Positions 1-64,000 of a DNA stretch of 64,000 nucleotides are shown here, one piece after another (position 1 is the first letter of the stretch; every line of letters begins with the position of its first letter). Under the pieces are notes generated by a model. The model saw only the letters and a list, made by a program, of their open reading frames with translations. It had not been told where the DNA came from and searched no databases. Both the position numbers and the translations under genes were made by a program. The stretch covers positions 200,781 to 264,780 of the forward strand of contig JANQOB010000009.1 in assembly GCA_028279275.1 (NCBI GenBank), written 5' to 3'. Source of the stretch: Gammaproteobacteria bacterium. Its GTDB lineage: Bacteria; Pseudomonadota; Gammaproteobacteria; UBA4575.

Positions 1-474
1 TGCCGGGTTTCCTAAAGATTCACAAAATACGGCTTTTGTTTTGTCATCTATTGCAGCAGCCATGGCATCAATGTCGCGATAGTCTACGAAGCGGACCTCA
101 ATTCCTAGTTTTGGCAGTGTATGTGCAAAAAAGTTATAGGTACCGCCATATAAGGTGGCTACTGATACGATATTGTCGCCTTGCTCAGCTAAGGCAAAAA
201 TTGCGTAAGAGATTGCAGCCATGCCGGATGACAAACCTAAAGCCCCCACACCTCCTTCCATGGCAGCGATACGTTGTTCTAATACCGCTGTGGTGGGGTT
301 CATAATGCGTGTATAGATATTGCCTTCAACTTTTAAGTCAAATAAATCTGCACCATGTTGTGTGTTATCAAATGCATATGAAGTGGTTTGATAAATAGGT
401 ACTGCAACCGCTTTTGTAGTGGGGTCAGGGCTATAACCTGCATGTATTGCTTGAGTTTCAATTTTCATAATCGT
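1..474 (-). CDS. metY: O-acetylhomoserine sulfhydrylase (aminocarboxypropyltransferase), N-terminal part; the gene runs off the window start
   Basis: Reverse-complement translation from the ATG at 472-474 gives [60 protein letters not shown]..., a typical PLP-dependent MetY/Cys-Met-metabolism N-terminus. An AGAGG Shine-Dalgarno lies 8 nt upstream. Confidence 0.75.
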
Positions 475-630
475 TAACCTCTGTAAGTGTGTGAGGTGGA
501 AATAAGTTAATAAACAAAGGCGTGAGACTGCAAATTAATGCGAAATTACATGGTATAAAACTGGAATGTTTGGTCATGAAATCCGTCCCTTAGCTTAATT
601 GTGTGCTTCAAATTATTCGGGCGTTGACTC

Positions 631-713
631 GACCTAGAAGCTTAAAGGGCGGTCATCGCTTTAGCAGAATTTTTTAGTCGCCCTGCAAGTTGTTGAATTA
701 AATCAGCGACATA
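631..713. repeat. ~85-nt intergenic repeat element, copy A (gacctagaagc...tcatcgctttagcag...GTCGC-n24-GCGAC hairpin...ataa)
   Basis: About 90% identical to 61504-61587 (copy B). Contains a 5-bp inverted repeat GTCGC/GCGAC enclosing cctgcaagttgttgaattaaatca. Confidence 0.5.
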
Positions 714-806
714 ACCAAGAGGTTAGTAAGTAAAAATGCTAGGGGTATTTTTAGTTGATGTCAATAACTGGGTTATTAGTGGCTAAGTATATCTTTGCAT
801 TTAGTA

Positions 807-1289
807 TTATATTCTCAAGTTCCAGGTAATTTCTCTTTGTGCATTGATAATGTCATGCTGTTTTAGCCAGTATTTAACTTCTTCTGCATCATCAGTGAAC
901 CAGTTAAATGCTGAACCCAGTCGAAAACTATATCCCCACAAATCCATATCGTTAAAGGCTTGTTGCCGACAATAGCCTTGTATGTAGTCGGCTAGCAATA
1001 TTTGTAGGTAGCAGGTTGCATTTTCTTCGGCGGCAGTGCCTTGGGCATCCACTTCATCGTTTTCACGTTGGTCTTTCGGCATACAAACATAATGTGAGCT
1101 TTCATGCAGAATAGAGTGTATGGGGGTATCGCCCCGCACAAATAATGTGTTTTTGAGCCTTCCTGCCTCTGGTGCCCCCCAAAAGCTATGCGGTATCTCT
1201 CTGTCAAAATTTAAGCAGTTAATTTCTAAGCCATAGCGCTTCAGGACTGCATTAATTGAGTCAGCTTTCAGGTCTTTGTAATACACCAT
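807..1289 (-). CDS. hypothetical protein with HExxH motif (ILHESSHY); possible small metallohydrolase
   Basis: 160-aa ORF with an HESSH motif and no recognisable family match from memory. Confidence 0.45.
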   Translation of the reverse strand: MVYYKDLKADSINAVLKRYGLEINCLNFDREIPHSFWGAPEAGRLKNTLFVRGDTPIHSILHESSHYVCMPKDQRENDEVDAQGTAAEENATCYLQILLADYIQGYCRQQAFNDMDLWGYSFRLGSAFNWFTDDAEEVKYWLKQHDIINAQREITWNLRI

Positions 1290-1436
1290 AGGTAATTTCC
1301 ATGATATGACACCTCACCGCTATAGATGTGCTTAATGCTACGGGTTGTCCAAAAAGAGAGATCCATATTGTACGAAAACTAGGTATACTCACCACGCAAT
1401 TTTATCCCACTTATCATTCTACGGAGAGATACCACG

Positions 1437-1760
1437 ATGCGTTGTGTTTTACGCAAATCAGTACTTATATTAATCACCAGTATGCTCCTAACATCGCTGA
1501 GTTTTGCTGGTGGAGATGTTGAGGCCGGAAAATATAAAGCGGAAACCTGTTTAGGGTGTCATGGAGTTCCAAGCTATACAAATGTATATCCCACTTATAG
1601 TGTTCCACTATTAGGTGGCCAGCATGCCGAATACATTGTTATAGCCTTAAAAGCATATCAAAATGGTGAACGTAGTCATCCTACTATGCAGGCACACGCA
1701 GTAGGATTGAGCGAACAAGATATGGCTGATATTGGTGCATATTTCCAGTCTTTAAAGTAA
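1437..1760 (+). CDS. monoheme class I c-type cytochrome (c5/c552-like), exported
   Basis: Signal peptide (MRCVLRKSVLILITSMLLTSLSFA) and one CLGCH haem-binding motif. A GGAGAG Shine-Dalgarno lies upstream. Confidence 0.8.
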   Translation: MRCVLRKSVLILITSMLLTSLSFAGGDVEAGKYKAETCLGCHGVPSYTNVYPTYSVPLLGGQHAEYIVIALKAYQNGERSHPTMQAHAVGLSEQDMADIGAYFQSLK

Positions 1761-1796
1761 ACAATACACTAAACTTTTAAAAATTTTTAACTGCTC

Positions 1797-2174
1797 ATGA
1801 AAAAATTAATTATCACAACGATCTCACTTCTTTTTGTTTTTACACTTGTGCCTTGCGTTGCAGCGGAAGAAAGTGGACATGATGAACCAAAAGCCACTGC
1901 TCGAAGTGGTGAGGAAGTTGCCAAGCAATGTGTGGCTTGTCATGCGGAAGATGGAAATAGTATAGCGCCGAATTTCCCACGCTTAGCCGGACAACATGCA
2001 GATTACATGTTTCATTCTTTAATATCATATAAAAATGGTGACCGAAAAAACGCTATTATGGCGGGTATTGTTGCCGCTCTAAGTGAAAAAGAAATGAAAA
2101 ATGTTTCTGAATATTACGCCAACATGGGCGGCGGACTTTCTGTAATAAATATTGATGACGAATCAAGTTTCTAA
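1797..2174 (+). CDS. monoheme class I c-type cytochrome, exported
   Basis: Signal peptide and a CVACH motif; a PNFPRLAGQHADY motif is typical of cytochrome c4/c5 domains. Confidence 0.8.
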   Translation: MKKLIITTISLLFVFTLVPCVAAEESGHDEPKATARSGEEVAKQCVACHAEDGNSIAPNFPRLAGQHADYMFHSLISYKNGDRKNAIMAGIVAALSEKEMKNVSEYYANMGGGLSVINIDDESSF

Positions 2175-2190
2175 AGAAACTAGATAAAAA

Positions 2191-2433
2191 TTACTTTTCC
2201 TGTTGCTCCCATTCTTCGGGAGTAAACGCCTTTATACTTAGTGCATGTAATTCGCCGCTGGCAATTTGTGTTTTTACAGTGGCGTATACCATTTGATGTT
2301 CTTTAACCATGCTGAGATTAGCGAAGCTATCACTGATAACAATTGCTTCGTATTTTCCTTCTCCGCCACTTACCATAGCTTTAGAGTTGGGCAAGCCAGC
2401 TTCAATCAGTTTTTCTATTTCGTCTGTGGTCAT
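2191..2433 (-). CDS. BolA family protein (IbaG/YrbA-like)
   Basis: 80-aa protein whose composition resembles BolA/IbaG (...SGGEGKYEAIVISDSF...GELHALSIKAFTPEEW). Confidence 0.7.
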   Translation of the reverse strand: MTTDEIEKLIEAGLPNSKAMVSGGEGKYEAIVISDSFANLSMVKEHQMVYATVKTQIASGELHALSIKAFTPEEWEQQEK

Positions 2434-2493
2434 AATGATAATTATCTACTAGGCACTTAATCACGCTATATCGCTTAGGCCATATAAGACTGG

Positions 2494-3603
2494 TCAGCTT
2501 ATATCATTTGCTTCAATTAAGGCTACTAATTCATCGCCGATAAGATCTTTCTTCCAGCTAGATAGAATATCCAGCTCACGTTTTCCGCGAATGAGTTTTT
2601 CAACAACACTACGAGTGGCAAGTAGACTAGGCGCAATATTCAATTGTTCGGCACGTTCGCGTACAAAACTTTGCGCTAATTTAACCAGTTTGCGCTGAGC
2701 ACTATTTAGAGGTCCTATAGTGCTTGTCGTAGGCCAATCATATTCTGGTATTTTTAGTGCTTCGTTAATTTCTAGAATTAATGTTTCAGCATATGGAATA
2801 TGTTCTTCAGTAATAATTTCTAAAGAGCTGAATGCATTGATATCAGTTGGTTGTTCTATGGCTAAGTTACGTAATATTTTATCACTAAGAATCCATCGAC
2901 GAGGTTTATTCTCAGTCATAGCTTGTTGTTCACGCCATTTAGCAAGTTGTTTTAAAATATTTAATTGATTGGAATTAAGTTTTCCTGCACCTTTAACTGT
3001 TTTCCAGACTTTATCAGTATTTATTATATATTTATCAATAGAGGCTAAATTATTGCACTCAAAGTCTGCCCAATGGCTGCGACCATTTTCACCTAATTTA
3101 GTTTTTAAAGACTGATAAATTTCAGCTAAATATTTGACGTCATCAACAGCATATTTTAGTTCTTTACTGGTTAATGGTCTGCGTTCCCAGTTTGTTCTAG
3201 AAAGTGATTTATCAAGTTCAATATTACAAATTTCGGATACTAATTGTGCATAACTTACTTGTTCTCCATAGCCTAGTAGGCTGGCAGCAATTTGAGTATC
3301 AAACATTGGCGTAGGTACTGCATCGAATAAATTGACAAAAATCTCGAGATCTTGGCTAGCCGAATGAAAAATTTTAGTAATAGAGGGTTGATATAGTAAT
3401 TTTTTTAATGAAGATAAGTTACTAATTGCTAAGGTATCTATGCATACTAGTTCCTGTTCGGACGCAATTTGAATTAAACATAAGCTTGGATAGAACGTCT
3501 TTTCGCGTATAAACTCAGTATCCAGTGCAAGCCAATCTACATTGGAGGATGCTGAACAAAATGTTTCTAAATCTCTGGTAGATGTGATTAATTTATATTC
3601 CAT
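2494..3603 (-). CDS. rnd: ribonuclease D
   Basis: MEYKLITSTRDLETFCSASSNVDWLALDTEFIREKTFYPSLCLIQIA matches the E. coli RNase D N-terminus (MNYQMITTDDAL...ALDTEFVRTRTYYPQLGLIQL). Start placed at the internal Met at 3603; the first Met at 3648 would add a non-homologous 15-aa extension. Confidence 0.85.
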   Translation of the reverse strand: MEYKLITSTRDLETFCSASSNVDWLALDTEFIREKTFYPSLCLIQIASEQELVCIDTLAISNLSSLKKLLYQPSITKIFHSASQDLEIFVNLFDAVPTPMFDTQIAASLLGYGEQVSYAQLVSEICNIELDKSLSRTNWERRPLTSKELKYAVDDVKYLAEIYQSLKTKLGENGRSHWADFECNNLASIDKYIINTDKVWKTVKGAGKLNSNQLNILKQLAKWREQQAMTENKPRRWILSDKILRNLAIEQPTDINAFSSLEIITEEHIPYAETLILEINEALKIPEYDWPTTSTIGPLNSAQRKLVKLAQSFVRERAEQLNIAPSLLATRSVVEKLIRGKRELDILSSWKKDLIGDELVALIEANDIS

Positions 3604-3616
3604 AATTATAAACTTC

Positions 3617-4582
3617 GTGAATTTCCTTCGAGTTCGCAAGGCTACCAATATATTAATTTTTTGGCTTGTTCTATCACAAAATAGTGTAACAGCTCAGGAA
3701 TCAATAAAGGAATGGCAAGCACCTTATTTGCAGGAGCATACGCTGGTTGGCAAAGTTTGGGACACTCACAAAGATGACTGGCTAAGTGAGAATCAATTTT
3801 ATTATGAATTGACTAATTATGATTATATTTTGTTAGGTGAAGTGCACAACCATCCTGACCATCATATTCTACAGGCTGAAGTTTTAGATGCTTTAGCAAA
3901 TTTAGGTATAAATCCTAGTGTGGTGATGGAAATGTTAACCATTGAAAGTTGGAAGGATCAACCACTCACTTGGGAAAAAACCGATGAGTTACAAGAACTC
4001 GCAAGTATGTTAAACGACGGCTGGCCGTGGGAATTATATAAACCTGTGTTAAGTTCAATTGTCAGGCATGGGCTTAATTTATATGCAGGAAATATTAGTG
4101 GTGAAGAATTGCAAAATCGTGCATACGAAAATTCATTATTTGACTACTCTTACGCTGAAAAGAATTACTCTTATACAAAAGAAAACTTTGAGACATTAAA
4201 AAAAGATATTATTGATTCTCATTGTGGGTATGCGAATGAAGGTTTGGTAAAATTTATGTCACGTGCGCAAATGCAACGTGATCACATCATGGTGAGTGCA
4301 TTACTGGATAAGAAACAACCTGTCGTTTTTATTGCAGGTAAAGGGCATGTAAGAAATGATTACGCAGTTCCTATGCAGCTGAGAAGAAATTTTAAACAAA
4401 CATCTTACTTATCCGTTGCATACATTCCTGTGCGTGAGGGCATAGAAGATCCACAAGAATATTTGCAGGATTCTCATGATTTATATGACATTCTTTATTT
4501 TACCCCTAGTCATACTACAGAAGATCCGTGTGTGAAATTTCAAAAACAGTTGCAGAACATGCGTCAACGCCAGGATCAATGA
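3617..4582 (+). CDS. ChaN/Tiki-superfamily periplasmic protein (putative haem/iron-related)
   Basis: GTG start at 3617 gives a signal peptide MNFLRVRKATNILIFWLVLSQNSVTAQE. Tiki/ChaN signature positions present: LGEVHNHPDHH (GxxH), ...RDHIMV (RDxxM), AGKGHV (GxxH). Confidence 0.5.
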   Translation: MNFLRVRKATNILIFWLVLSQNSVTAQESIKEWQAPYLQEHTLVGKVWDTHKDDWLSENQFYYELTNYDYILLGEVHNHPDHHILQAEVLDALANLGINPSVVMEMLTIESWKDQPLTWEKTDELQELASMLNDGWPWELYKPVLSSIVRHGLNLYAGNISGEELQNRAYENSLFDYSYAEKNYSYTKENFETLKKDIIDSHCGYANEGLVKFMSRAQMQRDHIMVSALLDKKQPVVFIAGKGHVRNDYAVPMQLRRNFKQTSYLSVAYIPVREGIEDPQEYLQDSHDLYDILYFTPSHTTEDPCVKFQKQLQNMRQRQDQ

Positions 4583-4684
4583 ACAATTTTGACCAATAAT
4601 TTCATACACTTGCTTGCAGTCGTTGGGGTATGTGCGACAATAAGATATAGAAATTTGCTCACCTTACATTTAATAGGACATTAA

Positions 4685-6103
4685 ATGCTCATTGGGCCTG
4701 ATGCTAATTTAAAAGCAAGAATAAAAAGTCTTCGCAATCATATTACAAACGAAAATCCTCTATTAGTGGATGTGGTGGACCATTTTTGTGAGTTGGATAA
4801 GATTGCATATAAACTTGGTATTCTTACAAATAAAGAATCTTACACCACCGATATATCATGGTGGCCACTTATATCTGTGTTAGGGACGTTTTCCGCAGGT
4901 AAGTCGACCTTTATCAATCACTATGTGCAAACCGATTTGCAAAAAACGGGTAATCAAGCCGTCGATGATAAATTTACCGTTATTTGTTTTAGCAGCGATG
5001 ACAAAATAAGAATCTTACCTGGTCTAGCATTAGATGCTGATCCGCGTTTTCCATTCTATCAAATTAGTGAAGAAATTGAAAAAGTATCAACGGGCGAAGG
5101 TTCTCGAATCGATACTTATTTGCAGTTAAAAACTTGTCCATCTGATTTAATTAAAGGAAAAATTTTAATTGATTCACCAGGTTTTGATGCTGATGCACAG
5201 CGCACCTCAACATTACGTATTACGGATCACATCATTAATCTTTCCGATTTAGTGTTGGTGTTGTTTGATTCGCGTCATCCAGAGCCGGGTGCAATGCGTG
5301 ATACTTTGGAACATCTAGTTGCAGGAACAGTACGTCGAAATGACTCAAATAAAGTGTTATTTATTCTCAATCAAATTGATACCACCGCTGCGGAGGATAA
5401 TGCAGAAGAAGTCGTAGCAGCATGGCAGCGTGCGCTCGCGTCAGGAGGTTTGGTGAGTGGACGTTTTTATGCTACCTATAATGAAGAGGCAGCCGTAAAG
5501 ATAGAAGATAAAGCTTTGCGAGAACGTTACCAACGTAAACGCGACCATGACCTAGGTGAAATTTATCAACGCATTTCAGAAGTCAGTGTGGAGCGTGTAT
5601 ATAGAATTATTGGTTCGCTTGAAAATACTGCAAACCAAATTGAAAATAATATTGCACCACAAATTCAGGAAGCAACACGTACATGGGGCAAACGAGTACT
5701 GATGATAGATGCACTAATTTTGATACCTGTTTTCTTGGCTATGCTTATTTACTTTGTTAAACATTTTGGCTACGGAACCGCTTTTGATAGTTTTGGAAAA
5801 ACAGGTGTGATCTGGGCTATTATTCTTGCATTGTTGCTGTTATTTATTATTCATCACTTCATAAGAAATTTTGTGAGCAAATGGGTGGCTAAGTCCTTAC
5901 CTAAAAGAGAGTTAACAGGAAGTGCAAGGGCAGGCTTTTTGCGCAATACGAAATGTTGGCAACCATTATGGCGTCCTTTTATTGTCGGCTGGAATAAACA
6001 CACCCGTCAAAAACTCATCCAGATTCGAGAAGCAGCTGATCGTTTTGTTCAGACATTGAATGATGAATATACTAATCCGTCAGGCGAACACAGGGATATG
6101 TGA
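4685..6103 (+). CDS. membrane-anchored dynamin-like GTPase (bacterial dynamin-like protein family)
   Basis: G1 GTFSAGKST, G3 DSPGF and NQID motifs in an N-terminal dynamin-type GTPase domain. Helical middle region. C-terminal hydrophobic hairpin (LMIDALILIPVFLAMLIYFV ... VIWAIILALLLLFIIHHF). Confidence 0.6.
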   Translation: MLIGPDANLKARIKSLRNHITNENPLLVDVVDHFCELDKIAYKLGILTNKESYTTDISWWPLISVLGTFSAGKSTFINHYVQTDLQKTGNQAVDDKFTVICFSSDDKIRILPGLALDADPRFPFYQISEEIEKVSTGEGSRIDTYLQLKTCPSDLIKGKILIDSPGFDADAQRTSTLRITDHIINLSDLVLVLFDSRHPEPGAMRDTLEHLVAGTVRRNDSNKVLFILNQIDTTAAEDNAEEVVAAWQRALASGGLVSGRFYATYNEEAAVKIEDKALRERYQRKRDHDLGEIYQRISEVSVERVYRIIGSLENTANQIENNIAPQIQEATRTWGKRVLMIDALILIPVFLAMLIYFVKHFGYGTAFDSFGKTGVIWAIILALLLLFIIHHFIRNFVSKWVAKSLPKRELTGSARAGFLRNTKCWQPLWRPFIVGWNKHTRQKLIQIREAADRFVQTLNDEYTNPSGEHRDM

Positions 6104-6163
6104 ATCGGAGTCGAATCAGGGATGAATTTTTATGAGCAATTGTGTTCTTGATTCGAACAATTT

Positions 6164-6646
6164 CTAGAACATCAAGACTTTTTTACTCACGGCCCGCATA
6201 ACTAAATAAATCCAAGGCCAAACAATAACGCTCGTGACTACAGGTGCCCAGTAGACCCAGGTTTTAGGGTCTTCGCCTAATATTCCCAATATCCATAGCG
6301 ACAAACTCATATAAGGCAATAAGATCATGCCGATAAACATCGCTTGTTGATGCAATGGATATACTCGCACGCGTTGATGAAAACGAATTGCAATATAAGC
6401 TGTGATCGCAAACCCTAGTGCGTGTTGACCTAATAGAGCACCTTGAATGACATCTACGCATAATCCTAATATCCAAGCGATGCCGACACCGACTTTTTTT
6501 GGAATAGTAATATTCCAATAGATGAGGGCTAGGGCAATCCATTCAGGTCGGTAAGGACGAGCCCAATCAGGTAAAGGAATGAGCATGAGTATCATCGCCA
6601 CAATGAGGCTTGCAAAAATGATTAAAAATATTGGTCGACTATTCAT
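6164..6646 (-). CDS. mreD: rod shape-determining protein MreD
   Basis: Polytopic 160-aa membrane protein immediately downstream of mreC with a 4-nt overlap; synteny mreBCD. Confidence 0.8.
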   Translation of the reverse strand: MNSRPIFLIIFASLIVAMILMLIPLPDWARPYRPEWIALALIYWNITIPKKVGVGIAWILGLCVDVIQGALLGQHALGFAITAYIAIRFHQRVRVYPLHQQAMFIGMILLPYMSLSLWILGILGEDPKTWVYWAPVVTSVIVWPWIYLVMRAVSKKVLMF

Positions 6647-7530
6647 GGATTAATCATTGCGGATTTTTGATCAGCCGAATTATTCTCAGCATTTGATTCT
6701 GATTTTTGTTCGCCCGGCCAGATGAGCAGTACTTCACGAATGGTATTAAGTTTTACCAAAGGTTTGGCTTCAACTTTTACAAATGCTTCCCCAGATATTT
6801 GTTGAATACTGGTGATCTCTGCAATGGGGTAATCGCTTGGATAACGACCATCAAGACCTGAAGTAATAACTAAGTCACCAATTTTAATGTCAGCTGTGTT
6901 GGTTAAATGTAGTAGTTCAAGTTTTTCTATATTTCCAGTACCAACTACTAAACTTCTTTGTCGACTACGTGCAACTTCACCAAGCAACGCGTGATTTGGG
7001 TCTGTCATTAAAATTGCAACTGAGCTAAATGGTCCTGCTTTATCAATTTGACCGATAATGCCTTTGGCACCTAGTAAGGGTTGACCTTCGTAAACACCGT
7101 CGCGTGTGCCTTTATTTACAACGATGCGTTGTCTATAAGGATCTAAATCTACCGAAAGCAGTTCACCAATTAGTACATGTTCTTTTTTAAAATACTTTGC
7201 TGAGGAGAGTAGTTCTCTCAGGCGATTATTTTCCTCTTCTAGTGTGGCGAGTTTTTGTAGACGTAACTCCAAACGAATTTGTTCGGCTCGTAACGCAGCA
7301 TTATCTCGTAACAATTTATTACGCGATGAGAAAGATTCAGTGCTCCAGTTATATACTTTAGAAGGAAGGCTTGCCAAATACTCGATTGGGTACATTGCCA
7401 CACTAATCGATTGGCGAACTGTGCGTAAATGATTGAAGTGGTGATCAACTGTCATCATTACTATCGACAAAATGACGAGCAGGAATAATTTAGCAGCAAC
7501 AGATGGACCAAGACTGAAGAGCGGTTTTAT
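6643..7530 (-). CDS. mreC: rod shape-determining protein MreC (start codon non-canonical)
   Basis: Conserved MreC N-terminus (I)KPLFSLGPSVAAKLFLLVILSIV (E. coli MKPIFSRGPSLQIRLILAVLV) begins at an ATA codon (7528-7530, minus strand), preceded 8 nt upstream by GGAG. The ORF track's TTG at 7470 would delete the conserved N-terminal segment. Confidence 0.8.
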   Translation of the reverse strand: MKPLFSLGPSVAAKLFLLVILSIVMMTVDHHFNHLRTVRQSISVAMYPIEYLASLPSKVYNWSTESFSSRNKLLRDNAALRAEQIRLELRLQKLATLEEENNRLRELLSSAKYFKKEHVLIGELLSVDLDPYRQRIVVNKGTRDGVYEGQPLLGAKGIIGQIDKAGPFSSVAILMTDPNHALLGEVARSRQRSLVVGTGNIEKLELLHLTNTADIKIGDLVITSGLDGRYPSDYPIAEITSIQQISGEAFVKVEAKPLVKLNTIREVLLIWPGEQKSESNAENNSADQKSAMINP

Positions 7531-7626
7531 GGTGAAATCTCCACAACTATTGAACAGGTCTTAATTAAGAGCGTTGTAATGATAACGAATTACTCGTTAA
7601 CCGTCAGCGTAGCAGGGATTTATAGT

Positions 7627-8691
<1,065 letters not shown>

Positions 8692-8803
8692 TTAATTATT
8701 CGAGAGTTAGCGTACTCTATCAGTGGCTAAAATTTTGGGCAAGCCATTAAATGTGCCGCATAAGTGTGGTAGTTTGCCGTTCGTTCATTTATATATAAGT
8801 ACT

Positions 8804-9091
8804 ATGTCGATCACACCAGAAGAAGTTCTAAAAATTGCCAACCTAGCTCGATTGCAAATCAAGCCTGATGAAGTTGAGCAATATGCAAAAGATTTATCCA
8901 ACATTATTCATTTGGTTGAGCAAATGAATGCAGTGGATACTAAAGATATACAGCCGATGGCGCACCCTTTAGATGCAACACAACGTTTGCGCGAAGACGA
9001 AGTCAAAGAAGAAAATCAGCGTGAAAAATTCCAAACAATTGCTCCAGCAGCAGAGCAAGGCCTTTATTTGGTACCAAAAGTAATTGAGTAA
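8804..9091 (+). CDS. gatC: Asp/Glu-tRNA(Asn/Gln) amidotransferase subunit C
   Basis: MSITPEEVLKIANLARLQIKPDEV... is a typical GatC N-terminus. Start taken at the internal ATG at 8804; the track's upstream extension is non-homologous. Confidence 0.9.
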   Translation: MSITPEEVLKIANLARLQIKPDEVEQYAKDLSNIIHLVEQMNAVDTKDIQPMAHPLDATQRLREDEVKEENQREKFQTIAPAAEQGLYLVPKVIE

Positions 9092-9251
9092 ACATAATGA
9101 ATCTTTTACGCTTATACTTCGTTCTTCTTTTTCTCAAATGCTCATGTACTAGCCTGTACACTGCGTTTTTCGAAAAACTCGGGCCTCGTATAAACCTAAA
9201 ATCTTCAATTATGGAATAGGTTCTAGATATTTTTTTATCTAGTCAAATAAT

Positions 9252-10712
9252 TTGAATATGTACGATCTTTCTGTTTCACAACTTGCTGAAGGTTTACGCA
9301 ATGGTGATTTTTCCAGTGTTGAGTTAACCCAACACTGTGTTGAGCGCATGCAAAAATTTAGTGATCTAAATGCATTTATCACTGAACTTGGAGAGCGTGC
9401 GATTTTACAAGCGCAAAACGCAGATAAATTAATTAAAGAAAAAAACCATGGTCCATTAACAGGGGTGCCGATAGCAACAAAAGATATTTTTTGTATGTAT
9501 GGTGTTAAAACATCTTGTGGTTCTAAAATGTTAGATAGCTTTATTGCACCATATGATGCAACCGTGACACACAAACTTGATCAAGCAGGTTGTGTCACAT
9601 TGGGTAGAACCAATATGGATGAATTTGCAATGGGTTCATCAAACGAGACTAGCTACTATGGACCGGTTAAGAACCCTTGGAATAAAGATTATGTGCCGGG
9701 TGGATCATCAGGGGGTTCAGCTGCCGCAGTTGCTGCGCGTATTGCACCTCTCGCTACTGGGACGGATACTGGTGGTTCTATTCGGCAACCCGCAGCCCTT
9801 TGCGGCATTACCGGCTTGAAGCCAACTTATGGAAGAGTCTCGCGCTACGGCATGATTGCTTATGCGTCCAGCCTTGATCAGGGTGGTCCGTTTGGCGCTT
9901 CAGCAGAAGACTGCGCGTATTTACTTCAGGCCATGGCAGGTTTTGATGAAAAAGACTCTACCAGTCTGGATAAAGCGGTCCCTGACTACACACAATCACT
10001 GAATGATTCGATAAAAGGGAAGGTGATCGGTATCCCTGAAGAATATTTTAGTGAAGGGTTGGGTGTTGGTGTAAAAGAAATTATACAGACCGCCATTACT
10101 TGGTACGAACAACAAGGTTGTGAAATAAAAAGTATCAGCTTGCCAAATACAGATTTAGCGATACCGGCATACTACGTAATTGCACCTGCAGAATGTTCAT
10201 CTAATTTATCTCGTTATGACGGTGTGCGATTTGGTTATCGTTGTGATGACCCTAAAGATATGCGTGATCTATATGATCGTAGTCGTAGTGAAGCATTTGG
10301 GGATGAGGTAAAACGCAGGATTATGATTGGTACATACGCCCTATCAGCAGGCTATTACGATGCATACTATTTAAAAGCACAGCAAATAAGACATTTAATT
10401 AGTGATGATTTTAAAAAAGCTTTTGAACAAGTCGACGTAATTTTGGGTCCAACAACACCTGAACCCGCTTTTAAGATTGGTGAAAAAACCAATGACCCGG
10501 TCACTATGTACTTATCTGATATCTATACCATTTCTATTAACTTAGCAGGTTTACCGGCAATTTCGATTCCATGTGGTCAGCAAGGAGGTTTGCCAGTAGG
10601 CATGCAGCTAATTGGAAATTATTTTGCAGAAGAAACACTGCTCAATTTTGCGCACCAGTATCAATTGGATACCGATTGGCATCAGCAAATTCCTCCTGGT
10701 TTTAATGAATAA
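9252..10712 (+). CDS. gatA: Asp/Glu-tRNA(Asn/Gln) amidotransferase subunit A
   Basis: Amidase signature [13 protein letters not shown], ...[24 protein letters not shown]..., matching GatA. Confidence 0.95.
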
Positions 10713-10727
10713 GGATTGCAAATAAAG

Positions 10728-12161
10728 ATGCAGTGGGAAACCGTAATTGGATTAGAAATTCATGTACAGCTGGCTACCCAGAGCAAGATTTTTTCGGGTG
10801 CTTCAACAGCTTATGGAGCTGAACCCAATACGCAAGCATGCGCGGTAGATTTAGGTTTACCTGGTGTATTGCCGGTATTAAACAAAGAAGCTGTAAAAAT
10901 GGCAGCGATGTTTGGATTTGCAGTAGATGCCACCGTTGCGGAGCGTTCTGTATTTGCGCGAAAGAATTATTTTTACCCTGATTCACCTAAAGGTTATCAA
11001 ATTAGTCAATTTGAGTTGCCGATCGTAGAACATGGTAAGCTGGAAATTGTTTTAAATAATGGTGAATGTAAAACAATAGGTATCACGCGTGCTCATCTCG
11101 AAGAGGATGCAGGAAAATCATTACACGAAGAGTTCCCAGATTCTACAGGCATCGATTTAAATCGATGTGGAACGCCATTAATTGAAATTGTATCTGAGCC
11201 TGACATGCGATCTGCTGAAGAGGCCGTTGCTTATATGAAAAAGATACATTCTATTGTTCGTTATTTGGGTATTTCTGACGGCAACATGCAGGAGGGTTCT
11301 TTTCGCTGTGATGCTAATGTTTCTATGCGGCCGAAAGGGCAAAAAGAATTCGGTACGCGCACGGAAACGAAAAACCTAAACTCTTTTAGATTTGTTGAGC
11401 GTGCTATCAACCATGAAATAGAACGTCAAATTGATGTGTTAGAAGATGGTGGCGAAGTTGTGCAAGAAACTCGACTTTACGATGCCAATAAAGATGAAAC
11501 ACGTTCAATGCGCAGTAAAGAAGAAGCGAATGATTATCGCTATTTCCCCGATCCTGATCTGTTACCGGTAGTAATTAATAGTGAAGAGCTTGAGGCCATA
11601 AAGAAAGAACTCCCGGAACTCCCAGCAGCAAAAAATGCTCGTTTTAAGCAATCCTATGAACTTAATGATTACGATGCCGAAAATCTAGTCATGGATAAAG
11701 ACACTGCTGATTATTTTGAGAATATTGTTAATGTTGGAAACGTTAAAGCAAAATTGGCAGCGAATTGGGTATTAGGCGAACTCACTGCTGCTTTGAATCA
11801 ACATGATATTGAGATAATGAATAGTCCTGTTTCAGCTAAAATGATGTCTGAGCTATTAATCCGAATTGAAGACAATACGCTTTCAAATAAAATTGCCAAA
11901 GAAGTGTTTCATGCGATGTGGGCAGGTGAAGGAAGTGTAGATGAAATTATTGAAGCTAAAGGCTTAAAACAAATTACTGATAGCAGTGAAATTGAGGCGT
12001 TAGTGGATCAAGTGATTGCTGATAATCCTGAGCAGGTAGAGCAATACAAATCAGGCAAAGATAAAGTATTTGGTTTCTTTGTCGGACAAGTCATGAAGCT
12101 TTCTAAAGGCAAAGCCAACCCGCAGCAAGTAAATGAATTGTTAAAAGCTAAATTACAATAA
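10728..12161 (+). CDS. gatB: Asp/Glu-tRNA(Asn/Gln) amidotransferase subunit B
   Basis: [15 protein letters not shown] is a canonical GatB start. The track ORF starts at an upstream TTG at 10716; the ATG at 10728 is preferred. Confidence 0.95.
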
Positions 12162-12220
12162 CTCATGCTTATATATTTTGACTTTAAATTGGATGTTGGA
12201 GGTTCTACGGAAAATTAAAA

Positions 12221-12649
12221 ATGAAAACATGCCGTCTTATCTATAGAAGTATTGCTGAATCGGAAATACTCGACGAAGATTCGCTGGCACGTTTAGCAAA
12301 TCTCGCTGCCAATAATAATAGAAGGTTTAATATTTGCGGAATATTGGTTTTGTCGAATGGGCGATTTCTTCAAGTGATAGAAGGGCAGTCCAAATTCATT
12401 AATCGATTATATGCAAATATCGTTCAAGATGAGCGTCATCATGATGTTGAGCTAATCAGTTATGAAGAAGTTTCTAAGCCAGAGTTTATTGACTGGAATA
12501 TGAAGTTATTTAGCTTGGATGAGATTGATGAGCATGTTCGCGAATTATTAGTTAATAAATATCCAGTCGTAGACAATAAAATTCAGTTTATTGATGATGC
12601 GGTATTAATGACTTCACTCTTGCTAGATATTAAGCATTTGCAAAAGTAG
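12221..12649 (+). CDS. short BLUF-domain blue-light photoreceptor (BlsA/PixD/BlrB type)
   Basis: LIYRSIA...NICGILVLSNGRFLQVIEGQSKFINRLYANIVQDERHHDVELI matches the BLUF consensus (Y..S, N..G, Q..EG, D.RH). Confidence 0.8.
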   Translation: MKTCRLIYRSIAESEILDEDSLARLANLAANNNRRFNICGILVLSNGRFLQVIEGQSKFINRLYANIVQDERHHDVELISYEEVSKPEFIDWNMKLFSLDEIDEHVRELLVNKYPVVDNKIQFIDDAVLMTSLLLDIKHLQK

Positions 12650-12697
12650 GATTATTTGAATCACACATTTCAAATAACCACGAATGTGTTGCGTGTG

Positions 12698-12973
12698 CTA
12701 GCGATCAAATAACCGTGATTTAAGGTCGTAACAAAAGTTTCTTGGGAAGCTTACTTTTCCCTCAAGAACGTAACTTTTTTCAATTTCTGTACTGATTCTA
12801 TAAACATAGATGATTGCTTTGGGTTGTAAGTTTCCATTTTTATAACCTTGCACGCGCTCGGTTGAAATTTCAAAATCCGTGAGTTCGTAACCATTATCTT
12901 CAATACAGCCAATAACAGAATGTAGGTAATTTTTCGTAATTAGGGTTCTATCGTGTGTTGCAGTTTCGGTCAT
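12698..12973 (-). CDS. hypothetical small protein (doubtful)
   Basis: ORF of 91-99 aa. The first ATG at 12997 abuts the U-tract of the prmC terminator, so the internal Met at 12973 was used. No Shine-Dalgarno and no family recognised. Confidence 0.3.
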   Translation of the reverse strand: MTETATHDRTLITKNYLHSVIGCIEDNGYELTDFEISTERVQGYKNGNLQPKAIIYVYRISTEIEKSYVLEGKVSFPRNFCYDLKSRLFDR

Positions 12974-13002
12974 TATAATTTTTATCGGTATAAACATAAA
13001 AA

Positions 13003-13037
13003 ACCAAACATTGTGAATGACAAGTGCTTGGTTTTAA
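13003..13037 (-). terminator. Rho-independent terminator of the hemA-prfA-prmC operon
   Basis: Imperfect hairpin ccaaacattgt/acaagtgcttgg flanked by an A-run (12998-13002) and T-run (13032-13035). On the minus strand it reads hairpin + UUUUU downstream of the prmC stop. Confidence 0.5.
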
Positions 13038-13124
13038 AAAAAAGAATTTAAGCAAATCTTTACAATTAATAATTACTATTAGTTAACAGAAATTAATTGT
13101 AAATGTAGATTACTGCACGATATG

Positions 13125-13976
13125 TCATAAATTTCCCTGCATACAGCGCGGATTACCAGACAGGTCACTATAACTTTCGATGTTGTTGAAATTTGCATTT
13201 TCAAATAACTTATATACTGATTCTGCTTGTTGAAAGCCATGCTCAACGATTAAGGTTCCGGAAGCCGTTAAAAATCTTGGAGCATTTTCAATAATATTAG
13301 CCAAGTCCTCGAGTCCATTCTTTTGGCTTATCACAGCATTTTTTGGTTCATATACAGTAACGTAATCATTCAAATTTGGGTCCTGTTCAGAAACATAAGG
13401 TGGGTTTGAAACGATTACGTCAAATTTTTGGTGTGATAAATTTTTATACCAGTCACTGTGGATGAAGCGAACCTCAGCATTGTGTTTTGTGGAATTTAAT
13501 CTAGCTATTTCTAATGCTTCAAGTGAACTATCCGTTGCCGTAATTTGGCTATCTTCGCGATCATGTGCAAGTGCAATGGCAATCGCCCCTGAACCAGTAC
13601 CTAAATCTAAAATTTGTGGTGATTTGATATTCGCTATTTTTTTTAAGGCAAGTTCAACAAGTAACTCAGTCTCAGGACGAGGAATTAGCACCTGTGGGTT
13701 GACTAAAAAATTTAAAGACCAGAATTCTTTTGAGCCCTTAATATAAGCCAGTGGTTCACCATGAGCTCGTCTTTGTAAACTATTATTAAATATATCGCTT
13801 TGCGTTTTGGTGAGTATTTTTTCCGGATGCGCGATTAAAGTTGTGAGCTCAATATCACAACTGTGACAAACGAGAAGCTGCGCGTCTAATTGTGCACACT
13901 CGCTGATTGTTAATAGTTTTGCGGTACCCAGTTCAACCGCTTGTTGAAATGTCATATTAGTCTGACATGGATGCAA
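13125..13976 (-). CDS. prmC: release factor glutamine N5-methyltransferase PrmC/HemK
   Basis: NPPY motif (VSNPPYV) and SAM motif [15 protein letters not shown]. Overlaps prfA by 20 nt. Confidence 0.9.
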
Positions 13977-15039
13977 GTAAGTCTGCTTGGTGTTCGTTTC
14001 TTAGCGGTTGCACAATTTGATCCACATTGCCTTGCATCATTTCGTCTAGTTTATAAAGTGTGAGGTTAATTCTGTGGTCAGTCACACGGCCTTGAGGAAA
14101 GTTATAGGTACGAATTCGTTCAGAACGATCTCCACTGCCCACAAGATTACGACGGGTTGCAGCTTGTTCATCCATTTGTTTTTGCCGTTCTTGATCTAGC
14201 ATACGTGCACTGAGTAAAGACATTGCACGCGCTTTGTTTTTATGTTGTGAACGCTCATCTTGGCATTCCACCACAATGCCAGTTGGAATATGGGTAATGC
14301 GAATAGCAGAGTCGGTTTTGTTTACATGTTGTCCTCCCGCTCCTGAGGCTCGAAAAGTGTCAATACGTAAATCAGAATTATCAATTTCAACTTCGTCAAT
14401 TTCATCTACTTCAGGCATGATCGCAACTGTGGCTGCTGAAGTGTGCACCCGACCTTGAGATTCTGTTTCCGGCACACGCTGGACACGATGTGCACCCGAT
14501 TCGAACTTCAAACTTGAGAATACTTCTTTGCCATTAATTTTAGCGATAATTTCTTTATAGCCACCATGATCACCTTCATTTTGATTGATGATTTCCACTT
14601 TCCAGCCTTTGTTTTCAGCATAGCGAGAATACATGCGAAATAAATCACCGGCAAAAATTGCAGCTTCGTCACCACCTGTACCCGCACGAATTTCTAAAAA
14701 TACATTGCTTTCATCATGAGGATCTTTAGGCAGAAGTAAAGTTTGCAGTTCTGCTTCGAGTTGTCCTAATCTTTCTTCAGCACTTTTGATTTCTTCTTGA
14801 GCCATAGCTTTCATTTCTTTATCAGAATCATCAGCCATTTCTTTTGCTGTTTCTAAGTCATCTAAAGCTTGTAAATGCTCATTGAATTTAGCAACGATCG
14901 GCTCAAGCTGTGCATATTCTTTGGAAAGTTTGGTAAATTCTTTTTGATTATTAATTACATCTGCATCAGACAATTCAGCTGCTATTTCTTCGTGCCGTTC
15001 TTTTAAATTTTCTAATTTTTTTATGATGGAATCTTTCAT
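13957..15039 (-). CDS. prfA: peptide chain release factor 1
   Basis: GGQHVN motif ([23 protein letters not shown]) in a 360-aa protein. Confidence 0.95.
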
Positions 15040-15067
15040 TTGCGAAATTAAAGTTAAAAATAATAAT

Positions 15068-15091
15068 ATGCTCTGGTAGATTAGAGCATAG
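15068..15091 (-). promoter_or_regulatory. perfect 8-bp-stem hairpin in the hemA-prfA intergenic spacer
   Basis: TATGCTCT-ggtagatt-AGAGCATA between the hemA stop (15180) and prfA start (15039). Confidence 0.35.
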
Positions 15092-15179
15092 CGATGTCCA
15101 GCTAGTTTTAAGTAGCTAATGAAAGTGTAGTATACAGATGACTAAAGTAGTCACTCTTTGAAAAATAATTGAAGATTGT

Positions 15180-16445
15180 TTATTCATTAGGTGGAATATT
15201 TAACAAGATTCTTGCTGCATCTACCAACTCATTTTTACCTTCTTTTCCAGCAACGTGCAATGCTTCAGTAGGTTCGTGCGTAAGTTTATTGGTAAGAGTA
15301 TGTGCAAGAAACTGTAATACTTCGTCAACAGGTTTGCCTTGTTCCAGCATTTTTTTTGCTTTCTCTAAGACAACATCACGTTGATATTCAGCTTTAGTGC
15401 GGAAAGCACGTACCGTATCAACTACACCTTGGCCGCGTAACCAAAGTGCAAATTCTTGTACTTCAAGGTCAATGATGCTCTCTGCTTCGTCCGCCGCTTC
15501 TTTGCGTGAATTTAAATTATGTTCAATGACATTTTGCAAGTCATCAATAGTATAAAGATAAACATCAGATAGTTTAGCCACTTCGGGTTCTATATCTCTT
15601 GGCACTGCAAGATCGACCATGAATATTGGTTTGTGTTTACGTTGTTTTAATGCACTTTCCACTAAACCTTTACCCAATATCGGCAAAGTACTTGCGGTTG
15701 CCGTCATTACAATTTCAGATTTTGGTAGTGCCTCACCAACATAACTTAAACTTACACCATGTCCGCCCACTTTATCTGCAAGCATTTGTGCACGTTCAAC
15801 ACTGCGGTTTGCAACTACAATTTTTCCAATACCGGCACTTTGTAAATGCTCAGCAGCAAGTTCAATGGTCTCACCTGCACCTAAGAGTAAGGCAGAATGA
15901 TTACTAAATTCTCCAAATATTTTTTTTGATAAAGATACAGCAGCAGATGCAACAGAAACAGGATTAGTTCCAATTGCGGTATTTGTACGTACTTTTTTAG
16001 CAACACTAAATGCGCGTTGAAAAAGTTGATTTAAATTTCTACCTAATGTGTCTGCCTGCACCGCGTCTTGATAGGCAGACTTCAATTGTCCAAGAATTTG
16101 AGGTTCTCCCAATACCATTGAGTCGAGTCCACAAGCGACCCGAAAAATATGACGCACCACGGAATTGTCTAAATGATCATAAATGTAGGGTTGTGTGTCA
16201 TCAGAACTTAAATTATGAAAACTATTTAACCAACTTAGTATCTCTTCTTTGCCTTGGTCTATATGGTTGACCTCGCAATAGAGCTCGGTGCGATTGCAGG
16301 TAGAAATAATAGCCGCTTCATCTACTTGGGGCACAGTGATTAATTTCTTGAGGGCATGCCCCAATTTTTTTTCATTAATCGCCACCCTTTCCCGTACTTC
16401 GACGGGAGCAGTTGTGTGGTTGATTCCAAGTGTGAGTAAAGACAT
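15180..16445 (-). CDS. hemA: glutamyl-tRNA reductase
   Basis: 421 aa, MSLLTLGINHTTAPVEVRERV..., Rossmann GAGETIELAAEHL; synteny hemA-prfA-prmC. Confidence 0.95.
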   Translation of the reverse strand: MSLLTLGINHTTAPVEVRERVAINEKKLGHALKKLITVPQVDEAAIISTCNRTELYCEVNHIDQGKEEILSWLNSFHNLSSDDTQPYIYDHLDNSVVRHIFRVACGLDSMVLGEPQILGQLKSAYQDAVQADTLGRNLNQLFQRAFSVAKKVRTNTAIGTNPVSVASAAVSLSKKIFGEFSNHSALLLGAGETIELAAEHLQSAGIGKIVVANRSVERAQMLADKVGGHGVSLSYVGEALPKSEIVMTATASTLPILGKGLVESALKQRKHKPIFMVDLAVPRDIEPEVAKLSDVYLYTIDDLQNVIEHNLNSRKEAADEAESIIDLEVQEFALWLRGQGVVDTVRAFRTKAEYQRDVVLEKAKKMLEQGKPVDEVLQFLAHTLTNKLTHEPTEALHVAGKEGKNELVDAARILLNIPPNE

Positions 16446-16612
16446 GAAAGTATGTGAAATTCTGTATCGTACAGCTATAAATTTGCCTAAATCAAAGCGA
16501 GATATATATTGCCTAAATACCCGTAAATTCTGTCAAAATGCGTATCAATTGCTCAGATAACTACAGTAAAATTAGGTATAGTCTAATTGAGCACGTAACA
16601 CAACATAGTATA

Positions 16613-18364
16613 TTGAAGATCAACGCCACAATTCCACAGATTCCCTACCTATATAGGCTTGTTTTAGCAGCAATTTTGGCAGTATTCCTGCTGACCAGCT
16701 GTACCAGCATGTTGAGCGAGCCTCGCTTGGACCCTGATCAATCTATACAGATACGTAAGCCTCAAGCCGAGAAATATGATGCTCAATCCGACCTCATGTA
16801 TGAGGTTTTGGTCGGCGAGCTTTCGGGTCAGTTTGGGCATGTCGAGCAGGCTTTAGAGCACTATGTGAATGCTTCACAACTCACGGATGATCCCGCCGTA
16901 GCAGAACGTGCAACACGAATTGCCATGTTTGCCAAAAACTGGACTGCTGGCTTAAAGGCAGCGACTCGTTGGGAAGAACTGGTTGGTGAAAACTTAGAAA
17001 TCAGCCAAATTCTAGGAGTGATGGAGCTCCGCAATAAAAATGTTGAGGGTGCAGTACCTCATTTTGAAAAAATTATGTCTGCTGCTGAAGATTCTCCAGC
17101 GAAAGGTTTCAGTATTATCGGTGCAGTACTCGCACGCGAACCAGACTTTGAATCCTCTCTTAATTTGCTTGAAATATTAGTTAACAAACATTTTGAAAAC
17201 CCATATGGCCACTTGACGATGGCAAGCTTGGCATTTCAGGCGCAAGATTTTCAACGCACCATAGACGAGAGCGAAATTGCACTGGGTTTTAAACCTGATT
17301 TGATAGAAGCACGTGCTATGCGTGCGCAAGCATTAATGAACTTAAACGATACTGACAAAGCATTGTCAGAAATGAAAATTATCGTGGAAGAACAACCTGG
17401 TAATCGTGAAATGCGTATGGCGTATTCACGCATGCTGATTAATGCTGAGCGCTATGAAGAAGCAATCGATGAGTTTGAATTACTGTTACTTGAAAATCCG
17501 AACGATGGAGAACTTATCTATCGTCTAGGGTTGTTGTATTTACAAAAAGAAGAATATGAAAAAGCAAAAGCCAAATTTCAACGTTTGGTTGATCGTAAAC
17601 AACGAGTAGATGAAGCACATTATTACATCGGTCGTGCTAATGAAGAACAAAAAAAATATGTGGAAGCGATAGATGAATATGAAAAAGTTCCACAAGGCCA
17701 ATATTACATCGACGCAAAAGCTAGAATCGCTTCGGTTTATGCAGAGCGTGATAATATTGAAAAAGCACAGAGTTATTTAAAAGAATTACGACGCTCTTTA
17801 AGTGCGCCCGAAGCAATCATCGAAGTGTATTTGATTGAAGGTCAATTATTACATGATAAAGAGCTATACGTTGCAGCGATGGATCTTTACAGCGAAGGTT
17901 TGCAAGAGTTCCCAGGCCATAGTGATCTACTTTATGCACGTGCATTAATGGCAGAAGAAATTGATCGGATTGATTTATTGGAGCAAGATTTAAGAGCTAT
18001 TCTTTCCGAAGATCCTGAAAATGCATCTGCCTTAAATGCATTGGGTTATACCTTGGCGGATCATAATTTCAGAATAAATGAAGCTCTTGGATATATAAAG
18101 CGTGCTCTCGAACTGAGACCGGATGACCCCGCTGTGATTGATAGCATGGGCTGGGTGCAGTTTCGACTTGGAAATTATGCAGAAGCGGAAACTTACTTAC
18201 GAAAAGCATTCGCTTTACTAGAAGATACTGAAATAGCTGGGCATTTGGTTGAATTGTTATGGGCGCAAGGTAATTATGAAGAAGCTAAAGAAGTATTGAA
18301 TGATATGCTTGAGCGCTATCCAGACGATGAGTACATATTAGAGCTAAAACAAAGACTTCAGTAA
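16613..18364 (+). CDS. TPR-repeat lipoprotein (PA4667-like, upstream of lolB)
   Basis: Lipobox LLTSC and multiple TPR repeats. No in-frame ATG precedes the signal peptide, so a TTG at 16613 is proposed; the open frame extends back to 16538. Confidence 0.7.
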   Translation: MKINATIPQIPYLYRLVLAAILAVFLLTSCTSMLSEPRLDPDQSIQIRKPQAEKYDAQSDLMYEVLVGELSGQFGHVEQALEHYVNASQLTDDPAVAERATRIAMFAKNWTAGLKAATRWEELVGENLEISQILGVMELRNKNVEGAVPHFEKIMSAAEDSPAKGFSIIGAVLAREPDFESSLNLLEILVNKHFENPYGHLTMASLAFQAQDFQRTIDESEIALGFKPDLIEARAMRAQALMNLNDTDKALSEMKIIVEEQPGNREMRMAYSRMLINAERYEEAIDEFELLLLENPNDGELIYRLGLLYLQKEEYEKAKAKFQRLVDRKQRVDEAHYYIGRANEEQKKYVEAIDEYEKVPQGQYYIDAKARIASVYAERDNIEKAQSYLKELRRSLSAPEAIIEVYLIEGQLLHDKELYVAAMDLYSEGLQEFPGHSDLLYARALMAEEIDRIDLLEQDLRAILSEDPENASALNALGYTLADHNFRINEALGYIKRALELRPDDPAVIDSMGWVQFRLGNYAEAETYLRKAFALLEDTEIAGHLVELLWAQGNYEEAKEVLNDMLERYPDDEYILELKQRLQ

Positions 18365-19002
18365 TGAAGTGTCTATCACTTTTCCAGCATGCGTTTTGCA
18401 GACTGGGATTTTCATTAGTATTTATATTTATGTTTTCAGCATGCGTCACTGTTGAAAAACATCCTATGCCTGTTGATTCTGAAGTTAATCAGCAAGCCTT
18501 ATGGGAAACTCATAAAGCAACCCTGCAAACATTAGAAAGCTGGAATCTCAAAGGACGTGTTGCAGGAAAATCAAATAATGAAGGTTTTCGTGCCGGAGTG
18601 CATTGGCAACAATTGCAATATGATTTTATTATTGATTTACATGGGCCGTTGGGACGAAAAGTAGCTGTAATTACGGGTAAACCCGGTAATGTTCAGTTAA
18701 AAACTTCTAAAGGTGAGAGCTATATAGCGGATGACCCAGAAGCGTTATTACAAGAATTGTTTGGTTATACACTTCCGGTAAATGGTTTGCGATATTGGTT
18801 ATTAGGTGTTCCTGATCCAAAACAAGCTCACGTATCATTACAGCTAGACGGAAAGGGCCGGTTAATGCAGCTTAATCAGACAGGGTGGTTAATTAATTAC
18901 AAGCGCTATCATGATGGTGTTCCCACCTTACCTGCGCTTATTCAGATTTCTAATTCAAATGTAGATGCAAATATTAAAATTGATCATTGGCAACTCAACT
19001 AA
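18364..19002 (+). CDS. lolB: outer-membrane lipoprotein LolB
   Basis: 212 aa with lipobox FSAC. Start overlaps the TPR gene stop (TAATGA); synteny lolB-ispE. Confidence 0.85.
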   Translation: MKCLSLFQHAFCRLGFSLVFIFMFSACVTVEKHPMPVDSEVNQQALWETHKATLQTLESWNLKGRVAGKSNNEGFRAGVHWQQLQYDFIIDLHGPLGRKVAVITGKPGNVQLKTSKGESYIADDPEALLQELFGYTLPVNGLRYWLLGVPDPKQAHVSLQLDGKGRLMQLNQTGWLINYKRYHDGVPTLPALIQISNSNVDANIKIDHWQLN

Positions 19003-19037
19003 TCAATCTGAATCAGAATTCTTAATTCTCTAAAGCT

Positions 19038-19907
19038 GTGATGAAAAATTGGCTCGCGCCTGCAAAGTTAAATCTTTTTTTACATATCATTGGTCGGCGT
19101 GATGATGGTTACCATTTATTACAAACGGCCATTCAGTTTGTCGATCTTTGCGATCAACTTACATTCAATTTGCGATCAGATCCCAATATAAACTGTAAAA
19201 ATTCTATTCAGTCCATTTCCTCACAAGATGATTTATGTATAAAAGCAGCGCAACTATTACAAAGTCAAAGCTCAAATAAAAAAGGCGTAGATATTATTGT
19301 GAATAAAGTGATTCCACTTGGTGCCGGTATGGGGGGTGGCAGTTCTGATGCGGCAACTACGTTATTAGCCTTAAATGAACTTTGGGATTGTAAAATGAGC
19401 TTAACGCAGCTTGAGGAATTAGGTCAGCAACTAGGGGCAGATGTCCCGGTATTTATAAGGGGTCATTCCTGTTGGGTGGAAGGAGTAGGTGAACAGCTAA
19501 CACCAATCGAGCCGTCAGAAAATTGGTATGTCATCATATATCCAAATGTACATTTGGATACACGTAAAATGTTTGCAGATGAGGAATTGACACGCGATTG
19601 CGCTCCACTCAAAATACGCGACTTCTCACAGATGAGTGATACAAATCTGACTGAGTTTGCTAATACAGAAAATGTATTTGAAAATATTGCGCGACGTTAT
19701 CCAGAGGTAGATCGTGCATTTAAATCGCTAGATCAGTATGCATCTGCGAGATTAACTGGTTCCGGAAGTGCATTGTTTGCGAGTTGCCAATCTAAACAAC
19801 AGGCAGAAACCATCGCTGCAAAATGTGCAACCGAATTTACAGTTTTTGTAGTGAAAGGAATAAATGAATCACCTGTGATTTCATTAAGCGAGTATAATTA
19901 CGCGTAG
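19038..19907 (+). CDS. ispE: 4-diphosphocytidyl-2-C-methyl-D-erythritol kinase
   Basis: MMKNWLAPAKLNLFLHIIGRRDDGYH... and GHMP kinase motif PLGAGMGGGSSDAA. Confidence 0.9.
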   Translation: MMKNWLAPAKLNLFLHIIGRRDDGYHLLQTAIQFVDLCDQLTFNLRSDPNINCKNSIQSISSQDDLCIKAAQLLQSQSSNKKGVDIIVNKVIPLGAGMGGGSSDAATTLLALNELWDCKMSLTQLEELGQQLGADVPVFIRGHSCWVEGVGEQLTPIEPSENWYVIIYPNVHLDTRKMFADEELTRDCAPLKIRDFSQMSDTNLTEFANTENVFENIARRYPEVDRAFKSLDQYASARLTGSGSALFASCQSKQQAETIAAKCATEFTVFVVKGINESPVISLSEYNYA

Positions 19908-19932
19908 CACTTACTATACGAGTACATATTAT

Positions 19933-20007
19933 TGGGCCGTCGCCAAGTGGTAAGGCACCGGGTTTTGATCCCGGCATTCGCAGGTTCGAATCCTGCCGGC
20001 CCAGCCA
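19933..20007 (+). tRNA. tRNA-Gln (anticodon TTG)
   Basis: tgggccgtcgccaagtggtaaggcaccgggttTTGatcccgg...ccggcccagCCA resembles E. coli tRNA-Gln. The acceptor stem pairs and the 3' CCA is encoded. Confidence 0.9.
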
Positions 20008-20088
20008 GCTTTTAGATTCAAAACCAACACCTCTCCACTAAAAAATCATCATATTTAACCTAGTGCAATGTAATAATCATTAAAGACA

Positions 20089-20460
20089 ATGATTACAGAA
20101 CAACAAGCACAGGCATTTGCTAAAGATTGGGTCGAATCATGGAATACTCATGATCTAGATAGGATACTTTCGCATTATAGCGATGACTTTGAAATCACTA
20201 CTCCATTGATCAAAACTTTCTTGGGGATTGATACAGGGACATTGCAAGGTAAGCAGAATATAAAAGAATATTGGGCCTCAGCTTTAAAAAAATTACCACA
20301 TATGCATCTTGAGCTTATAGATGTCGTTATAAGTATCGAATCTATTGCTTTGTATTACAAAACAGTGATGGATAAAATGGCTATAGAGGTTATGTTTTTT
20401 GATTCATCTGGCAAAGTTAATAAAGCGATTGCTCATTACACTTTAGACTTAGACCCATAA
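20089..20460 (+). CDS. SnoaL/NTF2-like (ketosteroid-isomerase-fold) protein
   Basis: 123 aa, ...AKDWVESWNTHDLDRILSHYSDDFEI..., typical SnoaL-like N-terminus. Confidence 0.55.
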   Translation: MITEQQAQAFAKDWVESWNTHDLDRILSHYSDDFEITTPLIKTFLGIDTGTLQGKQNIKEYWASALKKLPHMHLELIDVVISIESIALYYKTVMDKMAIEVMFFDSSGKVNKAIAHYTLDLDP

Positions 20461-20565
20461 ATTATTACGTGAAAGATATTGGCCGTAAATAAAAATCATT
20501 ACTAGTAGTATTCAATAAAAATCAGTTTTATTAAATTATAATCACAAAAAAGAATAAACAAAAAT

Positions 20566-21432
20566 ATGCAAGCAGATTTACTTACAAAAGTAATTCTTCC
20601 AGTCTCTCTCTTCTGCATTATGTTTGGGATGGGTATTTCTTTAAGACCACTAGATTTTAAGAGGATTATTAAATCACCGAAAGTCGTGGCCATTGGTATT
20701 TGCGCGCAAATGCTCTTACTGCCATCGATCGCTTTTATTTTTGCTAATGCGTTAAAGCTGCCGCCAGAAATTGCTGTAGGCCTAATTATTATTGCGTTGG
20801 CTCCAGGAGGTGCAACATCAAATATGTTCACTTATTTATCTAAGGGCGATGTATCTTTATCCATCACATTAACCGCAATAGTAAGTTTAATTGCGCCTTT
20901 TAGCATTCCTGTTCTTGTTGGTTTGAGTATGGTTTATTTTCTTGGCAGCAATACAACATTCAATTTGCCGATTATTGAAACAATTATTCAACTGTTAGTG
21001 ATTACAGTTATTCCTGTTGTTTTAGGCATGTTCGTCTTGTCTCGCTGGGAGACTCTCGCAAAAAAAATTGAACCTGTAATCAAATGGCTTTCAATATTAT
21101 TTCTGATATTGATTATTGTTTTAATTGTATTAAAAAATTATGCAAACATGCCTAGTTATTTTTCACAAGCGGGGTTAGCAACATTATTGCTTAATTTCAC
21201 TGCATTAATTTTAGGATACCTACTGGCTAAATTGGCAAAACTTTTACATTCTCAGGCTATAACAATTGGTTTTGAGGTTGGCATTCAGAATGGAACATTA
21301 GCCCTAGTTGTTGCTGGTACATTAATTGGCAATGAAGTCATGATGATTCCAGCAGTTACTTATTCATTGATTATGTTTTTTAGTGGTGCTTTATTTGGCT
21401 GGTGGATGAATAAGCGCGCATATATTGAATAG
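20566..21432 (+). CDS. bile acid:sodium symporter (BASS) family transporter
   Basis: 288-aa polytopic membrane protein with the BASS-typical ALAPGGATSN motif. Confidence 0.75.
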   Translation: MQADLLTKVILPVSLFCIMFGMGISLRPLDFKRIIKSPKVVAIGICAQMLLLPSIAFIFANALKLPPEIAVGLIIIALAPGGATSNMFTYLSKGDVSLSITLTAIVSLIAPFSIPVLVGLSMVYFLGSNTTFNLPIIETIIQLLVITVIPVVLGMFVLSRWETLAKKIEPVIKWLSILFLILIIVLIVLKNYANMPSYFSQAGLATLLLNFTALILGYLLAKLAKLLHSQAITIGFEVGIQNGTLALVVAGTLIGNEVMMIPAVTYSLIMFFSGALFGWWMNKRAYIE

Positions 21433-21521
21433 AAATACAAGTGTTTTGATCTTGGCTGGACTAACGAATCGCGCCGACCCAAGCAAATATTTTTGAATAG
21501 ATGATTAAAAGCTAGCTGTTG

Positions 21522-24068
21522 CTAGTTGAGATCATCTCCTACGATACTATTATATTTTCTCAAAATATTTCTTTTTTGAGCCTCATTTTCCCCTAGGCCT
21601 AAAACTTTATAAACATGCAGGAGATAGCCCGCATAAACATAATTATGATCACGTTTAGTAATATCATTTAAATATGGATCGCTTATTGAAGGTGATTTTT
21701 TATATATCTGCTCATAGAATTTTAATAATTGGGTTGTGTTAAACCATTTTTCTTGTTTAGCGCTTCTTTGTCGATGCGCTATCGGAGCTTGATATTCAAT
21801 GACAGGATGATCATCAACATTTACTAGATAGTTTTCAAATATGTTTTGTGAAATAGATAGATTGCCTACATAGTATTGAAGTAATCGATCAGTTGTCAAA
21901 GGATATGGTCCTTCAGAAATAGCAGTGCTGTCATTTTTCGTAAAAGAGTTATTTTTTATTTGTGATATTCTTTTTCTAACAGTTCGCAGATCTATTTTCG
22001 TTGGGACGGTATGACCAACGAGTAATGCGATAGGTTTAGTTGGATGAAATTTTCCGCGCCACAGGGTAACTTGTGGAAATACCTGCAGCATTGTTTTTGC
22101 GATAATTGCAAATTCATTTTCAGATAATTGAAATAGTGGCAGCCATTGTGCGTAAAATCCGTTTTTATTAAGGCGCATCTTTGCAGTTTCATAATGCTCC
22201 TGTGTATATAAGCTTCCAGTCCCAGCTTTATAAGGTACAAATAAATCCGCAATAATCACATCATAACTTTCATCAGTACCAAGTAGAAAATTTCGTCCAT
22301 CTTCTGCAAAAATGGATACTCGCTTATCTTGAAATAGATTGTTCAAGTATCCTGTGAAATATTTATTAGAAGCTTCAATTACATCTGGGATTAATTCAGT
22401 TACTACTACGCGATCAACAGGGTGACGTAAAGCAGCACCTGCGGTGATACCTGTACCCATACCAAGAAAATATACAGATTTAGGATTTTCATGCATAAGC
22501 AAAGGAAGGTGTGCTTGTCTTTCTTCATGATTACGAGCGTCAGTACCACCTATGCTATAAAAATTATTAACTTTTATGCGCAAAGAGTTTAAGCGTTTAA
22601 CTACACTAACGGTTGCAGCACTGCCATCAAATACTTCTACTAATTCCACAGGTACATTATTCACAGTTCGTAATGTAACGAGCGGAAGCTCAGAGTAGTT
22701 AATTATCAGGATTGAAAAGAGTACGATTGCTTGAAAGATGATGGTTTTAAATGACTTAATATTGTTTATTAGGACAATTATTATTGTAACGATTAAGTAA
22801 ATTGCTGCAAAAAGTTTAACACTTGTCCATAAGCCAAAGATTTCTAAAAATATAAATCCAGCAACAATTGATCCTACCACAGCGCCAATAGTGTTAATGG
22901 AAGCAAGGTTGCCAATAATTTGACCACTAATTAGCGGCTGTGATTCACATGCTTTTATGAGATATGGAAATACTATTCCAAGAAGAATTATCGGAATGAA
23001 AGTAACACTGGCAATAAGTACAAATACACTTAAAGTATACTCTATCCAACTTTGAGTTGAGCCAAAGTAGCTTAAATTATCTGTTGCATATATAAACAAA
23101 TATGGTGTTGCTACGACTAACAAACTTGAAAAAGTTATAACAATAAAAATAGCATTCGTATGTTGTTTTACTCGTGTCAGAAGAACTCTTGCAATGATGC
23201 TGCCCAATGAGAGCGAGATTAAAAATACGATTAGAATAGTTGAGAAAGTATATACAGAATTATGTAGAACCTGAGCGAACATTCGTGTCCACAGTACCTG
23301 CATGCCCAATGTTACAACACCTGAAACAAATGCAAGAGTTAATATCGATCTATTCGATAACTTTATTCTCAAAGTCGCGGTATCTTCATTTAAAAATTCT
23401 GTCTTAGTTGATGAATCTTTAGCCTTAAAAAAACGATCGTATAGAAAAGCAAAGAGTCCAACTAGTAAGGTGATTGCCACCGCAAAAAGATAAGAAAATG
23501 TATACCCTAAATACTTCGGTAATAAAAATCCTGCTACAAAAGCCCCTAGTGAAGCGCCAATTATATTTATGGCATAGATAACAGATACGTGTTTGCCAAG
23601 AGTTGATTTATTGCGGACTAAATATTGACTTATTGCTGGAAGAGTCCCACCCATAAAAAATGCAGGAGGAAATAGTATGACTAGTGCAAGTAAGAATTTA
23701 ACAAATATAAACGCCCAATGACCTGAACCAAAAGTATTGAATAGAATAGGATATAAATAATTATAAAGATCGGACAATAGAAAGTAGAGTAGTGCACTAA
23801 TTGCAACTAAAAATTCTAGAAATGCGTAAATACGAAGTGGTTTTTGTATTCTAGAAAGAAATTTTCCCAAAACAAAACTTCCACATCCTATACCTATAAA
23901 AAAAGCCGAAAGTGTCGTTGAAGCAGCATGGGCTGTGTTACCAAAAATTAATCCTAACTCCTTCATCCACAGGACTTCGTATACTAGACCCGTAAAGCCA
24001 GAGGTGAAAAAGAAGATTGAAACGATTACAAAATCGAGTTTGGGTGAAACGGTACGCAATGAGCCCAT
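21522..24068 (-). CDS. fused MFS-like membrane domain / spermidine-synthase-like aminopropyltransferase
   Basis: 848 aa. The N-terminal half has >12 TM helices. The C-terminus has a spermidine-synthase fold (YFLGMGTGITAGAA...IIADLFVPYKAGTGSLYTQEHY). Confidence 0.75.
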   Translation of the reverse strand: MGSLRTVSPKLDFVIVSIFFFTSGFTGLVYEVLWMKELGLIFGNTAHAASTTLSAFFIGIGCGSFVLGKFLSRIQKPLRIYAFLEFLVAISALLYFLLSDLYNYLYPILFNTFGSGHWAFIFVKFLLALVILFPPAFFMGGTLPAISQYLVRNKSTLGKHVSVIYAINIIGASLGAFVAGFLLPKYLGYTFSYLFAVAITLLVGLFAFLYDRFFKAKDSSTKTEFLNEDTATLRIKLSNRSILTLAFVSGVVTLGMQVLWTRMFAQVLHNSVYTFSTILIVFLISLSLGSIIARVLLTRVKQHTNAIFIVITFSSLLVVATPYLFIYATDNLSYFGSTQSWIEYTLSVFVLIASVTFIPIILLGIVFPYLIKACESQPLISGQIIGNLASINTIGAVVGSIVAGFIFLEIFGLWTSVKLFAAIYLIVTIIIVLINNIKSFKTIIFQAIVLFSILIINYSELPLVTLRTVNNVPVELVEVFDGSAATVSVVKRLNSLRIKVNNFYSIGGTDARNHEERQAHLPLLMHENPKSVYFLGMGTGITAGAALRHPVDRVVVTELIPDVIEASNKYFTGYLNNLFQDKRVSIFAEDGRNFLLGTDESYDVIIADLFVPYKAGTGSLYTQEHYETAKMRLNKNGFYAQWLPLFQLSENEFAIIAKTMLQVFPQVTLWRGKFHPTKPIALLVGHTVPTKIDLRTVRKRISQIKNNSFTKNDSTAISEGPYPLTTDRLLQYYVGNLSISQNIFENYLVNVDDHPVIEYQAPIAHRQRSAKQEKWFNTTQLLKFYEQIYKKSPSISDPYLNDITKRDHNYVYAGYLLHVYKVLGLGENEAQKRNILRKYNSIVGDDLN

Positions 24069-24477
24069 GAGTAGATATTAAATGTGGTTTTTGAAAATTG
24101 CTGAAAAAGCATTGTCTTAATGGATTCTTTTTAGCTTAATTATATTGCTAGATAATATTTTCTGTTAGCAGTAGCACTGATATACTATCCACAATACAAT
24201 AAACTATATATAAACACATATTTTAGGAGCGGGTATCAATTAGCAGACTTCATGCTTCCATTAACTAATCGATAAAAATAAGGTTCCAAGATAGCATGAA
24301 GTAGGTAAGCCCTGTCAGTTTTAATTTAAAACTGATCTTTCCCATATAAAAATTATTACTTATCAAGCCTAGTTTTAATAGTATTTAGCTATATCTCGAT
24401 GACTCTTTGTTAGGTTTGGTAAGTTGTAGATTTAATAAAACTGTTCTTATAAATTTTTCAAAATATATAGAGAATAG

Positions 24478-26826
24478 ATGACATACACTCTCAAGTTAAA
24501 AGATGTAAGAATCGGTGATGTATCTATAGTGGGTGGGAAAAATGCGTCACTTGGTGAGATGATTCATCATCTTACCGATAAAGGCGTGCGTGTTCCTGGT
24601 GGTTTTGCAACTACTGCTGATGCGTTTCAAGAGTTTTTAGATACAAACAAACTAACATCATCAATAAATCAATTATTAGATGATTTAGATGTTAATAATT
24701 TACAAGAACTTTCGAAAACAGGTAATGAGATACGCGATTTAATTACTAATGCGCCTTTGCCTGATAATCTCCTAAACGCAATCAAAGATTCCTATGCAGA
24801 AATGGAACATGCATTGGGTGAAAATATTGCGGTCGCCGTTCGATCTTCCGCAACTGCTGAAGATTTACCTGAAGCTTCTTTTGCCGGCCAGCAAGAAAGC
24901 TTTTTAAATATCTCAGGTATAGATTCAGTCATTAATGCGGTTAAGCAAGTATATGCTTCGTTGTTTAACGATAGGGCAATTGCTTATCGTGTTCATAAAG
25001 GTTTTCAGCATAGTGATGTCTCTATTTCTGTTGGGGTCCAGCAAATGGTCCGTAGCGATTTAGCTTCAAGTGGCGTTATGTTTACATTAGACACGGAGTC
25101 GGGTTTTAGAGATGCAGTTTTTATTACTGCAAGTTACGGATTAGGAGAGGCTGTTGTACAAGGCGAAGTAAATCCAGATGAATTTTATGTCTTCAAACCA
25201 ACATTAAAACTTAATAAACTTGCTATTACTTTCCGCTCGCTTGGAAGCAAAAGAATGAAAATGATTTATGACTCCAATGGTGGTGTAAAAAAGGTGGATG
25301 TTTCTGTAGAGGAGCAAAATAATTTCTGTATTTCCGATCATGATATTGAAGAACTTGCGCGTATAGGATGTTTAATTGAAGAGAAGTATCAATGTCCAAT
25401 GGATATTGAATGGGCGAAAGATGGAGTAACAGAGAAGTTATATATAGTTCAAGCACGTCCCGAAACAGTTATGAGTCAAAACCAACAAGCAGTTGAACGT
25501 TATACCTTAAAGAACAGGACTGAAGTATTAGTTACGGGAAGAAGTATTGGTCAGAAAATTGCAAATGGTATGGTCAGTATTATTGACAGTATTGAAAATA
25601 TTGAAGACTTAAATGATGGAGAAGTTTTAGTTACAGATATGACTGATCCTGATTGGGAGCCAGTAATGCAGCGCGCATCAGCAATTGTAACGAATCGAGG
25701 TGGTCGAACATGTCATGCTGCAATTATTGCACGCGAACTTGGAGTACCCGCTATTGTAGGATGTGGTGATGCTACAGAAAAATTGACACAAAATCAGAGT
25801 GTGACAATTTCCTGCGCTGAGGGTGATACAGGATATGTCTATAGCGGCGAGCTTGATTATGAGGTAAATCGTTTTGAGTTTGATAATGTTCCTAAAATCG
25901 CTTGTAAAATTATGGCAAATGTTGGCAATCCTTTCAGAGCATTTTCATTTTCACAAATTCCAAATGATGGAGTCGGTTTAGCAAGACTAGAATTTATAAT
26001 TAACAAAATGGTAGGCGTGCACCCCCAAGCATTGCTTGAATTTAATTCATTATCAAAAGAACTTCAGACAAAAATTAAAACCTTAATGGTCCCATATCAA
26101 GACCCTATTGAGTTTTATGTAGATAAGTTACGGCAAGGAGTATCAACGATAGCCGCCGCATTTTATCCCAAGCCGGTAATAGTGCGTTTATCAGATTTTA
26201 AATCAAATGAATATGCACATATGACTGGTGGGAGTCTTTATGAACCTCATGAAGAAAACCCCATGATTGGTTTTCGCGGAGCATCACGATACATATCTGA
26301 TTCATTTAAATCATCTTTTGAGCTCGAGTGCAGGGCTCTTAAGATTGTTCGTGATGAAATGAATTTGACTAATGTAAAAATTATGGTTCCCTTTGTACGC
26401 ACAACGCAGGAAGCCAAACAGGTCATCGAATTGCTCAAGCAGAATGAGCTTGAAAGAGGTAAAAATGGTTTAGAAGTTATTATGATGTGCGAGATTCCGA
26501 GTAATGCGATACTCGCAGAAGAATTTTTAGAGTATTTTGATGGATTTTCGATAGGTTCAAATGATCTTACTCAAATGACATTAGCATTAGACCGAGATTC
26601 AGAGATCATCGCAGATAAATTTGATGAAAGAAACGAGGCTGTGAAAACATTAATTCAAAATGTAATTCAGGCATGTAAAAAATCAAAAAAATATATTGGT
26701 ATTTGTGGTCAAGGGCCTTCTGATTATCCAGATTTTGCTGAATGGCTGTTAAAGGAAGGTATAGATAGCATATCACTCAACCCAGACTCAATTGTTGCTA
26801 CGATGATGCAATTGGGGAAAAGCTAG
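24478..26826 (+). CDS. ppsA: phosphoenolpyruvate synthase
   Basis: 782 aa with the catalytic His region GGRTCHAAIIARELGVPAIVG and canonical PEP-utilising domains. Confidence 0.95.
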   Translation: MTYTLKLKDVRIGDVSIVGGKNASLGEMIHHLTDKGVRVPGGFATTADAFQEFLDTNKLTSSINQLLDDLDVNNLQELSKTGNEIRDLITNAPLPDNLLNAIKDSYAEMEHALGENIAVAVRSSATAEDLPEASFAGQQESFLNISGIDSVINAVKQVYASLFNDRAIAYRVHKGFQHSDVSISVGVQQMVRSDLASSGVMFTLDTESGFRDAVFITASYGLGEAVVQGEVNPDEFYVFKPTLKLNKLAITFRSLGSKRMKMIYDSNGGVKKVDVSVEEQNNFCISDHDIEELARIGCLIEEKYQCPMDIEWAKDGVTEKLYIVQARPETVMSQNQQAVERYTLKNRTEVLVTGRSIGQKIANGMVSIIDSIENIEDLNDGEVLVTDMTDPDWEPVMQRASAIVTNRGGRTCHAAIIARELGVPAIVGCGDATEKLTQNQSVTISCAEGDTGYVYSGELDYEVNRFEFDNVPKIACKIMANVGNPFRAFSFSQIPNDGVGLARLEFIINKMVGVHPQALLEFNSLSKELQTKIKTLMVPYQDPIEFYVDKLRQGVSTIAAAFYPKPVIVRLSDFKSNEYAHMTGGSLYEPHEENPMIGFRGASRYISDSFKSSFELECRALKIVRDEMNLTNVKIMVPFVRTTQEAKQVIELLKQNELERGKNGLEVIMMCEIPSNAILAEEFLEYFDGFSIGSNDLTQMTLALDRDSEIIADKFDERNEAVKTLIQNVIQACKKSKKYIGICGQGPSDYPDFAEWLLKEGIDSISLNPDSIVATMMQLGKS

Positions 26827-26863
26827 TATTCTTACAAGTTCAGTTTATTTAAATTTCTTTTTC

Positions 26864-27697
26864 CTACCAGTTGCGTTCAATTTTCAAGTGTAACGCATGT
26901 ATAATTTTAGTCGCAATTTCTTCTATTGATATTGATGTGGTATCAATATATATAATGTTTTGTTCTTCGTAGAGTTCTTCAGTGTGACGTATTTCGAACG
27001 CACATTGTTTTAATGTAGCGTAGTTACTATTGGGTCTTCTTTTTTCTCGAATATCAGAAAGTTGTTCTGGTGAAATTGTAAGCCCGATAAGTTTGTGTTT
27101 TACTTTTTTGATTGCTTCCGGTAACTCTAGTGATTCGAAATCTGAGTCGGCTAAAGGGTAGTTAGCAGTTTTTAGTTCGTAATGCATCGCTAAATATAAA
27201 CAGGTTGGAGTTTTGCCGCTTCTTGATACTCCGGTTATCACAACATCTGCTTCTTGCAAGTCATTTGCAAGCAAACCATCGTCATGACTTAAGGCGTAAT
27301 TAAGTGCATCCATACGATGGCCATAGGAGTTTGGGTTGCCTAATCCATGCATAATGCCTGATGCCGACGAGGCATGAGTTGCCAAATCTGATTCCATGGA
27401 TGGAATGAATGTAGAGAAAATATCGTAAACAGGTATGTTTTCTTCGGTGAATAATGATTTTATTTCATTATTGGTCAAGCTCGTGAAAACCAAAGGTTGT
27501 ATTCCTGTTTGTTCTTTCTGGTAATGGATATGGCGGATCACATCTTTTGCTATATCTGTGTCAGACACAAATGGAAATACAACTTCATTTATTTCGACAT
27601 CAGGAAACTGAGTAAATAACGACTCAGCAAGTGCAGTGATAGTAATTGCTGTGCCATCAGAGACAAACACTACGTTTTGTTTGCGTTTCTCGGTCAT
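26864..27697 (-). CDS. ppsR: PEP synthase regulatory protein (bifunctional kinase/pyrophosphorylase, DUF299)
   Basis: VFFVSDGTAITITALAES... and P-loop GVSRSGKTPTCLYLA; strongly similar to E. coli PpsR/YdiA. Confidence 0.9.
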   Translation of the reverse strand: MTEKRKQNVVFVSDGTAITITALAESLFTQFPDVEINEVVFPFVSDTDIAKDVIRHIHYQKEQTGIQPLVFTSLTNNEIKSLFTEENIPVYDIFSTFIPSMESDLATHASSASGIMHGLGNPNSYGHRMDALNYALSHDDGLLANDLQEADVVITGVSRSGKTPTCLYLAMHYELKTANYPLADSDFESLELPEAIKKVKHKLIGLTISPEQLSDIREKRRPNSNYATLKQCAFEIRHTEELYEEQNIIYIDTTSISIEEIATKIIHALHLKIERNW

Positions 27698-27998
27698 CGA
27701 ATCGAGCCTATCAAAATAACTATAAGAAATAATAATAAATTGTCTAGGTATAAAATCTAGTGAAATGTTGTTTAACTTATCAAGTAATTTACGTAATTAG
27801 TTTTGCTAAGTTTTACTATCTGAAATTTACCAGCTCTGATCCTATTAAAAATAGAATATGCACCCCTTCTGCTAAGGTTATGTTTATTGCAGATTTGGGT
27901 GATATAATCACCCGCGCCCAAAAAGGGTCAAAAAGCCCCGAAGTAAGGGCAACATGATTAATTGACTATTTTATTAATAAGCTGAGACCGTATTTATC

Positions 27999-28973
27999 AT
28001 GATTCGCCAAAGAATCTTACCTGCTGACAGTAATTTAATGGTGTTCTCAGGCAATGCGCACCCAAAACTTGCGCAGGACATTTGTGATGATTTGAACATC
28101 CCGCTAGGCAAAGCATTAGTCAGCAAATTCAGTGACGGAGAAGTGCAGGTTGAAATCCAAGAGAATGTTCGAGGTAAAGATGTCTTTTTAGTCCAACCTA
28201 CGTGCATGCCAACTAATGATAATGTAATGGAGTTACTGATCATGGTGGATGCCTTAAAACGATCTTCGGCAGAGCGCATCACCACAGTGATTCCATATTT
28301 TGGCTACTCCAGGCAAGATCGACGCGTTCGTTCGATCCGTGTACCAATCTCAGCCAAAGTCATTGCTAACCTGTTGCAAGTTGCTGGCACTGACCGGGTA
28401 TTAACTGTTGATTTACACGCTGACCAGATTCAAGGATTCTTCGATATTCCAGTAGACAATATTTATGCATCTCCCATTTTGTTAGGTGATGTATACAAAC
28501 GTAAAGACCCTAATTTAATCGTGGTCTCACCTGATGTGGGCGGTGTAGTACGGGCACGCGCTCTAGCAAAACGATTAGACGATGCTGATCTCGCCATCAT
28601 CGATAAACGTCGCCCGGAGGCCAATAAAGCAGAAGTCATGCATATCATCGGCGAGGTGGAAGGGAAATCCTGCTACATCATTGATGATCTGGTGGATACG
28701 GCCGGTACCCTATGCCAGGCGGCTAAAGCATTAAAAGAGCATGGGGCTGAAAGTGTCAGAGCCTACGCCACACATCCAGTACTCTCAGGTAAGGCTGTTG
28801 AAAATCTTGAGAATTCTATGCTGGATGAATTGGTAGTAACTGATACAATTCCGCTCCGCGAAGAAGCTAGCCACTGTACTCGAATTCGCCAAGTAGGGGT
28901 TTCGGGCCTGGTAGCTGAATCAATGCGCCGTATCAATCAAGAGGAATCTGTGAGTACCTTGTATATGGATTAA
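27999..28973 (+). CDS. prs: ribose-phosphate pyrophosphokinase
   Basis: ...[35 protein letters not shown]... and PRPP-binding loop DDLVDTAGT. The start may instead be the Met at 28038. Confidence 0.9.
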
Positions 28974-29032
28974 GGTATATGGGCATCTCGCGGCCCGGTA
29001 GCAGAAAATAAAGAAAGTTTGGAGAAATACTA

Positions 29033-29737
29033 ATGAGTGCCGATTTTACATTAAGTGCCGAAGTTCGTGACGAATCGCAGCTTGGCAAAGGAGCGAGTCG
29101 CAGGTTACGTCGTTCGGGCAAAGTACCTGCAGTCATTTATGGAGGTGGGGAAGATCCCGTTTCCGTTACATTCGATCACGACACATTGATTCATAGTTTA
29201 GAGCAGGAAGCTTTCTATTCTCATATCCTGACTGTCGATGTTGCAGGCAAATCACAGCGTGCTATCTTGCGAGATCTACAACGCCATCCATATAAACCAA
29301 CGGTTTTACATATGGATCTTTTACGCGTGCGTGAAGACACTGCGATTAACGTGCATGTGCCTTTACACTTTTTAAATGAAGATATTTGCCACGGTGTAAA
29401 AATGGAAGGTGGTGCTATCAGCCATAACATCGCAGAAATTGAAATTTCATGTTTACCAAAAGATTTACCAGAATTTATTGAAGTCGACACTGCCGAACTT
29501 AAATTAAATGAAGCTATTCATCTTAGTGAAATCAAAGTTCCAGAGGGGATTACTATCGTAGAGCTTTCGCATGGCGAAGGGCACGACCACGTTGTTGTCT
29601 CGGTACATGTTAAACGTGCTGTTGAAGAAGAACCTGTTGTAGCGGCACAAGGTGAAGAGGTTGCAGAAGGTGAAGCTGAGACTAAAGCAGAGGATGATGC
29701 CAAAGACGAAGATAAATCATCAGGAGATGATTCTTAA
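29033..29737 (+). CDS. rplY: 50S ribosomal protein L25 (general stress protein Ctc form)
   Basis: 234 aa, [42 protein letters not shown]..., acidic C-terminal tail. Confidence 0.9.
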
Positions 29738-29749
29738 CTAATCTCTCTT

Positions 29750-30334
29750 GTGTCTAATAATAAAGGCATCCGCCTAATTGTCGGACTTGGCAATCCAGGT
29801 GATAAACACGAACAAACCCGGCATAACGCCGGGTTTTGGTTTGTGGACGCTCTAGCCCAAAGAGAAAATGCAATATTCAAACATGAGCTTAAGTTCAAAG
29901 GCGAAGTAGCTCATTTCAGTTGTCAGGGACAAAAAACCTGGTTACTTAAACCCCAAACTTACATGAATGATAGTGGCGAATCTCTTCGGCCATTTTGTGA
30001 TTTTTATAAAATTCCCACCGAACAAATTTTAGTAGCACACGATGAAATAGATTTGCCCAATGGCGAAGTAAAAATTAAATGGTCAGGGGGTCATGGTGGG
30101 CACAATGGTTTGCGTAGTATTTTTGCGCATTTAAATAAAGACTTTTGGCGCTTGCGAATTGGTGTTGGTCACCCCGGGCATAAAGATCAAGTAGTCAACT
30201 ACGTACTAAAAAGAGTGAATCAACAAGATCGTGCAGATATTGATGATGCGATCATTGACGCAATGAACTGCATAGAAGAATGTGTTGAGGGTAATTTCGA
30301 TTCTGCAATGAAAAAATTGCACACAAAAGGTTGA
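29750..30334 (+). CDS. pth: peptidyl-tRNA hydrolase
   Basis: [27 protein letters not shown] is the canonical Pth motif. Confidence 0.95.
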
Positions 30335-30338
30335 TGCA

Positions 30339-31430
30339 ATGGGATTCAAATGTGGAATTGTAGGTCTGCCTAACGTAGGCAAATCAACACTCTTTAATGC
30401 TTTGACTGCAACAGAAATTGCAGCAGAAAATTATCCTTTTTGTACAATCGATCCAAATGTAGGAATCGTTCCAGTTCCTGACCCACGCTTAGACACACTT
30501 GCTAAGATTGCATCTTCTGCAGAAGTCATTCCAACGACGATAGAGTTTGTTGACATTGCAGGACTCGTAGCAGGAGCCTCTAAAGGTGAGGGATTGGGCA
30601 ATCAATTTTTAGGCCATATTCGAGAGACCGATGCGATTGCACATGTGGTACGTTGTTTTGAAGATGAAAACATTATTCATGTAGATGGAAAAGTTAACCC
30701 AATTTCAGACCTTGAAACCATTTATACAGAATTAATTTTAGCCGACCTAGAATCCGTTGATAAAGCGATCGCAAAAGTAGAACGTGTTGCCAAGTCTGGA
30801 AATAAAGATGCTTTAGCACAAGTAGAACTATATAAAAAACTAAAAGAACACCTTGAAAACGAAAAAGATGCATTTAGCTTTGAAATAAGTAAAGAACAAG
30901 CAATACTTTTACATGAGCTGCATTTAATTACTGCTAAACCTTCATTTTATATTGCAAATGTAGCGGAAGATGGTTTTGAAAATAACGAACATTTAAAAAA
31001 ACTTGAAGAGTTGGCAAAAAAAAGATCTGTTCAAGTGATTCCTGTCTGCGCACAAATTGAAGCCGAACTTGCTCAATTAGATGATTCAGAGCAAAAAGAG
31101 TATTTAGCAGAGTTAGGTTTAGAAGAGCCAGGTTTAAACCGAGTAATACGCGCAGGTTATGAGTTGCTGGGGCTGCAAACGTTTTTTACTGCGGGTCCAA
31201 AAGAAGCACGAGCGTGGACAGTTGCTAAAGGCGCAACTGCTCCGCAAGCGGCAGGCAAAATTCACACCGATTTTGAAAAAGGATTTATCCGAGCCGAAGT
31301 CGTTGCCTATCAGGACTATGTCGATGCCAATGGTGAAGCAGGGGCCAAAGAAGCCGGTAAATGGCGTCTAGAGGGTAAAGAATATGTGATGCAAGAAGCG
31401 GATGTGGTCCACTTTAGGTTCAATGTTTAA
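30339..31430 (+). CDS. ychF: ribosome-binding ATPase YchF
   Basis: [23 protein letters not shown]..., 363 aa with the TGS C-terminus. Confidence 0.95.
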
Positions 31431-31509
31431 TACTTTTGGGTAGAATTGACAGTTTGCAGGGCCTTATATAAGGTCCGCTAACCCAAATCATGGGTCAATC
31501 TAAGTATAT

Positions 31510-31586
31510 GGCTATGTAGCTCAGTTGGTTAGAGCACAGCATTCATAATGCTGGGGTCATTGGTTCAAGTCCAATCATAGCCACCA
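31510..31586 (+). tRNA. tRNA-Met (elongator, anticodon CAT)
   Basis: ggctatgtagctcagttggttagagcacagcattCATaatgctg...tagccaCCA; near-identical architecture to E. coli metT. Confidence 0.9.
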
Positions 31587-31645
31587 CCCTTCCGAGTAGG
31601 TATTACTCACAAATTAATAATCTCGACGTGGATTCTTTAAATTAT

Positions 31646-32848
31646 TCACGAGGCCATTGCAAGTTTTGGTTTCTTGCGATGATCTTTTTGGCCGGGGACA
31701 TATTTAGCGATGCGAGGTACGGAATGTGCGAGAACGCATATGTCATTGATACCTTGTTGTTCTGCTGTAGCCTCGATGTTTTCAGTAATTGAATCTGCGA
31801 TATTTTGATTCGTTATGCAGCGTATCGTCGCGTATTCCTGATTAACATTTGCGTGTGCGAGTTCATAGTCATCATCACCCATAGCAACGAATCGTGAATA
31901 ACTAACATTTACACCGGGCGCTCCTGAATCCAACATTAAGTCCATGAATTGTTGTGATTGATCGCGATTGACTACAGATGAAAAACACACTTGATTGGTT
32001 TGAGCTGTTTTATTTTTCTCCAAGAATTTAAGCCCTGTGCCTTTACCTTGCCCTCCAACATCAAAAACAGCTTGATCACGCCAATGTGTGTGACCGGTTA
32101 AATGATCAATCGCGTGAATAATTTGTTGTGTGTTTGCAGGATAGTGTGGGTTAGCAATTCGGCTTGGTATATTAAACATACCTTTATCAATCGGTAAGCT
32201 ATACATGAAGCCGCGCGCTGGCAAATGAAACTCTCCGGCTTTAGCCATTGCGGTAAAGATTCCTTCTACATCCGAATTGTCAGCAAGCACCATCAGAACT
32301 TCTTGTTCACTATCTTTTGTAATACGTAGCCAACCAAGTCGATCACGAAGACCTTTACCTTCTGCGTAATAGACTACAGGGCCGTGTGCACCGGCATTGA
32401 TGGCGGCTTTAGCAATGCGGTCGCTTAAGCTATGACTTACGCTACAAAAAATTACACTTAAATTTTCTGAAAGCTTATGACTGTCTTTTTTTGTATTTAA
32501 TGCTTCAGTTGTTCGTAAATTATGAAAATTAGATCCTACATAAGCACTTTCACATGGTGTGCTAAAGACGGCTCCCGTTGCTTGCAAGTCTAATTTACCT
32601 TCTTCAATAACGAGTCCGAGAACACGATCGACATCATGCACGGGAACGACCATTTGTAACATGGTTTTTGATGGGCTAATCGGAGGGACCCATGACTTCC
32701 ACCAGTGCTCGCGTAATAACGTACCGCGTGCTTTTGAGACTAGTACATCCGTGACTTCTCGAGATGTTAGCGTATTAACAACTGTATCTGCTGATTGGTT
32801 AGGCAATACAGCAGTGATGAGTGAAATTTCGTGTTTAGTATTAAACAT
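31646..32848 (-). CDS. single-chain protein of ~3 tandem P-II (GlnB)-like repeats
   Basis: Internal repeats visible by eye: MVVPVHDVDRVLGLVIEEGKLDLQATGAVFSTP aligns with MVLADNSDVEGIFTAMAKAGEFHLPARGFMYSLP and with VVNRDQSQQFMDLMLDSGAPGVNVSYSRFV. Each resembles the GlnB beta3-alpha2-beta4 segment (IEIVVPDDIVD...TGKIGDGKIFV). Glycine-rich T-loop-like segments are also present (ARGT, AEGKG, GGQGKGTG). Start ATG lies 2 nt after the stop of the upstream DUF1538 gene. Confidence 0.55.
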   Translation of the reverse strand: MFNTKHEISLITAVLPNQSADTVVNTLTSREVTDVLVSKARGTLLREHWWKSWVPPISPSKTMLQMVVPVHDVDRVLGLVIEEGKLDLQATGAVFSTPCESAYVGSNFHNLRTTEALNTKKDSHKLSENLSVIFCSVSHSLSDRIAKAAINAGAHGPVVYYAEGKGLRDRLGWLRITKDSEQEVLMVLADNSDVEGIFTAMAKAGEFHLPARGFMYSLPIDKGMFNIPSRIANPHYPANTQQIIHAIDHLTGHTHWRDQAVFDVGGQGKGTGLKFLEKNKTAQTNQVCFSSVVNRDQSQQFMDLMLDSGAPGVNVSYSRFVAMGDDDYELAHANVNQEYATIRCITNQNIADSITENIEATAEQQGINDICVLAHSVPRIAKYVPGQKDHRKKPKLAMAS

Positions 32849-32850
32849 GA

Positions 32851-34794
32851 TTATGCGGGTCCTAGTTGAGTAGAGTCGCTATCAATTTCAGAAGCAGGGT
32901 CCGGTAAATTTTCTTTCTGCCCTTTTTTCTCATTTCTTTGCGTGTATAAGCCTACAGCTAAAACCGTCATGATCGGACCAACGGAAGCAAGGGCTAAAAT
33001 TCCAAAACCGTCACTTACACCAGGAATATTCGCACCCACACCAAGGCCCATTGCTAATACAAGGGGTACCGTTATAGGGCCTGTGGTAACACCCGCGCTG
33101 TCCCAACCAAAATTAACAAAGCTGTTTGGTGCGCGCCAGGTAAGAATCAATACAAGTAAATAGGGTGGCATTAACATCCAAATTAAAGGTAAGTCGTAAG
33201 CCATTTTTACAATGCCTGCACCAATACCTAAGCCAACACCAATCGCTACAGCCTGCATTAACAATTTCTTTCGAAATGCACCCACTGTAATTCGTTCCAC
33301 AGTGTCACCCAATGCATTTAGAGCAGGTTCGGCAAGTGTTGCACCATAACCTAGGAAAAATGCAAAACCGATAGCAACTAACTTGCCTGCATGACCATCA
33401 CCAAATAAAGGTCCTTCTGCATGTTCAAAACCCCAAGGAACAATTTGTGCAAACGCTAGAGGAATATTACTGCCTAACTGCCCACCAAGTGGGGTAAGAC
33501 CAAGCGCGATACCAAGGCCAAACAGTGCCATGCCTACGAGTGCAAAGGTCACTCCGATACCTACATCACTGTCTTTATCTAAACGTTGTTTGAGTATTAA
33601 GCGTAAAACAAAATATAAAAACAAACATAAGGGGATAATTGCGCGAAGTGCTCCTACAAATGCTTCCCACAATTGATCTGTAAGAGAAGTTTCCTTATCC
33701 CATGTTTTATCACTAATTAATTCAAAATCTCGGGTATATATTTTTTTAACAACAAGATTTGGATCTGTTACAACAATTTTTCCATCTACAAGTTCTGCTT
33801 TTCCGCCATCAAAATCTAACTCATAGCCGTTAGGTAAGGCACCTGTTTCTAGGTAAGTCGCAAATTCTTCATCCGTAATGGCTTCTAATTTAGGGTCTAG
33901 TGCTTTCGAATTGTTAGCAGTCTCTGTTTGGGTCTGAAGAATTTCAGTGCCTTTGTAATTTGAAGCACCATAATAGTCATTATTTGTATAGTGATATAAA
34001 GCGAGTAGCAGTACGGCCAGAATAGGGAATAGAGAGGCTAGTGTGACAATTCCAAATCCAGAATGACCGCTGCCCCCGGAACCGCTACTCACAACTCGAC
34101 AAACACCAATTCCTAAAGCAAGCACTAGAGGAACGGTTACAGGACCCGTGGTTACTGCACCACAATCCCAAGCTAAACCTAAAACATCACGTAATTCTGG
34201 AACTTGACTAAAATAAAAAGATATTGCTAATAAACAGAGTACTGCGGGGATGGCTAGAAATTTCAATGGCCATGCGTAAAAAAATCGCAACACCCCTAAC
34301 ATAACCGCAAGGCCGACACCTACACCTACACTTGTTACAAGTTGATTAGAAAAATCATTCAGCAAGCTGTATAACAATGGTGCTTCACTCGCAATAACGC
34401 CACTTCCTGCTGCTTTAAGAACTGCTATAGCTGGTTCTGCAAAAGTAGCTCCTGCACCAAGCAAGAATGCAAAAAGTAAAATAAGTGGCATGCCACTTTT
34501 GCGTGGCAACATACTTCCGATTATTTCACCTAACGGCATGAGGCCCAGTCGTAAGCCCTCCATGAAAAACATTAAACCGATTGCAACAATGAATATTCCA
34601 ACTGCAATCATTGCTGCGTATACGATGGGTAGTTGTAAAACGAGTAATTGGAAAATGATGAGATAAAAAACGATAAACCAAATGCCTTCAACCTGGCTTA
34701 TAAAATTCCTTTTTCCATAAGGCCATAAAATTCGAAATGTGTCACGTAGACCCAAACGAAAACGAGGGTTATTCTGAAGCTTAGAGGTTGCCAT
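32851..34794 (-). CDS. internally duplicated DUF1538-type polytopic membrane protein (putative transporter)
   Basis: 647 aa. Two homologous halves: FAEPAIAVLKAAG.../DCGAVTTGPVTVPLVLALGIGV versus LAEPALNALGDTVE.../DSAGVTTGPITVPLVLAMGLGV, and GLRLGLMPLGE versus GIALGLTPLGGQLG. The halves are separated by a ~100-aa soluble insert. Confidence 0.6.
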   Translation of the reverse strand: MATSKLQNNPRFRLGLRDTFRILWPYGKRNFISQVEGIWFIVFYLIIFQLLVLQLPIVYAAMIAVGIFIVAIGLMFFMEGLRLGLMPLGEIIGSMLPRKSGMPLILLFAFLLGAGATFAEPAIAVLKAAGSGVIASEAPLLYSLLNDFSNQLVTSVGVGVGLAVMLGVLRFFYAWPLKFLAIPAVLCLLAISFYFSQVPELRDVLGLAWDCGAVTTGPVTVPLVLALGIGVCRVVSSGSGGSGHSGFGIVTLASLFPILAVLLLALYHYTNNDYYGASNYKGTEILQTQTETANNSKALDPKLEAITDEEFATYLETGALPNGYELDFDGGKAELVDGKIVVTDPNLVVKKIYTRDFELISDKTWDKETSLTDQLWEAFVGALRAIIPLCLFLYFVLRLILKQRLDKDSDVGIGVTFALVGMALFGLGIALGLTPLGGQLGSNIPLAFAQIVPWGFEHAEGPLFGDGHAGKLVAIGFAFFLGYGATLAEPALNALGDTVERITVGAFRKKLLMQAVAIGVGLGIGAGIVKMAYDLPLIWMLMPPYLLVLILTWRAPNSFVNFGWDSAGVTTGPITVPLVLAMGLGVGANIPGVSDGFGILALASVGPIMTVLAVGLYTQRNEKKGQKENLPDPASEIDSDSTQLGPA

Positions 34795-35082
34795 TTTTTA
34801 TAAATTCGAATTAAGTTATTGAGTTTTATCGGCGGTAGCCAATATTCCTTAAATCAAACTCTGAAATGGAGCTGGAGCGTTAATAGTTAAAATATTGAAA
34901 TGTGCAAATATAAGAAAGAGGAATAATGAGTGAAGGATTGGGTATTTATGATAGTTTCATCGGCTTTTTTATACATGTTGGTACGCACAGCTTGACCCTG
35001 AAAGACCCTGCGTAAACAATTGAATTTTAATAGAATAATGATTATTCAATAATCTTAAGCGATATCAACTAGGGAAATATTC

Positions 35083-35505
35083 GTGTCCGTATTAGAGACC
35101 CTTATCGGTAAGAGGAAACCGAAGTTTGATACTTACGACGTCATCTTAGATTTGCTTCAAAAATTTATGATTGAGAGTAAATCTCAAGCATCTATGCGCA
35201 GCTTTACACCACCTCAACAAGTTATGTTGACGATGTATACATTTGGCGCGCTTACATTCCTATCAGAGTTTAATGAAGTTCCAGAAGCGGAACATATTTT
35301 AGTGCTGGACACTTACTTGCAGCGCCAAGGTTTAACCGACAAACAATCGGTAACAGAAGCAAGAACTATAATTGAGCAAGCTAAAGATTCCAGTATGCAC
35401 TGGGGTGTCGAAATTGGTTATAACACTGCGATGTATTGGCATAAAGAAAAAGATGCAAATGCGCCTAAAGCACTTGCACGTCTATTAAAAACGACACGCA
35501 AATAA
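35083..35505 (+). CDS. hypothetical protein
   Basis: 140-aa ORF with a GTG start at 35083 and no recognised domain. Confidence 0.45.
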   Translation: MSVLETLIGKRKPKFDTYDVILDLLQKFMIESKSQASMRSFTPPQQVMLTMYTFGALTFLSEFNEVPEAEHILVLDTYLQRQGLTDKQSVTEARTIIEQAKDSSMHWGVEIGYNTAMYWHKEKDANAPKALARLLKTTRK

Positions 35506-35542
35506 AAAAAAGTTCTTATTGTATTTAAAGTTTTATAGTGGG

Positions 35543-36235
35543 TTATCCACCACTTTTGATTGCAAGGTTGGCTACTGCATTCCGCAAATTGTCAGCATGT
35601 GAATTGGTTGCGGATCTTTCAATTAAAATTTCTCGTGGAGATGTTTGGTCTCCGTAATAATCATGATTCCAGTCGTTACGTGTTTTGAGTACAGCACCTT
35701 CAATATTAATGCCACCATATATTCCTTTGGTTCTTGAAAACGCTAGAATATCTGCCGTTTGTGCTTTTGCTCCCGCACCTATCGGACCTGCAGCAATGCT
35801 GACATCTCCTCCTAGTTTGAAGGAAGATGTGAGTAAAGCATCAACACCTTTGTCGGTCATTATCATGAGAATAATTTCTGATACCTCAACACCAATTTGA
35901 AAACCTACCGTGCCAGAACCCATGGTATAAAATGCAGGATCGCTCCAAATGTTGCCATCTCCTTTTACTAGCAATACACCGCTCCCTCCTGAGCCACCAA
36001 AAATGAGTCCGCCTTTTACTAGTGAGGGAACAATCAAAACACCTTTAGCTTTACTCATATTGTCACGAAACCACGTCATATCGGGGTCAATCGTAAATGT
36101 ATTAACTGACTCAGCTGCAGCATCGACTAATGCTTCTGCAGTTGCAGTAGACGCATTTATTTGTGAAGAAGAAACAAATAGAAAACATGTAAATACGGAT
36201 AATGTTAAGAAATATTTACGAGCAATCTTATTCAT
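35543..36235 (-). CDS. exported SYLF (Ysc84/DUF500) lipid-binding domain protein
   Basis: Signal peptide, then LIFGGSGGSGVLLVKGDGNIWSDPAFYTMGSGTVGFQIG...LGGDVSIAAGPIG...GIYGGINIEGAVL, the bacterial SYLF-domain pattern. Confidence 0.7.
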   Translation of the reverse strand: MNKIARKYFLTLSVFTCFLFVSSSQINASTATAEALVDAAAESVNTFTIDPDMTWFRDNMSKAKGVLIVPSLVKGGLIFGGSGGSGVLLVKGDGNIWSDPAFYTMGSGTVGFQIGVEVSEIILMIMTDKGVDALLTSSFKLGGDVSIAAGPIGAGAKAQTADILAFSRTKGIYGGINIEGAVLKTRNDWNHDYYGDQTSPREILIERSATNSHADNLRNAVANLAIKSGG

Positions 36236-36326
36236 TTGAATAACCTTTATATTAGGAGAGTTATTTTTTTCTAATTATAACCTTAAACCACAGCAATGCG
36301 ATAAAGTTCAATTTTTTCAAATAAAT

Positions 36327-37079
36327 TTACCATTCTCTTATATAACGTTTAGCCCAACACGCAATATTTTCGGCAATATATTCTGCATCCGTTTTTCTGG
36401 ATATTAAATGATCAGTTTCATCTAAAGAGATAAAGCTTTTGGGGTGTTTGGCTTCCACGAAAATTTTAGCTGCTTCGTCGATTGAAACAATGTCATCGAA
36501 TGGGGAATGAAAAATAAGAATTGGTTTATTTAATTTTTTAATAAACGGTTTCTCGTCGTAGCTTTTTAAGTCCTGAATATATTCCTTGGTAAGTCTAAAG
36601 GGTCGATCAAATATACTTACATCTTCAAAACCCTGTTTTAAAATTTTAGGAATATGTTGTTCAAAGTGGTCAAGCACATGCGCAGGGCGACTAGGAGAGG
36701 CAATAGTAGTTACGGCTTGAATTTCATCTAATTCACAAGCAGCCGCGGTTGCTGCAATACCGCCTAGGCTGTGCCCTATGAGTAGTTGGGGTTTTTGATA
36801 ATTATTCGTTAAGAATTCTACTGCTGCTTTAATATCATTAATATTGCTAGAGAAGTCTGTATTAGAAAAATCTCCCTGACTTTTTCCAAGTCCTGTAAAA
36901 TCAAAACGTAATACTTGTATGCCTTGTTTGGCTAGTGCTTTACAAATGCGGTAGCTTGCAGCATGGTCCTTAGAGCATGTGAAGCAATGGGTAAAAATGG
37001 CCTGTACTCTCGGTATGTCAACTTCATCGATAACTCCTGCAAGGATTTCACCGTTATTATTTGAAAATGTAACATCCAT
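36327..37079 (-). CDS. alpha/beta-fold hydrolase
   Basis: Nucleophile elbow GHSLGG. Candidate catalytic Asp (HSPFDD) and His (DHL). Confidence 0.75.
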   Translation of the reverse strand: MDVTFSNNNGEILAGVIDEVDIPRVQAIFTHCFTCSKDHAASYRICKALAKQGIQVLRFDFTGLGKSQGDFSNTDFSSNINDIKAAVEFLTNNYQKPQLLIGHSLGGIAATAAACELDEIQAVTTIASPSRPAHVLDHFEQHIPKILKQGFEDVSIFDRPFRLTKEYIQDLKSYDEKPFIKKLNKPILIFHSPFDDIVSIDEAAKIFVEAKHPKSFISLDETDHLISRKTDAEYIAENIACWAKRYIREW

Positions 37080-37221
37080 GTATAAATTAGCGATTTTTTA
37101 ATTTGGGTGGGTACACTTTGCTATGAGTTAAACTTTCTTCTATATTCGCCAATAATTCTACATCTTTGATTAATTAAGTCTATTATTCGTTATGTTGGAT
37201 ACTTTAAGACTGGAGGAACAA

Positions 37222-37581
37222 ATGAAAACTATTTTTTTCACTATATGCGTATTTATGTTTTTTGTTACATCTGTGAATGCAACGGTGTATCACTTTTTCA
37301 ATGGAAAAGGTATCACAGAAGCGGCTATGGAATGGGAAGAGGCACGAACAAACTCAAAGGAGGTAGATTTATTATTGGTTTCAGAATATGTGGGCTATGT
37401 GGGGGCGTTATTTGATCACTTATCTGAAAAACAACATATTTGTACGCCAGATGAAATTACTAAAAATGATGTTCTACAAGTTGTATCTGACTATTTGAAA
37501 TATATGATAAAAGGGTCAAAAAATGCTGGTTCAGTTCAGGTAGAAGCAGCACTTTACAAACAGTATTCCTGTACGAAATAG
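37222..37581 (+). CDS. small periplasmic protein, Rap1a/Tai4-like (putative orphan immunity protein)
   Basis: Signal peptide MKTIFFTICVFMFFVTSVNA. Pattern SEYVGYVGALFD...ICTPDEITKNDVLQVVSDYLK...C resembles the Rap1a family (GYIxGVxD...CxP...Q..VV.YL...C). Confidence 0.35.
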   Translation: MKTIFFTICVFMFFVTSVNATVYHFFNGKGITEAAMEWEEARTNSKEVDLLLVSEYVGYVGALFDHLSEKQHICTPDEITKNDVLQVVSDYLKYMIKGSKNAGSVQVEAALYKQYSCTK

Positions 37582-37632
37582 GAAATTTTAATAAAACATT
37601 TTTATATTGTGGCTAAAAACGAGGAGTTGGTA

Positions 37633-38436
37633 ATGAGATATTTAAGTTTATTTTTTGTGTTAGTTCTATTTGGATTAGATGTTCACGCAGAGGATTCGAT
37701 TGAAACTAATATCATTACACAAGAAATTGACTATGAAGTTGGTGATACAAAGTTAACAGGGTATTTAGCTTTTGATGCATCAACGGATGAAAAGCGCCCG
37801 GGCGTACTCGTTGTGCATGAGTGGTGGGGGCACAATCAATATGCCAGAACTCGTGCTGAAATGTTGGCAAAGCTTGGTTACGTGGCATTCGCTGTCGATA
37901 TGTATGGTGATGGCAAGTTAGCAGAGCATCCCGATGATGCTGGTAAATTTATGCAAGAAGTAACCAGCAATATATCGTTAGCAGAAAAGCGAATGGAGGC
38001 TGCACTTGATGTATTACATCAGCAGCCAGTAGTAGACACTTCAAAAACTGCCGCTATCGGATATTGTTTTGGTGGGGCAATGGTGTTGCACATGGCACGT
38101 ATTGGTACTGATATTGATGGCGTAGTCAGTTTTCATGGGAGCTTGAGTACAGAGAACCCTGCACAAAAAGATGCTGTTAAAGCAAGAGTATTAGTATTGC
38201 ATGGAGATGCAGATCCATTTATTCCCAAGGAACAAGTCGATGCTTTTAAAGAAGAGATGCAAAATGCTGGAGTGAGTTATGAGTTTGTTGCTTATCCAAA
38301 TGTAAAGCATAGTTTTACCAACCCACAGGCTGATGAATTCAGCGAGAAGTTTGATTTACCCGCTTTAGAATATGACCAGCATGCTGATGAAGATTCATGG
38401 CGACGCATGCAAGCTTTTTTTGAGTGGATTTTTTAA
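37633..38436 (+). CDS. secreted dienelactone hydrolase family protein
   Basis: GAGGAG Shine-Dalgarno then ATG at 37633. Signal peptide. VLVVHEWWGHNQYARTRAEMLAKLGYVAFAVDMYGDG is a DLH signature. Confidence 0.8.
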   Translation: MRYLSLFFVLVLFGLDVHAEDSIETNIITQEIDYEVGDTKLTGYLAFDASTDEKRPGVLVVHEWWGHNQYARTRAEMLAKLGYVAFAVDMYGDGKLAEHPDDAGKFMQEVTSNISLAEKRMEAALDVLHQQPVVDTSKTAAIGYCFGGAMVLHMARIGTDIDGVVSFHGSLSTENPAQKDAVKARVLVLHGDADPFIPKEQVDAFKEEMQNAGVSYEFVAYPNVKHSFTNPQADEFSEKFDLPALEYDQHADEDSWRRMQAFFEWIF

Positions 38437-38490
38437 TGAATATTAATTAAATGTTTAAATCTGTTACTTATCTATAAAGTATTTCTGCAT

Positions 38491-38524
38491 AAAAAAAGCC
38501 CCTAGAAAGGGGCTTTTTTATTTT
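38491..38524. terminator. bidirectional Rho-independent terminator (DLH gene / pckG)
   Basis: AAAAAAA-GCCCCT-agaaa-AGGGGC-TTTTTTATTTT. Confidence 0.75.
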
Positions 38525-38538
38525 AAAAAATAATTAGC

Positions 38539-40296
38539 TTAGGCAGCTTTACTTTGTAAAGCGCTCGAAATTTTTGCTAATTCATCTTTCAAGGTCTGTG
38601 GTGTACGCGCACCAAATTCATCAAGATATTCACTAATAGCTTGAACTTCATCTTGCCATTGAGCAACGTTAACACTTAAAAGTGCTTCCATTGTTTCTTT
38701 AGAAACGTCGAGGCCTTCAATGTCAATATCATCCACATTTGGCAAGTAACCAATTGGTGTTTCACGCGCATCCACTTTTCCTGTTACGCGATCAAGTACC
38801 CAAGCAAGTACTCTCATGTTTTCACCAAAACCAGGCCACATAAATTTGCCGTCCTGGTCGCGACGGAACCAATTAACGTGGAACAATTTTGGTAACTTGT
38901 CAGATTTAGGTCCAAAGGTTAACCAATGCGCAAAATAATCTGCGAAGTTATATCCACAGAATGGTTTCATTGCCATGGGGTCACGACGCACTTGACCGGC
39001 ACCACCAATTGCAGCCGCAGTCATCTCAGAGGCACAAGAAGCACCTACTAACACTCCGTGTTCCCAATCTTTGGCTTCATATACAAGAGGAGCCAATTCT
39101 TTTCGTCGACCACCAAATATGATTGCACTAATCGGCACACCGTTTGGATCATCTGCCATAGGTGAATAAACTGGGTTGTTTTTTGCTGAAACCGTAAAGC
39201 GTGAGTTTGGATGTGCGGCTGGTCCTACTTCAGGATCATAAGGATTCCCTTTCCAATCCGTTACGGGCTCCATACCGTCATCTTTATCTTCCCACCAAGG
39301 TTGGTTATCTGCTGTCACGCCAGCATTTGTAAAAATTGCATCCGATTTTAAACATTCATATGCGTTTTTATTTGACCATTCGTTAGTGCCCGGAATCACA
39401 CCAAAGTAACCAGACTCAGGGTTGATCGCCCATAAGCGACCATCTTCACGTAAATGTAACCAACAAATGTCATCACCTACTGTTGTTACTTTCCAGCCAT
39501 TGTATTGTTCAGGTGGAATTAACATTGCAAGGTTGGTTTTTCCGCATGCAGAAGGGAATGCGCATGCAACGTAATGGGTTTCACCTTCAGGACTTTCAAG
39601 ACCCATAATTAACATATGTTCTGCGAGCCAGCCCTCTGTTCTTGCTTGCCAGCTAGCAATGCGAAGTGCATGACACTTCTTACCAAGCAGTGCATTACCA
39701 CCGTAACCAGAACCGATACTTCTAATAAGAAGTTCTTCTGGGAAATGCATAATGAAACGTTTTTCAGGATCTAAGTCACCTGTTGAATGCACGCCTTTTA
39801 CAAATGTGCCTTCTTTTTCAATTCTCTTTAAAGCGGGGGTTCCAATGCGTGCCATAATTTTCATATTGGCTACCACATATGGGCTATCGGTAATTTCTAC
39901 ACCATTACGTGAAAGTGGAGAATCAATGGGGCCCATGCAATAGGGAATAACATACATGGTACGACCCTGCATGCAGCCATCGAATAATTCATCTAATTTT
40001 TTAGTTGCTTCTACGGGGTCCATCCAGTGATTATTCGGGCCCGCATCTTCTTCATTTTTTGAACAAACAAATGTTAAGTGTTCAACACGTGCAACATCAG
40101 AAGGATCTGATCGATGTAGGTAACAATTAGGGTGAGTTTCTTCATTGAGTTTAAGCAGCGTTCCAGATTCCAACATCATGTCTACCATTCGGTTATATTC
40201 TTCATCGCTGCCATCACACCAAACAATATTATCTGGTTTGGTAAGTGCCGCTGTTTCCTCTACCCATTTTGCCAAGGCATCATTCGTCGTACTCAT
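38539..40296 (-). CDS. pckG: phosphoenolpyruvate carboxykinase (GTP)
   Basis: 585 aa. Kinase-1a-like GWLAEHMLI and FPSACGKTN, typical of the GTP-dependent PEPCK family. Confidence 0.9.
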   Translation of the reverse strand: MSTTNDALAKWVEETAALTKPDNIVWCDGSDEEYNRMVDMMLESGTLLKLNEETHPNCYLHRSDPSDVARVEHLTFVCSKNEEDAGPNNHWMDPVEATKKLDELFDGCMQGRTMYVIPYCMGPIDSPLSRNGVEITDSPYVVANMKIMARIGTPALKRIEKEGTFVKGVHSTGDLDPEKRFIMHFPEELLIRSIGSGYGGNALLGKKCHALRIASWQARTEGWLAEHMLIMGLESPEGETHYVACAFPSACGKTNLAMLIPPEQYNGWKVTTVGDDICWLHLREDGRLWAINPESGYFGVIPGTNEWSNKNAYECLKSDAIFTNAGVTADNQPWWEDKDDGMEPVTDWKGNPYDPEVGPAAHPNSRFTVSAKNNPVYSPMADDPNGVPISAIIFGGRRKELAPLVYEAKDWEHGVLVGASCASEMTAAAIGGAGQVRRDPMAMKPFCGYNFADYFAHWLTFGPKSDKLPKLFHVNWFRRDQDGKFMWPGFGENMRVLAWVLDRVTGKVDARETPIGYLPNVDDIDIEGLDVSKETMEALLSVNVAQWQDEVQAISEYLDEFGARTPQTLKDELAKISSALQSKAA

Positions 40297-40519
40297 CTGT
40301 AATTCCTTGTTTTAATTGAAAGTTATGAGACTTGTTTTGTAATTATTATTATTAGCAACAAGCTAAAAAATTCGGAGTTCCCGATTATACATAGCGAAGA
40401 TGAAGATTTAAGCTTATGGAAAGATTAATTATGAGGATACCAAGTCTTATATCTCATAATAGGTATGAATTTGTGTTTAATTTTTAGCCAAACACATTAA
40501 GTGCATAGAAAACGTGGAA

Positions 40520-41077
40520 TTAAATCGGTCCGACCATAAGAATCATTAAACCTGGCGGGATTTGATTGGGTGACATGCTTTGATGCGCTTCATTCATTTC
40601 GATCGACAGAGAAAGACCAGAATTTTTACATTTTTCATTTAAATTTTTATTTGTACTGATGTTACTTTGTTTAGGTAAAGTCATTCCAGCAGCAAGATGT
40701 AATTTAGGATTAAGCGAACTTTGGTCTTCTAAAAAGATTTTGTATGGAAAAGAATCGTTCGAAAGTGTTGATGAGATTTTATCAACCTTTAACTCATAAG
40801 GTACTCCAGCGTTTTGATCAAAGCCATGGTGAGTAATACAAAATAGTTTTGAATTTACAGGTTCAAGTATTTTTGACTGATCCAATAATAATTCACTTGG
40901 ACTCACGGTATTGAGTGTTTGACTGACGTAAACTGAAATATCAACTGATGCAGTAGAAGACTTGCCTCGTTTACCTTGTGAAGCCGCTAATACCGCATTA
41001 CTTGTGAATACAAGTAATGATAATAAAAGAAATAATTTAAGTGTTAATTTTAAATTAATTTTTACGGTAGTATCCAT
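40520..41077 (-). CDS. hypothetical exported protein
   Basis: Signal peptide MDTTVKINLKLTLKLFLLLSLLVFTSNAVLAA; Ser/Asn-rich. Followed by a 465-bp AT-rich spacer. Confidence 0.45.
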   Translation of the reverse strand: MDTTVKINLKLTLKLFLLLSLLVFTSNAVLAASQGKRGKSSTASVDISVYVSQTLNTVSPSELLLDQSKILEPVNSKLFCITHHGFDQNAGVPYELKVDKISSTLSNDSFPYKIFLEDQSSLNPKLHLAAGMTLPKQSNISTNKNLNEKCKNSGLSLSIEMNEAHQSMSPNQIPPGLMILMVGPI

Positions 41078-41570
41078 CTCACATTTCCAATATGCAAAGT
41101 ACACAGAAATGTGAGACCACTCGAAGAGATATATTGAATAACTATCTCGCTGCTTTATTCGGCGGTCCCGCTGCCTTAGATATTTTTTATTTGCGCACTT
41201 TTGACACGCAGCTTAGAAAAATAACCTTAGGTCGGTGACTTTGCGTCCCCATCTTTCAATGGGTTTGCCCTTTACATTTCTATGTAACGGCACCAACTGA
41301 ATAAAGTTGATTAATTGTTATTGTTTTAAACGATAATAAAAATCATTACATATAACTCTTCTAGCAAACAAGTAACCTTATAATTTGATTAGAGTTACAT
41401 GATAAATAGTAATGATTAAATAAATTAAAATGTTTTTTGAGAATGTGTAACGAATTAATTTTACTTATGTTTATTTGCTTAGATTTTTTACTAAAAATGT
41501 GAGCAAATTCCGTTATAGTTGGTAACGTATTGAAAATTTTCTTTCAAAATCATTCAAAAGGAGAGTAAAT

Positions 41571-41897
41571 ATGCACAAAAAACTTTGGATTTTAATATTT
41601 ACTGCAATATTAATAGTGCCTTTTAATACATTTGCAGGTGGTTCCTCGCATATTCACTATAGCTATCATTCATATGGGTTTGCAGAATCAGGTTCTGCCG
41701 AGGCTATGGTGGCAGACGTAGTGATTGCAAGACCTATAGGCTTGGTGTCAACAGTAGTCGGTTCTGCTATTTATGTTGTCTCACTACCTTTTAGTTTGTT
41801 AGGTGGAAACGAAAAGCAAGCCAGAGAAAAGTTAGTTAAAGAACCAACAGCATTTACATTTAAGCGGCCTTTGGGAGAATTTGAAAGTTTGGATTGA
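41571..41897 (+). CDS. hypothetical small exported/membrane protein with glycine-zipper-like segment
   Basis: AAGGAGAG Shine-Dalgarno, signal peptide, GLVSTVVGSAIYVVSLPFSLLGG. Confidence 0.5.
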   Translation: MHKKLWILIFTAILIVPFNTFAGGSSHIHYSYHSYGFAESGSAEAMVADVVIARPIGLVSTVVGSAIYVVSLPFSLLGGNEKQAREKLVKEPTAFTFKRPLGEFESLD

Positions 41898-41916
41898 GTG
41901 ATAAGAAATTAATAAA

Positions 41917-43026
41917 TTATATTGTGCTATGTAATACGACTTTGTTACGGCCATCTTGCTTTGCTTGATATAGGGCTTTGTCTGCTTTGCGTAATAATTC
42001 GCGCCCTAAGTCAAATGTATTCTTTTTAGTATCAGGCTTTTCTAGTGTAGATACACCGATTGAAACCGTTAGTGAACAATCTTCTCCATCAACAAAAGTA
42101 GTTTCAGAGATGCTCTGTTGTATTCGTTGAGCGACTTCTTCAGCATAATCTTGTCCAGATTGTTCTAACAAGACAGCAAATTCTTCTCCTCCATAACGTG
42201 CTACTACGTCTATATTGCGAAGCTGCGCGCGGATTAATTCAGCCACTTTAGTCAAGACGGTATCTCCTGTCTCATGCCCGAAGCTGTCATTGACTACTTT
42301 GAAGTGATCAATATCGATAAACAAACAGCTTACTGACGATTGCAAACGTTGTGCGCGGGAAAGTTCTTCATTTAAACGTTGATCGAAAAACCTTCGATTA
42401 TTTACTCCGGTTAAAGCGTCCGTTAAACCTGCCTGCTTGAGTTTTTCTTGCGCAATAGTAGTGTCTAGACAAGTAGCTAAAACGGCTGCTAGATGTTCGA
42501 GAAAATCAGTAGCGTCTTGCTTATTAAATCTGTGCAGTTGAAAACTTCCTAAGTTAAGGCTGCCTAATAATTTATTTTTTCGAAATAGTGGTAATAAAGC
42601 CACACTGCGAGGATATTTTCGATCACTTAAAAATAAATCCTCATGATGATTGATATCAAAAGCGCCGAGTAGGGGTTTTTTGTATCGTCCATAATATTTT
42701 TTTAGGTTTAAGATATCACTTGTAAAGATTAGTTCTGGATAGCGGCTAGTGTCTTCGCCCACATCACGTAACAATCTTTTAATATCTTGATGTTCGTCGT
42801 GTAAGACAATAGTTAACACATCCCAACCAAAAGTGGATTTACTCTTATGTGCAATTAGCTGCATGAGCTCAGCAAGAGAACTACAACTTAATAGTCTCAA
42901 TTCTAAGTTTTGAAATTTACGCAAGGTGACTTCGTTTCTGCGTGCATCATGCACTAATGACTCAAGTCGACTGCGTAATGCGTCAATCTCAGTTAATTCT
43001 TCTTCAAGGTTAGGGAGTGTAGACAT
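41917..43026 (-). CDS. diguanylate cyclase (sensor domain + GGDEF)
   Basis: RYGGEEF active-site motif. Start codon abuts the stop of the upstream EAL gene. Confidence 0.85.
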   Translation of the reverse strand: MSTLPNLEEELTEIDALRSRLESLVHDARRNEVTLRKFQNLELRLLSCSSLAELMQLIAHKSKSTFGWDVLTIVLHDEHQDIKRLLRDVGEDTSRYPELIFTSDILNLKKYYGRYKKPLLGAFDINHHEDLFLSDRKYPRSVALLPLFRKNKLLGSLNLGSFQLHRFNKQDATDFLEHLAAVLATCLDTTIAQEKLKQAGLTDALTGVNNRRFFDQRLNEELSRAQRLQSSVSCLFIDIDHFKVVNDSFGHETGDTVLTKVAELIRAQLRNIDVVARYGGEEFAVLLEQSGQDYAEEVAQRIQQSISETTFVDGEDCSLTVSIGVSTLEKPDTKKNTFDLGRELLRKADKALYQAKQDGRNKVVLHSTI

Positions 43027-45606
43027 TTAATTTACCTGTTTTAATCCTTCGATTGGTACTGGTGAACCCATGGCAAATCCTTGTGCATAATCCACCCCCA
43101 GCTCGCGCAGCATTTCAACAACTTCTTCACTCTCAGCGCACTCCGCAATAGTGCCGATTCCCATAATGTGTCCTACCTGATTAATGGCTTCTACCATTGC
43201 ATGGTCAATCGTGTCATCGATCATGTCGTGAACGAAGCTGCCATCAATTTTTAAATAATCAACGGGAAGATTTTTTAAGTATGTAAAAGAAGACAATCCA
43301 CTACCAAAATCATCTAATGCGAACCGACAACCTATGCGTTTGAGTTCTAGAATTAACTGGCTAACTTGATCTAGATTACTTATCGCGGCAGTTTCAGTAA
43401 TTTCGAAACAAACATTAGAAGGTTCAATTTCAGTTTTTTTGATTTCACCTTTGATAAAATCTAATAGTGAATCATCATTTAGTGAATTTCCGGATAAATT
43501 TATTGCGATCTGTACTCCTGATTCTTTACCAAATATGTCGTTGTAGCTTCGAAATGCGGTGCTAATCATCCAGCGGTCTAGGCTGGTCATTAATCCATAG
43601 CGTTCAGCAGCAGGAATAAAACTTGCTGGCATAATTAAATCGCCTTTAGGATCGGTAAGTCGAATTAATAATTCGTAATGTAAAGATTCTTGGTTCTGAG
43701 GTGAAAGGGCAACTATGGGTTGACAATAAATACGAAAACGATCTTCTTGTAGAGCTCCTGTAACACCCGCGGCGCGCATCATTTCAGTGTGTCTGCGTGT
43801 CAGTTCATCGTCTTCTTGTCTGTAAATATGTAATTTGTTACGACCATGGTCTTTGGCGGTAAAACATGCGAGCTCTGCACGCGTTAACATATGTGCAGGG
43901 TCTTGAGAGTTTTTATCAATCGTAATTAGGCCAATGCTAATACCGATTTCAAAATGTTGGTCGCGCCATTTAAATGTGGCGTTACGAATAGTATTTATCA
44001 GTTCTTGTGCAATTAGTTTAGCTTGATCGACCGTGGTGTTTACGAGTAACAGTGAAAATTCATCGCCACCTAAACGAGCAAATATATCAATACTGCGTAT
44101 ATGCTCTTTCATATGCTCCGCAGCTTGTTTAAGAATAATGTCTCCTGCTGTATGCCCAGCTTGTGCATTAATAATCTTGAACTGATTTAAATCCAGGTAA
44201 CACAATACATGTTGCACATCATGTGTTGCTGCGCTTGAAATTGCTTCTTCCAGTCGATACTCAAATTCTTGTCTGTTCAACAAGCCGGTTAATGAGTCGT
44301 GAGAGGCTTGGTGGCTAATTTCTTGGGTAAGTCTTTTGGTTTCTGAGGCATCTTTAAAAATGACTACTAATCCACCGCTCTCGAGGTTTAGTGAGCTGCT
44401 CGGTGTGATGGATAATTCAATAGGATGCTCATTATTAAATCTATCCAGTAAAACAAGATTATTTTCAGACTCAATTGGTTTACCTGTATCTAAGCATTCT
44501 TTGCCTAAGTTTGTAATGCGTTCACGCGTGTTAGCATCGATAAGTTTAAGAATATTATCTATATGATTACCTTTTGCCTCGTAGCCAGGCCAGCCAGTTA
44601 GGCCCTCAGCTACAGGATTCATCGATTCTATTTTGCAGTTTATATCGGTAGCAACTACACCATCTTTAAGTAGTTTTAAAGTAATTCGATTGCGCTGTTT
44701 TTCTTGCTCAAGTTTATTTTCGGTTACAGCCGTTTTGGTAATATCTTGTAAAATTAAATTAAAGAAATTTTGGTCGTTTTCATTTTCATTATAAGCAGAA
44801 ACACGAAAAAACTTTATTGTGCTATCAAGGCCAACAAATTTAATGTCTGGTATAAGCTCATTGGCATCATCATCGCAGGTATTAATAATGTGATGCAGTT
44901 TTATGATTTCAGACTGTTCAAATACTAGCGATAGGGGTGTTCCCAATGAATCTTGTTCATCCAATCCCAACATCATTGCCGCGGGTGTGTTGAGTTCAAC
45001 TATTGTATCTTCTTCGTCTACACTAAGTAGCCCAATTGCAGCCACTTCTAAAATAGTGTCTAGTTTGTTATCGGAGATAGGCTGGTCTTGGAATGGGCTA
45101 ACCTCGAGCTCACTGGTGGCAGAAGAATCAAAATCGATAAGTTTTTCAGTTACGGGCTTAGATTCTTCAATCGAGCTTTTTAATGCATTGGGTAAAGCCT
45201 TAATATTTGCAGTTGACCATACTTCTACTTCACCAGCAAGCGCAGGATTTTCTTTGATAGTTTCATTTATTAGGTCAAAGTCAGTGGGCTTGCGTAATAA
45301 AAATATTTTTATGTTTTTATCATGTTCGAGAATCCAATTAATAACATGCAAAGGCTCTTTCATATGATGTCCAAGGACAATTACTCGGCTATCAATGTGT
45401 CCATCATGTAGAATTTCCGTAAGTTGTTGTTCGCTAGCCAGGTTAGAAATTGCAAGCGGCGGCGGGGTATGACGACAAAGATAAGTCCACAAATCCTTGC
45501 CGACATTAACAAGAGATACTTTTATCGCCATACTTGAGAACTGGCTGGAAGATGTTTGGTTTGCGCTCAATTTGTTTTTGTAGCGTTTGTCGATAGTTCG
45601 AATCAC
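43027..45606 (-). CDS. PAS-GGDEF-EAL c-di-GMP turnover protein with N-terminal unknown domain
   Basis: GGDEF (RLGGDEFSLL). EAL motifs (QPIVAL, EITETAAI, DDFGSG). PAS-like repeats. Confidence 0.85.
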   Translation of the reverse strand: MIRTIDKRYKNKLSANQTSSSQFSSMAIKVSLVNVGKDLWTYLCRHTPPPLAISNLASEQQLTEILHDGHIDSRVIVLGHHMKEPLHVINWILEHDKNIKIFLLRKPTDFDLINETIKENPALAGEVEVWSTANIKALPNALKSSIEESKPVTEKLIDFDSSATSELEVSPFQDQPISDNKLDTILEVAAIGLLSVDEEDTIVELNTPAAMMLGLDEQDSLGTPLSLVFEQSEIIKLHHIINTCDDDANELIPDIKFVGLDSTIKFFRVSAYNENENDQNFFNLILQDITKTAVTENKLEQEKQRNRITLKLLKDGVVATDINCKIESMNPVAEGLTGWPGYEAKGNHIDNILKLIDANTRERITNLGKECLDTGKPIESENNLVLLDRFNNEHPIELSITPSSSLNLESGGLVVIFKDASETKRLTQEISHQASHDSLTGLLNRQEFEYRLEEAISSAATHDVQHVLCYLDLNQFKIINAQAGHTAGDIILKQAAEHMKEHIRSIDIFARLGGDEFSLLLVNTTVDQAKLIAQELINTIRNATFKWRDQHFEIGISIGLITIDKNSQDPAHMLTRAELACFTAKDHGRNKLHIYRQEDDELTRRHTEMMRAAGVTGALQEDRFRIYCQPIVALSPQNQESLHYELLIRLTDPKGDLIMPASFIPAAERYGLMTSLDRWMISTAFRSYNDIFGKESGVQIAINLSGNSLNDDSLLDFIKGEIKKTEIEPSNVCFEITETAAISNLDQVSQLILELKRIGCRFALDDFGSGLSSFTYLKNLPVDYLKIDGSFVHDMIDDTIDHAMVEAINQVGHIMGIGTIAECAESEEVVEMLRELGVDYAQGFAMGSPVPIEGLKQVN

Positions 45607-45609
45607 GAG

Positions 45610-45804
45610 TTAAAAAGATTCCCTTTTGAAGAGGTTGCTTTGGGAATTAGCTTTTATATATTGTCGAATCCACTGCCGGACCAAGCGCGAAGCGCTGTCA
45701 TCCTCCTCTTTAACCTGGCGCATAAATTCATCGCGCAAATCACGGGAAATTCTGACTTGTAGTAGGGCGGATTCTGAGGGCTTTTTTACGTCGGGTGGTG
45801 TCAT
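45610..45804 (-). CDS. ribbon-helix-helix (Arc/MetJ/CopG-like) DNA-binding protein
   Basis: 64 aa, LLQVRISRDLRDEFMRQVKEEDDSASRLVRQWIRQYI has an RHH beta-alpha-alpha pattern. Stop is 3 nt before the EAL gene start. Palindrome ATTATCAT-n9-ATGATAAT lies immediately 5' of its start (45808-45832). Confidence 0.55.
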   Translation of the reverse strand: MTPPDVKKPSESALLQVRISRDLRDEFMRQVKEEDDSASRLVRQWIRQYIKANSQSNLFKRESF

Positions 45805-46006
45805 AGCATTATCATTCGAATATCATGATAATAGTATGACAAATTTTACATTACTATACAAAAAAAGTGGTTTGAAAAGTCTCTGGAAGGTATTGATAAA
45901 TAAAGAAGGATTCAAAGCATTTATAGCTATTAGGCTTCTAATGAATATGATAAATAAGAATATTACCAAATACTAATACATAAAATTCTATGATTAAAAA
46001 AGCATA

Positions 46007-46780
46007 TTGCTCATGAATAACCTGGATCGTTTAATCCAAATCATGCAACAACTGAGAGATCCTGAGTCGGGTTGTCCTTGGGATTTAAAGCAAACATTCG
46101 CTTCCATCCTCCCGTATACCATGGAAGAGGTTTATGAAGTGGCGGATGCCATCGACGAGCAAGATTTTGCGCAACTAAAAAATGAGCTCGGTGATTTGCT
46201 ATTGCAAATTGTTTACTACACGCAAATGGCTACAGAACAAAATTTATTCGATTTCGAAGATGTCGCGGGAGGTATTTGCGATAAGTTGGTGCGTCGTCAT
46301 CCGCATGTATTCAATAAAAAGGATATCGATCAACATCAAACTTGGGAGCAAATTAAGCAACAAGAACGTGTTGAAAAATCAAATTCTAAAAGTTTATTGA
46401 ATGATATTCCCAATGCAATGCCACAATTATTGCGCGCAAAAATAATTCAAAAAAGAGCTGAATCGGTGGGGTTTGATTGGTCAGAGTTAAATTCTGTGAT
46501 TGCAAAAGTTGAAGAAGAGTTAAGTGAATTAAAAGAAGTGATTAGTTCGGATAATCAACCAGACAAACTAGAGGAAGAGTTGGGTGATTTGCTATTTTCA
46601 GTGGTTAACCTGAGTCGACATATAAATGTTAATGCTGAAAATGCACTGCGTAAAAGTAATAAGAAATTTATTAACCGATTTCAATATATTGAAGAAACTT
46701 TAGAAAAAGAAGGTAAGAATATAGACGAGTGCTCATTAGATGAATTAGAAGTCTATTGGGAACAAGCAAAGTCTAGATGA
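46007..46780 (+). CDS. mazG: nucleoside triphosphate pyrophosphohydrolase MazG
   Basis: Tandem MazG EExxE motifs (EEVYEVADAI; EEELGDLLFSVVNL). Confidence 0.9.
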   Translation: MLMNNLDRLIQIMQQLRDPESGCPWDLKQTFASILPYTMEEVYEVADAIDEQDFAQLKNELGDLLLQIVYYTQMATEQNLFDFEDVAGGICDKLVRRHPHVFNKKDIDQHQTWEQIKQQERVEKSNSKSLLNDIPNAMPQLLRAKIIQKRAESVGFDWSELNSVIAKVEEELSELKEVISSDNQPDKLEEELGDLLFSVVNLSRHINVNAENALRKSNKKFINRFQYIEETLEKEGKNIDECSLDELEVYWEQAKSR

Positions 46781-46818
46781 AAACCTCTTCAGAAAAAGCA
46801 TCTCTCAATATATCGCCT

Positions 46819-47667
46819 CTAAGTAAATCGCATAGAAAAATCTACAGCCTGAATATGTTTAGTGATGGCTCCTATGGAAATATAATCCACACCCGTTTTT
46901 GCAACTTCACGTATATTATCTAATGTCATATTGCCAGAAGCTTCTAGTTTCTTTTTTCCATCTGTCATTGAAACGGCTTTTTCCAATTCAGCCAGAGAAA
47001 AATTATCTAAAAGAATAACATCTGCTTGAGTGTTTAATGCTTCCTTGAGTTGTTCTATGTTTTCTACTTCTATTTCTAGTTTAAGTGCAGGATATTGTTG
47101 CTTGGCAGAATTTACCGCATTAGAAACGGAACCCGATGTAGCGATATGATTTTCTTTTATCAAAATTGCATCGTATAAACCCATGCGATGATTTTTCCCA
47201 CCACCACAGCGCACTGCGTATTTTTGTGCATAGCGCAATCCCGGTATAGTTTTACGTGTATCTAAAATTTCTGCGCCTGTGCCAGCAATACGGTCAACAT
47301 ATGTTTTGGTTTTTGATGCAGTTCCAGAAAGGGATTGTAAAAAGTTTAGTGCGGTACGTTCACCTGTTAAGATTGCTTGTGCGTTACCTTTTAGTTGGCA
47401 TACATTGGCATCAGCTTGCATAATTTCACCATCTTGGAAAACCCATTCTAGGTTTATGTTAGGGTCAAGTTGGTGAAATGTCTGCTCAAACCATTTTTGT
47501 CCGCATAACACTGCTTCTTCACGGCAAATAAGGATTGCCGAAGCAGTTTCATTATTACTGAATGAAGCAGCGGTAACATCGCCTGTACCCACGTCTTCTT
47601 TTAATGCAATGCTGACCGATTGGCTGATTTCTCGCAAAGCATCCTTGCTATGAATTGCTAGATCCAT
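46819..47667 (-). CDS. nadC: nicotinate-nucleotide pyrophosphorylase (carboxylating)
   Basis: 282 aa, ...VRCGGGKNHRMGLYDAILIKENH..., QPRTase signature. Confidence 0.9.
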   Translation of the reverse strand: MDLAIHSKDALREISQSVSIALKEDVGTGDVTAASFSNNETASAILICREEAVLCGQKWFEQTFHQLDPNINLEWVFQDGEIMQADANVCQLKGNAQAILTGERTALNFLQSLSGTASKTKTYVDRIAGTGAEILDTRKTIPGLRYAQKYAVRCGGGKNHRMGLYDAILIKENHIATSGSVSNAVNSAKQQYPALKLEIEVENIEQLKEALNTQADVILLDNFSLAELEKAVSMTDGKKKLEASGNMTLDNIREVAKTGVDYISIGAITKHIQAVDFSMRFT

Positions 47668-47696
47668 TTTTCATTATTATTTTAAGTGTTAGTGAA

Positions 47697-49031
47697 TTAA
47701 TTTTTATTCAGGTAATCTTTGGTAACTTTAAAGATTACTGGGCTCAATAATGCGAGCGCAATTAAGTTAGGTATTGCCATGAAGCCATTCATTACATCCG
47801 CAAGCAGCCATACAAAATTAAGTTTAATTAATGCACCTGTCATTACTGCAACTACCCAAACTATTCTGTAAGGAACTATGATGGCAGTACCAAAAATAAA
47901 CTCGGCACAACGTTCACCGTAATAGCTCCAACCCAAGAGGGTAGTGAATGCAAAAACGACTAAACCGATGGTCACAATATAATTTCCACCCGTAATTCCT
48001 TGTCCATATGCAAGAGTAGAAAGTGAGGCGCCATTCTCACCGCTAGTCCAAGCACCTGTTAATAAAATAACCAGTGCAGTCATGGTGCAGATGATAATAG
48101 TGTCAATAAAAGTCCCTAGCATGCCAATCATACCTTGACGCACGGGGTCGTCTGTTTGTGCAGCAGCATGCGCAATAGGAGCGCTACCTAAGCCAGCTTC
48201 ATTAGAAAATACACCTCGCGCCACACCAAAGCGAATAGCTGCCCAAACTGCCGCACCTGCAAATCCACCAGTTGCTGCAGTGCCACTGAATGCGCTAGTA
48301 AAAATTAGACTAAATGCGCTTCCAACTTGTCCAATATTGGCAATAATTACAATTAAAGAACCGGCGATATATGCAACGGCCATAATCGGAACAAGTTTCC
48401 CAGCTACTTCTCCTATGCGCTTAACACCACCGATAATTACAAGACCTACGAGTATTGCTAATACAATTCCTGTGATCATGGGGTCTATGTTGAAGTTACT
48501 TTTCAATGCATCGGCAACTGAATTAGATTGCACCATGTTTCCTATTCCAAATGCAGCGATCGTTCCAAACAATGCAAATAAAAAACCTAACCACTTCCAG
48601 TTTTCACCCAACCCATTTTTAATGTAGTACATCGGTCCACCTTGACGTTTACCGCGAGAATCGACTTCTCTATATTTGACTGCAAGAACAGCTTCTCCAT
48701 ATTTTGTTGCCATACCAAACAAAGCCGTTATCCACATCCAAAATACCGCACCAGGTCCACCCAAAAAGATAGCTGTAGCAACGCCGGCAATATTTCCTGT
48801 GCCAATCGTTGCAGAGAGAGCGGTCATTAACGCCTGAAAAGGGCTAATGTCACCTTGGTCTTTATCGGCTTGTCCAGAAAAAAGTAATTTAAATCCATGA
48901 CCCAGTTTTCGCCATGGCATGAGTTTTAAGCCGATACTTAAGTAAACGCCAACACCCAATAGCAGTGCCAACATGATAGGGCCCCAAATAAAACTACTGA
49001 GTTGGGTTAAAAGCGATGTAATGGCTTCCAT
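47697..49031 (-). CDS. agcS: alanine/glycine:sodium symporter (AGCS family)
   Basis: 444-aa polytopic protein, ...TGNIAGVATAIFLGGPGAVFWMW..., AGCS signature. Confidence 0.85.
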   Translation of the reverse strand: MEAITSLLTQLSSFIWGPIMLALLLGVGVYLSIGLKLMPWRKLGHGFKLLFSGQADKDQGDISPFQALMTALSATIGTGNIAGVATAIFLGGPGAVFWMWITALFGMATKYGEAVLAVKYREVDSRGKRQGGPMYYIKNGLGENWKWLGFLFALFGTIAAFGIGNMVQSNSVADALKSNFNIDPMITGIVLAILVGLVIIGGVKRIGEVAGKLVPIMAVAYIAGSLIVIIANIGQVGSAFSLIFTSAFSGTAATGGFAGAAVWAAIRFGVARGVFSNEAGLGSAPIAHAAAQTDDPVRQGMIGMLGTFIDTIIICTMTALVILLTGAWTSGENGASLSTLAYGQGITGGNYIVTIGLVVFAFTTLLGWSYYGERCAEFIFGTAIIVPYRIVWVVAVMTGALIKLNFVWLLADVMNGFMAIPNLIALALLSPVIFKVTKDYLNKN

Positions 49032-49201
49032 TAATTCCTCCCTTCTACAGAGTGTAGAGAATTATTTTTATATTTTAAGTCATGAAAAGTGATGCTTATT
49101 ATTCTATTTTTACTTTTCATGTAATGAACAATATTGCTCATTTTTTGCCATCATTAGACAGTGTACAAGCGCAATGCTACCCTGAATTCCAAGGGATATC
49201 T

Positions 49202-50203
49202 ATGGATACGCCAACCCTCAATAAACGCTTCCATTTGCGGCAATTGTCCTCTCAAGACAAGCTAGCCATGCTGCGTCAAGATGTAAAGCTGGGATTAATA
49301 GAACGTCCTCGCAGTTTACCGCCAAAATATTTTTACGATGAAATAGGATCTAAACTTTTCGATTCAATATGTAAAACTCATGATTATTATCCAACGCGTA
49401 CCGAGCTGGCATTGTTGCAAAAGCATGCGAATGAAATAGTTGCTTTAGTAAATTCTAATACTTGTGTTGAACTTGGCGCAGGTACTTCTGCAAAAAGTGA
49501 AGTATTACTCTCAGAGATCAGCGCTCATTTTAATAAAAGCAAATTTAACTATATAAGTATTGATGTTTGCGAAGAAGTATTAGTAGAAACCGCAGCGCGG
49601 TTACAAAATAATTTTGAAAATTTATTTATTCAATCCATAGTTGGAGAATATGTTCCTTCCATCCAAGTTTTGCCAAATTTTGATGATCCAGTTCTGTTCA
49701 TGTTTATAGGCAGTTCAATAGGAAATTTTACAGAACAAGAATCCATTGATCTTCTATCTAACGTAGCGAAAAAAATGACATTTGATGATCATTTTTTAAT
49801 TGGTATGGACAGAGTTAAGGATAAAAATGTTCTTGAACAGGCTTATGATGATCGAGAGGGGGTTACAGCTAAGTTCAACCTCAATGTATTAACGGTGCTT
49901 AATAAAGATTTGGGAGCCAATTTCAATTTAGATAATTTTTCTCATGAAGCTGTATATAATGAAGATGAACAACAAATTGAAATGTATTTAATTTCAAACT
50001 CTGACCAGCAAGTACATATTGTTGACCTAAATGAAACGCTACACTTTGAAAGAGGTGAAAAAATTCTTACTGAAATAAGTCGCAAATATTCAAAAGCATC
50101 TATACATAGGCTATTGGGGAAAAGCGGACTTGTTGAAGTAAAGCATTATGAGCCAGATAACAAATACTTTTCGATAGTATTGGCCAAGCGAAAAAAAGAA
50201 TAG
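49202..50203 (+). CDS. EgtD-family L-histidine (amino-acid) N-alpha-methyltransferase (Methyltransf_33)
   Basis: LPPKYFYDEIGSKLFDSICKTHDYYPTRTELALL...CVELGAGTSAKSEVLL...MFIGSSIGNF...GVTAKFNLNVL aligns closely with mycobacterial EgtD ([30 protein letters not shown]...LVELGSGTSEKTRMLL...FLGSTIGNL...GVTAAFNRNVL). AAGGGA Shine-Dalgarno before the ATG at 49202. Confidence 0.75.
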   Translation: MDTPTLNKRFHLRQLSSQDKLAMLRQDVKLGLIERPRSLPPKYFYDEIGSKLFDSICKTHDYYPTRTELALLQKHANEIVALVNSNTCVELGAGTSAKSEVLLSEISAHFNKSKFNYISIDVCEEVLVETAARLQNNFENLFIQSIVGEYVPSIQVLPNFDDPVLFMFIGSSIGNFTEQESIDLLSNVAKKMTFDDHFLIGMDRVKDKNVLEQAYDDREGVTAKFNLNVLTVLNKDLGANFNLDNFSHEAVYNEDEQQIEMYLISNSDQQVHIVDLNETLHFERGEKILTEISRKYSKASIHRLLGKSGLVEVKHYEPDNKYFSIVLAKRKKE

Positions 50204-50211
50204 TTTTTAGA

Positions 50212-51114
50212 TTAGGCTAGCAAATCTTCCATTAGTGCTTTTTGCGCATGTAAGCGATTTTCTGCTTCGTCCCACACTACGCTTTGTGTGCCATCTAACA
50301 CATCCGCTGTTACTTCTTCTCCACGGTGTGCGGGCAAACAATGCATAAATAATGCATCTTTATTGGCCAAGGAAAGCAATTCTTTATTTACTTGAAAAGC
50401 TTGAAATACTTTTATTCTCTCTTTTTCTTCTTCTTCTTGGCCCATGCTGGCCCAAACATCTGTAACTACTAGATCGGCTTGTTCAATCGCTTGTTTTGCA
50501 TCATGTGTTATCTGAATACTATTGCTTGCACTCTTAACAATCTCCGAATTTGGGCAATAGTTTTGTGGACAACCAATGTTTAGTTGAAAGCCAAGTTGTT
50601 TAGCCGCATTGATATAAGAATGGCACATGTTATTACCGTCGCCTATCCATGCAACTGTGGCACCTTTGATATCGCCACGGTGTTCAAACCACGTCTGCAT
50701 GTCCGCTAATAACTGACATGGATGAAATAGATCTGTGAGCCCGTTAATGACAGGTACGGAAGAGTGTGCAGCAAAACTTTCTACATTTTTATGCTCGAAG
50801 GTTCTAATCATTACCCCATCGACCATTCGTGATAGTACCCTTGCGCTGTCTTCTATCGGTTCGCCACGTCCAAATTGAGTGTCTCTTGGAGATAAAAACA
50901 AGGCATGCCCTCCTAACTGAACCATTCCCGTTTCAAATGAAACCCGTGTTCGTGTGGAAGACTTATCAAAAATCATTGCCAAAGTTTTATTTTGCAAAGG
51001 GGTGTGGTGTTTACCTGCTTTGAGCATTTTCTTGAGTTCAGTTGCACGTGCTAACAATGCCCGAATCTCGTCTGGGCTGTAATCTAGCAATGTCAAAAAA
51101 TGGCGTGTGCTCAT
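50212..51114 (-). CDS. argF: ornithine carbamoyltransferase
   Basis: STRTRVSFE carbamoyl-phosphate motif and HCLP motif ([13 protein letters not shown]). Confidence 0.9.
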
Positions 51115-51122
51115 AATAATAG

Positions 51123-52313
51123 TTATTTCAAATTATCAGTGAATGCTTCAATACAGTTCACAAGAGTTTCAATCATGTCGTTAGCATTATTTTTATTAAA
51201 AATTAACGGTGGCAATAACCTAATAACTCGCTCCGCAGTTACATTAATAAGTAGCTTTTTATCTAAACAATGATCGACAAGTTCTACACAAGGTGTATTC
51301 ATTTCTATGCCTATCATCAAGCCTTTTCCACGCACTTCTTTTACATGTGAATTTGTAGAAAGTTTATTCTTTAGTGCATCAACAATATAGGTTCCGATTG
51401 AATGTGCATTATCAATTAGATTTTCTTTTTCTATTACATTAATGGTTTCAAGTGCTGCTCGACATGCTAAGGGATTGCCACCAAATGTAGAACCATGTGA
51501 GCCTGGGACAAATAAATCGGCTACATATTTTTTTGCTAAGCAAGCGCCAATGGGTAGACCATTACCCAGCCCTTTGGCGGTTATCAGCACATCAGGCTGT
51601 ATTGAATCATGTTGAAAGTAGAACCATTCTCCAGTTCGACCATTTCCAGTCTGTACTTCATCCAGCATCAGTAAAATTTCATGTTGTTCGCATAAAGTTT
51701 TCAATTCTGTAAGGTATGAAGATGCAGGAATATTAATGCCACCTTCACCTTGTATCGGTTCTACTAAAATTGCAGAAATATTAGTGTGGTTTTTAAGAAT
51801 TTTTTTTACTGCCTGAGCATCATTGTAGGGTGCTCTTATAAAACCAGGAACGAGGGGCTCAAACCCCGCTTGTGCTTTTCGATTTCCTGTTGCAGTAAGT
51901 GTTGCCATAGTGCGGCCGTGGAAACTATTTTCCATTACGATGATAGTAGGTTCGTTAATACCTTTATGGTGCCCATATACACGTGCAAGTTTAATGGCCG
52001 CTTCATTTGCTTCTGCACCAGAATTGCCAAAGAACGCAGCATCCATGCCAGAGAGTTGACAAAGCTTGTTTCCAAGCTTTTCTTGTAATTCAATATGATA
52101 AATATTTGAAGTGTGAGTAAGTGTTGCGGCTTGATCAGCAATGGCTTGTGATATCTTAGGGTGAGCATGTCCCAAACCACACACTGCTATACCGGATAAG
52201 GCATCCATATATTTTTCATTTTTATTCGAGTACAGCCATACACCTTCCCCTTTTACAAACGTTACGGGTTTACGCGCATAAGTACTCATCAAGCTATTTG
52301 CAGATTTAGTCAT
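51123..52313 (-). CDS. argD: acetylornithine aminotransferase (class III PLP aminotransferase)
   Basis: 396 aa with the PLP lysine region [17 protein letters not shown]; adjacent to argF. Confidence 0.85.
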
Positions 52314-52320
52314 ATCAACT

Positions 52321-52354
52321 CATAGAAACAAAAACGGCAGCTATAGAGCTGCCG
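52321..52354 (-). terminator. Rho-independent terminator for the 52461-53054 membrane-protein gene
   Basis: CGGCAGCT-atag-AGCTGCCG perfect hairpin followed on the minus strand by UUUUUGUUU. Confidence 0.6.
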
Positions 52355-52460
52355 AAATTGAGATTATACTGCTGCTTAAAAAATAAGCAAAATATTATAG
52401 GTCTACCTCATTAATATTGAGGCTGGTTTATGTCAGTTTAAATTAGCTATAACTTAAAAT

Positions 52461-53054
52461 TTAGAAAAATAAACCTGCATTTCCACCATGCCCCCAGGCC
52501 ACCATGCAAGCAAGCATTGGGATAGATAATAACGTGTTGGTGCGCGAGGCAATAAAAGCAATTTTCTTTGCTTTAGCTTTTTCGTCATCGCTTGCTTCTT
52601 TAATGCCAAGCACTTTTTTCTGATTTGGCCAGATTAGCCCCCATACATTGAGTAACATGATTGTGCCTAACCATGCGCCTATACCGATAACGGTTACGCC
52701 ATTCGTTGCAAAAAAATGAGTTGTAAAACCACCAACATATTCTAGAGCTGCCGCACCTGTTAACCAGGTAACCAAAGCCCCCCAGCGAAACCATGCAAGG
52801 GCTTTAGGTGCAACATACTTGCCAATCGCCGCCGGTCCAGGTCCGCTACTGTCTGCTGTAGCTTCGTTCATGGCAGGGACTTGAACAAAATTGAAGTAGT
52901 AGAGTAAACCAATCCATACAACACCTGCGAGTACATGAAACCAGACTACAAGTGACCATGAATTGATGGCATTCGGTTCATAGGCTAGAGCAATTAATAT
53001 GGCAAGAATGAAACCAGAAATAATTGTGCCAAGGATAGAATTTAAAGGATTCAT
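52461..53054 (-). CDS. conserved inner-membrane protein (urate-hydroxylase-N-terminal-like / DUF membrane family)
   Basis: 197 aa with 4-5 TM helices. Confidence 0.55.
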   Translation of the reverse strand: MNPLNSILGTIISGFILAILIALAYEPNAINSWSLVVWFHVLAGVVWIGLLYYFNFVQVPAMNEATADSSGPGPAAIGKYVAPKALAWFRWGALVTWLTGAAALEYVGGFTTHFFATNGVTVIGIGAWLGTIMLLNVWGLIWPNQKKVLGIKEASDDEKAKAKKIAFIASRTNTLLSIPMLACMVAWGHGGNAGLFF

Positions 53055-53289
53055 AAGCGTGCCTCTCTGAATAAAATATCGTTATTATTGTGAATGTGCC
53101 ATATTTGGCTTAATTCCTATAAGTGATAATTATAACGAACCTCCATAGCTAACTTAAAGTTTAAATTTAAGTGTATGAATCTTCTCCAATTAATTTATAT
53201 GTGCTGTATAAGATGTTCGATTGGTAATAGCTTGGTTACAGGGTCATATATCCCTTCATTTCCATTCAAAGTTTTTATTAGGTAATAGC

Positions 53290-55077
53290 ATGTGCGGTAT
53301 TTGTGGTGAATTGCGCCTGGATGATAAATCAGCAGATCAAGCGACTATTCAGCGCATGCTAATGCCTTTGCATAGGCGTGGTCCTGATCATGAAGGTGTT
53401 TTCATCTCTAAGATGATTGGTTTGGGACATCGGCGTTTATCCATTATTGATTTATCGAGCAATGCTAACCAGCCTATGCACGACAACGTGCACAACTTAA
53501 CTATCATATTTAATGGAACTATCTATAACTACCCTGAATTACGAGAACAACTTAAACAGAAAGGACATCAATTTAATTCAACAGGTGACACAGAAGTTAT
53601 TCTCAAGGCCTACGCCGAATGGGGGAAAGAATGCGTTGCTAAGTTAATTGGCATGTTTGCATTTGCTATATGGGATGCACATAAACAAGAAGTATTCTTA
53701 GCACGTGATCGCCTGGGGATTAAACCGCTTTATTATTCACAACATAAAAACTTTTTTCGCTTCGCATCAAACTCGCAAGCATTGTTGGCAGCAGGCGAGA
53801 TCGATACAGAATTTGATGCAATAGGCTTACATCATCATTTAACTTTACATGCTGTTGTTCCAGCACCTACTACTATCTTAAAAGGTTTGCGCAAGGTGCC
53901 GCCTGCGCATTTCTTGACGGTCAATTTAAAAGGTGAGGTAATCACGCAACGTTATTGGCACTTAGATGCAAGCCAAACGGATGATCTACGCAATGAACAA
54001 GATTGGATTGAAGCTATTCGAACTTCATTGAACATTTCGGTTGAACGTAGATTACATATTGCAGATGTGCCTGTTGGCGTGTTGTTATCTGGAGGTTTAG
54101 ATTCAAGCTTGTTGGTGGGTTTGCTTGCAGATTCTGGTGTAGAAAACCTACAGACCTATTCTGTTGGTTTTGAGGACCAGCCAGAAGAGCAGGGCAATGA
54201 ATTTGAATATTCTGATGCAGTAGTAGAAAAATTTTCTACCGAACATCATAAGTTTTATATCAAGAATAGTGATGTATTAAAAAGATTACCTCAAGCCATT
54301 GAGCAAATGGCCGAACCTATGGTCGGTCAAGATGCTGTGGCGTTCTATTTATTAGCTGAGCAAGTGAGCCAACACATTTCTGTGGTCCAATCAGGGCAGG
54401 GAGCGGACGAAGTATTTGGGGGTTACTTTTGGTATCCGCTGATGCAGGCAGAGAATAATTTTTCAGTGGAAAGTTTTGCTAAGCACTATTTTGATCGTAG
54501 TCATTCTGAAATGTCTGAAGTGCTTAATCCAGATCTTATAAGTGAAGATTTTACTTCTGAGAAAGTTGCACAATTATTAGAAGCAGCAAATACGAAAGAC
54601 TTTTTAGCAGCGGTATTACAAATGGATATAACTACATTGATTGTAGATGATCCGGTTAAACGCGTGGACAACATGACTATGGCATATGGTCTGGAAGCAC
54701 GTGTACCTTTTTTGGATCATGAATTGGTAGAGTTAGCCATGCAAATGCCTAACCAATACAAAACAAGTAGTGGTGGTAAACATATACTAAAGAAAATAGC
54801 GCGAGGCTTATTACCTGATAAAGTAATTGATCGCAGGAAAGGTTATTTCCCAGTACCTGCACTTAAATATGTACGCGGAGAATTTTTAGAATTTATGTGC
54901 GATATTTTAAGTTCTGATGCATGTAAAAATCGTAGACTATTTCAATCCTCGTATGTGAATAAATTATTGGACAAACCCGAAGACTATATGACGCCTCTGC
55001 AAGGCAGTAAGTTATGGCACTTAGCCTTATTAGAGCTATGGTTACAGCGCAATGTGGATACATCTATTGCTACGTGA
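53290..55077 (+). CDS. asnB: asparagine synthase (glutamine-hydrolysing)
   Basis: MCGICGELRLDD is an N-terminal nucleophile Cys start; SGGLDSS PP-loop motif. Confidence 0.9.
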   Translation: MCGICGELRLDDKSADQATIQRMLMPLHRRGPDHEGVFISKMIGLGHRRLSIIDLSSNANQPMHDNVHNLTIIFNGTIYNYPELREQLKQKGHQFNSTGDTEVILKAYAEWGKECVAKLIGMFAFAIWDAHKQEVFLARDRLGIKPLYYSQHKNFFRFASNSQALLAAGEIDTEFDAIGLHHHLTLHAVVPAPTTILKGLRKVPPAHFLTVNLKGEVITQRYWHLDASQTDDLRNEQDWIEAIRTSLNISVERRLHIADVPVGVLLSGGLDSSLLVGLLADSGVENLQTYSVGFEDQPEEQGNEFEYSDAVVEKFSTEHHKFYIKNSDVLKRLPQAIEQMAEPMVGQDAVAFYLLAEQVSQHISVVQSGQGADEVFGGYFWYPLMQAENNFSVESFAKHYFDRSHSEMSEVLNPDLISEDFTSEKVAQLLEAANTKDFLAAVLQMDITTLIVDDPVKRVDNMTMAYGLEARVPFLDHELVELAMQMPNQYKTSSGGKHILKKIARGLLPDKVIDRRKGYFPVPALKYVRGEFLEFMCDILSSDACKNRRLFQSSYVNKLLDKPEDYMTPLQGSKLWHLALLELWLQRNVDTSIAT

Positions 55078-55131
55078 CTCCATCACAGTAAAATATTGTC
55101 TAAGTTTTAGATCATTTTGGAGCTTTGTGAT

Positions 55132-55446
55132 ATGGACGTATTGGAACGTATAAAAGAACAAGTCGAGTCAAACTCTGTAATTCTATATATGAAGGGCACA
55201 CCGCAAATGCCCCAGTGTGGTTTTTCAAGTCGCACAGCCGAAGCATTAAAATCTTGTGGAAAAGAGTTTGCTTATGTGAATGTATTGATGGACCCTGAAA
55301 TTTTTGAGAACTTGCCAAGATTTGCAGACTGGCCAACGTTTCCTCAGTTGTACATTAATGGTGAGTTAGTTGGTGGATGTGATATCACCCTGGAGTTACA
55401 TGAGAAAGGCGAATTGCAAAAAATGGTCGATGAAGCTGCAGCTTGA
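55132..55446 (+). CDS. grxD: monothiol glutaredoxin Grx4 family
   Basis: CGFS active-site motif (PQCGFSSRTAEAL). GGAG Shine-Dalgarno before the ATG at 55132; the track's upstream TTG start was rejected. Confidence 0.9.
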   Translation: MDVLERIKEQVESNSVILYMKGTPQMPQCGFSSRTAEALKSCGKEFAYVNVLMDPEIFENLPRFADWPTFPQLYINGELVGGCDITLELHEKGELQKMVDEAAA

Positions 55447-55453
55447 TTACAAG

Positions 55454-56083
55454 TTACTCAGAGACTTTTCGCGCCTTCCATAAGTTCATCACTTTACAAA
55501 ACACATCTGCCGTTTTTTCGGCATCATAAATTGCAGAGTGGGCATTGTTATTATCCCATTCAATTTCAGCTGCTTCTGCAATTCTAGATAATACTGTTTG
55601 GCCATACGCTAAGGCACCTAGAGTTACAGTATCTAAACAACTGAAAGGGTGAAAAGGACTATTTTTAATATTATTTCGTGCTGCTGCTGCGTTGAGAAAT
55701 CCGAGATCAAAAAATGCATTGTGACCTACAAGTATGGCACGTGTACATTTGTTATCTTTTACATGTTTGCGTACGGGTTTGAATATTTCAGGTAACGCTT
55801 GTTTTTCATCAAGCGCAATTCTTAAAGGATGAAAGGGATCAATTCCATTTATCTCTAAAGAGGCTTGTTCCAGATTGGAACCTTCAAAAGGTTTGACATG
55901 TGTGGATATCGTTTCTTTTCTATATAGATCGCCATCTTGATTCATACTGATAAGTACTGCAGCAATTTCTAGTAATGCATCCGTTTCTGAATTAAAACCT
56001 CCAGTTTCAACGTCAATGACTACCGGGCAAAAACCACGTAAATGATTGGCGAATGGGATAAATTCTTGTGCTTCTTCGCTCAC
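55454..56083 (-). CDS. rnt: ribonuclease T
   Basis: DEDDh exonuclease motifs (VVIDVETGG; HNAFFDLGFL; HSAIYDAE) in a 209-aa protein. Confidence 0.9.
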   Translation of the reverse strand: MSEEAQEFIPFANHLRGFCPVVIDVETGGFNSETDALLEIAAVLISMNQDGDLYRKETISTHVKPFEGSNLEQASLEINGIDPFHPLRIALDEKQALPEIFKPVRKHVKDNKCTRAILVGHNAFFDLGFLNAAAARNNIKNSPFHPFSCLDTVTLGALAYGQTVLSRIAEAAEIEWDNNNAHSAIYDAEKTADVFCKVMNLWKARKVSE

Positions 56084-56168
56084 TTAGAATTTTCTTTTGC
56101 TAGCTAATGAGTACATTCAAGTTATAATTCTCACAAATACGAACAATTCATCTAACAGATTACATACT

Positions 56169-57389
56169 ATGTCATCAGTTCAAAAAGTTGTACTCGCCTA
56201 TTCGGGTGGTTTAGATACTTCGGTGATTCTCAAATGGCTGCAAGAAGTCTATAACTGTGAAGTTGTGACGTTCACGGCCGATATTGGGCAGGGCGAAGAA
56301 GTAGAGCCTGCGCGTGCAAAAGCACAAGCATTAGGGATTAAAGAGATTTTTATTGAAGATCTCACGGAAGAATTTGTCAGTGATTATGTGTTTCCGATGT
56401 TTAGAGCAAATACCGTATACGAAGGAGAATATCTATTAGGCACATCTATTGCTCGACCCTTAATCGCAAAGCGACTAGTTGAAATTGCGGCTCAAACAGG
56501 TGCCGATGCAATCTCGCATGGTGCTACTGGTAAAGGTAATGATCAAGTTCGTTTTGAGTTAGGTGCTTATGCACTAAATCCGGATATTAAAATAATCGCG
56601 CCTTGGAGAGAGTGGGACTTAAACTCACGTGAAAAGTTACTGGCTTATGCAGATAAACATGGAATAGCAGTAGAGCAAAAGCGTGGTAAAAAATCTCCTT
56701 ATTCTATGGATGCAAATTTATTGCATATTTCATACGAAGGTGGGCCACTTGAAGATCCATGGAATGAGCCAGAAGAAGATATGTGGAAGCTGAGTGTTTC
56801 GCCTGAGCAAGCACCCAATGAGTCAGCATTTATTGAAATTGGTTTTGAACAAGGTGATGCCGTAAGCATAGACAGTGAAAAGAAAACACCTGCACAGTTA
56901 TTAACATTTTTAAACAAGATTGCATGTGAACATGGCGTTGGAAGGCAAGACATTGTGGAAAATCGTTATGTTGGAATGAAATCACGAGGATGTTATGAGA
57001 CGCCGGGCGGTACTATTTTGTTGAAAGCACATCGTGCAATGGAATCATTAACCATGGATAGAGAGATCGCGCATTTAAAAGATGAGCTCATGCCGCGTTA
57101 TGCCAAGTTAATTTACAATGGCTATTGGTGGAGCCCAGAACGTTTAGCGATGCAACAATGCATTGATGCAACGCAAGTGAACGTCACAGGTACTGTACGA
57201 GTCAAATTATATAAAGGGAATGTAATAATCGTTGGTCGTAAATCAGACAGTCATAGCTTATTTGATGCAAATATCGCCACTTTTGAGGACGATGAGGGTG
57301 CCTATAATCAACAAGATGCAGAGGGTTTTATCAAATTAAATGCCCTAAGAATGAGGATTGCGGCAAAATCTTCTAGACATCGCGACTAA
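56169..57389 (+). CDS. argG: argininosuccinate synthase
   Basis: [19 protein letters not shown] is the canonical ArgG start. The track's 24-aa N-terminal extension is non-homologous. Confidence 0.95.
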
Positions 57390-57432
57390 ATCAATTTAAA
57401 ACATAAACTATAATAATTCGAACTAATTCATT

Positions 57433-58161
57433 ATGACTAAGTATTTAGCAGTTCTCATACTATTTGCATTGCTTGGCAGTGGCTGTGCAACTTCTCCAGA
57501 TTACGCACCTGATGAAAGAGATCCATGGCAGGGATTCAACCGTAAAGTCTATAGTTTTAACGATGCGTTAGATCGCTCATTTCTCGTTCCAGCCGCTGCG
57601 AGTTATCGTGCAGTGACTCCAGATATTGCCGAACAGGGCGTCAGCAACTTTTTCTCCAATATAGGCGATCTGGGTGTTGCGTTTAACAATACTCTGCAAT
57701 TTAAGTTCTTAGATGCCGCTTCCGATATCGGACGAATCATCGTGAATTCGACGATTGGCTTATTAGGTTTTATGGATGTTGCCAGTCGCATGGGTTTGGA
57801 AAAACACGATGAAGATTTTGGACAAACACTTGGATACTGGGGTATGGACTCAGGTCCTTATTTAATGCTGCCATTTTTCGGTCCGAGTACTGTGCGTGAC
57901 GGGCCGGGAAGAGTCGTGGATACTCTTATTTACCCGCCTAATTGGGCAGACATAAAAACTTCAGAACGAAATGGTTTATTTGCTCTCAATCTAATCAACA
58001 CCCGTGCAGAATTAATGCAGTTGGAAGAGAAGACAGGTGACTTAAGTCGAGATCGTTACGTGTTTATTCGTGATGCATATTTGGATCGTCGAGAATTTCT
58101 AGTTAATGATGGTGAAATTTCAACAGACGATGATCTTTACGAAGAGCTCGAAGACGAATAG
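57433..58161 (+). CDS. mlaA: MlaA/VacJ family outer-membrane lipoprotein
   Basis: Lipobox LGSGC. ...FLVPAAASYRAVTPDIAEQGVSNFFSNIGD... is MlaA-typical. Confidence 0.85.
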   Translation: MTKYLAVLILFALLGSGCATSPDYAPDERDPWQGFNRKVYSFNDALDRSFLVPAAASYRAVTPDIAEQGVSNFFSNIGDLGVAFNNTLQFKFLDAASDIGRIIVNSTIGLLGFMDVASRMGLEKHDEDFGQTLGYWGMDSGPYLMLPFFGPSTVRDGPGRVVDTLIYPPNWADIKTSERNGLFALNLINTRAELMQLEEKTGDLSRDRYVFIRDAYLDRREFLVNDGEISTDDDLYEELEDE

Positions 58162-58178
58162 TTGCTAAATAATGCATC

Positions 58179-58985
58179 GTGGGTAAGTGCATCGTCTGCA
58201 ATAAATCTGCAGGACCTTTTTACTCCTTACATAAAGCTTGTTTACCTGTTTACCAGAATACACAGCAGTCTTTAAAAACAAAATTGTCTAGCTATCTTGA
58301 TTCTGACGAAGAGTCATCGATTGCGGATTTGAAAGCATGTCGACCTTCTGAAGGTTTCTCTGAGTATCACTTTAAACAAATTTGCATCAAGGCTTGGCAA
58401 GAGCATGCTAGGCATGTTGTAAGTCAGGCGTCTTTAAATGTTCCCGTAGCCAAGAAGCTTTTAAATATTGCGAATGAGTTTGAAATCTACAAAAATGAAA
58501 CAGAGCCTTATCTAATCTCTCGCTTAATGAATTTTGAATATTTGCAGGCCCTGCAAAATGATCAATCAATAGAGTTTCATTCTAACTTTGATATGACTGC
58601 GATAGAGCTTAATGAAGGTGAGTATGCAATTTGGCAATTTGATGAAATAGATAAATCAGAACAACATCAATACTCACAACAAAAGTCTTGGACGCTATTT
58701 AGTTCGCTTTTAGACAATTTGTTTATGAAGTCGCGCTACAAACCCTTAGATGTGAAACTTGAAAAGTCGGGTAAATTATTAATTACGAACCAAGCACTCC
58801 ATTATTTGTTAGATAACTCGGTAAAAGAAACAAAATTTTCAGATATTCATTCTGTAACGCCTATGAAACATGGCATAAGAATTCAAGCCGCAATAAGGAA
58901 TGCTACACCAGATACCTACATAACTGGAGATGGGCGTTTTACATATGCCTTGCTGCAATATGCGCAAGGTAAAGATTCTAGATAA
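58179..58985 (+). CDS. hypothetical protein with N-terminal CxxC...HxxC
   Basis: GTG start, 268 aa, no family recognised. Confidence 0.45.
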   Translation: MGKCIVCNKSAGPFYSLHKACLPVYQNTQQSLKTKLSSYLDSDEESSIADLKACRPSEGFSEYHFKQICIKAWQEHARHVVSQASLNVPVAKKLLNIANEFEIYKNETEPYLISRLMNFEYLQALQNDQSIEFHSNFDMTAIELNEGEYAIWQFDEIDKSEQHQYSQQKSWTLFSSLLDNLFMKSRYKPLDVKLEKSGKLLITNQALHYLLDNSVKETKFSDIHSVTPMKHGIRIQAAIRNATPDTYITGDGRFTYALLQYAQGKDSR

Positions 58986-58986
58986 G

Positions 58987-59127
58987 CTTAACCGCCAAAT
59001 AGTTTTTTGAGCCAACACATAAAGCCACCGCTATCACCGGTTCGTGATGATTTTGACTGGGTGGTTCGCCCGTTCTGGGCTTCATAGTGACGGCGTAAAA
59101 CCGAATCAGTTGGGACTGCATTATCCA
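58987..59127 (-). CDS. unannotated small ORF (46 aa), not in the supplied ORF track
   Basis: AAAGGAGAAAG Shine-Dalgarno 5 nt before the ATG at 59125-59127. Translation MDNAVPTDSVLRRHYEAQNGRTTQSKSSRTGDSGGFMCWLKKLFGG. Confidence 0.3.
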
Positions 59128-59373
59128 TACTTTCTCCTTTTGACCTTAGTTAAACAAGGATAGGTATTGTTATTGTTATGGAGATTGCTTGTACCTAGGT
59201 ACAGTCAGGGATTTTGTGCTTTGTTTGGCAAAGGGTCAACTAAGAATGCGGTACTATGCAAGGAAATTTGATCTATTTTTATGGTGGTTAAGTTTTAACT
59301 ACTTGCTAATAAGCTGGTATTATAGTTAGGCATAAATTATTAAATAATCATAACGAGTTTAAGGATTTAAAGG

Positions 59374-60000
59374 ATGAATAGAAAAGCGCTGGAAGTACTG
59401 GCGGGCGGTAGATACCTTGAGGACACGGTGATACATGACAAGGATCGAGACCCTGAATTTGAACGTCATATTCGTAAAATACTTGAGCTCATAGGTGAAG
59501 ATCCAACTCGTGAAGGGCTATTGGATACCCCAAAGCGCGTCTCTAAAGCGATGCATTTTTTAACGGAAGGATATCACCTCGGAGTTGAAGATGTTGTTCG
59601 TGATGCATTGTTCGAAGAACAATGTGAAGAAATGGTGATTGTTAAGGACGTCGAATTTTATTCTTTATGTGAACATCACATGCTGCCATTTTTCGGTCGT
59701 GCACATGTCGGGTATTTACCAAAAAATAAGGTCATTGGTCTAAGCAAAATTGCACGTGTAGTAGATGTATTTGCAAGACGTTTACAAGTTCAAGAAAGAC
59801 TCACTTCGCAAATTGCAAAAGGATTAATTGAAGTACTAGATGCGCATGGCGTCGCAGTAGTAGTTGAAGCGAGTCACTTCTGCATGGTGATGCGTGGCGT
59901 ACAAAAACAAAATAGTAAAACGGTTACCAGCTCGATGCTTGGTGCATTTCGAGATGATTCACGTTCACGCTCAGAATTTATGGAGCATATTCGCGATTAA
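59374..60000 (+). CDS. folE: GTP cyclohydrolase I
   Basis: 208 aa. ...[31 protein letters not shown]... is the FolE catalytic motif. Confidence 0.95.
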
Positions 60001-60322
60001 GTGAGCGCCTTGACGCGCGAATACGATATCCATCAGGGATGATGCAATAGATTAAAGTACTGTTGCTTTAAAAAATGAACAGGTTGGGAATTTAGTTTTT
60101 AATTTCAAAAGTCTTTGCTTTCGAAAAAAATATTTCCTTTTTGGAAATAGTTGCAAACACTCCAAAGCAGATAATTATTAGCTTTTAAGAAATTAATATC
60201 TCGTATAAAGAGAGACTTACCTCTTTTCTTTCCACCAATTTTAATCAATGTATAATTTAAACAACAACAATGGATAAGTGTCTTGAATTTCCATAAGTCA
60301 ATTAACTGATACTGAACAGAGG

Positions 60323-60595
60323 TTGGATGCAATGGAACTGCATGGATGGAATGACTGTAAAAACATAATTCCCGAAATCAAACGGCAACCTAACAATAGA
60401 ATTGCATCTGATCCTATTTGGTTGTTGCTCATCGATGGTACCGTTCTAGGGCATACCGTACGGTGTTTCTTAGATAGCAAAACCGAAATATCCTGGGGTG
60501 GGATCAAAAAAGACCGTGTTTCGCATTGGGCTTACAATATTCCCCCACCGCTTCCTGAAGAATTTACTCCTAAAAAAATAAAGAAATCTTTTTAA
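60323..60595 (+). CDS. hypothetical protein (90 aa)
   Basis: GAGG Shine-Dalgarno. No family recognised. 7-nt gap to the next ORF. Confidence 0.4.
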   Translation: MDAMELHGWNDCKNIIPEIKRQPNNRIASDPIWLLLIDGTVLGHTVRCFLDSKTEISWGGIKKDRVSHWAYNIPPPLPEEFTPKKIKKSF

Positions 60596-60602
60596 GGCTT
60601 CT

Positions 60603-60824
60603 TTGATGCATGACCAATATAAAAATTTGGATCTTGAAGACATCGACAAGTTGAACAATAAAGGCTGGTTTCTAGTCACTTACTTTCAATGTCGTAAAGA
60701 CTCTAAAGCCTGCGGGTCACGTGATCGCGCGATTGAAAAAGCAAATAGTATAGATCGAGAAGTAGGTATAAGGACTGTAGAAAAAGAAAATTATGTTGTC
60801 TTTGAAGTTTGGGAGAAGTGGTGA
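60603..60824 (+). CDS. hypothetical protein (73 aa)
   Basis: Tightly linked to 60323-60595. No family recognised. Confidence 0.4.
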   Translation: MMHDQYKNLDLEDIDKLNNKGWFLVTYFQCRKDSKACGSRDRAIEKANSIDREVGIRTVEKENYVVFEVWEKW

Positions 60825-61008
60825 GATCTACTCACAAACCAAAATGTGAACACACGGGAGTGCTTATATAACGTTCATCATGCGCGATGTATCCGTTTCA
60901 TTTCTTAGCTAGAATGTCCGCTATCGACTGAAAGCGAACAATTATTGAATTTAAAACAGAGAGCCAATATCAACTCAGCACCTAGCTAAGTTTTCAATTG
61001 TTGCTAAG

Positions 61009-61467
61009 CTATAATTTAGACGCATAGACTTGTTTTACATATTCCTTTGTAAATATTCTTGTAACAAGTCTTAAAAATTCTACATCACATTCTGAATTTG
61101 CAGAGTTAATAATATCTTCAAAATCAGAATTTTCTGTTTTACTTTTATTGTAAAAACTAATTAAAGACTCTTTTACTTCCGGTAGTAATTGTTTTGCGAG
61201 CTTCTGTGTAGATTCTATGTTCTTAGGCAAAACATTTTTATTTTCTAAGCTATTTGCTAGACCAGATGTTAGTAAATCATCTATAAGAATTTTATCTAAA
61301 CCTGGGTGCGAAATCGCTTCTGCGCATGCAAGTGCGGCAGCTGTTATATCGCGTGTGTATGCTATGGACGTATACCCTTTTGGTGTGAAGGTATCCGTCG
61401 CGTTACATTTCGTGCGTTGTTTAAATGGAAGCCAGTCTGTAATTGAAAGATTAAATGGCATAGTCAA
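61009..61467 (-). CDS. hypothetical protein (152 aa)
   Basis: ORF with coding-like composition. Repeat copy B lies in its 5' region. Confidence 0.45.
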   Translation of the reverse strand: MTMPFNLSITDWLPFKQRTKCNATDTFTPKGYTSIAYTRDITAAALACAEAISHPGLDKILIDDLLTSGLANSLENKNVLPKNIESTQKLAKQLLPEVKESLISFYNKSKTENSDFEDIINSANSECDVEFLRLVTRIFTKEYVKQVYASKL

Positions 61468-61503
61468 ATACTCCTTGCTTCTAAATTTTGAGTACGCTGA
61501 TAT

Positions 61504-61587
61504 GACTTAGAAGCAACAAGTACTATCATCGCTTTAGCAGTATTTTGTTGTCGCCCTGCAAGTTGTTTATTAAATCAGCGACATAAA
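61504..61587. repeat. ~85-nt intergenic repeat element, copy B
   Basis: gacttagaagc...tcatcgctttagcagtattttgttGTCGCcctgcaagttgtttattaaatcaGCGACataa, about 90% identical to 631-713. Confidence 0.5.
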
Positions 61588-61591
61588 AAAA

Positions 61592-61623
61592 CCCACTATA
61601 GTACAGACTACAGCGGGCTTTTT
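61592..61623. terminator. bidirectional hairpin + T-tract between repeat copies B and C
   Basis: AAAAAA-cccactatagta...cagactacagcggg-cTTTTT; imperfect stem. Confidence 0.4.
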
Positions 61624-61632
61624 AATAACCTC

Positions 61633-61690
61633 TCGCTTTAGCAGTACTTAGTTATGCGCCCGCAAGCTGTAGCTCAAATCGGCGCAATAT
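61633..61690. repeat. divergent third copy (C) of the repeat element
   Basis: tcgctttagcagtacttagttatGCGCCcgcaagctgtagctcaaatcgGCGC: same cgctttagcag box, spacer and GC-clamped hairpin architecture. Confidence 0.35.
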
Positions 61691-61991
61691 AGTCTTAACA
61701 TATTATATGAATTGCACTTAGTCAAACTTCTTAATAATTTTAATTCATAATACAAGTAAAGTACTATGTATAGAGGACATTCATAAAATTAATATCAATT
61801 AGATACGCAATAAAATTGTAGCGTCAGAAATATATTAATGTCCGCTATTGGCTGGCAGAAATACGCTATTCGGCAACAGCTCCTGCATAGCGCTAATAAG
61901 TTACATCCATGTAACGATGCAGTTTTTTTTAGCACTTCCGCCATCCATGATGGTCGAAGTGGGGATAATCTAACTACAAGGTTTTATAAAT

Positions 61992-62456
61992 ATGACTACA
62001 CAAATACATCATCTAACTGCGAATGATGTAACAATCATGAGATCTATGCTGACCACCTTTGGTGAAGTATTCAATGATATGAATACCTATACTGAAATGC
62101 AGCCCAATTCAAACTACTTGGAAAAATTACTAAATAACGATTCATTTATCGCATTGGCCGCGTTAAAGAATAATAATGTTGTTGGTGCTATGGCAGCATA
62201 TGAGCTTGTAAAGTTTGAGCAAGAACGGAGTGAAATTTACATTTATGATCTTGCAGTAGATAAATCCCATCGGCGTAAAGGTATTGCAACAAGCTTGATA
62301 GAAGAGCTAAAAAATATTGCTGTTAAACGAGGAGCCTACGTAATTTTTGTTCAGGCTGACAAAGGTATTGAGGATGAACCAGCCATTGCTCTCTATAATA
62401 AACTTGGAGAAACTTGTGAAGACGTATTTCACTTCGATATTCAAGTTAATAATTAG
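61992..62456 (+). CDS. AAC(3)-I-family aminoglycoside N(3)-acetyltransferase homologue (GNAT)
   Basis: [88 protein letters not shown] versus AAC(3)-Ia as recalled: [86 protein letters not shown]. Roughly 50% identity over the GNAT core. Confidence 0.8.
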
Positions 62457-62486
62457 AAAGCAGATATTTAATTAGAGATTAATATC

Positions 62487-62927
62487 ATGAAAGATCTAAA
62501 AAAAATATTTCGTAACCTAGAAAAAGAAATGAGTCGATCAAGCTGGTTTGATGACGGCTGGGAAATTTACAACCGCGGTGTTTATTTGCAGCTATACAAG
62601 TTTAATTGGCATAACCATAATCAGGAAGGGATTCATTTTGAGACTTTTATAGAAGCTAGAGAAGTCAAACAAAAAGCATTCCCAATCTGTCTGCATGCGG
62701 AGCAGGATTGTCCTTCACAGAAGGAATTCGTTCAGGAGTTTTTAGTATTAGAAAAAGATCGTATAAACAACTGGAAGGGTTATCAGATCGGTGAGGGTTA
62801 CAATATTTGCAAAAGAAAGCTCCCTCTCAATTTTAAGAATCTAGAACAACGACTACTCGAAGAGTTCAATAGGCTTCGACAGTTAGAAAAGGGGATAGAA
62901 CAGGCATTAAGTCTGGTGCAAGCTTAG
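62487..62927 (+). CDS. hypothetical protein (146 aa)
   Basis: 30 nt downstream of the AAC(3)-like gene on the same strand. No family recognised. Confidence 0.45.
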   Translation: MKDLKKIFRNLEKEMSRSSWFDDGWEIYNRGVYLQLYKFNWHNHNQEGIHFETFIEAREVKQKAFPICLHAEQDCPSQKEFVQEFLVLEKDRINNWKGYQIGEGYNICKRKLPLNFKNLEQRLLEEFNRLRQLEKGIEQALSLVQA

Positions 62928-62974
62928 CTTGGTTAGCCTAATCAAGAGAGCGTTTTACATAAAGTAGTAAAACT

Positions 62975-63166
62975 ATGAAGCGGAAAAAAAGTCCATGTAT
63001 TGATGTATGCGAGTTTGCGGGCCCCAAAGGGTGGTGCCTGGGTTGCGGTCGAACGGAACAGGAATGTAATAAATGGAAGACAATGAAGCCATATGCTAGA
63101 AATGACCTTGAGAAAGAGCTTCATAGAAGAATGTGCAAGATGGCTGCTATTCGAATCGAGCGTTAA
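62975..63166 (+). CDS. DUF1289-like small Cys-rich (putative Fe-S/zinc) protein
   Basis: CIDVCEF...KGWCLGCGRTEQECNKW matches the DUF1289 pattern (C.GVC....C.GC.R...E...W). Confidence 0.6.
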   Translation: MKRKKSPCIDVCEFAGPKGWCLGCGRTEQECNKWKTMKPYARNDLEKELHRRMCKMAAIRIER

Positions 63167-63238
63167 CCAATCACTCAATCAGTTGGCGCGTAAAAATCAA
63201 TGTTGGCCATTTGCTAGCAATTGGTTTCTTTCAAATCA

Positions 63239-64000
63239 ATGAATAATTTAACTGAGTCCACAGAAGAAGATGTTATACGCAGTTGGCATGATCGAGCCCA
63301 AGCGTACGACAATCTAATTGGACGATGGCCAATTTTTACATCGATGGCAGACCGACTTTTGGAATGTATTTTCGAGGAATTTAATGGGCATGCACTTGAT
63401 CTCGCTGGTGGAACTGGTCTAGTTGCCGAGCGATTGCTGAATAAGCATCCAAAAGCAAGCGTAACCTTGGTAGAGCCTGCAGCAGAAATGCGTGCATTGG
63501 CTGCCCGTCGCCTAGGTGATCAAGTTGAAATTAAGGATTTCACTAGCGACGAACTTGATAAGCTTGATGCCGTTTTCGATGCAGCATTTTGTAGTGCTTC
63601 ATTTCATTTAATGAACGAAAAAACTACTTTGCCGAGCGTGGCATCTGTCCTCCGTCAGGGATCTGTATTCTCTACTAATCTATGGGGACACTCCTTCGAT
63701 GAGGCGGTAGATTTGAATCAAAAAGTGGATTGGATGCAATTCTTGGATGAGGCACTTGCCGAATTTGATCAGCCACCGATGCATCGGCCCAAAAATCCTG
63801 CATACAGTATAAAAAGTGCAAAAGAACTAAGAAAAATTGGTGCGGTTTGTGGGCTTCATCTTTTTGAAAAGAAAATTGTGACTACCGAAATTGAGACACA
63901 ATTTAATATTGAATTCGCAGCTATGAATTCAAATTTTCTGAGTCAAGTTGAGACAGAAATTCGGACGCTTGTAATTGACCGAGCACTACAATTGTGTCGT
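63239..64000 (+). CDS. class I SAM-dependent methyltransferase (3'-truncated by the window end)
   Basis: Motif I LDLAGGTGLVAERLL and post-I acidic residue LVEPAAEM. Confidence 0.7.
   Translation, partial: MNNLTESTEEDVIRSWHDRAQAYDNLIGRWPIFTSMADRLLECIFEEFNGHALDLAGGTGLVAERLLNKHPKASVTLVEPAAEMRALAARRLGDQVEIKDFTSDELDKLDAVFDAAFCSASFHLMNEKTTLPSVASVLRQGSVFSTNLWGHSFDEAVDLNQKVDWMQFLDEALAEFDQPPMHRPKNPAYSIKSAKELRKIGAVCGLHLFEKKIVTTEIETQFNIEFAAMNSNFLSQVETEIRTLVIDRALQLCR

Follow-up and report, generated by a model that had tools for sequence, protein, structure and literature searches.

The window, i.e. the whole stretch of 64,000 nucleotides of DNA analysed here, contains two adjacent genes on its forward strand: (i) a gene of the ChaN/Tiki family (3617..4582; 321 aa, GTG start); and (ii) a gene coding for a 472-aa membrane-anchored, EHD-like NTPase of the dynamin superfamily (4685..6103). 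The reality of the second gene is attested by the ORF list, by an ATG start with an AGGA sequence 8 nt upstream, by full-length homologues and by an identical protein called on a public contig, where it has the same neighbours. No second dynamin-like gene was found in the 64-kb window, and the first-pass annotation was right to describe this one as standing alone. Around the genes, no Rfam match and no terminator-like site were detected, and short repeats occurred at chance level only.

The product of the upstream gene matches the ChaN/Tiki family (PF04187, 1.1e-30) and C. jejuni ChaN (2G5G, 2.6e-11). It carries the GxxH...RDxxM...GxxH series already pointed out in the first reading of this DNA, in the form of GEVH (residue 74), RDHIM (residue 221) and GKGH (residue 241). 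Its N-terminus, MNFLRVRKATNILIFWLVLSQNSVTA, is a putative Sec signal peptide, as judged by eye (predicted at 3617-3694).

The product of 4685-6103 is a genuine dynamin-superfamily NTPase, and a hairpin of two helices anchors it in the inner membrane. Its dynamin-type G domain (4871..5374) is recognised by Pfam Dynamin_N (PF00350) with E=1.4e-13 and 51.7 bits, over a cut-off of 27, from residue 63 to residue 230 and along model positions 1-167 of 168; according to AlphaFold2 (AF2) and Foldseek, the fold continues to about residue 262. The expected motifs were found where they had first been read: (i) G1, or P-loop, LGTFSAGKS (residues 66-74; 4880..4906), in which G67, S70, G72, K73 and S74 are invariant in 54 sequences; (ii) G3, or switch II, DSPGF (residues 163-167; 5171..5185), placed by the alignments; and (iii) G4, NQID (residues 229-232; 5369..5380), in which N and D do not vary across the two bacterial subfamilies described below. 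All three are unchanged in 21 of 21 aligned homologues. The GTFSAGKS and DSPG sequences are canonical and invariant, and G4 has Gln in place of the Lys/Arg of [NT][KR]xD. When the AF2 model was compared with the PDB by Foldseek, the top 50 matches all (50/50) belonged to the dynamin superfamily.

The G domain is flanked by helices. At the N-terminus, a helix pair (residues 7-44; 4703..4816; pLDDT 80-94) is predicted to form part of the helical, or stalk, domain; its ENPLLV and ELD motifs are conserved, and it aligns with the helix that precedes the G domain of EHD2. On the other side, a long stalk helix (residues 276-337; 5510..5695) runs unbroken into the first transmembrane segment (modelled helix 276-360, pLDDT 86-94), and homology with the sister subfamily reaches residue 337 by hhalign. 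Hydropathy then defines transmembrane helix 1 (residues 338-359, VLMIDALILIPVFLAMLIYFVK; 5696..5761) and transmembrane helix 2 (residues 375-396, VIWAIILALLLLFIIHHFIRNF; 5807..5872), separated by a short, putatively periplasmic loop, HFGYGTAFDSFGKTG (residues 360-374; 5762..5806), at which pLDDT dips to 66. From transmembrane helix 2 to the protein end there are 76 residues, which include a conserved, predicted cytoplasmic C-terminal helix with the end motif LNDxYTNPSG (residues 438-467; 5996..6085), as indicated by the alignment and by pLDDT values of 88-94. The order of helical region, hydrophobic hairpin and C-terminal tail proposed by the first-pass annotation is thus borne out.

The hairpin produces two Kyte-Doolittle peaks over 19 residues, of 2.59 (residues ~338-356) and 2.74 (375-393), with a loop of 15-18 residues between them. 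Exactly two hydrophobic segments, at the same place and under a strict threshold, are present in 44 of the 54 homologues, which come from both subfamilies. Outside the hairpin, the flanks are conserved and rich in Lys/Arg, with three such residues before it and five after it. On the basis of hydropathy and charge (positive-inside rule), both termini and the entire catalytic part are predicted to be cytoplasmic, with the loop of ~15 residues alone in the periplasm. The AF2 model used throughout (model 2), obtained with the deeper alignment of 54 sequences, has a pLDDT of 81.8 and a pTM of 0.78; its helices 7-44, 276-360, 372-402 and 438-462 make up one helical region of ~190 residues. The first model, built from 21 close homologues (pLDDT 71.7), placed IniA marginally above EHD4 and was superseded by the 54-sequence model.

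Among solved structures, the EHD ATPases come closest to this protein in sequence, profile and predicted fold, and they rank above BDLP and mitofusin. In phmmer searches, EHD4 (2e-6) and EHD2 (6e-5) were matched, with the Campylobacter dynamin-like protein (5owv_C) at 0.28; EHD4 was again first in the family profile search. The window-family profile (A1) aligned by hhalign with EHD2 33-299 (96.1% probability, E=3.1e-9, 184 columns). In Foldseek, ranks 1-4 were taken by EHD4 and EHD2 (5mvf at 9.6e-12; 5mtv with TM-scores of 0.49/0.60 over 356 columns). Since EHD comes out best by phmmer, hhalign and Foldseek, and the sister subfamily matches EHD2 at 9e-31 over residues 22-294, the "BDLP/mitofusin-like" architecture assigned at first is not supported.

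Several features are shared with EHD1-4 and RME-1: (i) the PGxAL..DP..PF insert, here LPGLALDADPRFPFY (residues 111-125; 5015..5059), which matches the EHD sequence PGNALVVDPxKPF and in which G113, L116 and P123 are invariant; (ii) a Trp aligned with W238; and (iii) a helical domain formed from the helices that flank the G domain. The Trp in question, W247 (5423..5425), is invariant in 54 bacterial sequences from both subfamilies and aligns with W238 in helix alpha6 of EHD2, a residue that Daumke and colleagues reportedly placed, in 2007, in the dimer interface.

There are also clear differences. EHD ATPases carry an EH domain at the C-terminus (in plants, at the N-terminus), whereas the window protein has none, and no EH or EF-hand family match was obtained for it in the Pfam search. 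EHD proteins touch the membrane by means of a peripheral lipid-binding tip and have no transmembrane segment, while the window protein has an integral transmembrane hairpin at that place. As for the nucleotide pocket, EHD proteins have NKxD and yet use ATP, whereas G4 of the window protein is NQID; such motifs do not decide the substrate. In the switch-I region TGNQAVDDKFT (residues 88-98; 4946..4978), D94 and D95 are invariant in the A2 alignment, but T93/T94 of EHD2 are not conserved: their aligned partners are V93/D94 and, hence, the usual switch-I Thr is absent from the homologous position. Judging from these substitutions (NQxD for N[KR]xD, and Val-Asp for Thr93-Thr94), catalysis and nucleotide choice may differ from those of EHD2.

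The gene at 4685-6103 is a typical member of a widespread and already described bacterial family, the closest prokaryotic relative of EHD. The window-type subfamily is carried by at least 564 GTDB species genomes and the wider family amounts to thousands of proteins; members are lone genes of 450-520 aa that NCBI names "dynamin family protein". Some relatives (P0145, P0156, P0167, P0171) have degenerate motifs. The first impression of an unusual compact lone dynamin is not supported, since this size is typical and the architecture is already in print (PMC7016017; bioRxiv 10.1101/2023.06.28.546890). The sister bacterial subfamily has the same transmembrane hairpin, and several of its members appear in JGI under the name "EH domain-containing protein 1". 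The window protein finds it by phmmer at ~1e-21, and hhalign of the window family (A1) against the sister subfamily (A3) gives 99.9% probability and E=8e-32 over residues 27-337. The window subfamily is only ~23% identical to this EHD-like sister group, of which it constitutes a divergent branch.

In a comparative-genomics statement that does not address function, the closest bacterial homologues of EHD and sarcalumenin have been described as carrying two paired transmembrane helices C-terminal to their GTPase domain (Schäffer, Iyer, Burroughs & Aravind 2020, PMC7016017). The window protein resembles those dynamins in its G domain, nearest to EHD, in its transmembrane pair and in its proteobacterial host. 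With respect to them, the window subfamily is a gammaproteobacterial branch with extra inserts, G4 NQxD and a longer transmembrane loop; at switch I, it has AVDD, whereas PMC7016017-type members have PTDD. No published experiments on any bacterial member of the family were found in the literature.

The window family is probably also related to MfnL, a likeness of architecture for which TbMfnL was compared by description. TbMfnL (Tb927.7.2410, Q57XN3), the only MfnL member with experimental data, is a protein of 62 kDa that includes a 41-aa mitochondrial presequence; its overexpression raises mitochondrial membrane interconnection only when the G1 lysine is intact, and its bacterial homologues of the same layout, in Proteobacteria including "Gammaproteobacteria bacterium", are listed as RTZ59088.1 and WP_093253540.1 (bioRxiv 10.1101/2023.06.28.546890). 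As described, MfnL proteins share with the window protein the helices, a G1-G4 GTPase, a coiled coil, two adjacent C-proximal transmembrane segments and a tail, together with a similar size and a predicted orientation towards the matrix or the cytosol. The mitochondrial presequence, on the contrary, is found in TbMfnL and is absent from the prokaryotic MfnL members and the window protein. Neither RTZ59088.1 nor WP_093253540.1 is among the accessions of the named relatives, a peptide-string literature search for a tie to TbMfnL yielded no match, and only four proteins, one of them from an Azospirillum MAG, were retrieved with the high-GC relative P0196 as query.

In our opinion, it is rather probable that the gene product is a solitary NTPase of the dynamin superfamily, from the bacterial clade nearest to EHD, anchored by its hairpin and devoted to membrane remodelling; by analogy, its most likely function would be the nucleotide-driven remodelling of inner-membrane invaginations from the cytoplasmic side. 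Its anatomy would proceed from two N-terminal helices to the EHD-type G domain, the long stalk helix and the two-helix membrane hairpin, followed by a return helix and the conserved C-terminal helix. As the hairpin occupies the place of the membrane-inserting tip of EHD, the enzyme would be permanently attached to the inner membrane. Dimers would form via the helix that bears the invariant W247; binding of GTP or ATP would then drive the G domains into contact and the protein into oligomers at the cytoplasmic side; these oligomers would bend, stabilise, join or sever inward folds of the inner membrane; and hydrolysis would reset them. Starting from the observed fold, family, motifs, hairpin and phyletic spread, we infer topology, oligomerisation and remodelling role from homology with EHD2/4 and analogy with TbMfnL. 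Against this explanation, we know of no internal membranes in the host organism.

Alternatively, the protein could be a miniature fusogen of the mitofusin/BDLP type, whose G domains would dimerise in trans to pull apposed bilayers together until they fuse. Fzo1/mitofusin also has a transmembrane hairpin after its helical bundle, Foldseek does retrieve MFN1/2 (4e-10 to 1e-9, TM ~0.4) and BDLP (2e-9), and the increase in mitochondrial interconnection upon TbMfnL overexpression would fit fusion. BDLP, mitofusin, IniA and Campylobacter DLP1-2 belong to the same superfamily; their helical portions, too, double back on the G domain, with the membrane-binding element at the distal end. Nevertheless, they are longer (560-700+ aa), often come in pairs and contain two helical bundles, whereas the window protein has 472 aa and, behind its G domain, just one short helical region. 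Moreover, EHD ranks over mitofusin and BDLP by both sequence and fold (the Foldseek TM-scores of BDLP/Mfn against the window model are <=0.47, and the Campylobacter protein is poorly matched by phmmer), and fusion in trans on the cytoplasmic side requires that two inner-membrane surfaces face each other, an arrangement that this organism is not known to have. Consequently, we consider a fusogen unlikely.

Another possibility, distinctly unlikely when taken as a whole, combines an altered nucleotide pocket, an undescribed ParA-linked membrane module and the loss of that linkage in the window lineage. According to it, the window subfamily may be a re-tooled branch of the bacterial EHD-like proteins, with a modified pocket (NQxD, and the switch-I Thr missing from its place in EHD). 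The NTPase of most lineages may belong to a module, frequently located beside an RND pump, that also includes two small membrane proteins and a ParA/MinD-like ATPase; this module may position or remodel the inner membrane and, in sulfur-oxidising Gammaproteobacteria, could shape the invaginations that hold sulfur globules or internal membranes. The window lineage may have kept the NTPase and lost its linkage to the module. Outside the window lineage, the usual upstream partner is a small membrane protein in a ParA-like ATPase cluster.

The NTPase and ChaN/Tiki could form a functional two-gene unit in which, for instance, a haem-binding or protease-like protein of the periplasm would be coupled through the membrane to the cytoplasmic NTPase: the genes lie on the same strand, separated by a gap of 102 nt with no terminator-like site between them, and 13-14 related loci retain the two side by side while ChaN falls to ~30% identity. 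Those 13-14 loci, out of ~80, all belong to one syntenic clade, in which the whole rnd-chaN-DLP-mreDCB-gatCAB block is kept while ChaN drifts. Since they share the whole 12-gene block, adjacency here equals synteny. A different gene stands immediately upstream in 34 of 80 loci, and most loci have no ChaN within 6 kb; neighbours differ again in the sister subfamily, whose contexts have no shared partner (DUF2333 downstream in Desulfobacter, unrelated genes elsewhere). Besides, just ~15 residues of the NTPase are predicted in the periplasm. These neighbourhood counts rule out ChaN as a conserved partner, contrary to the link suggested by the first reading, and make a two-gene unit very unlikely. 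ChaN is probably no functional partner, its position being a lineage-specific accident of gene order. In both subfamilies, gene context provided no consistent pointer to a process.

It is extremely improbable that the protein serves in defence against phages as an Eleos-type dynamin (LeoA/LeoBC). The weak PADLOC matches that evoke this system (LeoA 1e-6, residues 160-242 only; LeoBC 0.002) span generic G-domain segments only, and no partner gene was found in the window. The gene is embedded among conserved housekeeping genes (rnd, mreBCD, gatCAB) and not in a variable island, and it is single-copy and vertically conserved across hundreds of species. A phage origin was likewise rejected, as PHROGs returned nothing meaningful and BFVD only generic giant-virus dynamins. 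Lastly, the chance that this is a non-dynamin translation or ribosome-assembly GTPase (Era/EngA-like) with fortuitous hydrophobic segments, as evoked by the JGI name "GTPase Era" of some relatives and by weak NCBIfam matches, is virtually negligible: the Era/EngA/YlqF models score 15-26 bits, far under their cut-offs of 116-307 (Era, 25.6 bits against 237; Der, 21 against 307), the protein lacks a KH domain or any other domain that binds RNA, and the fold search with the better model puts the dynamin superfamily first and translation factors far behind.

For the window itself, these results are mostly corrective: the gene belongs to a common family and ChaN is not a conserved partner. Their wider interest lies in the family, which among prokaryotes stands closest to the EHD proteins and of which no bacterial member has been studied so far. 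EHD proteins run endocytic recycling and stabilise caveolae, and TbMfnL shapes the inner membrane of the trypanosome mitochondrion. A tractable bacterial model, for which Cocleimonas flava DSM 24830, Thiothrix and Leucothrix are candidate carriers among the family, could show the workings of a permanently anchored EHD-type machine as well as its ancestral job. Work on this family would also bear on what the forerunner of the EHD, sarcalumenin and MfnL proteins of eukaryotes did.

The 472-aa ORF at 4685-6103 (+) encodes a protein of the dynamin superfamily, as the first-pass annotation had proposed. The Pfam domain Dynamin_N covers residues 63-230 (51.7 bits vs. a cut-off of 27), and the three motifs are found where they had been placed, all of them invariant in the family: (i) G1, LGTFSAGKS (residues 66-74); (ii) G3, DSPGF (residues 163-167); and (iii) G4, NQID (residues 229-232). 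The P-loop and the DxxG motif are intact. Since the N-terminus is conserved in homologues from residue 8 on, and the ATG start has an AGGA 8 nt upstream, the ORF boundaries stand. The predicted two-helix hydrophobic hairpin is equally real: it consists of residues 338-359 and 375-396 (Kyte-Doolittle means of 2.59 and 2.74) separated by a 15-residue loop, and the same pair is conserved, under a strict threshold, in 44 of 54 homologues. Among these homologues, Lys- and Arg-rich segments flank the hairpin on its outer sides, and a short loop of neutral or acidic character joins its helices; by the positive-inside rule, both termini would be cytoplasmic. The protein is predicted to adopt an in/out/in topology, with its catalytic part in the cytoplasm.

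The closest solved relatives of this protein are the EHD ATPases, not BDLP or mitofusin, to which it had initially been likened. In a phmmer search, EHD4 (2e-6) and EHD2 (6e-5) precede the Campylobacter DLP (0.28); EHD4 is again first when the family profile is searched, and hhalign aligns the family with EHD2 residues 33-299 at 96% probability (E=3e-9). The resemblance extends past the P-loop: the insert LPGLALDADPRFPF matches the EHD segment PGNALVVDPxKPF. Furthermore, W247, invariant in 54 of 54 aligned bacterial sequences, aligns with EHD2 W238, which is reportedly located in the EHD-specific dimer interface. The fold is also EHD-like: an AlphaFold model built on the 54-sequence alignment (pLDDT 81.8, pTM 0.78) has EHD4 or EHD2 as its best four PDB matches (9.6e-12 to 3.8e-11; TM 0.49/0.60 over 356 columns against 5mtv), with IniA, mitofusin and BDLP ranking after them. 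In this model, two N-terminal helices are followed by the G domain, one 85-residue helix turning into TM1, TM2, which extends into a return helix, and finally a C-terminal helix modelled with confidence. Such an order of elements would put the hairpin in the place of the EHD membrane-inserting tip.

Searched exhaustively, a set of 1.84 billion representatives yielded full-length relatives with identities as low as about 29%. A sister subfamily, present in Desulfobacterota, Oligoflexales and other bacteria, has members of 450-500 aa with the hairpin at the same place, several of which had been named 'EH domain-containing protein 1' by JGI automatic annotation. The two subfamilies align at 99.9% probability (hhalign, E=8e-32, residues 27-337), and one sister-group protein, from Desulfobacter, has a match to EHD2 at 9e-31 (residues 22-294); hence, the window protein very probably stands on a divergent branch, that of the Gammaproteobacteria, within a large EHD-like family of bacteria. 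Its compact size and lone gene, once regarded as unusual, are ordinary; the gene is single in every one of about 80 related loci compared. When one genome from each GTDB species was scanned with two peptides specific to the gammaproteobacterial subfamily, at least 564 of its loci were confirmed; the distribution of this subfamily is wide and vertical. Hosts among the matches listed are mostly sulfur-oxidising Gammaproteobacteria (Thiotrichales, Thiothrix, Cocleimonas, Sedimenticola, Thiodiazotropha and other symbionts, Chromatiales, Thiohalomonadaceae), together with Leucothrix and one Magnetococcales MAG; an Azospirillum MAG also carries a relative. The window itself comes from an uncultured gammaproteobacterium of low GC (about 38%), its nearest public relatives being MAGs labelled Thiotrichales or Gammaproteobacteria.

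The protein is typical of its family, which is a common one, already called 'dynamin family protein' by NCBI and previously described in silico. EHD and sarcalumenin are stated to be of bacterial origin, and the bacterial relatives described in that work are the family of the window protein (Schäffer, Iyer, Burroughs and Aravind, 2020; PMC7016017). The MfnL family, defined in a preprint on TbMfnL of Trypanosoma brucei, combines a GTPase domain with two neighbouring TMs close to the C-terminus; many protists have it, as do bacteria, one 'Gammaproteobacteria bacterium' among them. TbMfnL increases network branching only with an intact G1 lysine, and the authors regard all bacterial members as uncharacterised (10.1101/2023.06.28.546890). 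Compared by description, MfnL and the window protein agree in layout, size and predicted orientation. A 2026 review on EHD proteins leaves prokaryotes unmentioned.

Compared with its sister, the gammaproteobacterial subfamily has additional inserts and a TM loop of greater length. Its G4 is an invariant NQxD (window 5369-5380), and its switch region reads AVDD, in contrast to PTDD in the sister group and P-T93-T94-D in EHD2; the invariant TGNQAVDD (window 4946-4978) stands opposite EHD2 VGPEPTTD. In EHD2, T94 is required for ATPase activity. These motifs suggest that catalysis or nucleotide recognition is arranged in an unusual way. In four full-length relatives from the search of representatives (P0145, P0156, P0167 and P0171; 29-35% identical), the TM hairpin and the tail are the same and motifs G1, G3 and G4 are degenerate (e.g., GSDTKGKA, NAPD, NKSH); from their sequences, these look like catalytically dead paralogues.

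As for its action, the protein may dimerise and then oligomerise, driven by nucleotide, where the inner membrane faces the cytoplasm. Its target would be membrane that bends towards the cytoplasm, in the necks of invaginations or in tubules, and it might stabilise, join or sever such membrane, by analogy with EHD on cytosol-facing tubules and TbMfnL from the matrix side. Such nucleotide-driven remodelling of the inner membrane is a reading as apt to be wrong as right; the family assignment and this reading, taken jointly, are somewhat favoured. A mitofusin-style fusogen acting in trans fits part of the evidence but is unlikely; the EHD ATPases are closer relatives than mitofusin.

A functional pair with the upstream ChaN/Tiki gene (3617-4582, +) is decidedly improbable. 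This neighbour is genuine (PF04187 at 1.1e-30; C. jejuni ChaN 2G5G at 2.6e-11; motifs GEVH, RDHIM and GKGH) and its signal peptide plausible. No terminator is predicted within the 102-nt gap between both genes, so they might be co-transcribed in the window lineage. ChaN is, however, directly upstream in only 13 of about 80 loci (within 6 kb in 14), all belonging to one clade that shares an entire 12-gene block, where the dynamin-like protein remains 58-94% identical and ChaN falls to about 30%. Since other neighbours occur elsewhere, the adjacency is best read as inherited gene order. Locally, this order is: two c-type cytochrome genes, bolA (-), rnd (-), ChaN/Tiki, the dynamin-like gene, mreD, mreC and mreB (-), and gatC, gatA and gatB (+). 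The mreDCB junction is older than the ChaN junction, because in L013 and L034 (two of the compared loci) the dynamin-like gene and mreD-mreC-mreB also meet tail-to-tail, with ParA-like/DUF302 upstream instead of ChaN. Only 13 nt separate the starts of rnd (ATG at 3603, -) and ChaN/Tiki (GTG at 3617, +; window 3601-3619), which implies divergent promoters inside opposite coding regions or one mis-assigned start. A conserved 160-aa ORF lacking a Pfam match (807-1289, -), upstream of the cytochrome genes, is syntenic in 12 related loci (L002-L012 and L017), and a stand-alone 142-aa BLUF blue-light sensor is encoded at 12221-12649 (+; PF04940, 1.7e-24).

In 34 of the 80 loci, the directly upstream gene is a different one, for a protein of some 200 aa that has a single TM helix, Met/Ser/Asn-rich repeats and a weak DUF948 match, on the same strand and at a median gap of 38.5 nt. 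It is usually preceded by genes for (i) an AcrB-family RND permease; (ii) a 211-aa ParA/MinD-like ATPase; and (iii) a TM plus low-complexity protein. The dynamin-like gene thus ends a same-strand ParA-like cluster (e.g., in L014, L016, L019, L023, L024, L033 and L042, where the preceding genes stop about 40 nt before locus position 6001), of which none of these four genes was found within the 64-kb window. Sedimenticola, Thiodiazotropha and the sister subfamily show yet other neighbours. In a Desulfobacter locus (L082), the sister-subfamily gene is set among DUF294 nucleotidyltransferase/Cache sensor genes and followed on the same strand by one for a 436-aa DUF2333 protein (7720-9030).

An Eleos-type defence dynamin is highly improbable, and an Era-like GTPase practically inconceivable, the Era/EngA-type models being an order of magnitude under their cut-offs. 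The interest of the family now lies in (i) its bacterial members, known so far in silico; (ii) the odd nucleotide-binding motifs of the gammaproteobacterial subfamily; and (iii) the linkage to a ParA-like cluster in other lineages.

Follow-up and report, generated by a model that had tools for sequence, protein, structure and literature searches.

A member of the AAC(3)-I family of aminoglycoside acetyltransferases encoded on the chromosome of an uncultured low-GC gammaproteobacterium

A 64-kb stretch of gammaproteobacterial DNA (hereafter the window, to whose numbering all coordinates refer unless another contig is named) contains a short open reading frame (ORF) that a first-pass annotation had likened to the gentamicin acetyltransferase AAC(3)-Ia. 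This locus raises the question of whether the ORF encodes a true AAC(3)-I enzyme and, if so, whether the gene is an intrinsic gene of its host, an integron cassette, or a progenitor of the mobile aac(3)-I genes. Our analysis indicates that the ORF very likely encodes a bona fide AAC(3)-I-family GNAT, chromosomal, accessory, and host-adapted, and that it is neither an integron cassette nor the direct progenitor of a clinical allele. The gene, referred to below as aac, and the site preceding it are as follows.

61978..61981, plus strand: weak Shine-Dalgarno-like AAGG, 10 nt before the aac ATG, as read from the sequence
61992..62456, plus strand: coding sequence of the aac(3)-I-family aminoglycoside 3-N-acetyltransferase, ATG to TAG, 154 aa

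The 154-aa ORF was found exactly where it had been placed, at 61992-62456 on the plus strand. Its product scored 221.4 bits with the NCBIfam model NF033083 (AAC_3_I equivalog; cutoff, 200), and the alignment ran end to end, with residues 5-152 on model positions 1-145 of 145. The second-best NCBIfam family reached only 35 bits, and Pfam indicated an ordinary GNAT domain (Acetyltransf_1, E 1.3e-16). When the Protein Data Bank (PDB) was searched with phmmer, the best match was 5hmn, "AAC3-I" (E 1e-58), followed by AAC(3)-Ib (4yfj, E 1e-45) and AAC(3)-Ia (6bvc, 9mgs, and 1bo4, E 1e-40 to 1e-43). The protein was also compared with annotated clinical aac(3)-Ia, -Ib, -Id, and -Ih genes from plasmids. 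The blastp identities to the named enzymes were 61.7% (Id), 58.7% (Ia), 55.9% (Ib), and 55.6% (Ih), and the tblastn matches to the plasmid-annotated genes were consistent with these values. The identity to AAC(3)-Ia of about 50% that had been estimated by eye was therefore too low, as the value is 58.7% for Ia and 55.6-61.7% overall.

Sequence alignment indicated that the protein keeps 62 of the 65 columns invariant in Ia, Ib, Id, and Ih; the three changed positions are D59K, A101S, and Y119F. The motif that binds the acetyl-CoA pyrophosphate (R/Q-x-x-G-x-G/A) is intact as R94-R-K-G-I-A99, and the C-terminal tail is conserved in sequence (E143-D-V-F-H-F-D-I). As for the motifs quoted in the first-pass annotation, residues 80-89, HRRKGIAT (93-100), and residues 114-123 read as given, and the segment 129-139 contains "EPA" instead of "DPA". 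In a neighbor-joining tree, the protein nested in an environmental clade on the Id side. Membership of the ORF at 61992-62456 in the AAC(3)-I family was established by every test run. The original call of an AAC(3)-I-like GNAT is thus borne out by the NF033083 score, the PDB matches, and the 56-62% identity to named alleles.

Among the named enzymes, AAC(3)-Id, which like AAC(3)-Ie is carried on class 1 integron cassettes in Salmonella and Vibrio, is the closest allele (61.7% over the full length, with similar length). The two proteins have all GNAT motif residues in common, together with a two-residue insertion ("IEDE/VEDQ") before the EPAIALY segment. In contrast, aac(3)-Id is a plasmid cassette with an attC site of about 80 nt next to intI1, whereas the window gene is chromosomal, has neither element, and shows a low-GC, host-like codon usage. 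AAC(3)-Ia (1BO4, 6BVC, and 9MGS) is 58.7% identical and has the same fold (rmsd about 1.0 Å over 123-125 residues), the conserved acetyl-CoA motif, and the tail glutamate in "E-[DE]-V-x-HFDI". It lacks the two-residue insertion, is borne on integrons and plasmids, and has proven gentamicin, sisomicin, and fortimicin resistance. The best solved relative is HMB0005 "AAC3-I" (PDB 5HMN) from an uncultured soil metagenome, with about 64% identity and a Foldseek rmsd of 1.3 Å; it is likewise environmental and non-clinical but belongs to a different, higher-GC clade of the family tree.

Chromosomal genes annotated by NCBI as "AAC(3)-I family" in Halomonas, Billgrantia, Microbulbifer, Photobacterium, Thioalkalivibrio, and cyanobacteria encode proteins with 62-69% identity. 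These genes are also non-clinical, but their host lineages are other than that of the window. The name "AAC(3)-I family aminoglycoside N-acetyltransferase" is already in use at NCBI for such proteins. The relatives form at least about 8000 clusters at 90% identity. Of 599 candidate stretches taken from species-representative genomes, 578 code for relatives, with hosts among halomonads, Microbulbifer, Photobacterium, Methylophaga, many cyanobacteria, Gemmatimonadota, and Acidobacteriota. The ORF is a new, ordinary member of a very large and already curated family.

An AlphaFold2 monomer model built on 37 homologs had a pLDDT above 78 for residues 1-119 and below 50 for the 35 C-terminal residues (120-154). 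In AAC(3)-Ia, the C-terminal tail is strand-swapped in the dimer, and its glutamate contacts the drug (PMC12378234); the low pLDDT of residues 120-154 is as expected for such a tail when modelled as a monomer. With this model, the top eleven Foldseek matches in the PDB were all AAC(3)-I structures (5HMN, 6BVC, 1BO4, 4YFJ, and 9MGS/9MGU), with E values of 1e-15 to 1e-17 and mostly an rmsd of 1.0-1.5 Å. These were followed by meta-AAC0020 and then by RimI-type GNATs.

Subsequently, we consider the genome in which the gene resides. The window is a normal chromosome segment with gatA/gatB, PEP synthase (ppsA), GTP-PEPCK (pckG), asnB, argG, mlaA, and folE, and also holds a gene for a GGDEF-EAL protein, two tRNAs, and a c-di-GMP-I riboswitch. 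The description of aac as chromosomal is upheld by this context (gatA/gatB, ppsA, pckG, asnB, argG, and folE). The host genome has a low GC content (about 39%), and GatB places it in an uncultured gammaproteobacterial lineage seen only in metagenomes and metagenome-assembled genomes (MAGs); the nearest named GatB relative is that of Acidihalobacter (74%). The closest AAC sequences were the following.

P0001, 100% aa identity: same genome, including Logan contig L001
P0002, 91% aa identity: 1023-bp ENA metagenome contig
P0003, 90% aa identity: L002 (= L004), a 1.28-Mb contig of a "Gammaproteobacteria bacterium" MAG
P0004, 84% aa identity: L003

The next AAC match after these was 73% identical, so that the AAC sequences at 84% identity or more were four among the matches listed, all from uncultured low-GC gammaproteobacteria. 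By comparison, roughly 13-16 relatives of GatB or FolE were found at 88% or more. Between the window genome and the L002 MAG, GatB is 94% and AAC 90% identical.

The genes upstream of aac form a block whose synteny (argF, argD, asnB, RNase T, argG, mlaA, orf268, and folE) is kept in four relatives at 72-77% nucleotide identity. Collinearity with L209, L210, and L212 ends at about 59990-60091 of the window, that is, at the folE stop codon, and what follows differs among the genomes. Because folE is not on the 1.28-Mb contig of the L002 MAG, this islet was compared with the other relatives.

59374..60000, plus strand: folE (GTP cyclohydrolase I), last gene of the conserved syntenic block, with the variable islet after its stop codon
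Window, after folE: at least 11 kb including aac, orf146, and the genes for DUF1289, methyltransferase, LysR, and SbtA/P-II proteins
L212 and L213, after folE: directly a rotamase gene
L210, after folE: DUF454 and GATase genes
L209, after folE: an ion-channel gene

The position of aac differs in each of the three closest genomes, where it occupies three unrelated loci, and all flanking genes are unrelated apart from a block containing orf146. The DNA homology is confined to the following segments.

Window 61992-62458, plus strand: aac; matches L002 10001-10467 (89.7%) and L003 3098-3554 (83.8%)
Window 62484-62927, plus strand: orf146 block; matches L002 11093-11536 (78% nucleotide identity)
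Window 62487..62927, plus strand: orf146, hypothetical protein, 30 nt downstream of aac, 81% aa identity to its L002 counterpart

From these alignments, orf146 appears to be a second module shared with L002, and it is possibly co-transcribed with aac. The small neighboring ORFs to which the first-pass annotation had assigned no family are real (orf152 and orf146), and a 63-aa DUF1289 protein is encoded nearby as well. Neither orf146 nor orf152 had a family in Pfam, NCBIfam, or PADLOC, and searches of the same three collections with orf146, orf152, the DUF1289 protein, and a 166-aa ORF of L002 gave no informative family that links aac to its neighbors.

The composition of aac (GC 35.5%, GC3 0.29, CAI 0.67) is like that of the host core genes (GC3 0.26-0.35, CAI 0.63-0.72). 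A recent horizontal import of aac was rejected, since its GC, GC3, and CAI resemble those of core genes and the AAC divergence is in line with that of GatB. These results suggest that the gene is a long-term resident of the accessory pool of the lineage. Its accessory status follows from the variable islet after folE, the three unrelated loci, and the small number of close AAC sequences. The term "intrinsic", in the sense of a conserved lineage gene, consequently does not fit: every relative has a different cargo after folE, aac occupies three unrelated loci, and the four AAC sequences at 84% or more (among the matches listed) compare with about 13-16 GatB/FolE relatives at 88% or more. Judged by composition and position, aac is best described as a compositionally native but positionally mobile accessory gene in a hypervariable islet.

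What the protein does in this host can be approached by analogy with AAC(3)-Ia and AAC(3)-Ib (PMC12378234). It would form a homodimer strand-swapped at the C-terminus and bind acetyl-CoA through the beta4-alpha3 "R-x-x-G-x-A" segment (R94-R-K-G-I-A99). The acetyl group would then be moved to the amino group at position 3 of the 2-deoxystreptamine ring in gentamicin, sisomicin, and aminoglycosides of the fortimicin type (PMC12378234), and this acetylation would inactivate the aminoglycoside. On the same analogy, we infer that the protein is expressed in its host and would have the AAC(3)-I resistance profile. According to PMC8956665, the environmental GNAT "meta-AACs" recovered from soil generally show resistance activity, with an efficiency comparable to that of clinical enzymes, which supports the expectation that the window protein is active. 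As for its expression signals, the weak Shine-Dalgarno-like AAGG precedes the start codon, and a promoter scan upstream of aac gave nothing above the shuffled background (10 found, 11.4 expected).

Many chromosomal AACs of environmental bacteria confer low-level resistance only or have other physiological substrates. The mycobacterial AACs reviewed in PMC6363676 are an example. Similarly, the window protein could be an AAC(3)-I enzyme by sequence whose natural role is to acetylate another amine, such as a metabolite or a natural aminocyclitol, with resistance being incidental, weak, or absent. This would accord with the extremely wide occurrence of the family in non-clinical bacteria (cyanobacteria, Gemmatimonadota, Acidobacteriota, and halomonads), with the compositionally ancient state of aac in its host lineage, with the lack of resistance genes adjoining it, and with the low catalytic efficiency of AAC(3)-Ia itself (kcat/KM about 0.05 µM-1 s-1, PMC12378234). 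However, the protein keeps 62 of the 65 residues that do not vary among proven resistance enzymes, the PDB title of its closest solved relative (5HMN) names an aminoglycoside acetyltransferase from a soil metagenome, and the soil meta-AACs have resistance activity (PMC8956665). We therefore regard a natural role on another amine as rather unlikely. It is compatible with the assignment as an AAC(3)-I acetyltransferase, as it concerns the physiological role of the protein and not its biochemistry.

The next question is whether aac belongs to an integron. Each of the clinical aac(3)-Ia, -Ib, and -Id genes retrieved lies as a cassette in a class 1 integron array, with intI1 annotated next to the Ia and Id arrays, and their attC sites are 80-110 nt long with canonical GCCTAAC...GTTAGRC cores. 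An attC site was sought as an R''-L''...L'-R' structure of at least about 55 nt with RYYYAAC/GTTRRRY cores at the 3' end of the ORF. No such site was seen by eye 3' of the window aac, where the stop codon is followed by no more than an 11-nt half palindrome. A tblastn search with IntI1 (E<=10) gave no tyrosine recombinase in the 64-kb window, L001, L002 (about 20 kb of the MAG), or L003.

The half palindrome belongs to a family of 28-nt palindromes with the consensus ATGTCCGC-N12-GCGGACAT, of which the window has three whole or partial copies.

60914..60941, plus strand: best-preserved copy (ATGTCCGCTATCGACTGAAAGCGAACAA), differing from the consensus at 2 positions; chance would give 0.01 matches
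61838..61865, plus strand: degenerate copy (ATGTCCGCTATTGGCTGGCAGAAAT...), 126 nt upstream of aac
62457..62467, plus strand: right-half remnant (AAAGCAGATAT), directly after the aac stop codon

The degenerate upstream copy has an intact counterpart in L002 (9940-9967), 33 nt upstream of aac, and a full palindrome lies directly after aac in both L002 (10467-10494) and L003 (3554-3582). In L002, aac stands in a row of about nine small ORFs that all point the same way. Nearly all of them end at or overlap a palindrome, and palindromes occur at the stop codons of about ten ORFs. The density there is about 10 palindromes in 4.3 kb, against about 0-1 in the other 16 kb; in the window it is 3 in 1.6 kb, against about none elsewhere. 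The 166-aa ORF that parts aac and orf146 in L002 is missing from the window, where the half palindrome lies exactly at the junction. A further copy is found in the variable segment after folE in L210.

When metagenome contigs were scanned, the palindrome was found in more than 120 contigs, 80 of which were read as loci, with 0.68 copies per kb. These contigs have a GC content of 49-65% and, judged by their sample series, appear to come mostly from soil. The copies on the soil contigs are often doublets 17 nt apart, occur in two loop variants, and lie between unrelated genes. As a separate observation, the REP-like palindrome family is common to low-GC and high-GC soil bacteria.

These data bear directly on the idea that aac might be carried as a cassette in a chromosomal integron or in a CALIN (an attC cluster without integrase). 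Such a status would match that of every named mobile aac(3)-I gene inspected, each being a cassette of a class 1 integron, and the run of about nine small co-directional ORFs around the L002 aac, each followed by a conserved palindrome, resembles what it would predict. Nevertheless, IntI1 had no tblastn match in the window, L001, L002, or L003, the palindrome between the ORFs is only 28 nt long and lacks the R''/R' cores of attC (RYYYAAC...GTTRRRY), and it is also scattered, often as doublets, between unrelated genes in soil contigs. With neither integrase nor attC in the stretches examined, integron or CALIN status is effectively refuted, and we consider it very improbable.

An origin of a clinical allele at this locus fares still worse. 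The window gene belongs to the same family as the mobile alleles, of which its nearest is AAC(3)-Id, itself cassette-borne, with which it has the two-residue insertion in common. Yet the identity is only 61.7% to Id and 56-59% to Ia, Ib, and Ih, and the environmental homologs that equal or surpass it in closeness to the clinical alleles number in the hundreds. Because the identity to the named mobile alleles is at most 62%, the status of direct progenitor is ruled out for Ia, Ib, Id, and Ih, and aac is almost certainly not the direct environmental progenitor of any clinically mobile aac(3)-I allele. Of the "progenitor or relative" proposed in the first-pass annotation, the relative stands, as one of at least about 8000 such clusters; the progenitor falls, given the identity of 62% or less and the lack of attC and integrase.

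The 28-nt element is better regarded as a family organized like REP/BIME-type extragenic palindromes than as attC sites, since it is short, present in many copies, intergenic, often located 3' of genes, and arranged in doublets. A literature search with the core sequence of the palindrome gave no match beyond primer coincidences. It could still be supposed that aac, orf146, and the small ORFs are modules of a cassette-like shuffling that is independent of integrases and uses the 3' palindromes as recombination or targeting sites. In line with this, the palindromes are concentrated in the accessory islets of L002 and the window, the homology between the genomes is confined to the single-gene blocks of aac and orf146, the 166-aa ORF is absent from the window with a half palindrome left at the aac/orf146 junction, and the variable post-folE segment of L210 carries a copy. 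On the other hand, the upstream palindrome lies outside the homology, which begins at the ATG, neutral divergence alone could give gene-limited homology, no dedicated enzyme was seen, and no ORF arrays accompany the soil copies. REP elements, moreover, commonly build up at the 3' ends of genes without moving them, which also counts against shuffling. Taken together, such a process seems improbable to us. If it were real, it would give environmental AAC(3)-I genes a means of packaging and movement that is separate from integrons, and in this uncultured gammaproteobacterial lineage palindrome modules would fill hot-spot islets, the post-folE islet being one of them. An accessory gene among REP/BIME-type palindromes is the reading that we prefer.

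Upstream of aac, the first-pass annotation had pointed out a repeat-rich spacer of 520 bp. The spacer is indeed there (524 bp, 61468-61991) with a two-copy direct repeat of 57 nt (61529-61585 and 61633-61689, 74% identical), but it belongs to the divergent orf152 and not to aac. The plus strand of the spacer gave an MFE z-score of -0.75, which is not significant. A structured element on the plus strand was consequently rejected, and the signal lies on the minus strand. The features concerned are listed below in the order of the minus strand, after the gene and the leader as a whole.

61009..61461, minus strand: orf152 (or orf150), divergent neighbor, ATG at 61461; also given as 61009-61467
61469..61725, minus strand: putative 5' leader of orf152, from a promoter-like site, RF00521/RF01726 alignments, an inverted repeat, and reading of the sequence
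61725->61697, minus strand: leader element 1, promoter-like TTGACT-17-TATGTT
61695->61617, minus strand: leader element 2, SAM-II-like aptamer 2
61627->61586, minus strand: leader element 3, predicted strong intrinsic terminator
61588->61524, minus strand: leader element 4, SAM-II-like aptamer 1
61522-61507/61484-61469, minus strand: leader element 5, putative anti-Shine-Dalgarno hairpin over AAGGAG (inverted repeat)

On the minus strand, both 57-nt repeats align over the full length to SAM-II-class models (RF00521, 25.2 bits; RF01726, 18.7 bits). All scores are below the gathering thresholds of these SAM-II/SAM_alpha models: 25.2, 19.2, and 13.2 bits for RF00521 (gathering, 36), and 18.7 and 13.1 bits for RF01726 (gathering, 44). 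The region E values of the SAM-II-class matches range from 8e-4 to 5e-3. A third, near-identical copy (640-719, minus strand; RF00521, 19.2 bits) lies upstream of a gene for a PLP enzyme of Cys/Met metabolism (Cys_Met_Meta_PP, E 9.5e-50). This gene is probably metY (O-acetylhomoserine sulfhydrylase), and metY is a classic SAM-II/SAM-V target. GAUUU(G/A)A, CUUGC, and UGCUAAAGCG are invariant in all three aptamer copies, and the P1 stems differ by compensatory changes (GCGCC/GGCGC in one copy, GUCGC/GCGAC in the others). In addition, the loop CUUGC(A/G)G and the 3' tail CUGC..AAG could base-pair with each other in the manner of the SAM-II pseudoknot. From the full-length SAM-II-class alignments on the minus strand, the conserved cores, and the metY-associated third copy, we read the spacer as a putative tandem SAM-II-like riboswitch leader of orf152 that has nothing to do with aac. 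The product of orf152 is a rare orphan protein, with relatives in 17 clusters at E<=1e-3 among 1.84 billion representatives.

The aac finding is real, the family call was right, and the gene is an ordinary one. Unless expression reveals an unusual substrate range, nothing clinical or mechanistic follows directly from it. Two by-products of the analysis are arguably of greater interest than aac itself, namely the SAM-II-like tandem that may control an orphan protein and the REP-like palindromes. For the family, the locus is one more data point in an established picture, in which gentamicin acetyltransferases of the AAC(3)-I type are of great age and abundance among environmental bacteria remote from the clinic; the host in this case is a previously uncultured low-GC gammaproteobacterial lineage.

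The repeat-rich spacer between aac, the AAC(3)-I-family acetyltransferase gene, and orf152 is, as judged from its sequence, a pair of tandem SAM-II-like aptamers forming the 5' leader of orf152. The features concerned in the window were as follows:
61469-61725, minus strand: orf152 5' leader with tandem SAM-II-like aptamers (Rfam matches below threshold)
61009-61461, minus strand: orf152/150, the gene below this tandem riboswitch-like leader
640-719, minus strand: third SAM-II-like aptamer (RF00521, 19.2 bits)
1-468, minus strand: Cys/Met-metabolism PLP enzyme gene, cut by the window start (E 9.5e-50)
41158-41279, minus strand: c-di-GMP-I riboswitch (71.7 bits)
62487-62927 (11096-11536 in the MAG contig L002): orf146, without known family

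In the direction of transcription, the leader runs from a promoter-like site through aptamer 2, an intrinsic terminator, and aptamer 1 to a hairpin sequestering the Shine-Dalgarno sequence, an order that resembles the tandem SAM-II/SAM-V arrangement reported for marine bacteria. Both aptamers scored below the Rfam thresholds (RF00521, 25.2 bits; RF01726, 18.7 bits) and keep the conserved cores, compensatory changes in P1, and pseudoknot potential. The third aptamer is near-identical to these two and lies about 170 nt upstream of the partial gene, the product of which is probably MetY; this location supports the riboswitch reading of the leader repeats. The SAM-II-like aptamers here appear to be a divergent variant missed by the Rfam gathering thresholds.

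The orf152/150 protein had no family match in Pfam, NCBIfam, or PADLOC, and a search of 1.84 billion representative proteins gave only 17 clusters at E ≤ 1e-3. This orphan protein is apparently under regulation by SAM. Separately, the c-di-GMP-I riboswitch was located upstream of a minus-strand ORF (40520-41104), with a gene for a PAS-GGDEF-EAL protein (43027-45606) nearby.

In the low-GC lineage, small accessory ORFs have members of a 28-nt palindrome family, ATGTCCGC-N12-GCGGACAT, at their stop codons. The sites recorded for the family were:
Window: 60914-60941, 61838-61865, 62457-62467
L002: within 7691-11584
L003 (contig with a related aac): 3554-3582, 6399-6426
L001 (contig of the window genome): 10452-10479
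L210 (relative collinear up to folE): 10834-10861
L088: 802-829

It was also observed in more than 120 metagenome contigs, apparently mostly from soil, as doublets 17 nt apart; the low-GC lineage and these contigs (49-65% GC) share it across very different GC backgrounds. The family is REP/BIME-like, and we found no earlier description of it.

Two genomes carry orf146 together with aac; the two genes lie side by side in the window and are separated by a single ORF in L002 (81% amino acid identity between the orf146 products). The 90% cluster of orf146 has seven members, mostly on short ENA contigs. A sequence of about 70 nt directly 3' of folE (...CATCAGGGATGATGC...; window 59990-60091) recurs in L210:
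10628-10721: copy
10890-10936: inverted copy
12086-12158: inverted copy

The inverted copies bracket both ends of a DUF454-GATase segment inserted in L210, and the sequence may mark the interval from folE to the rotamase gene as an insertion hot-spot.
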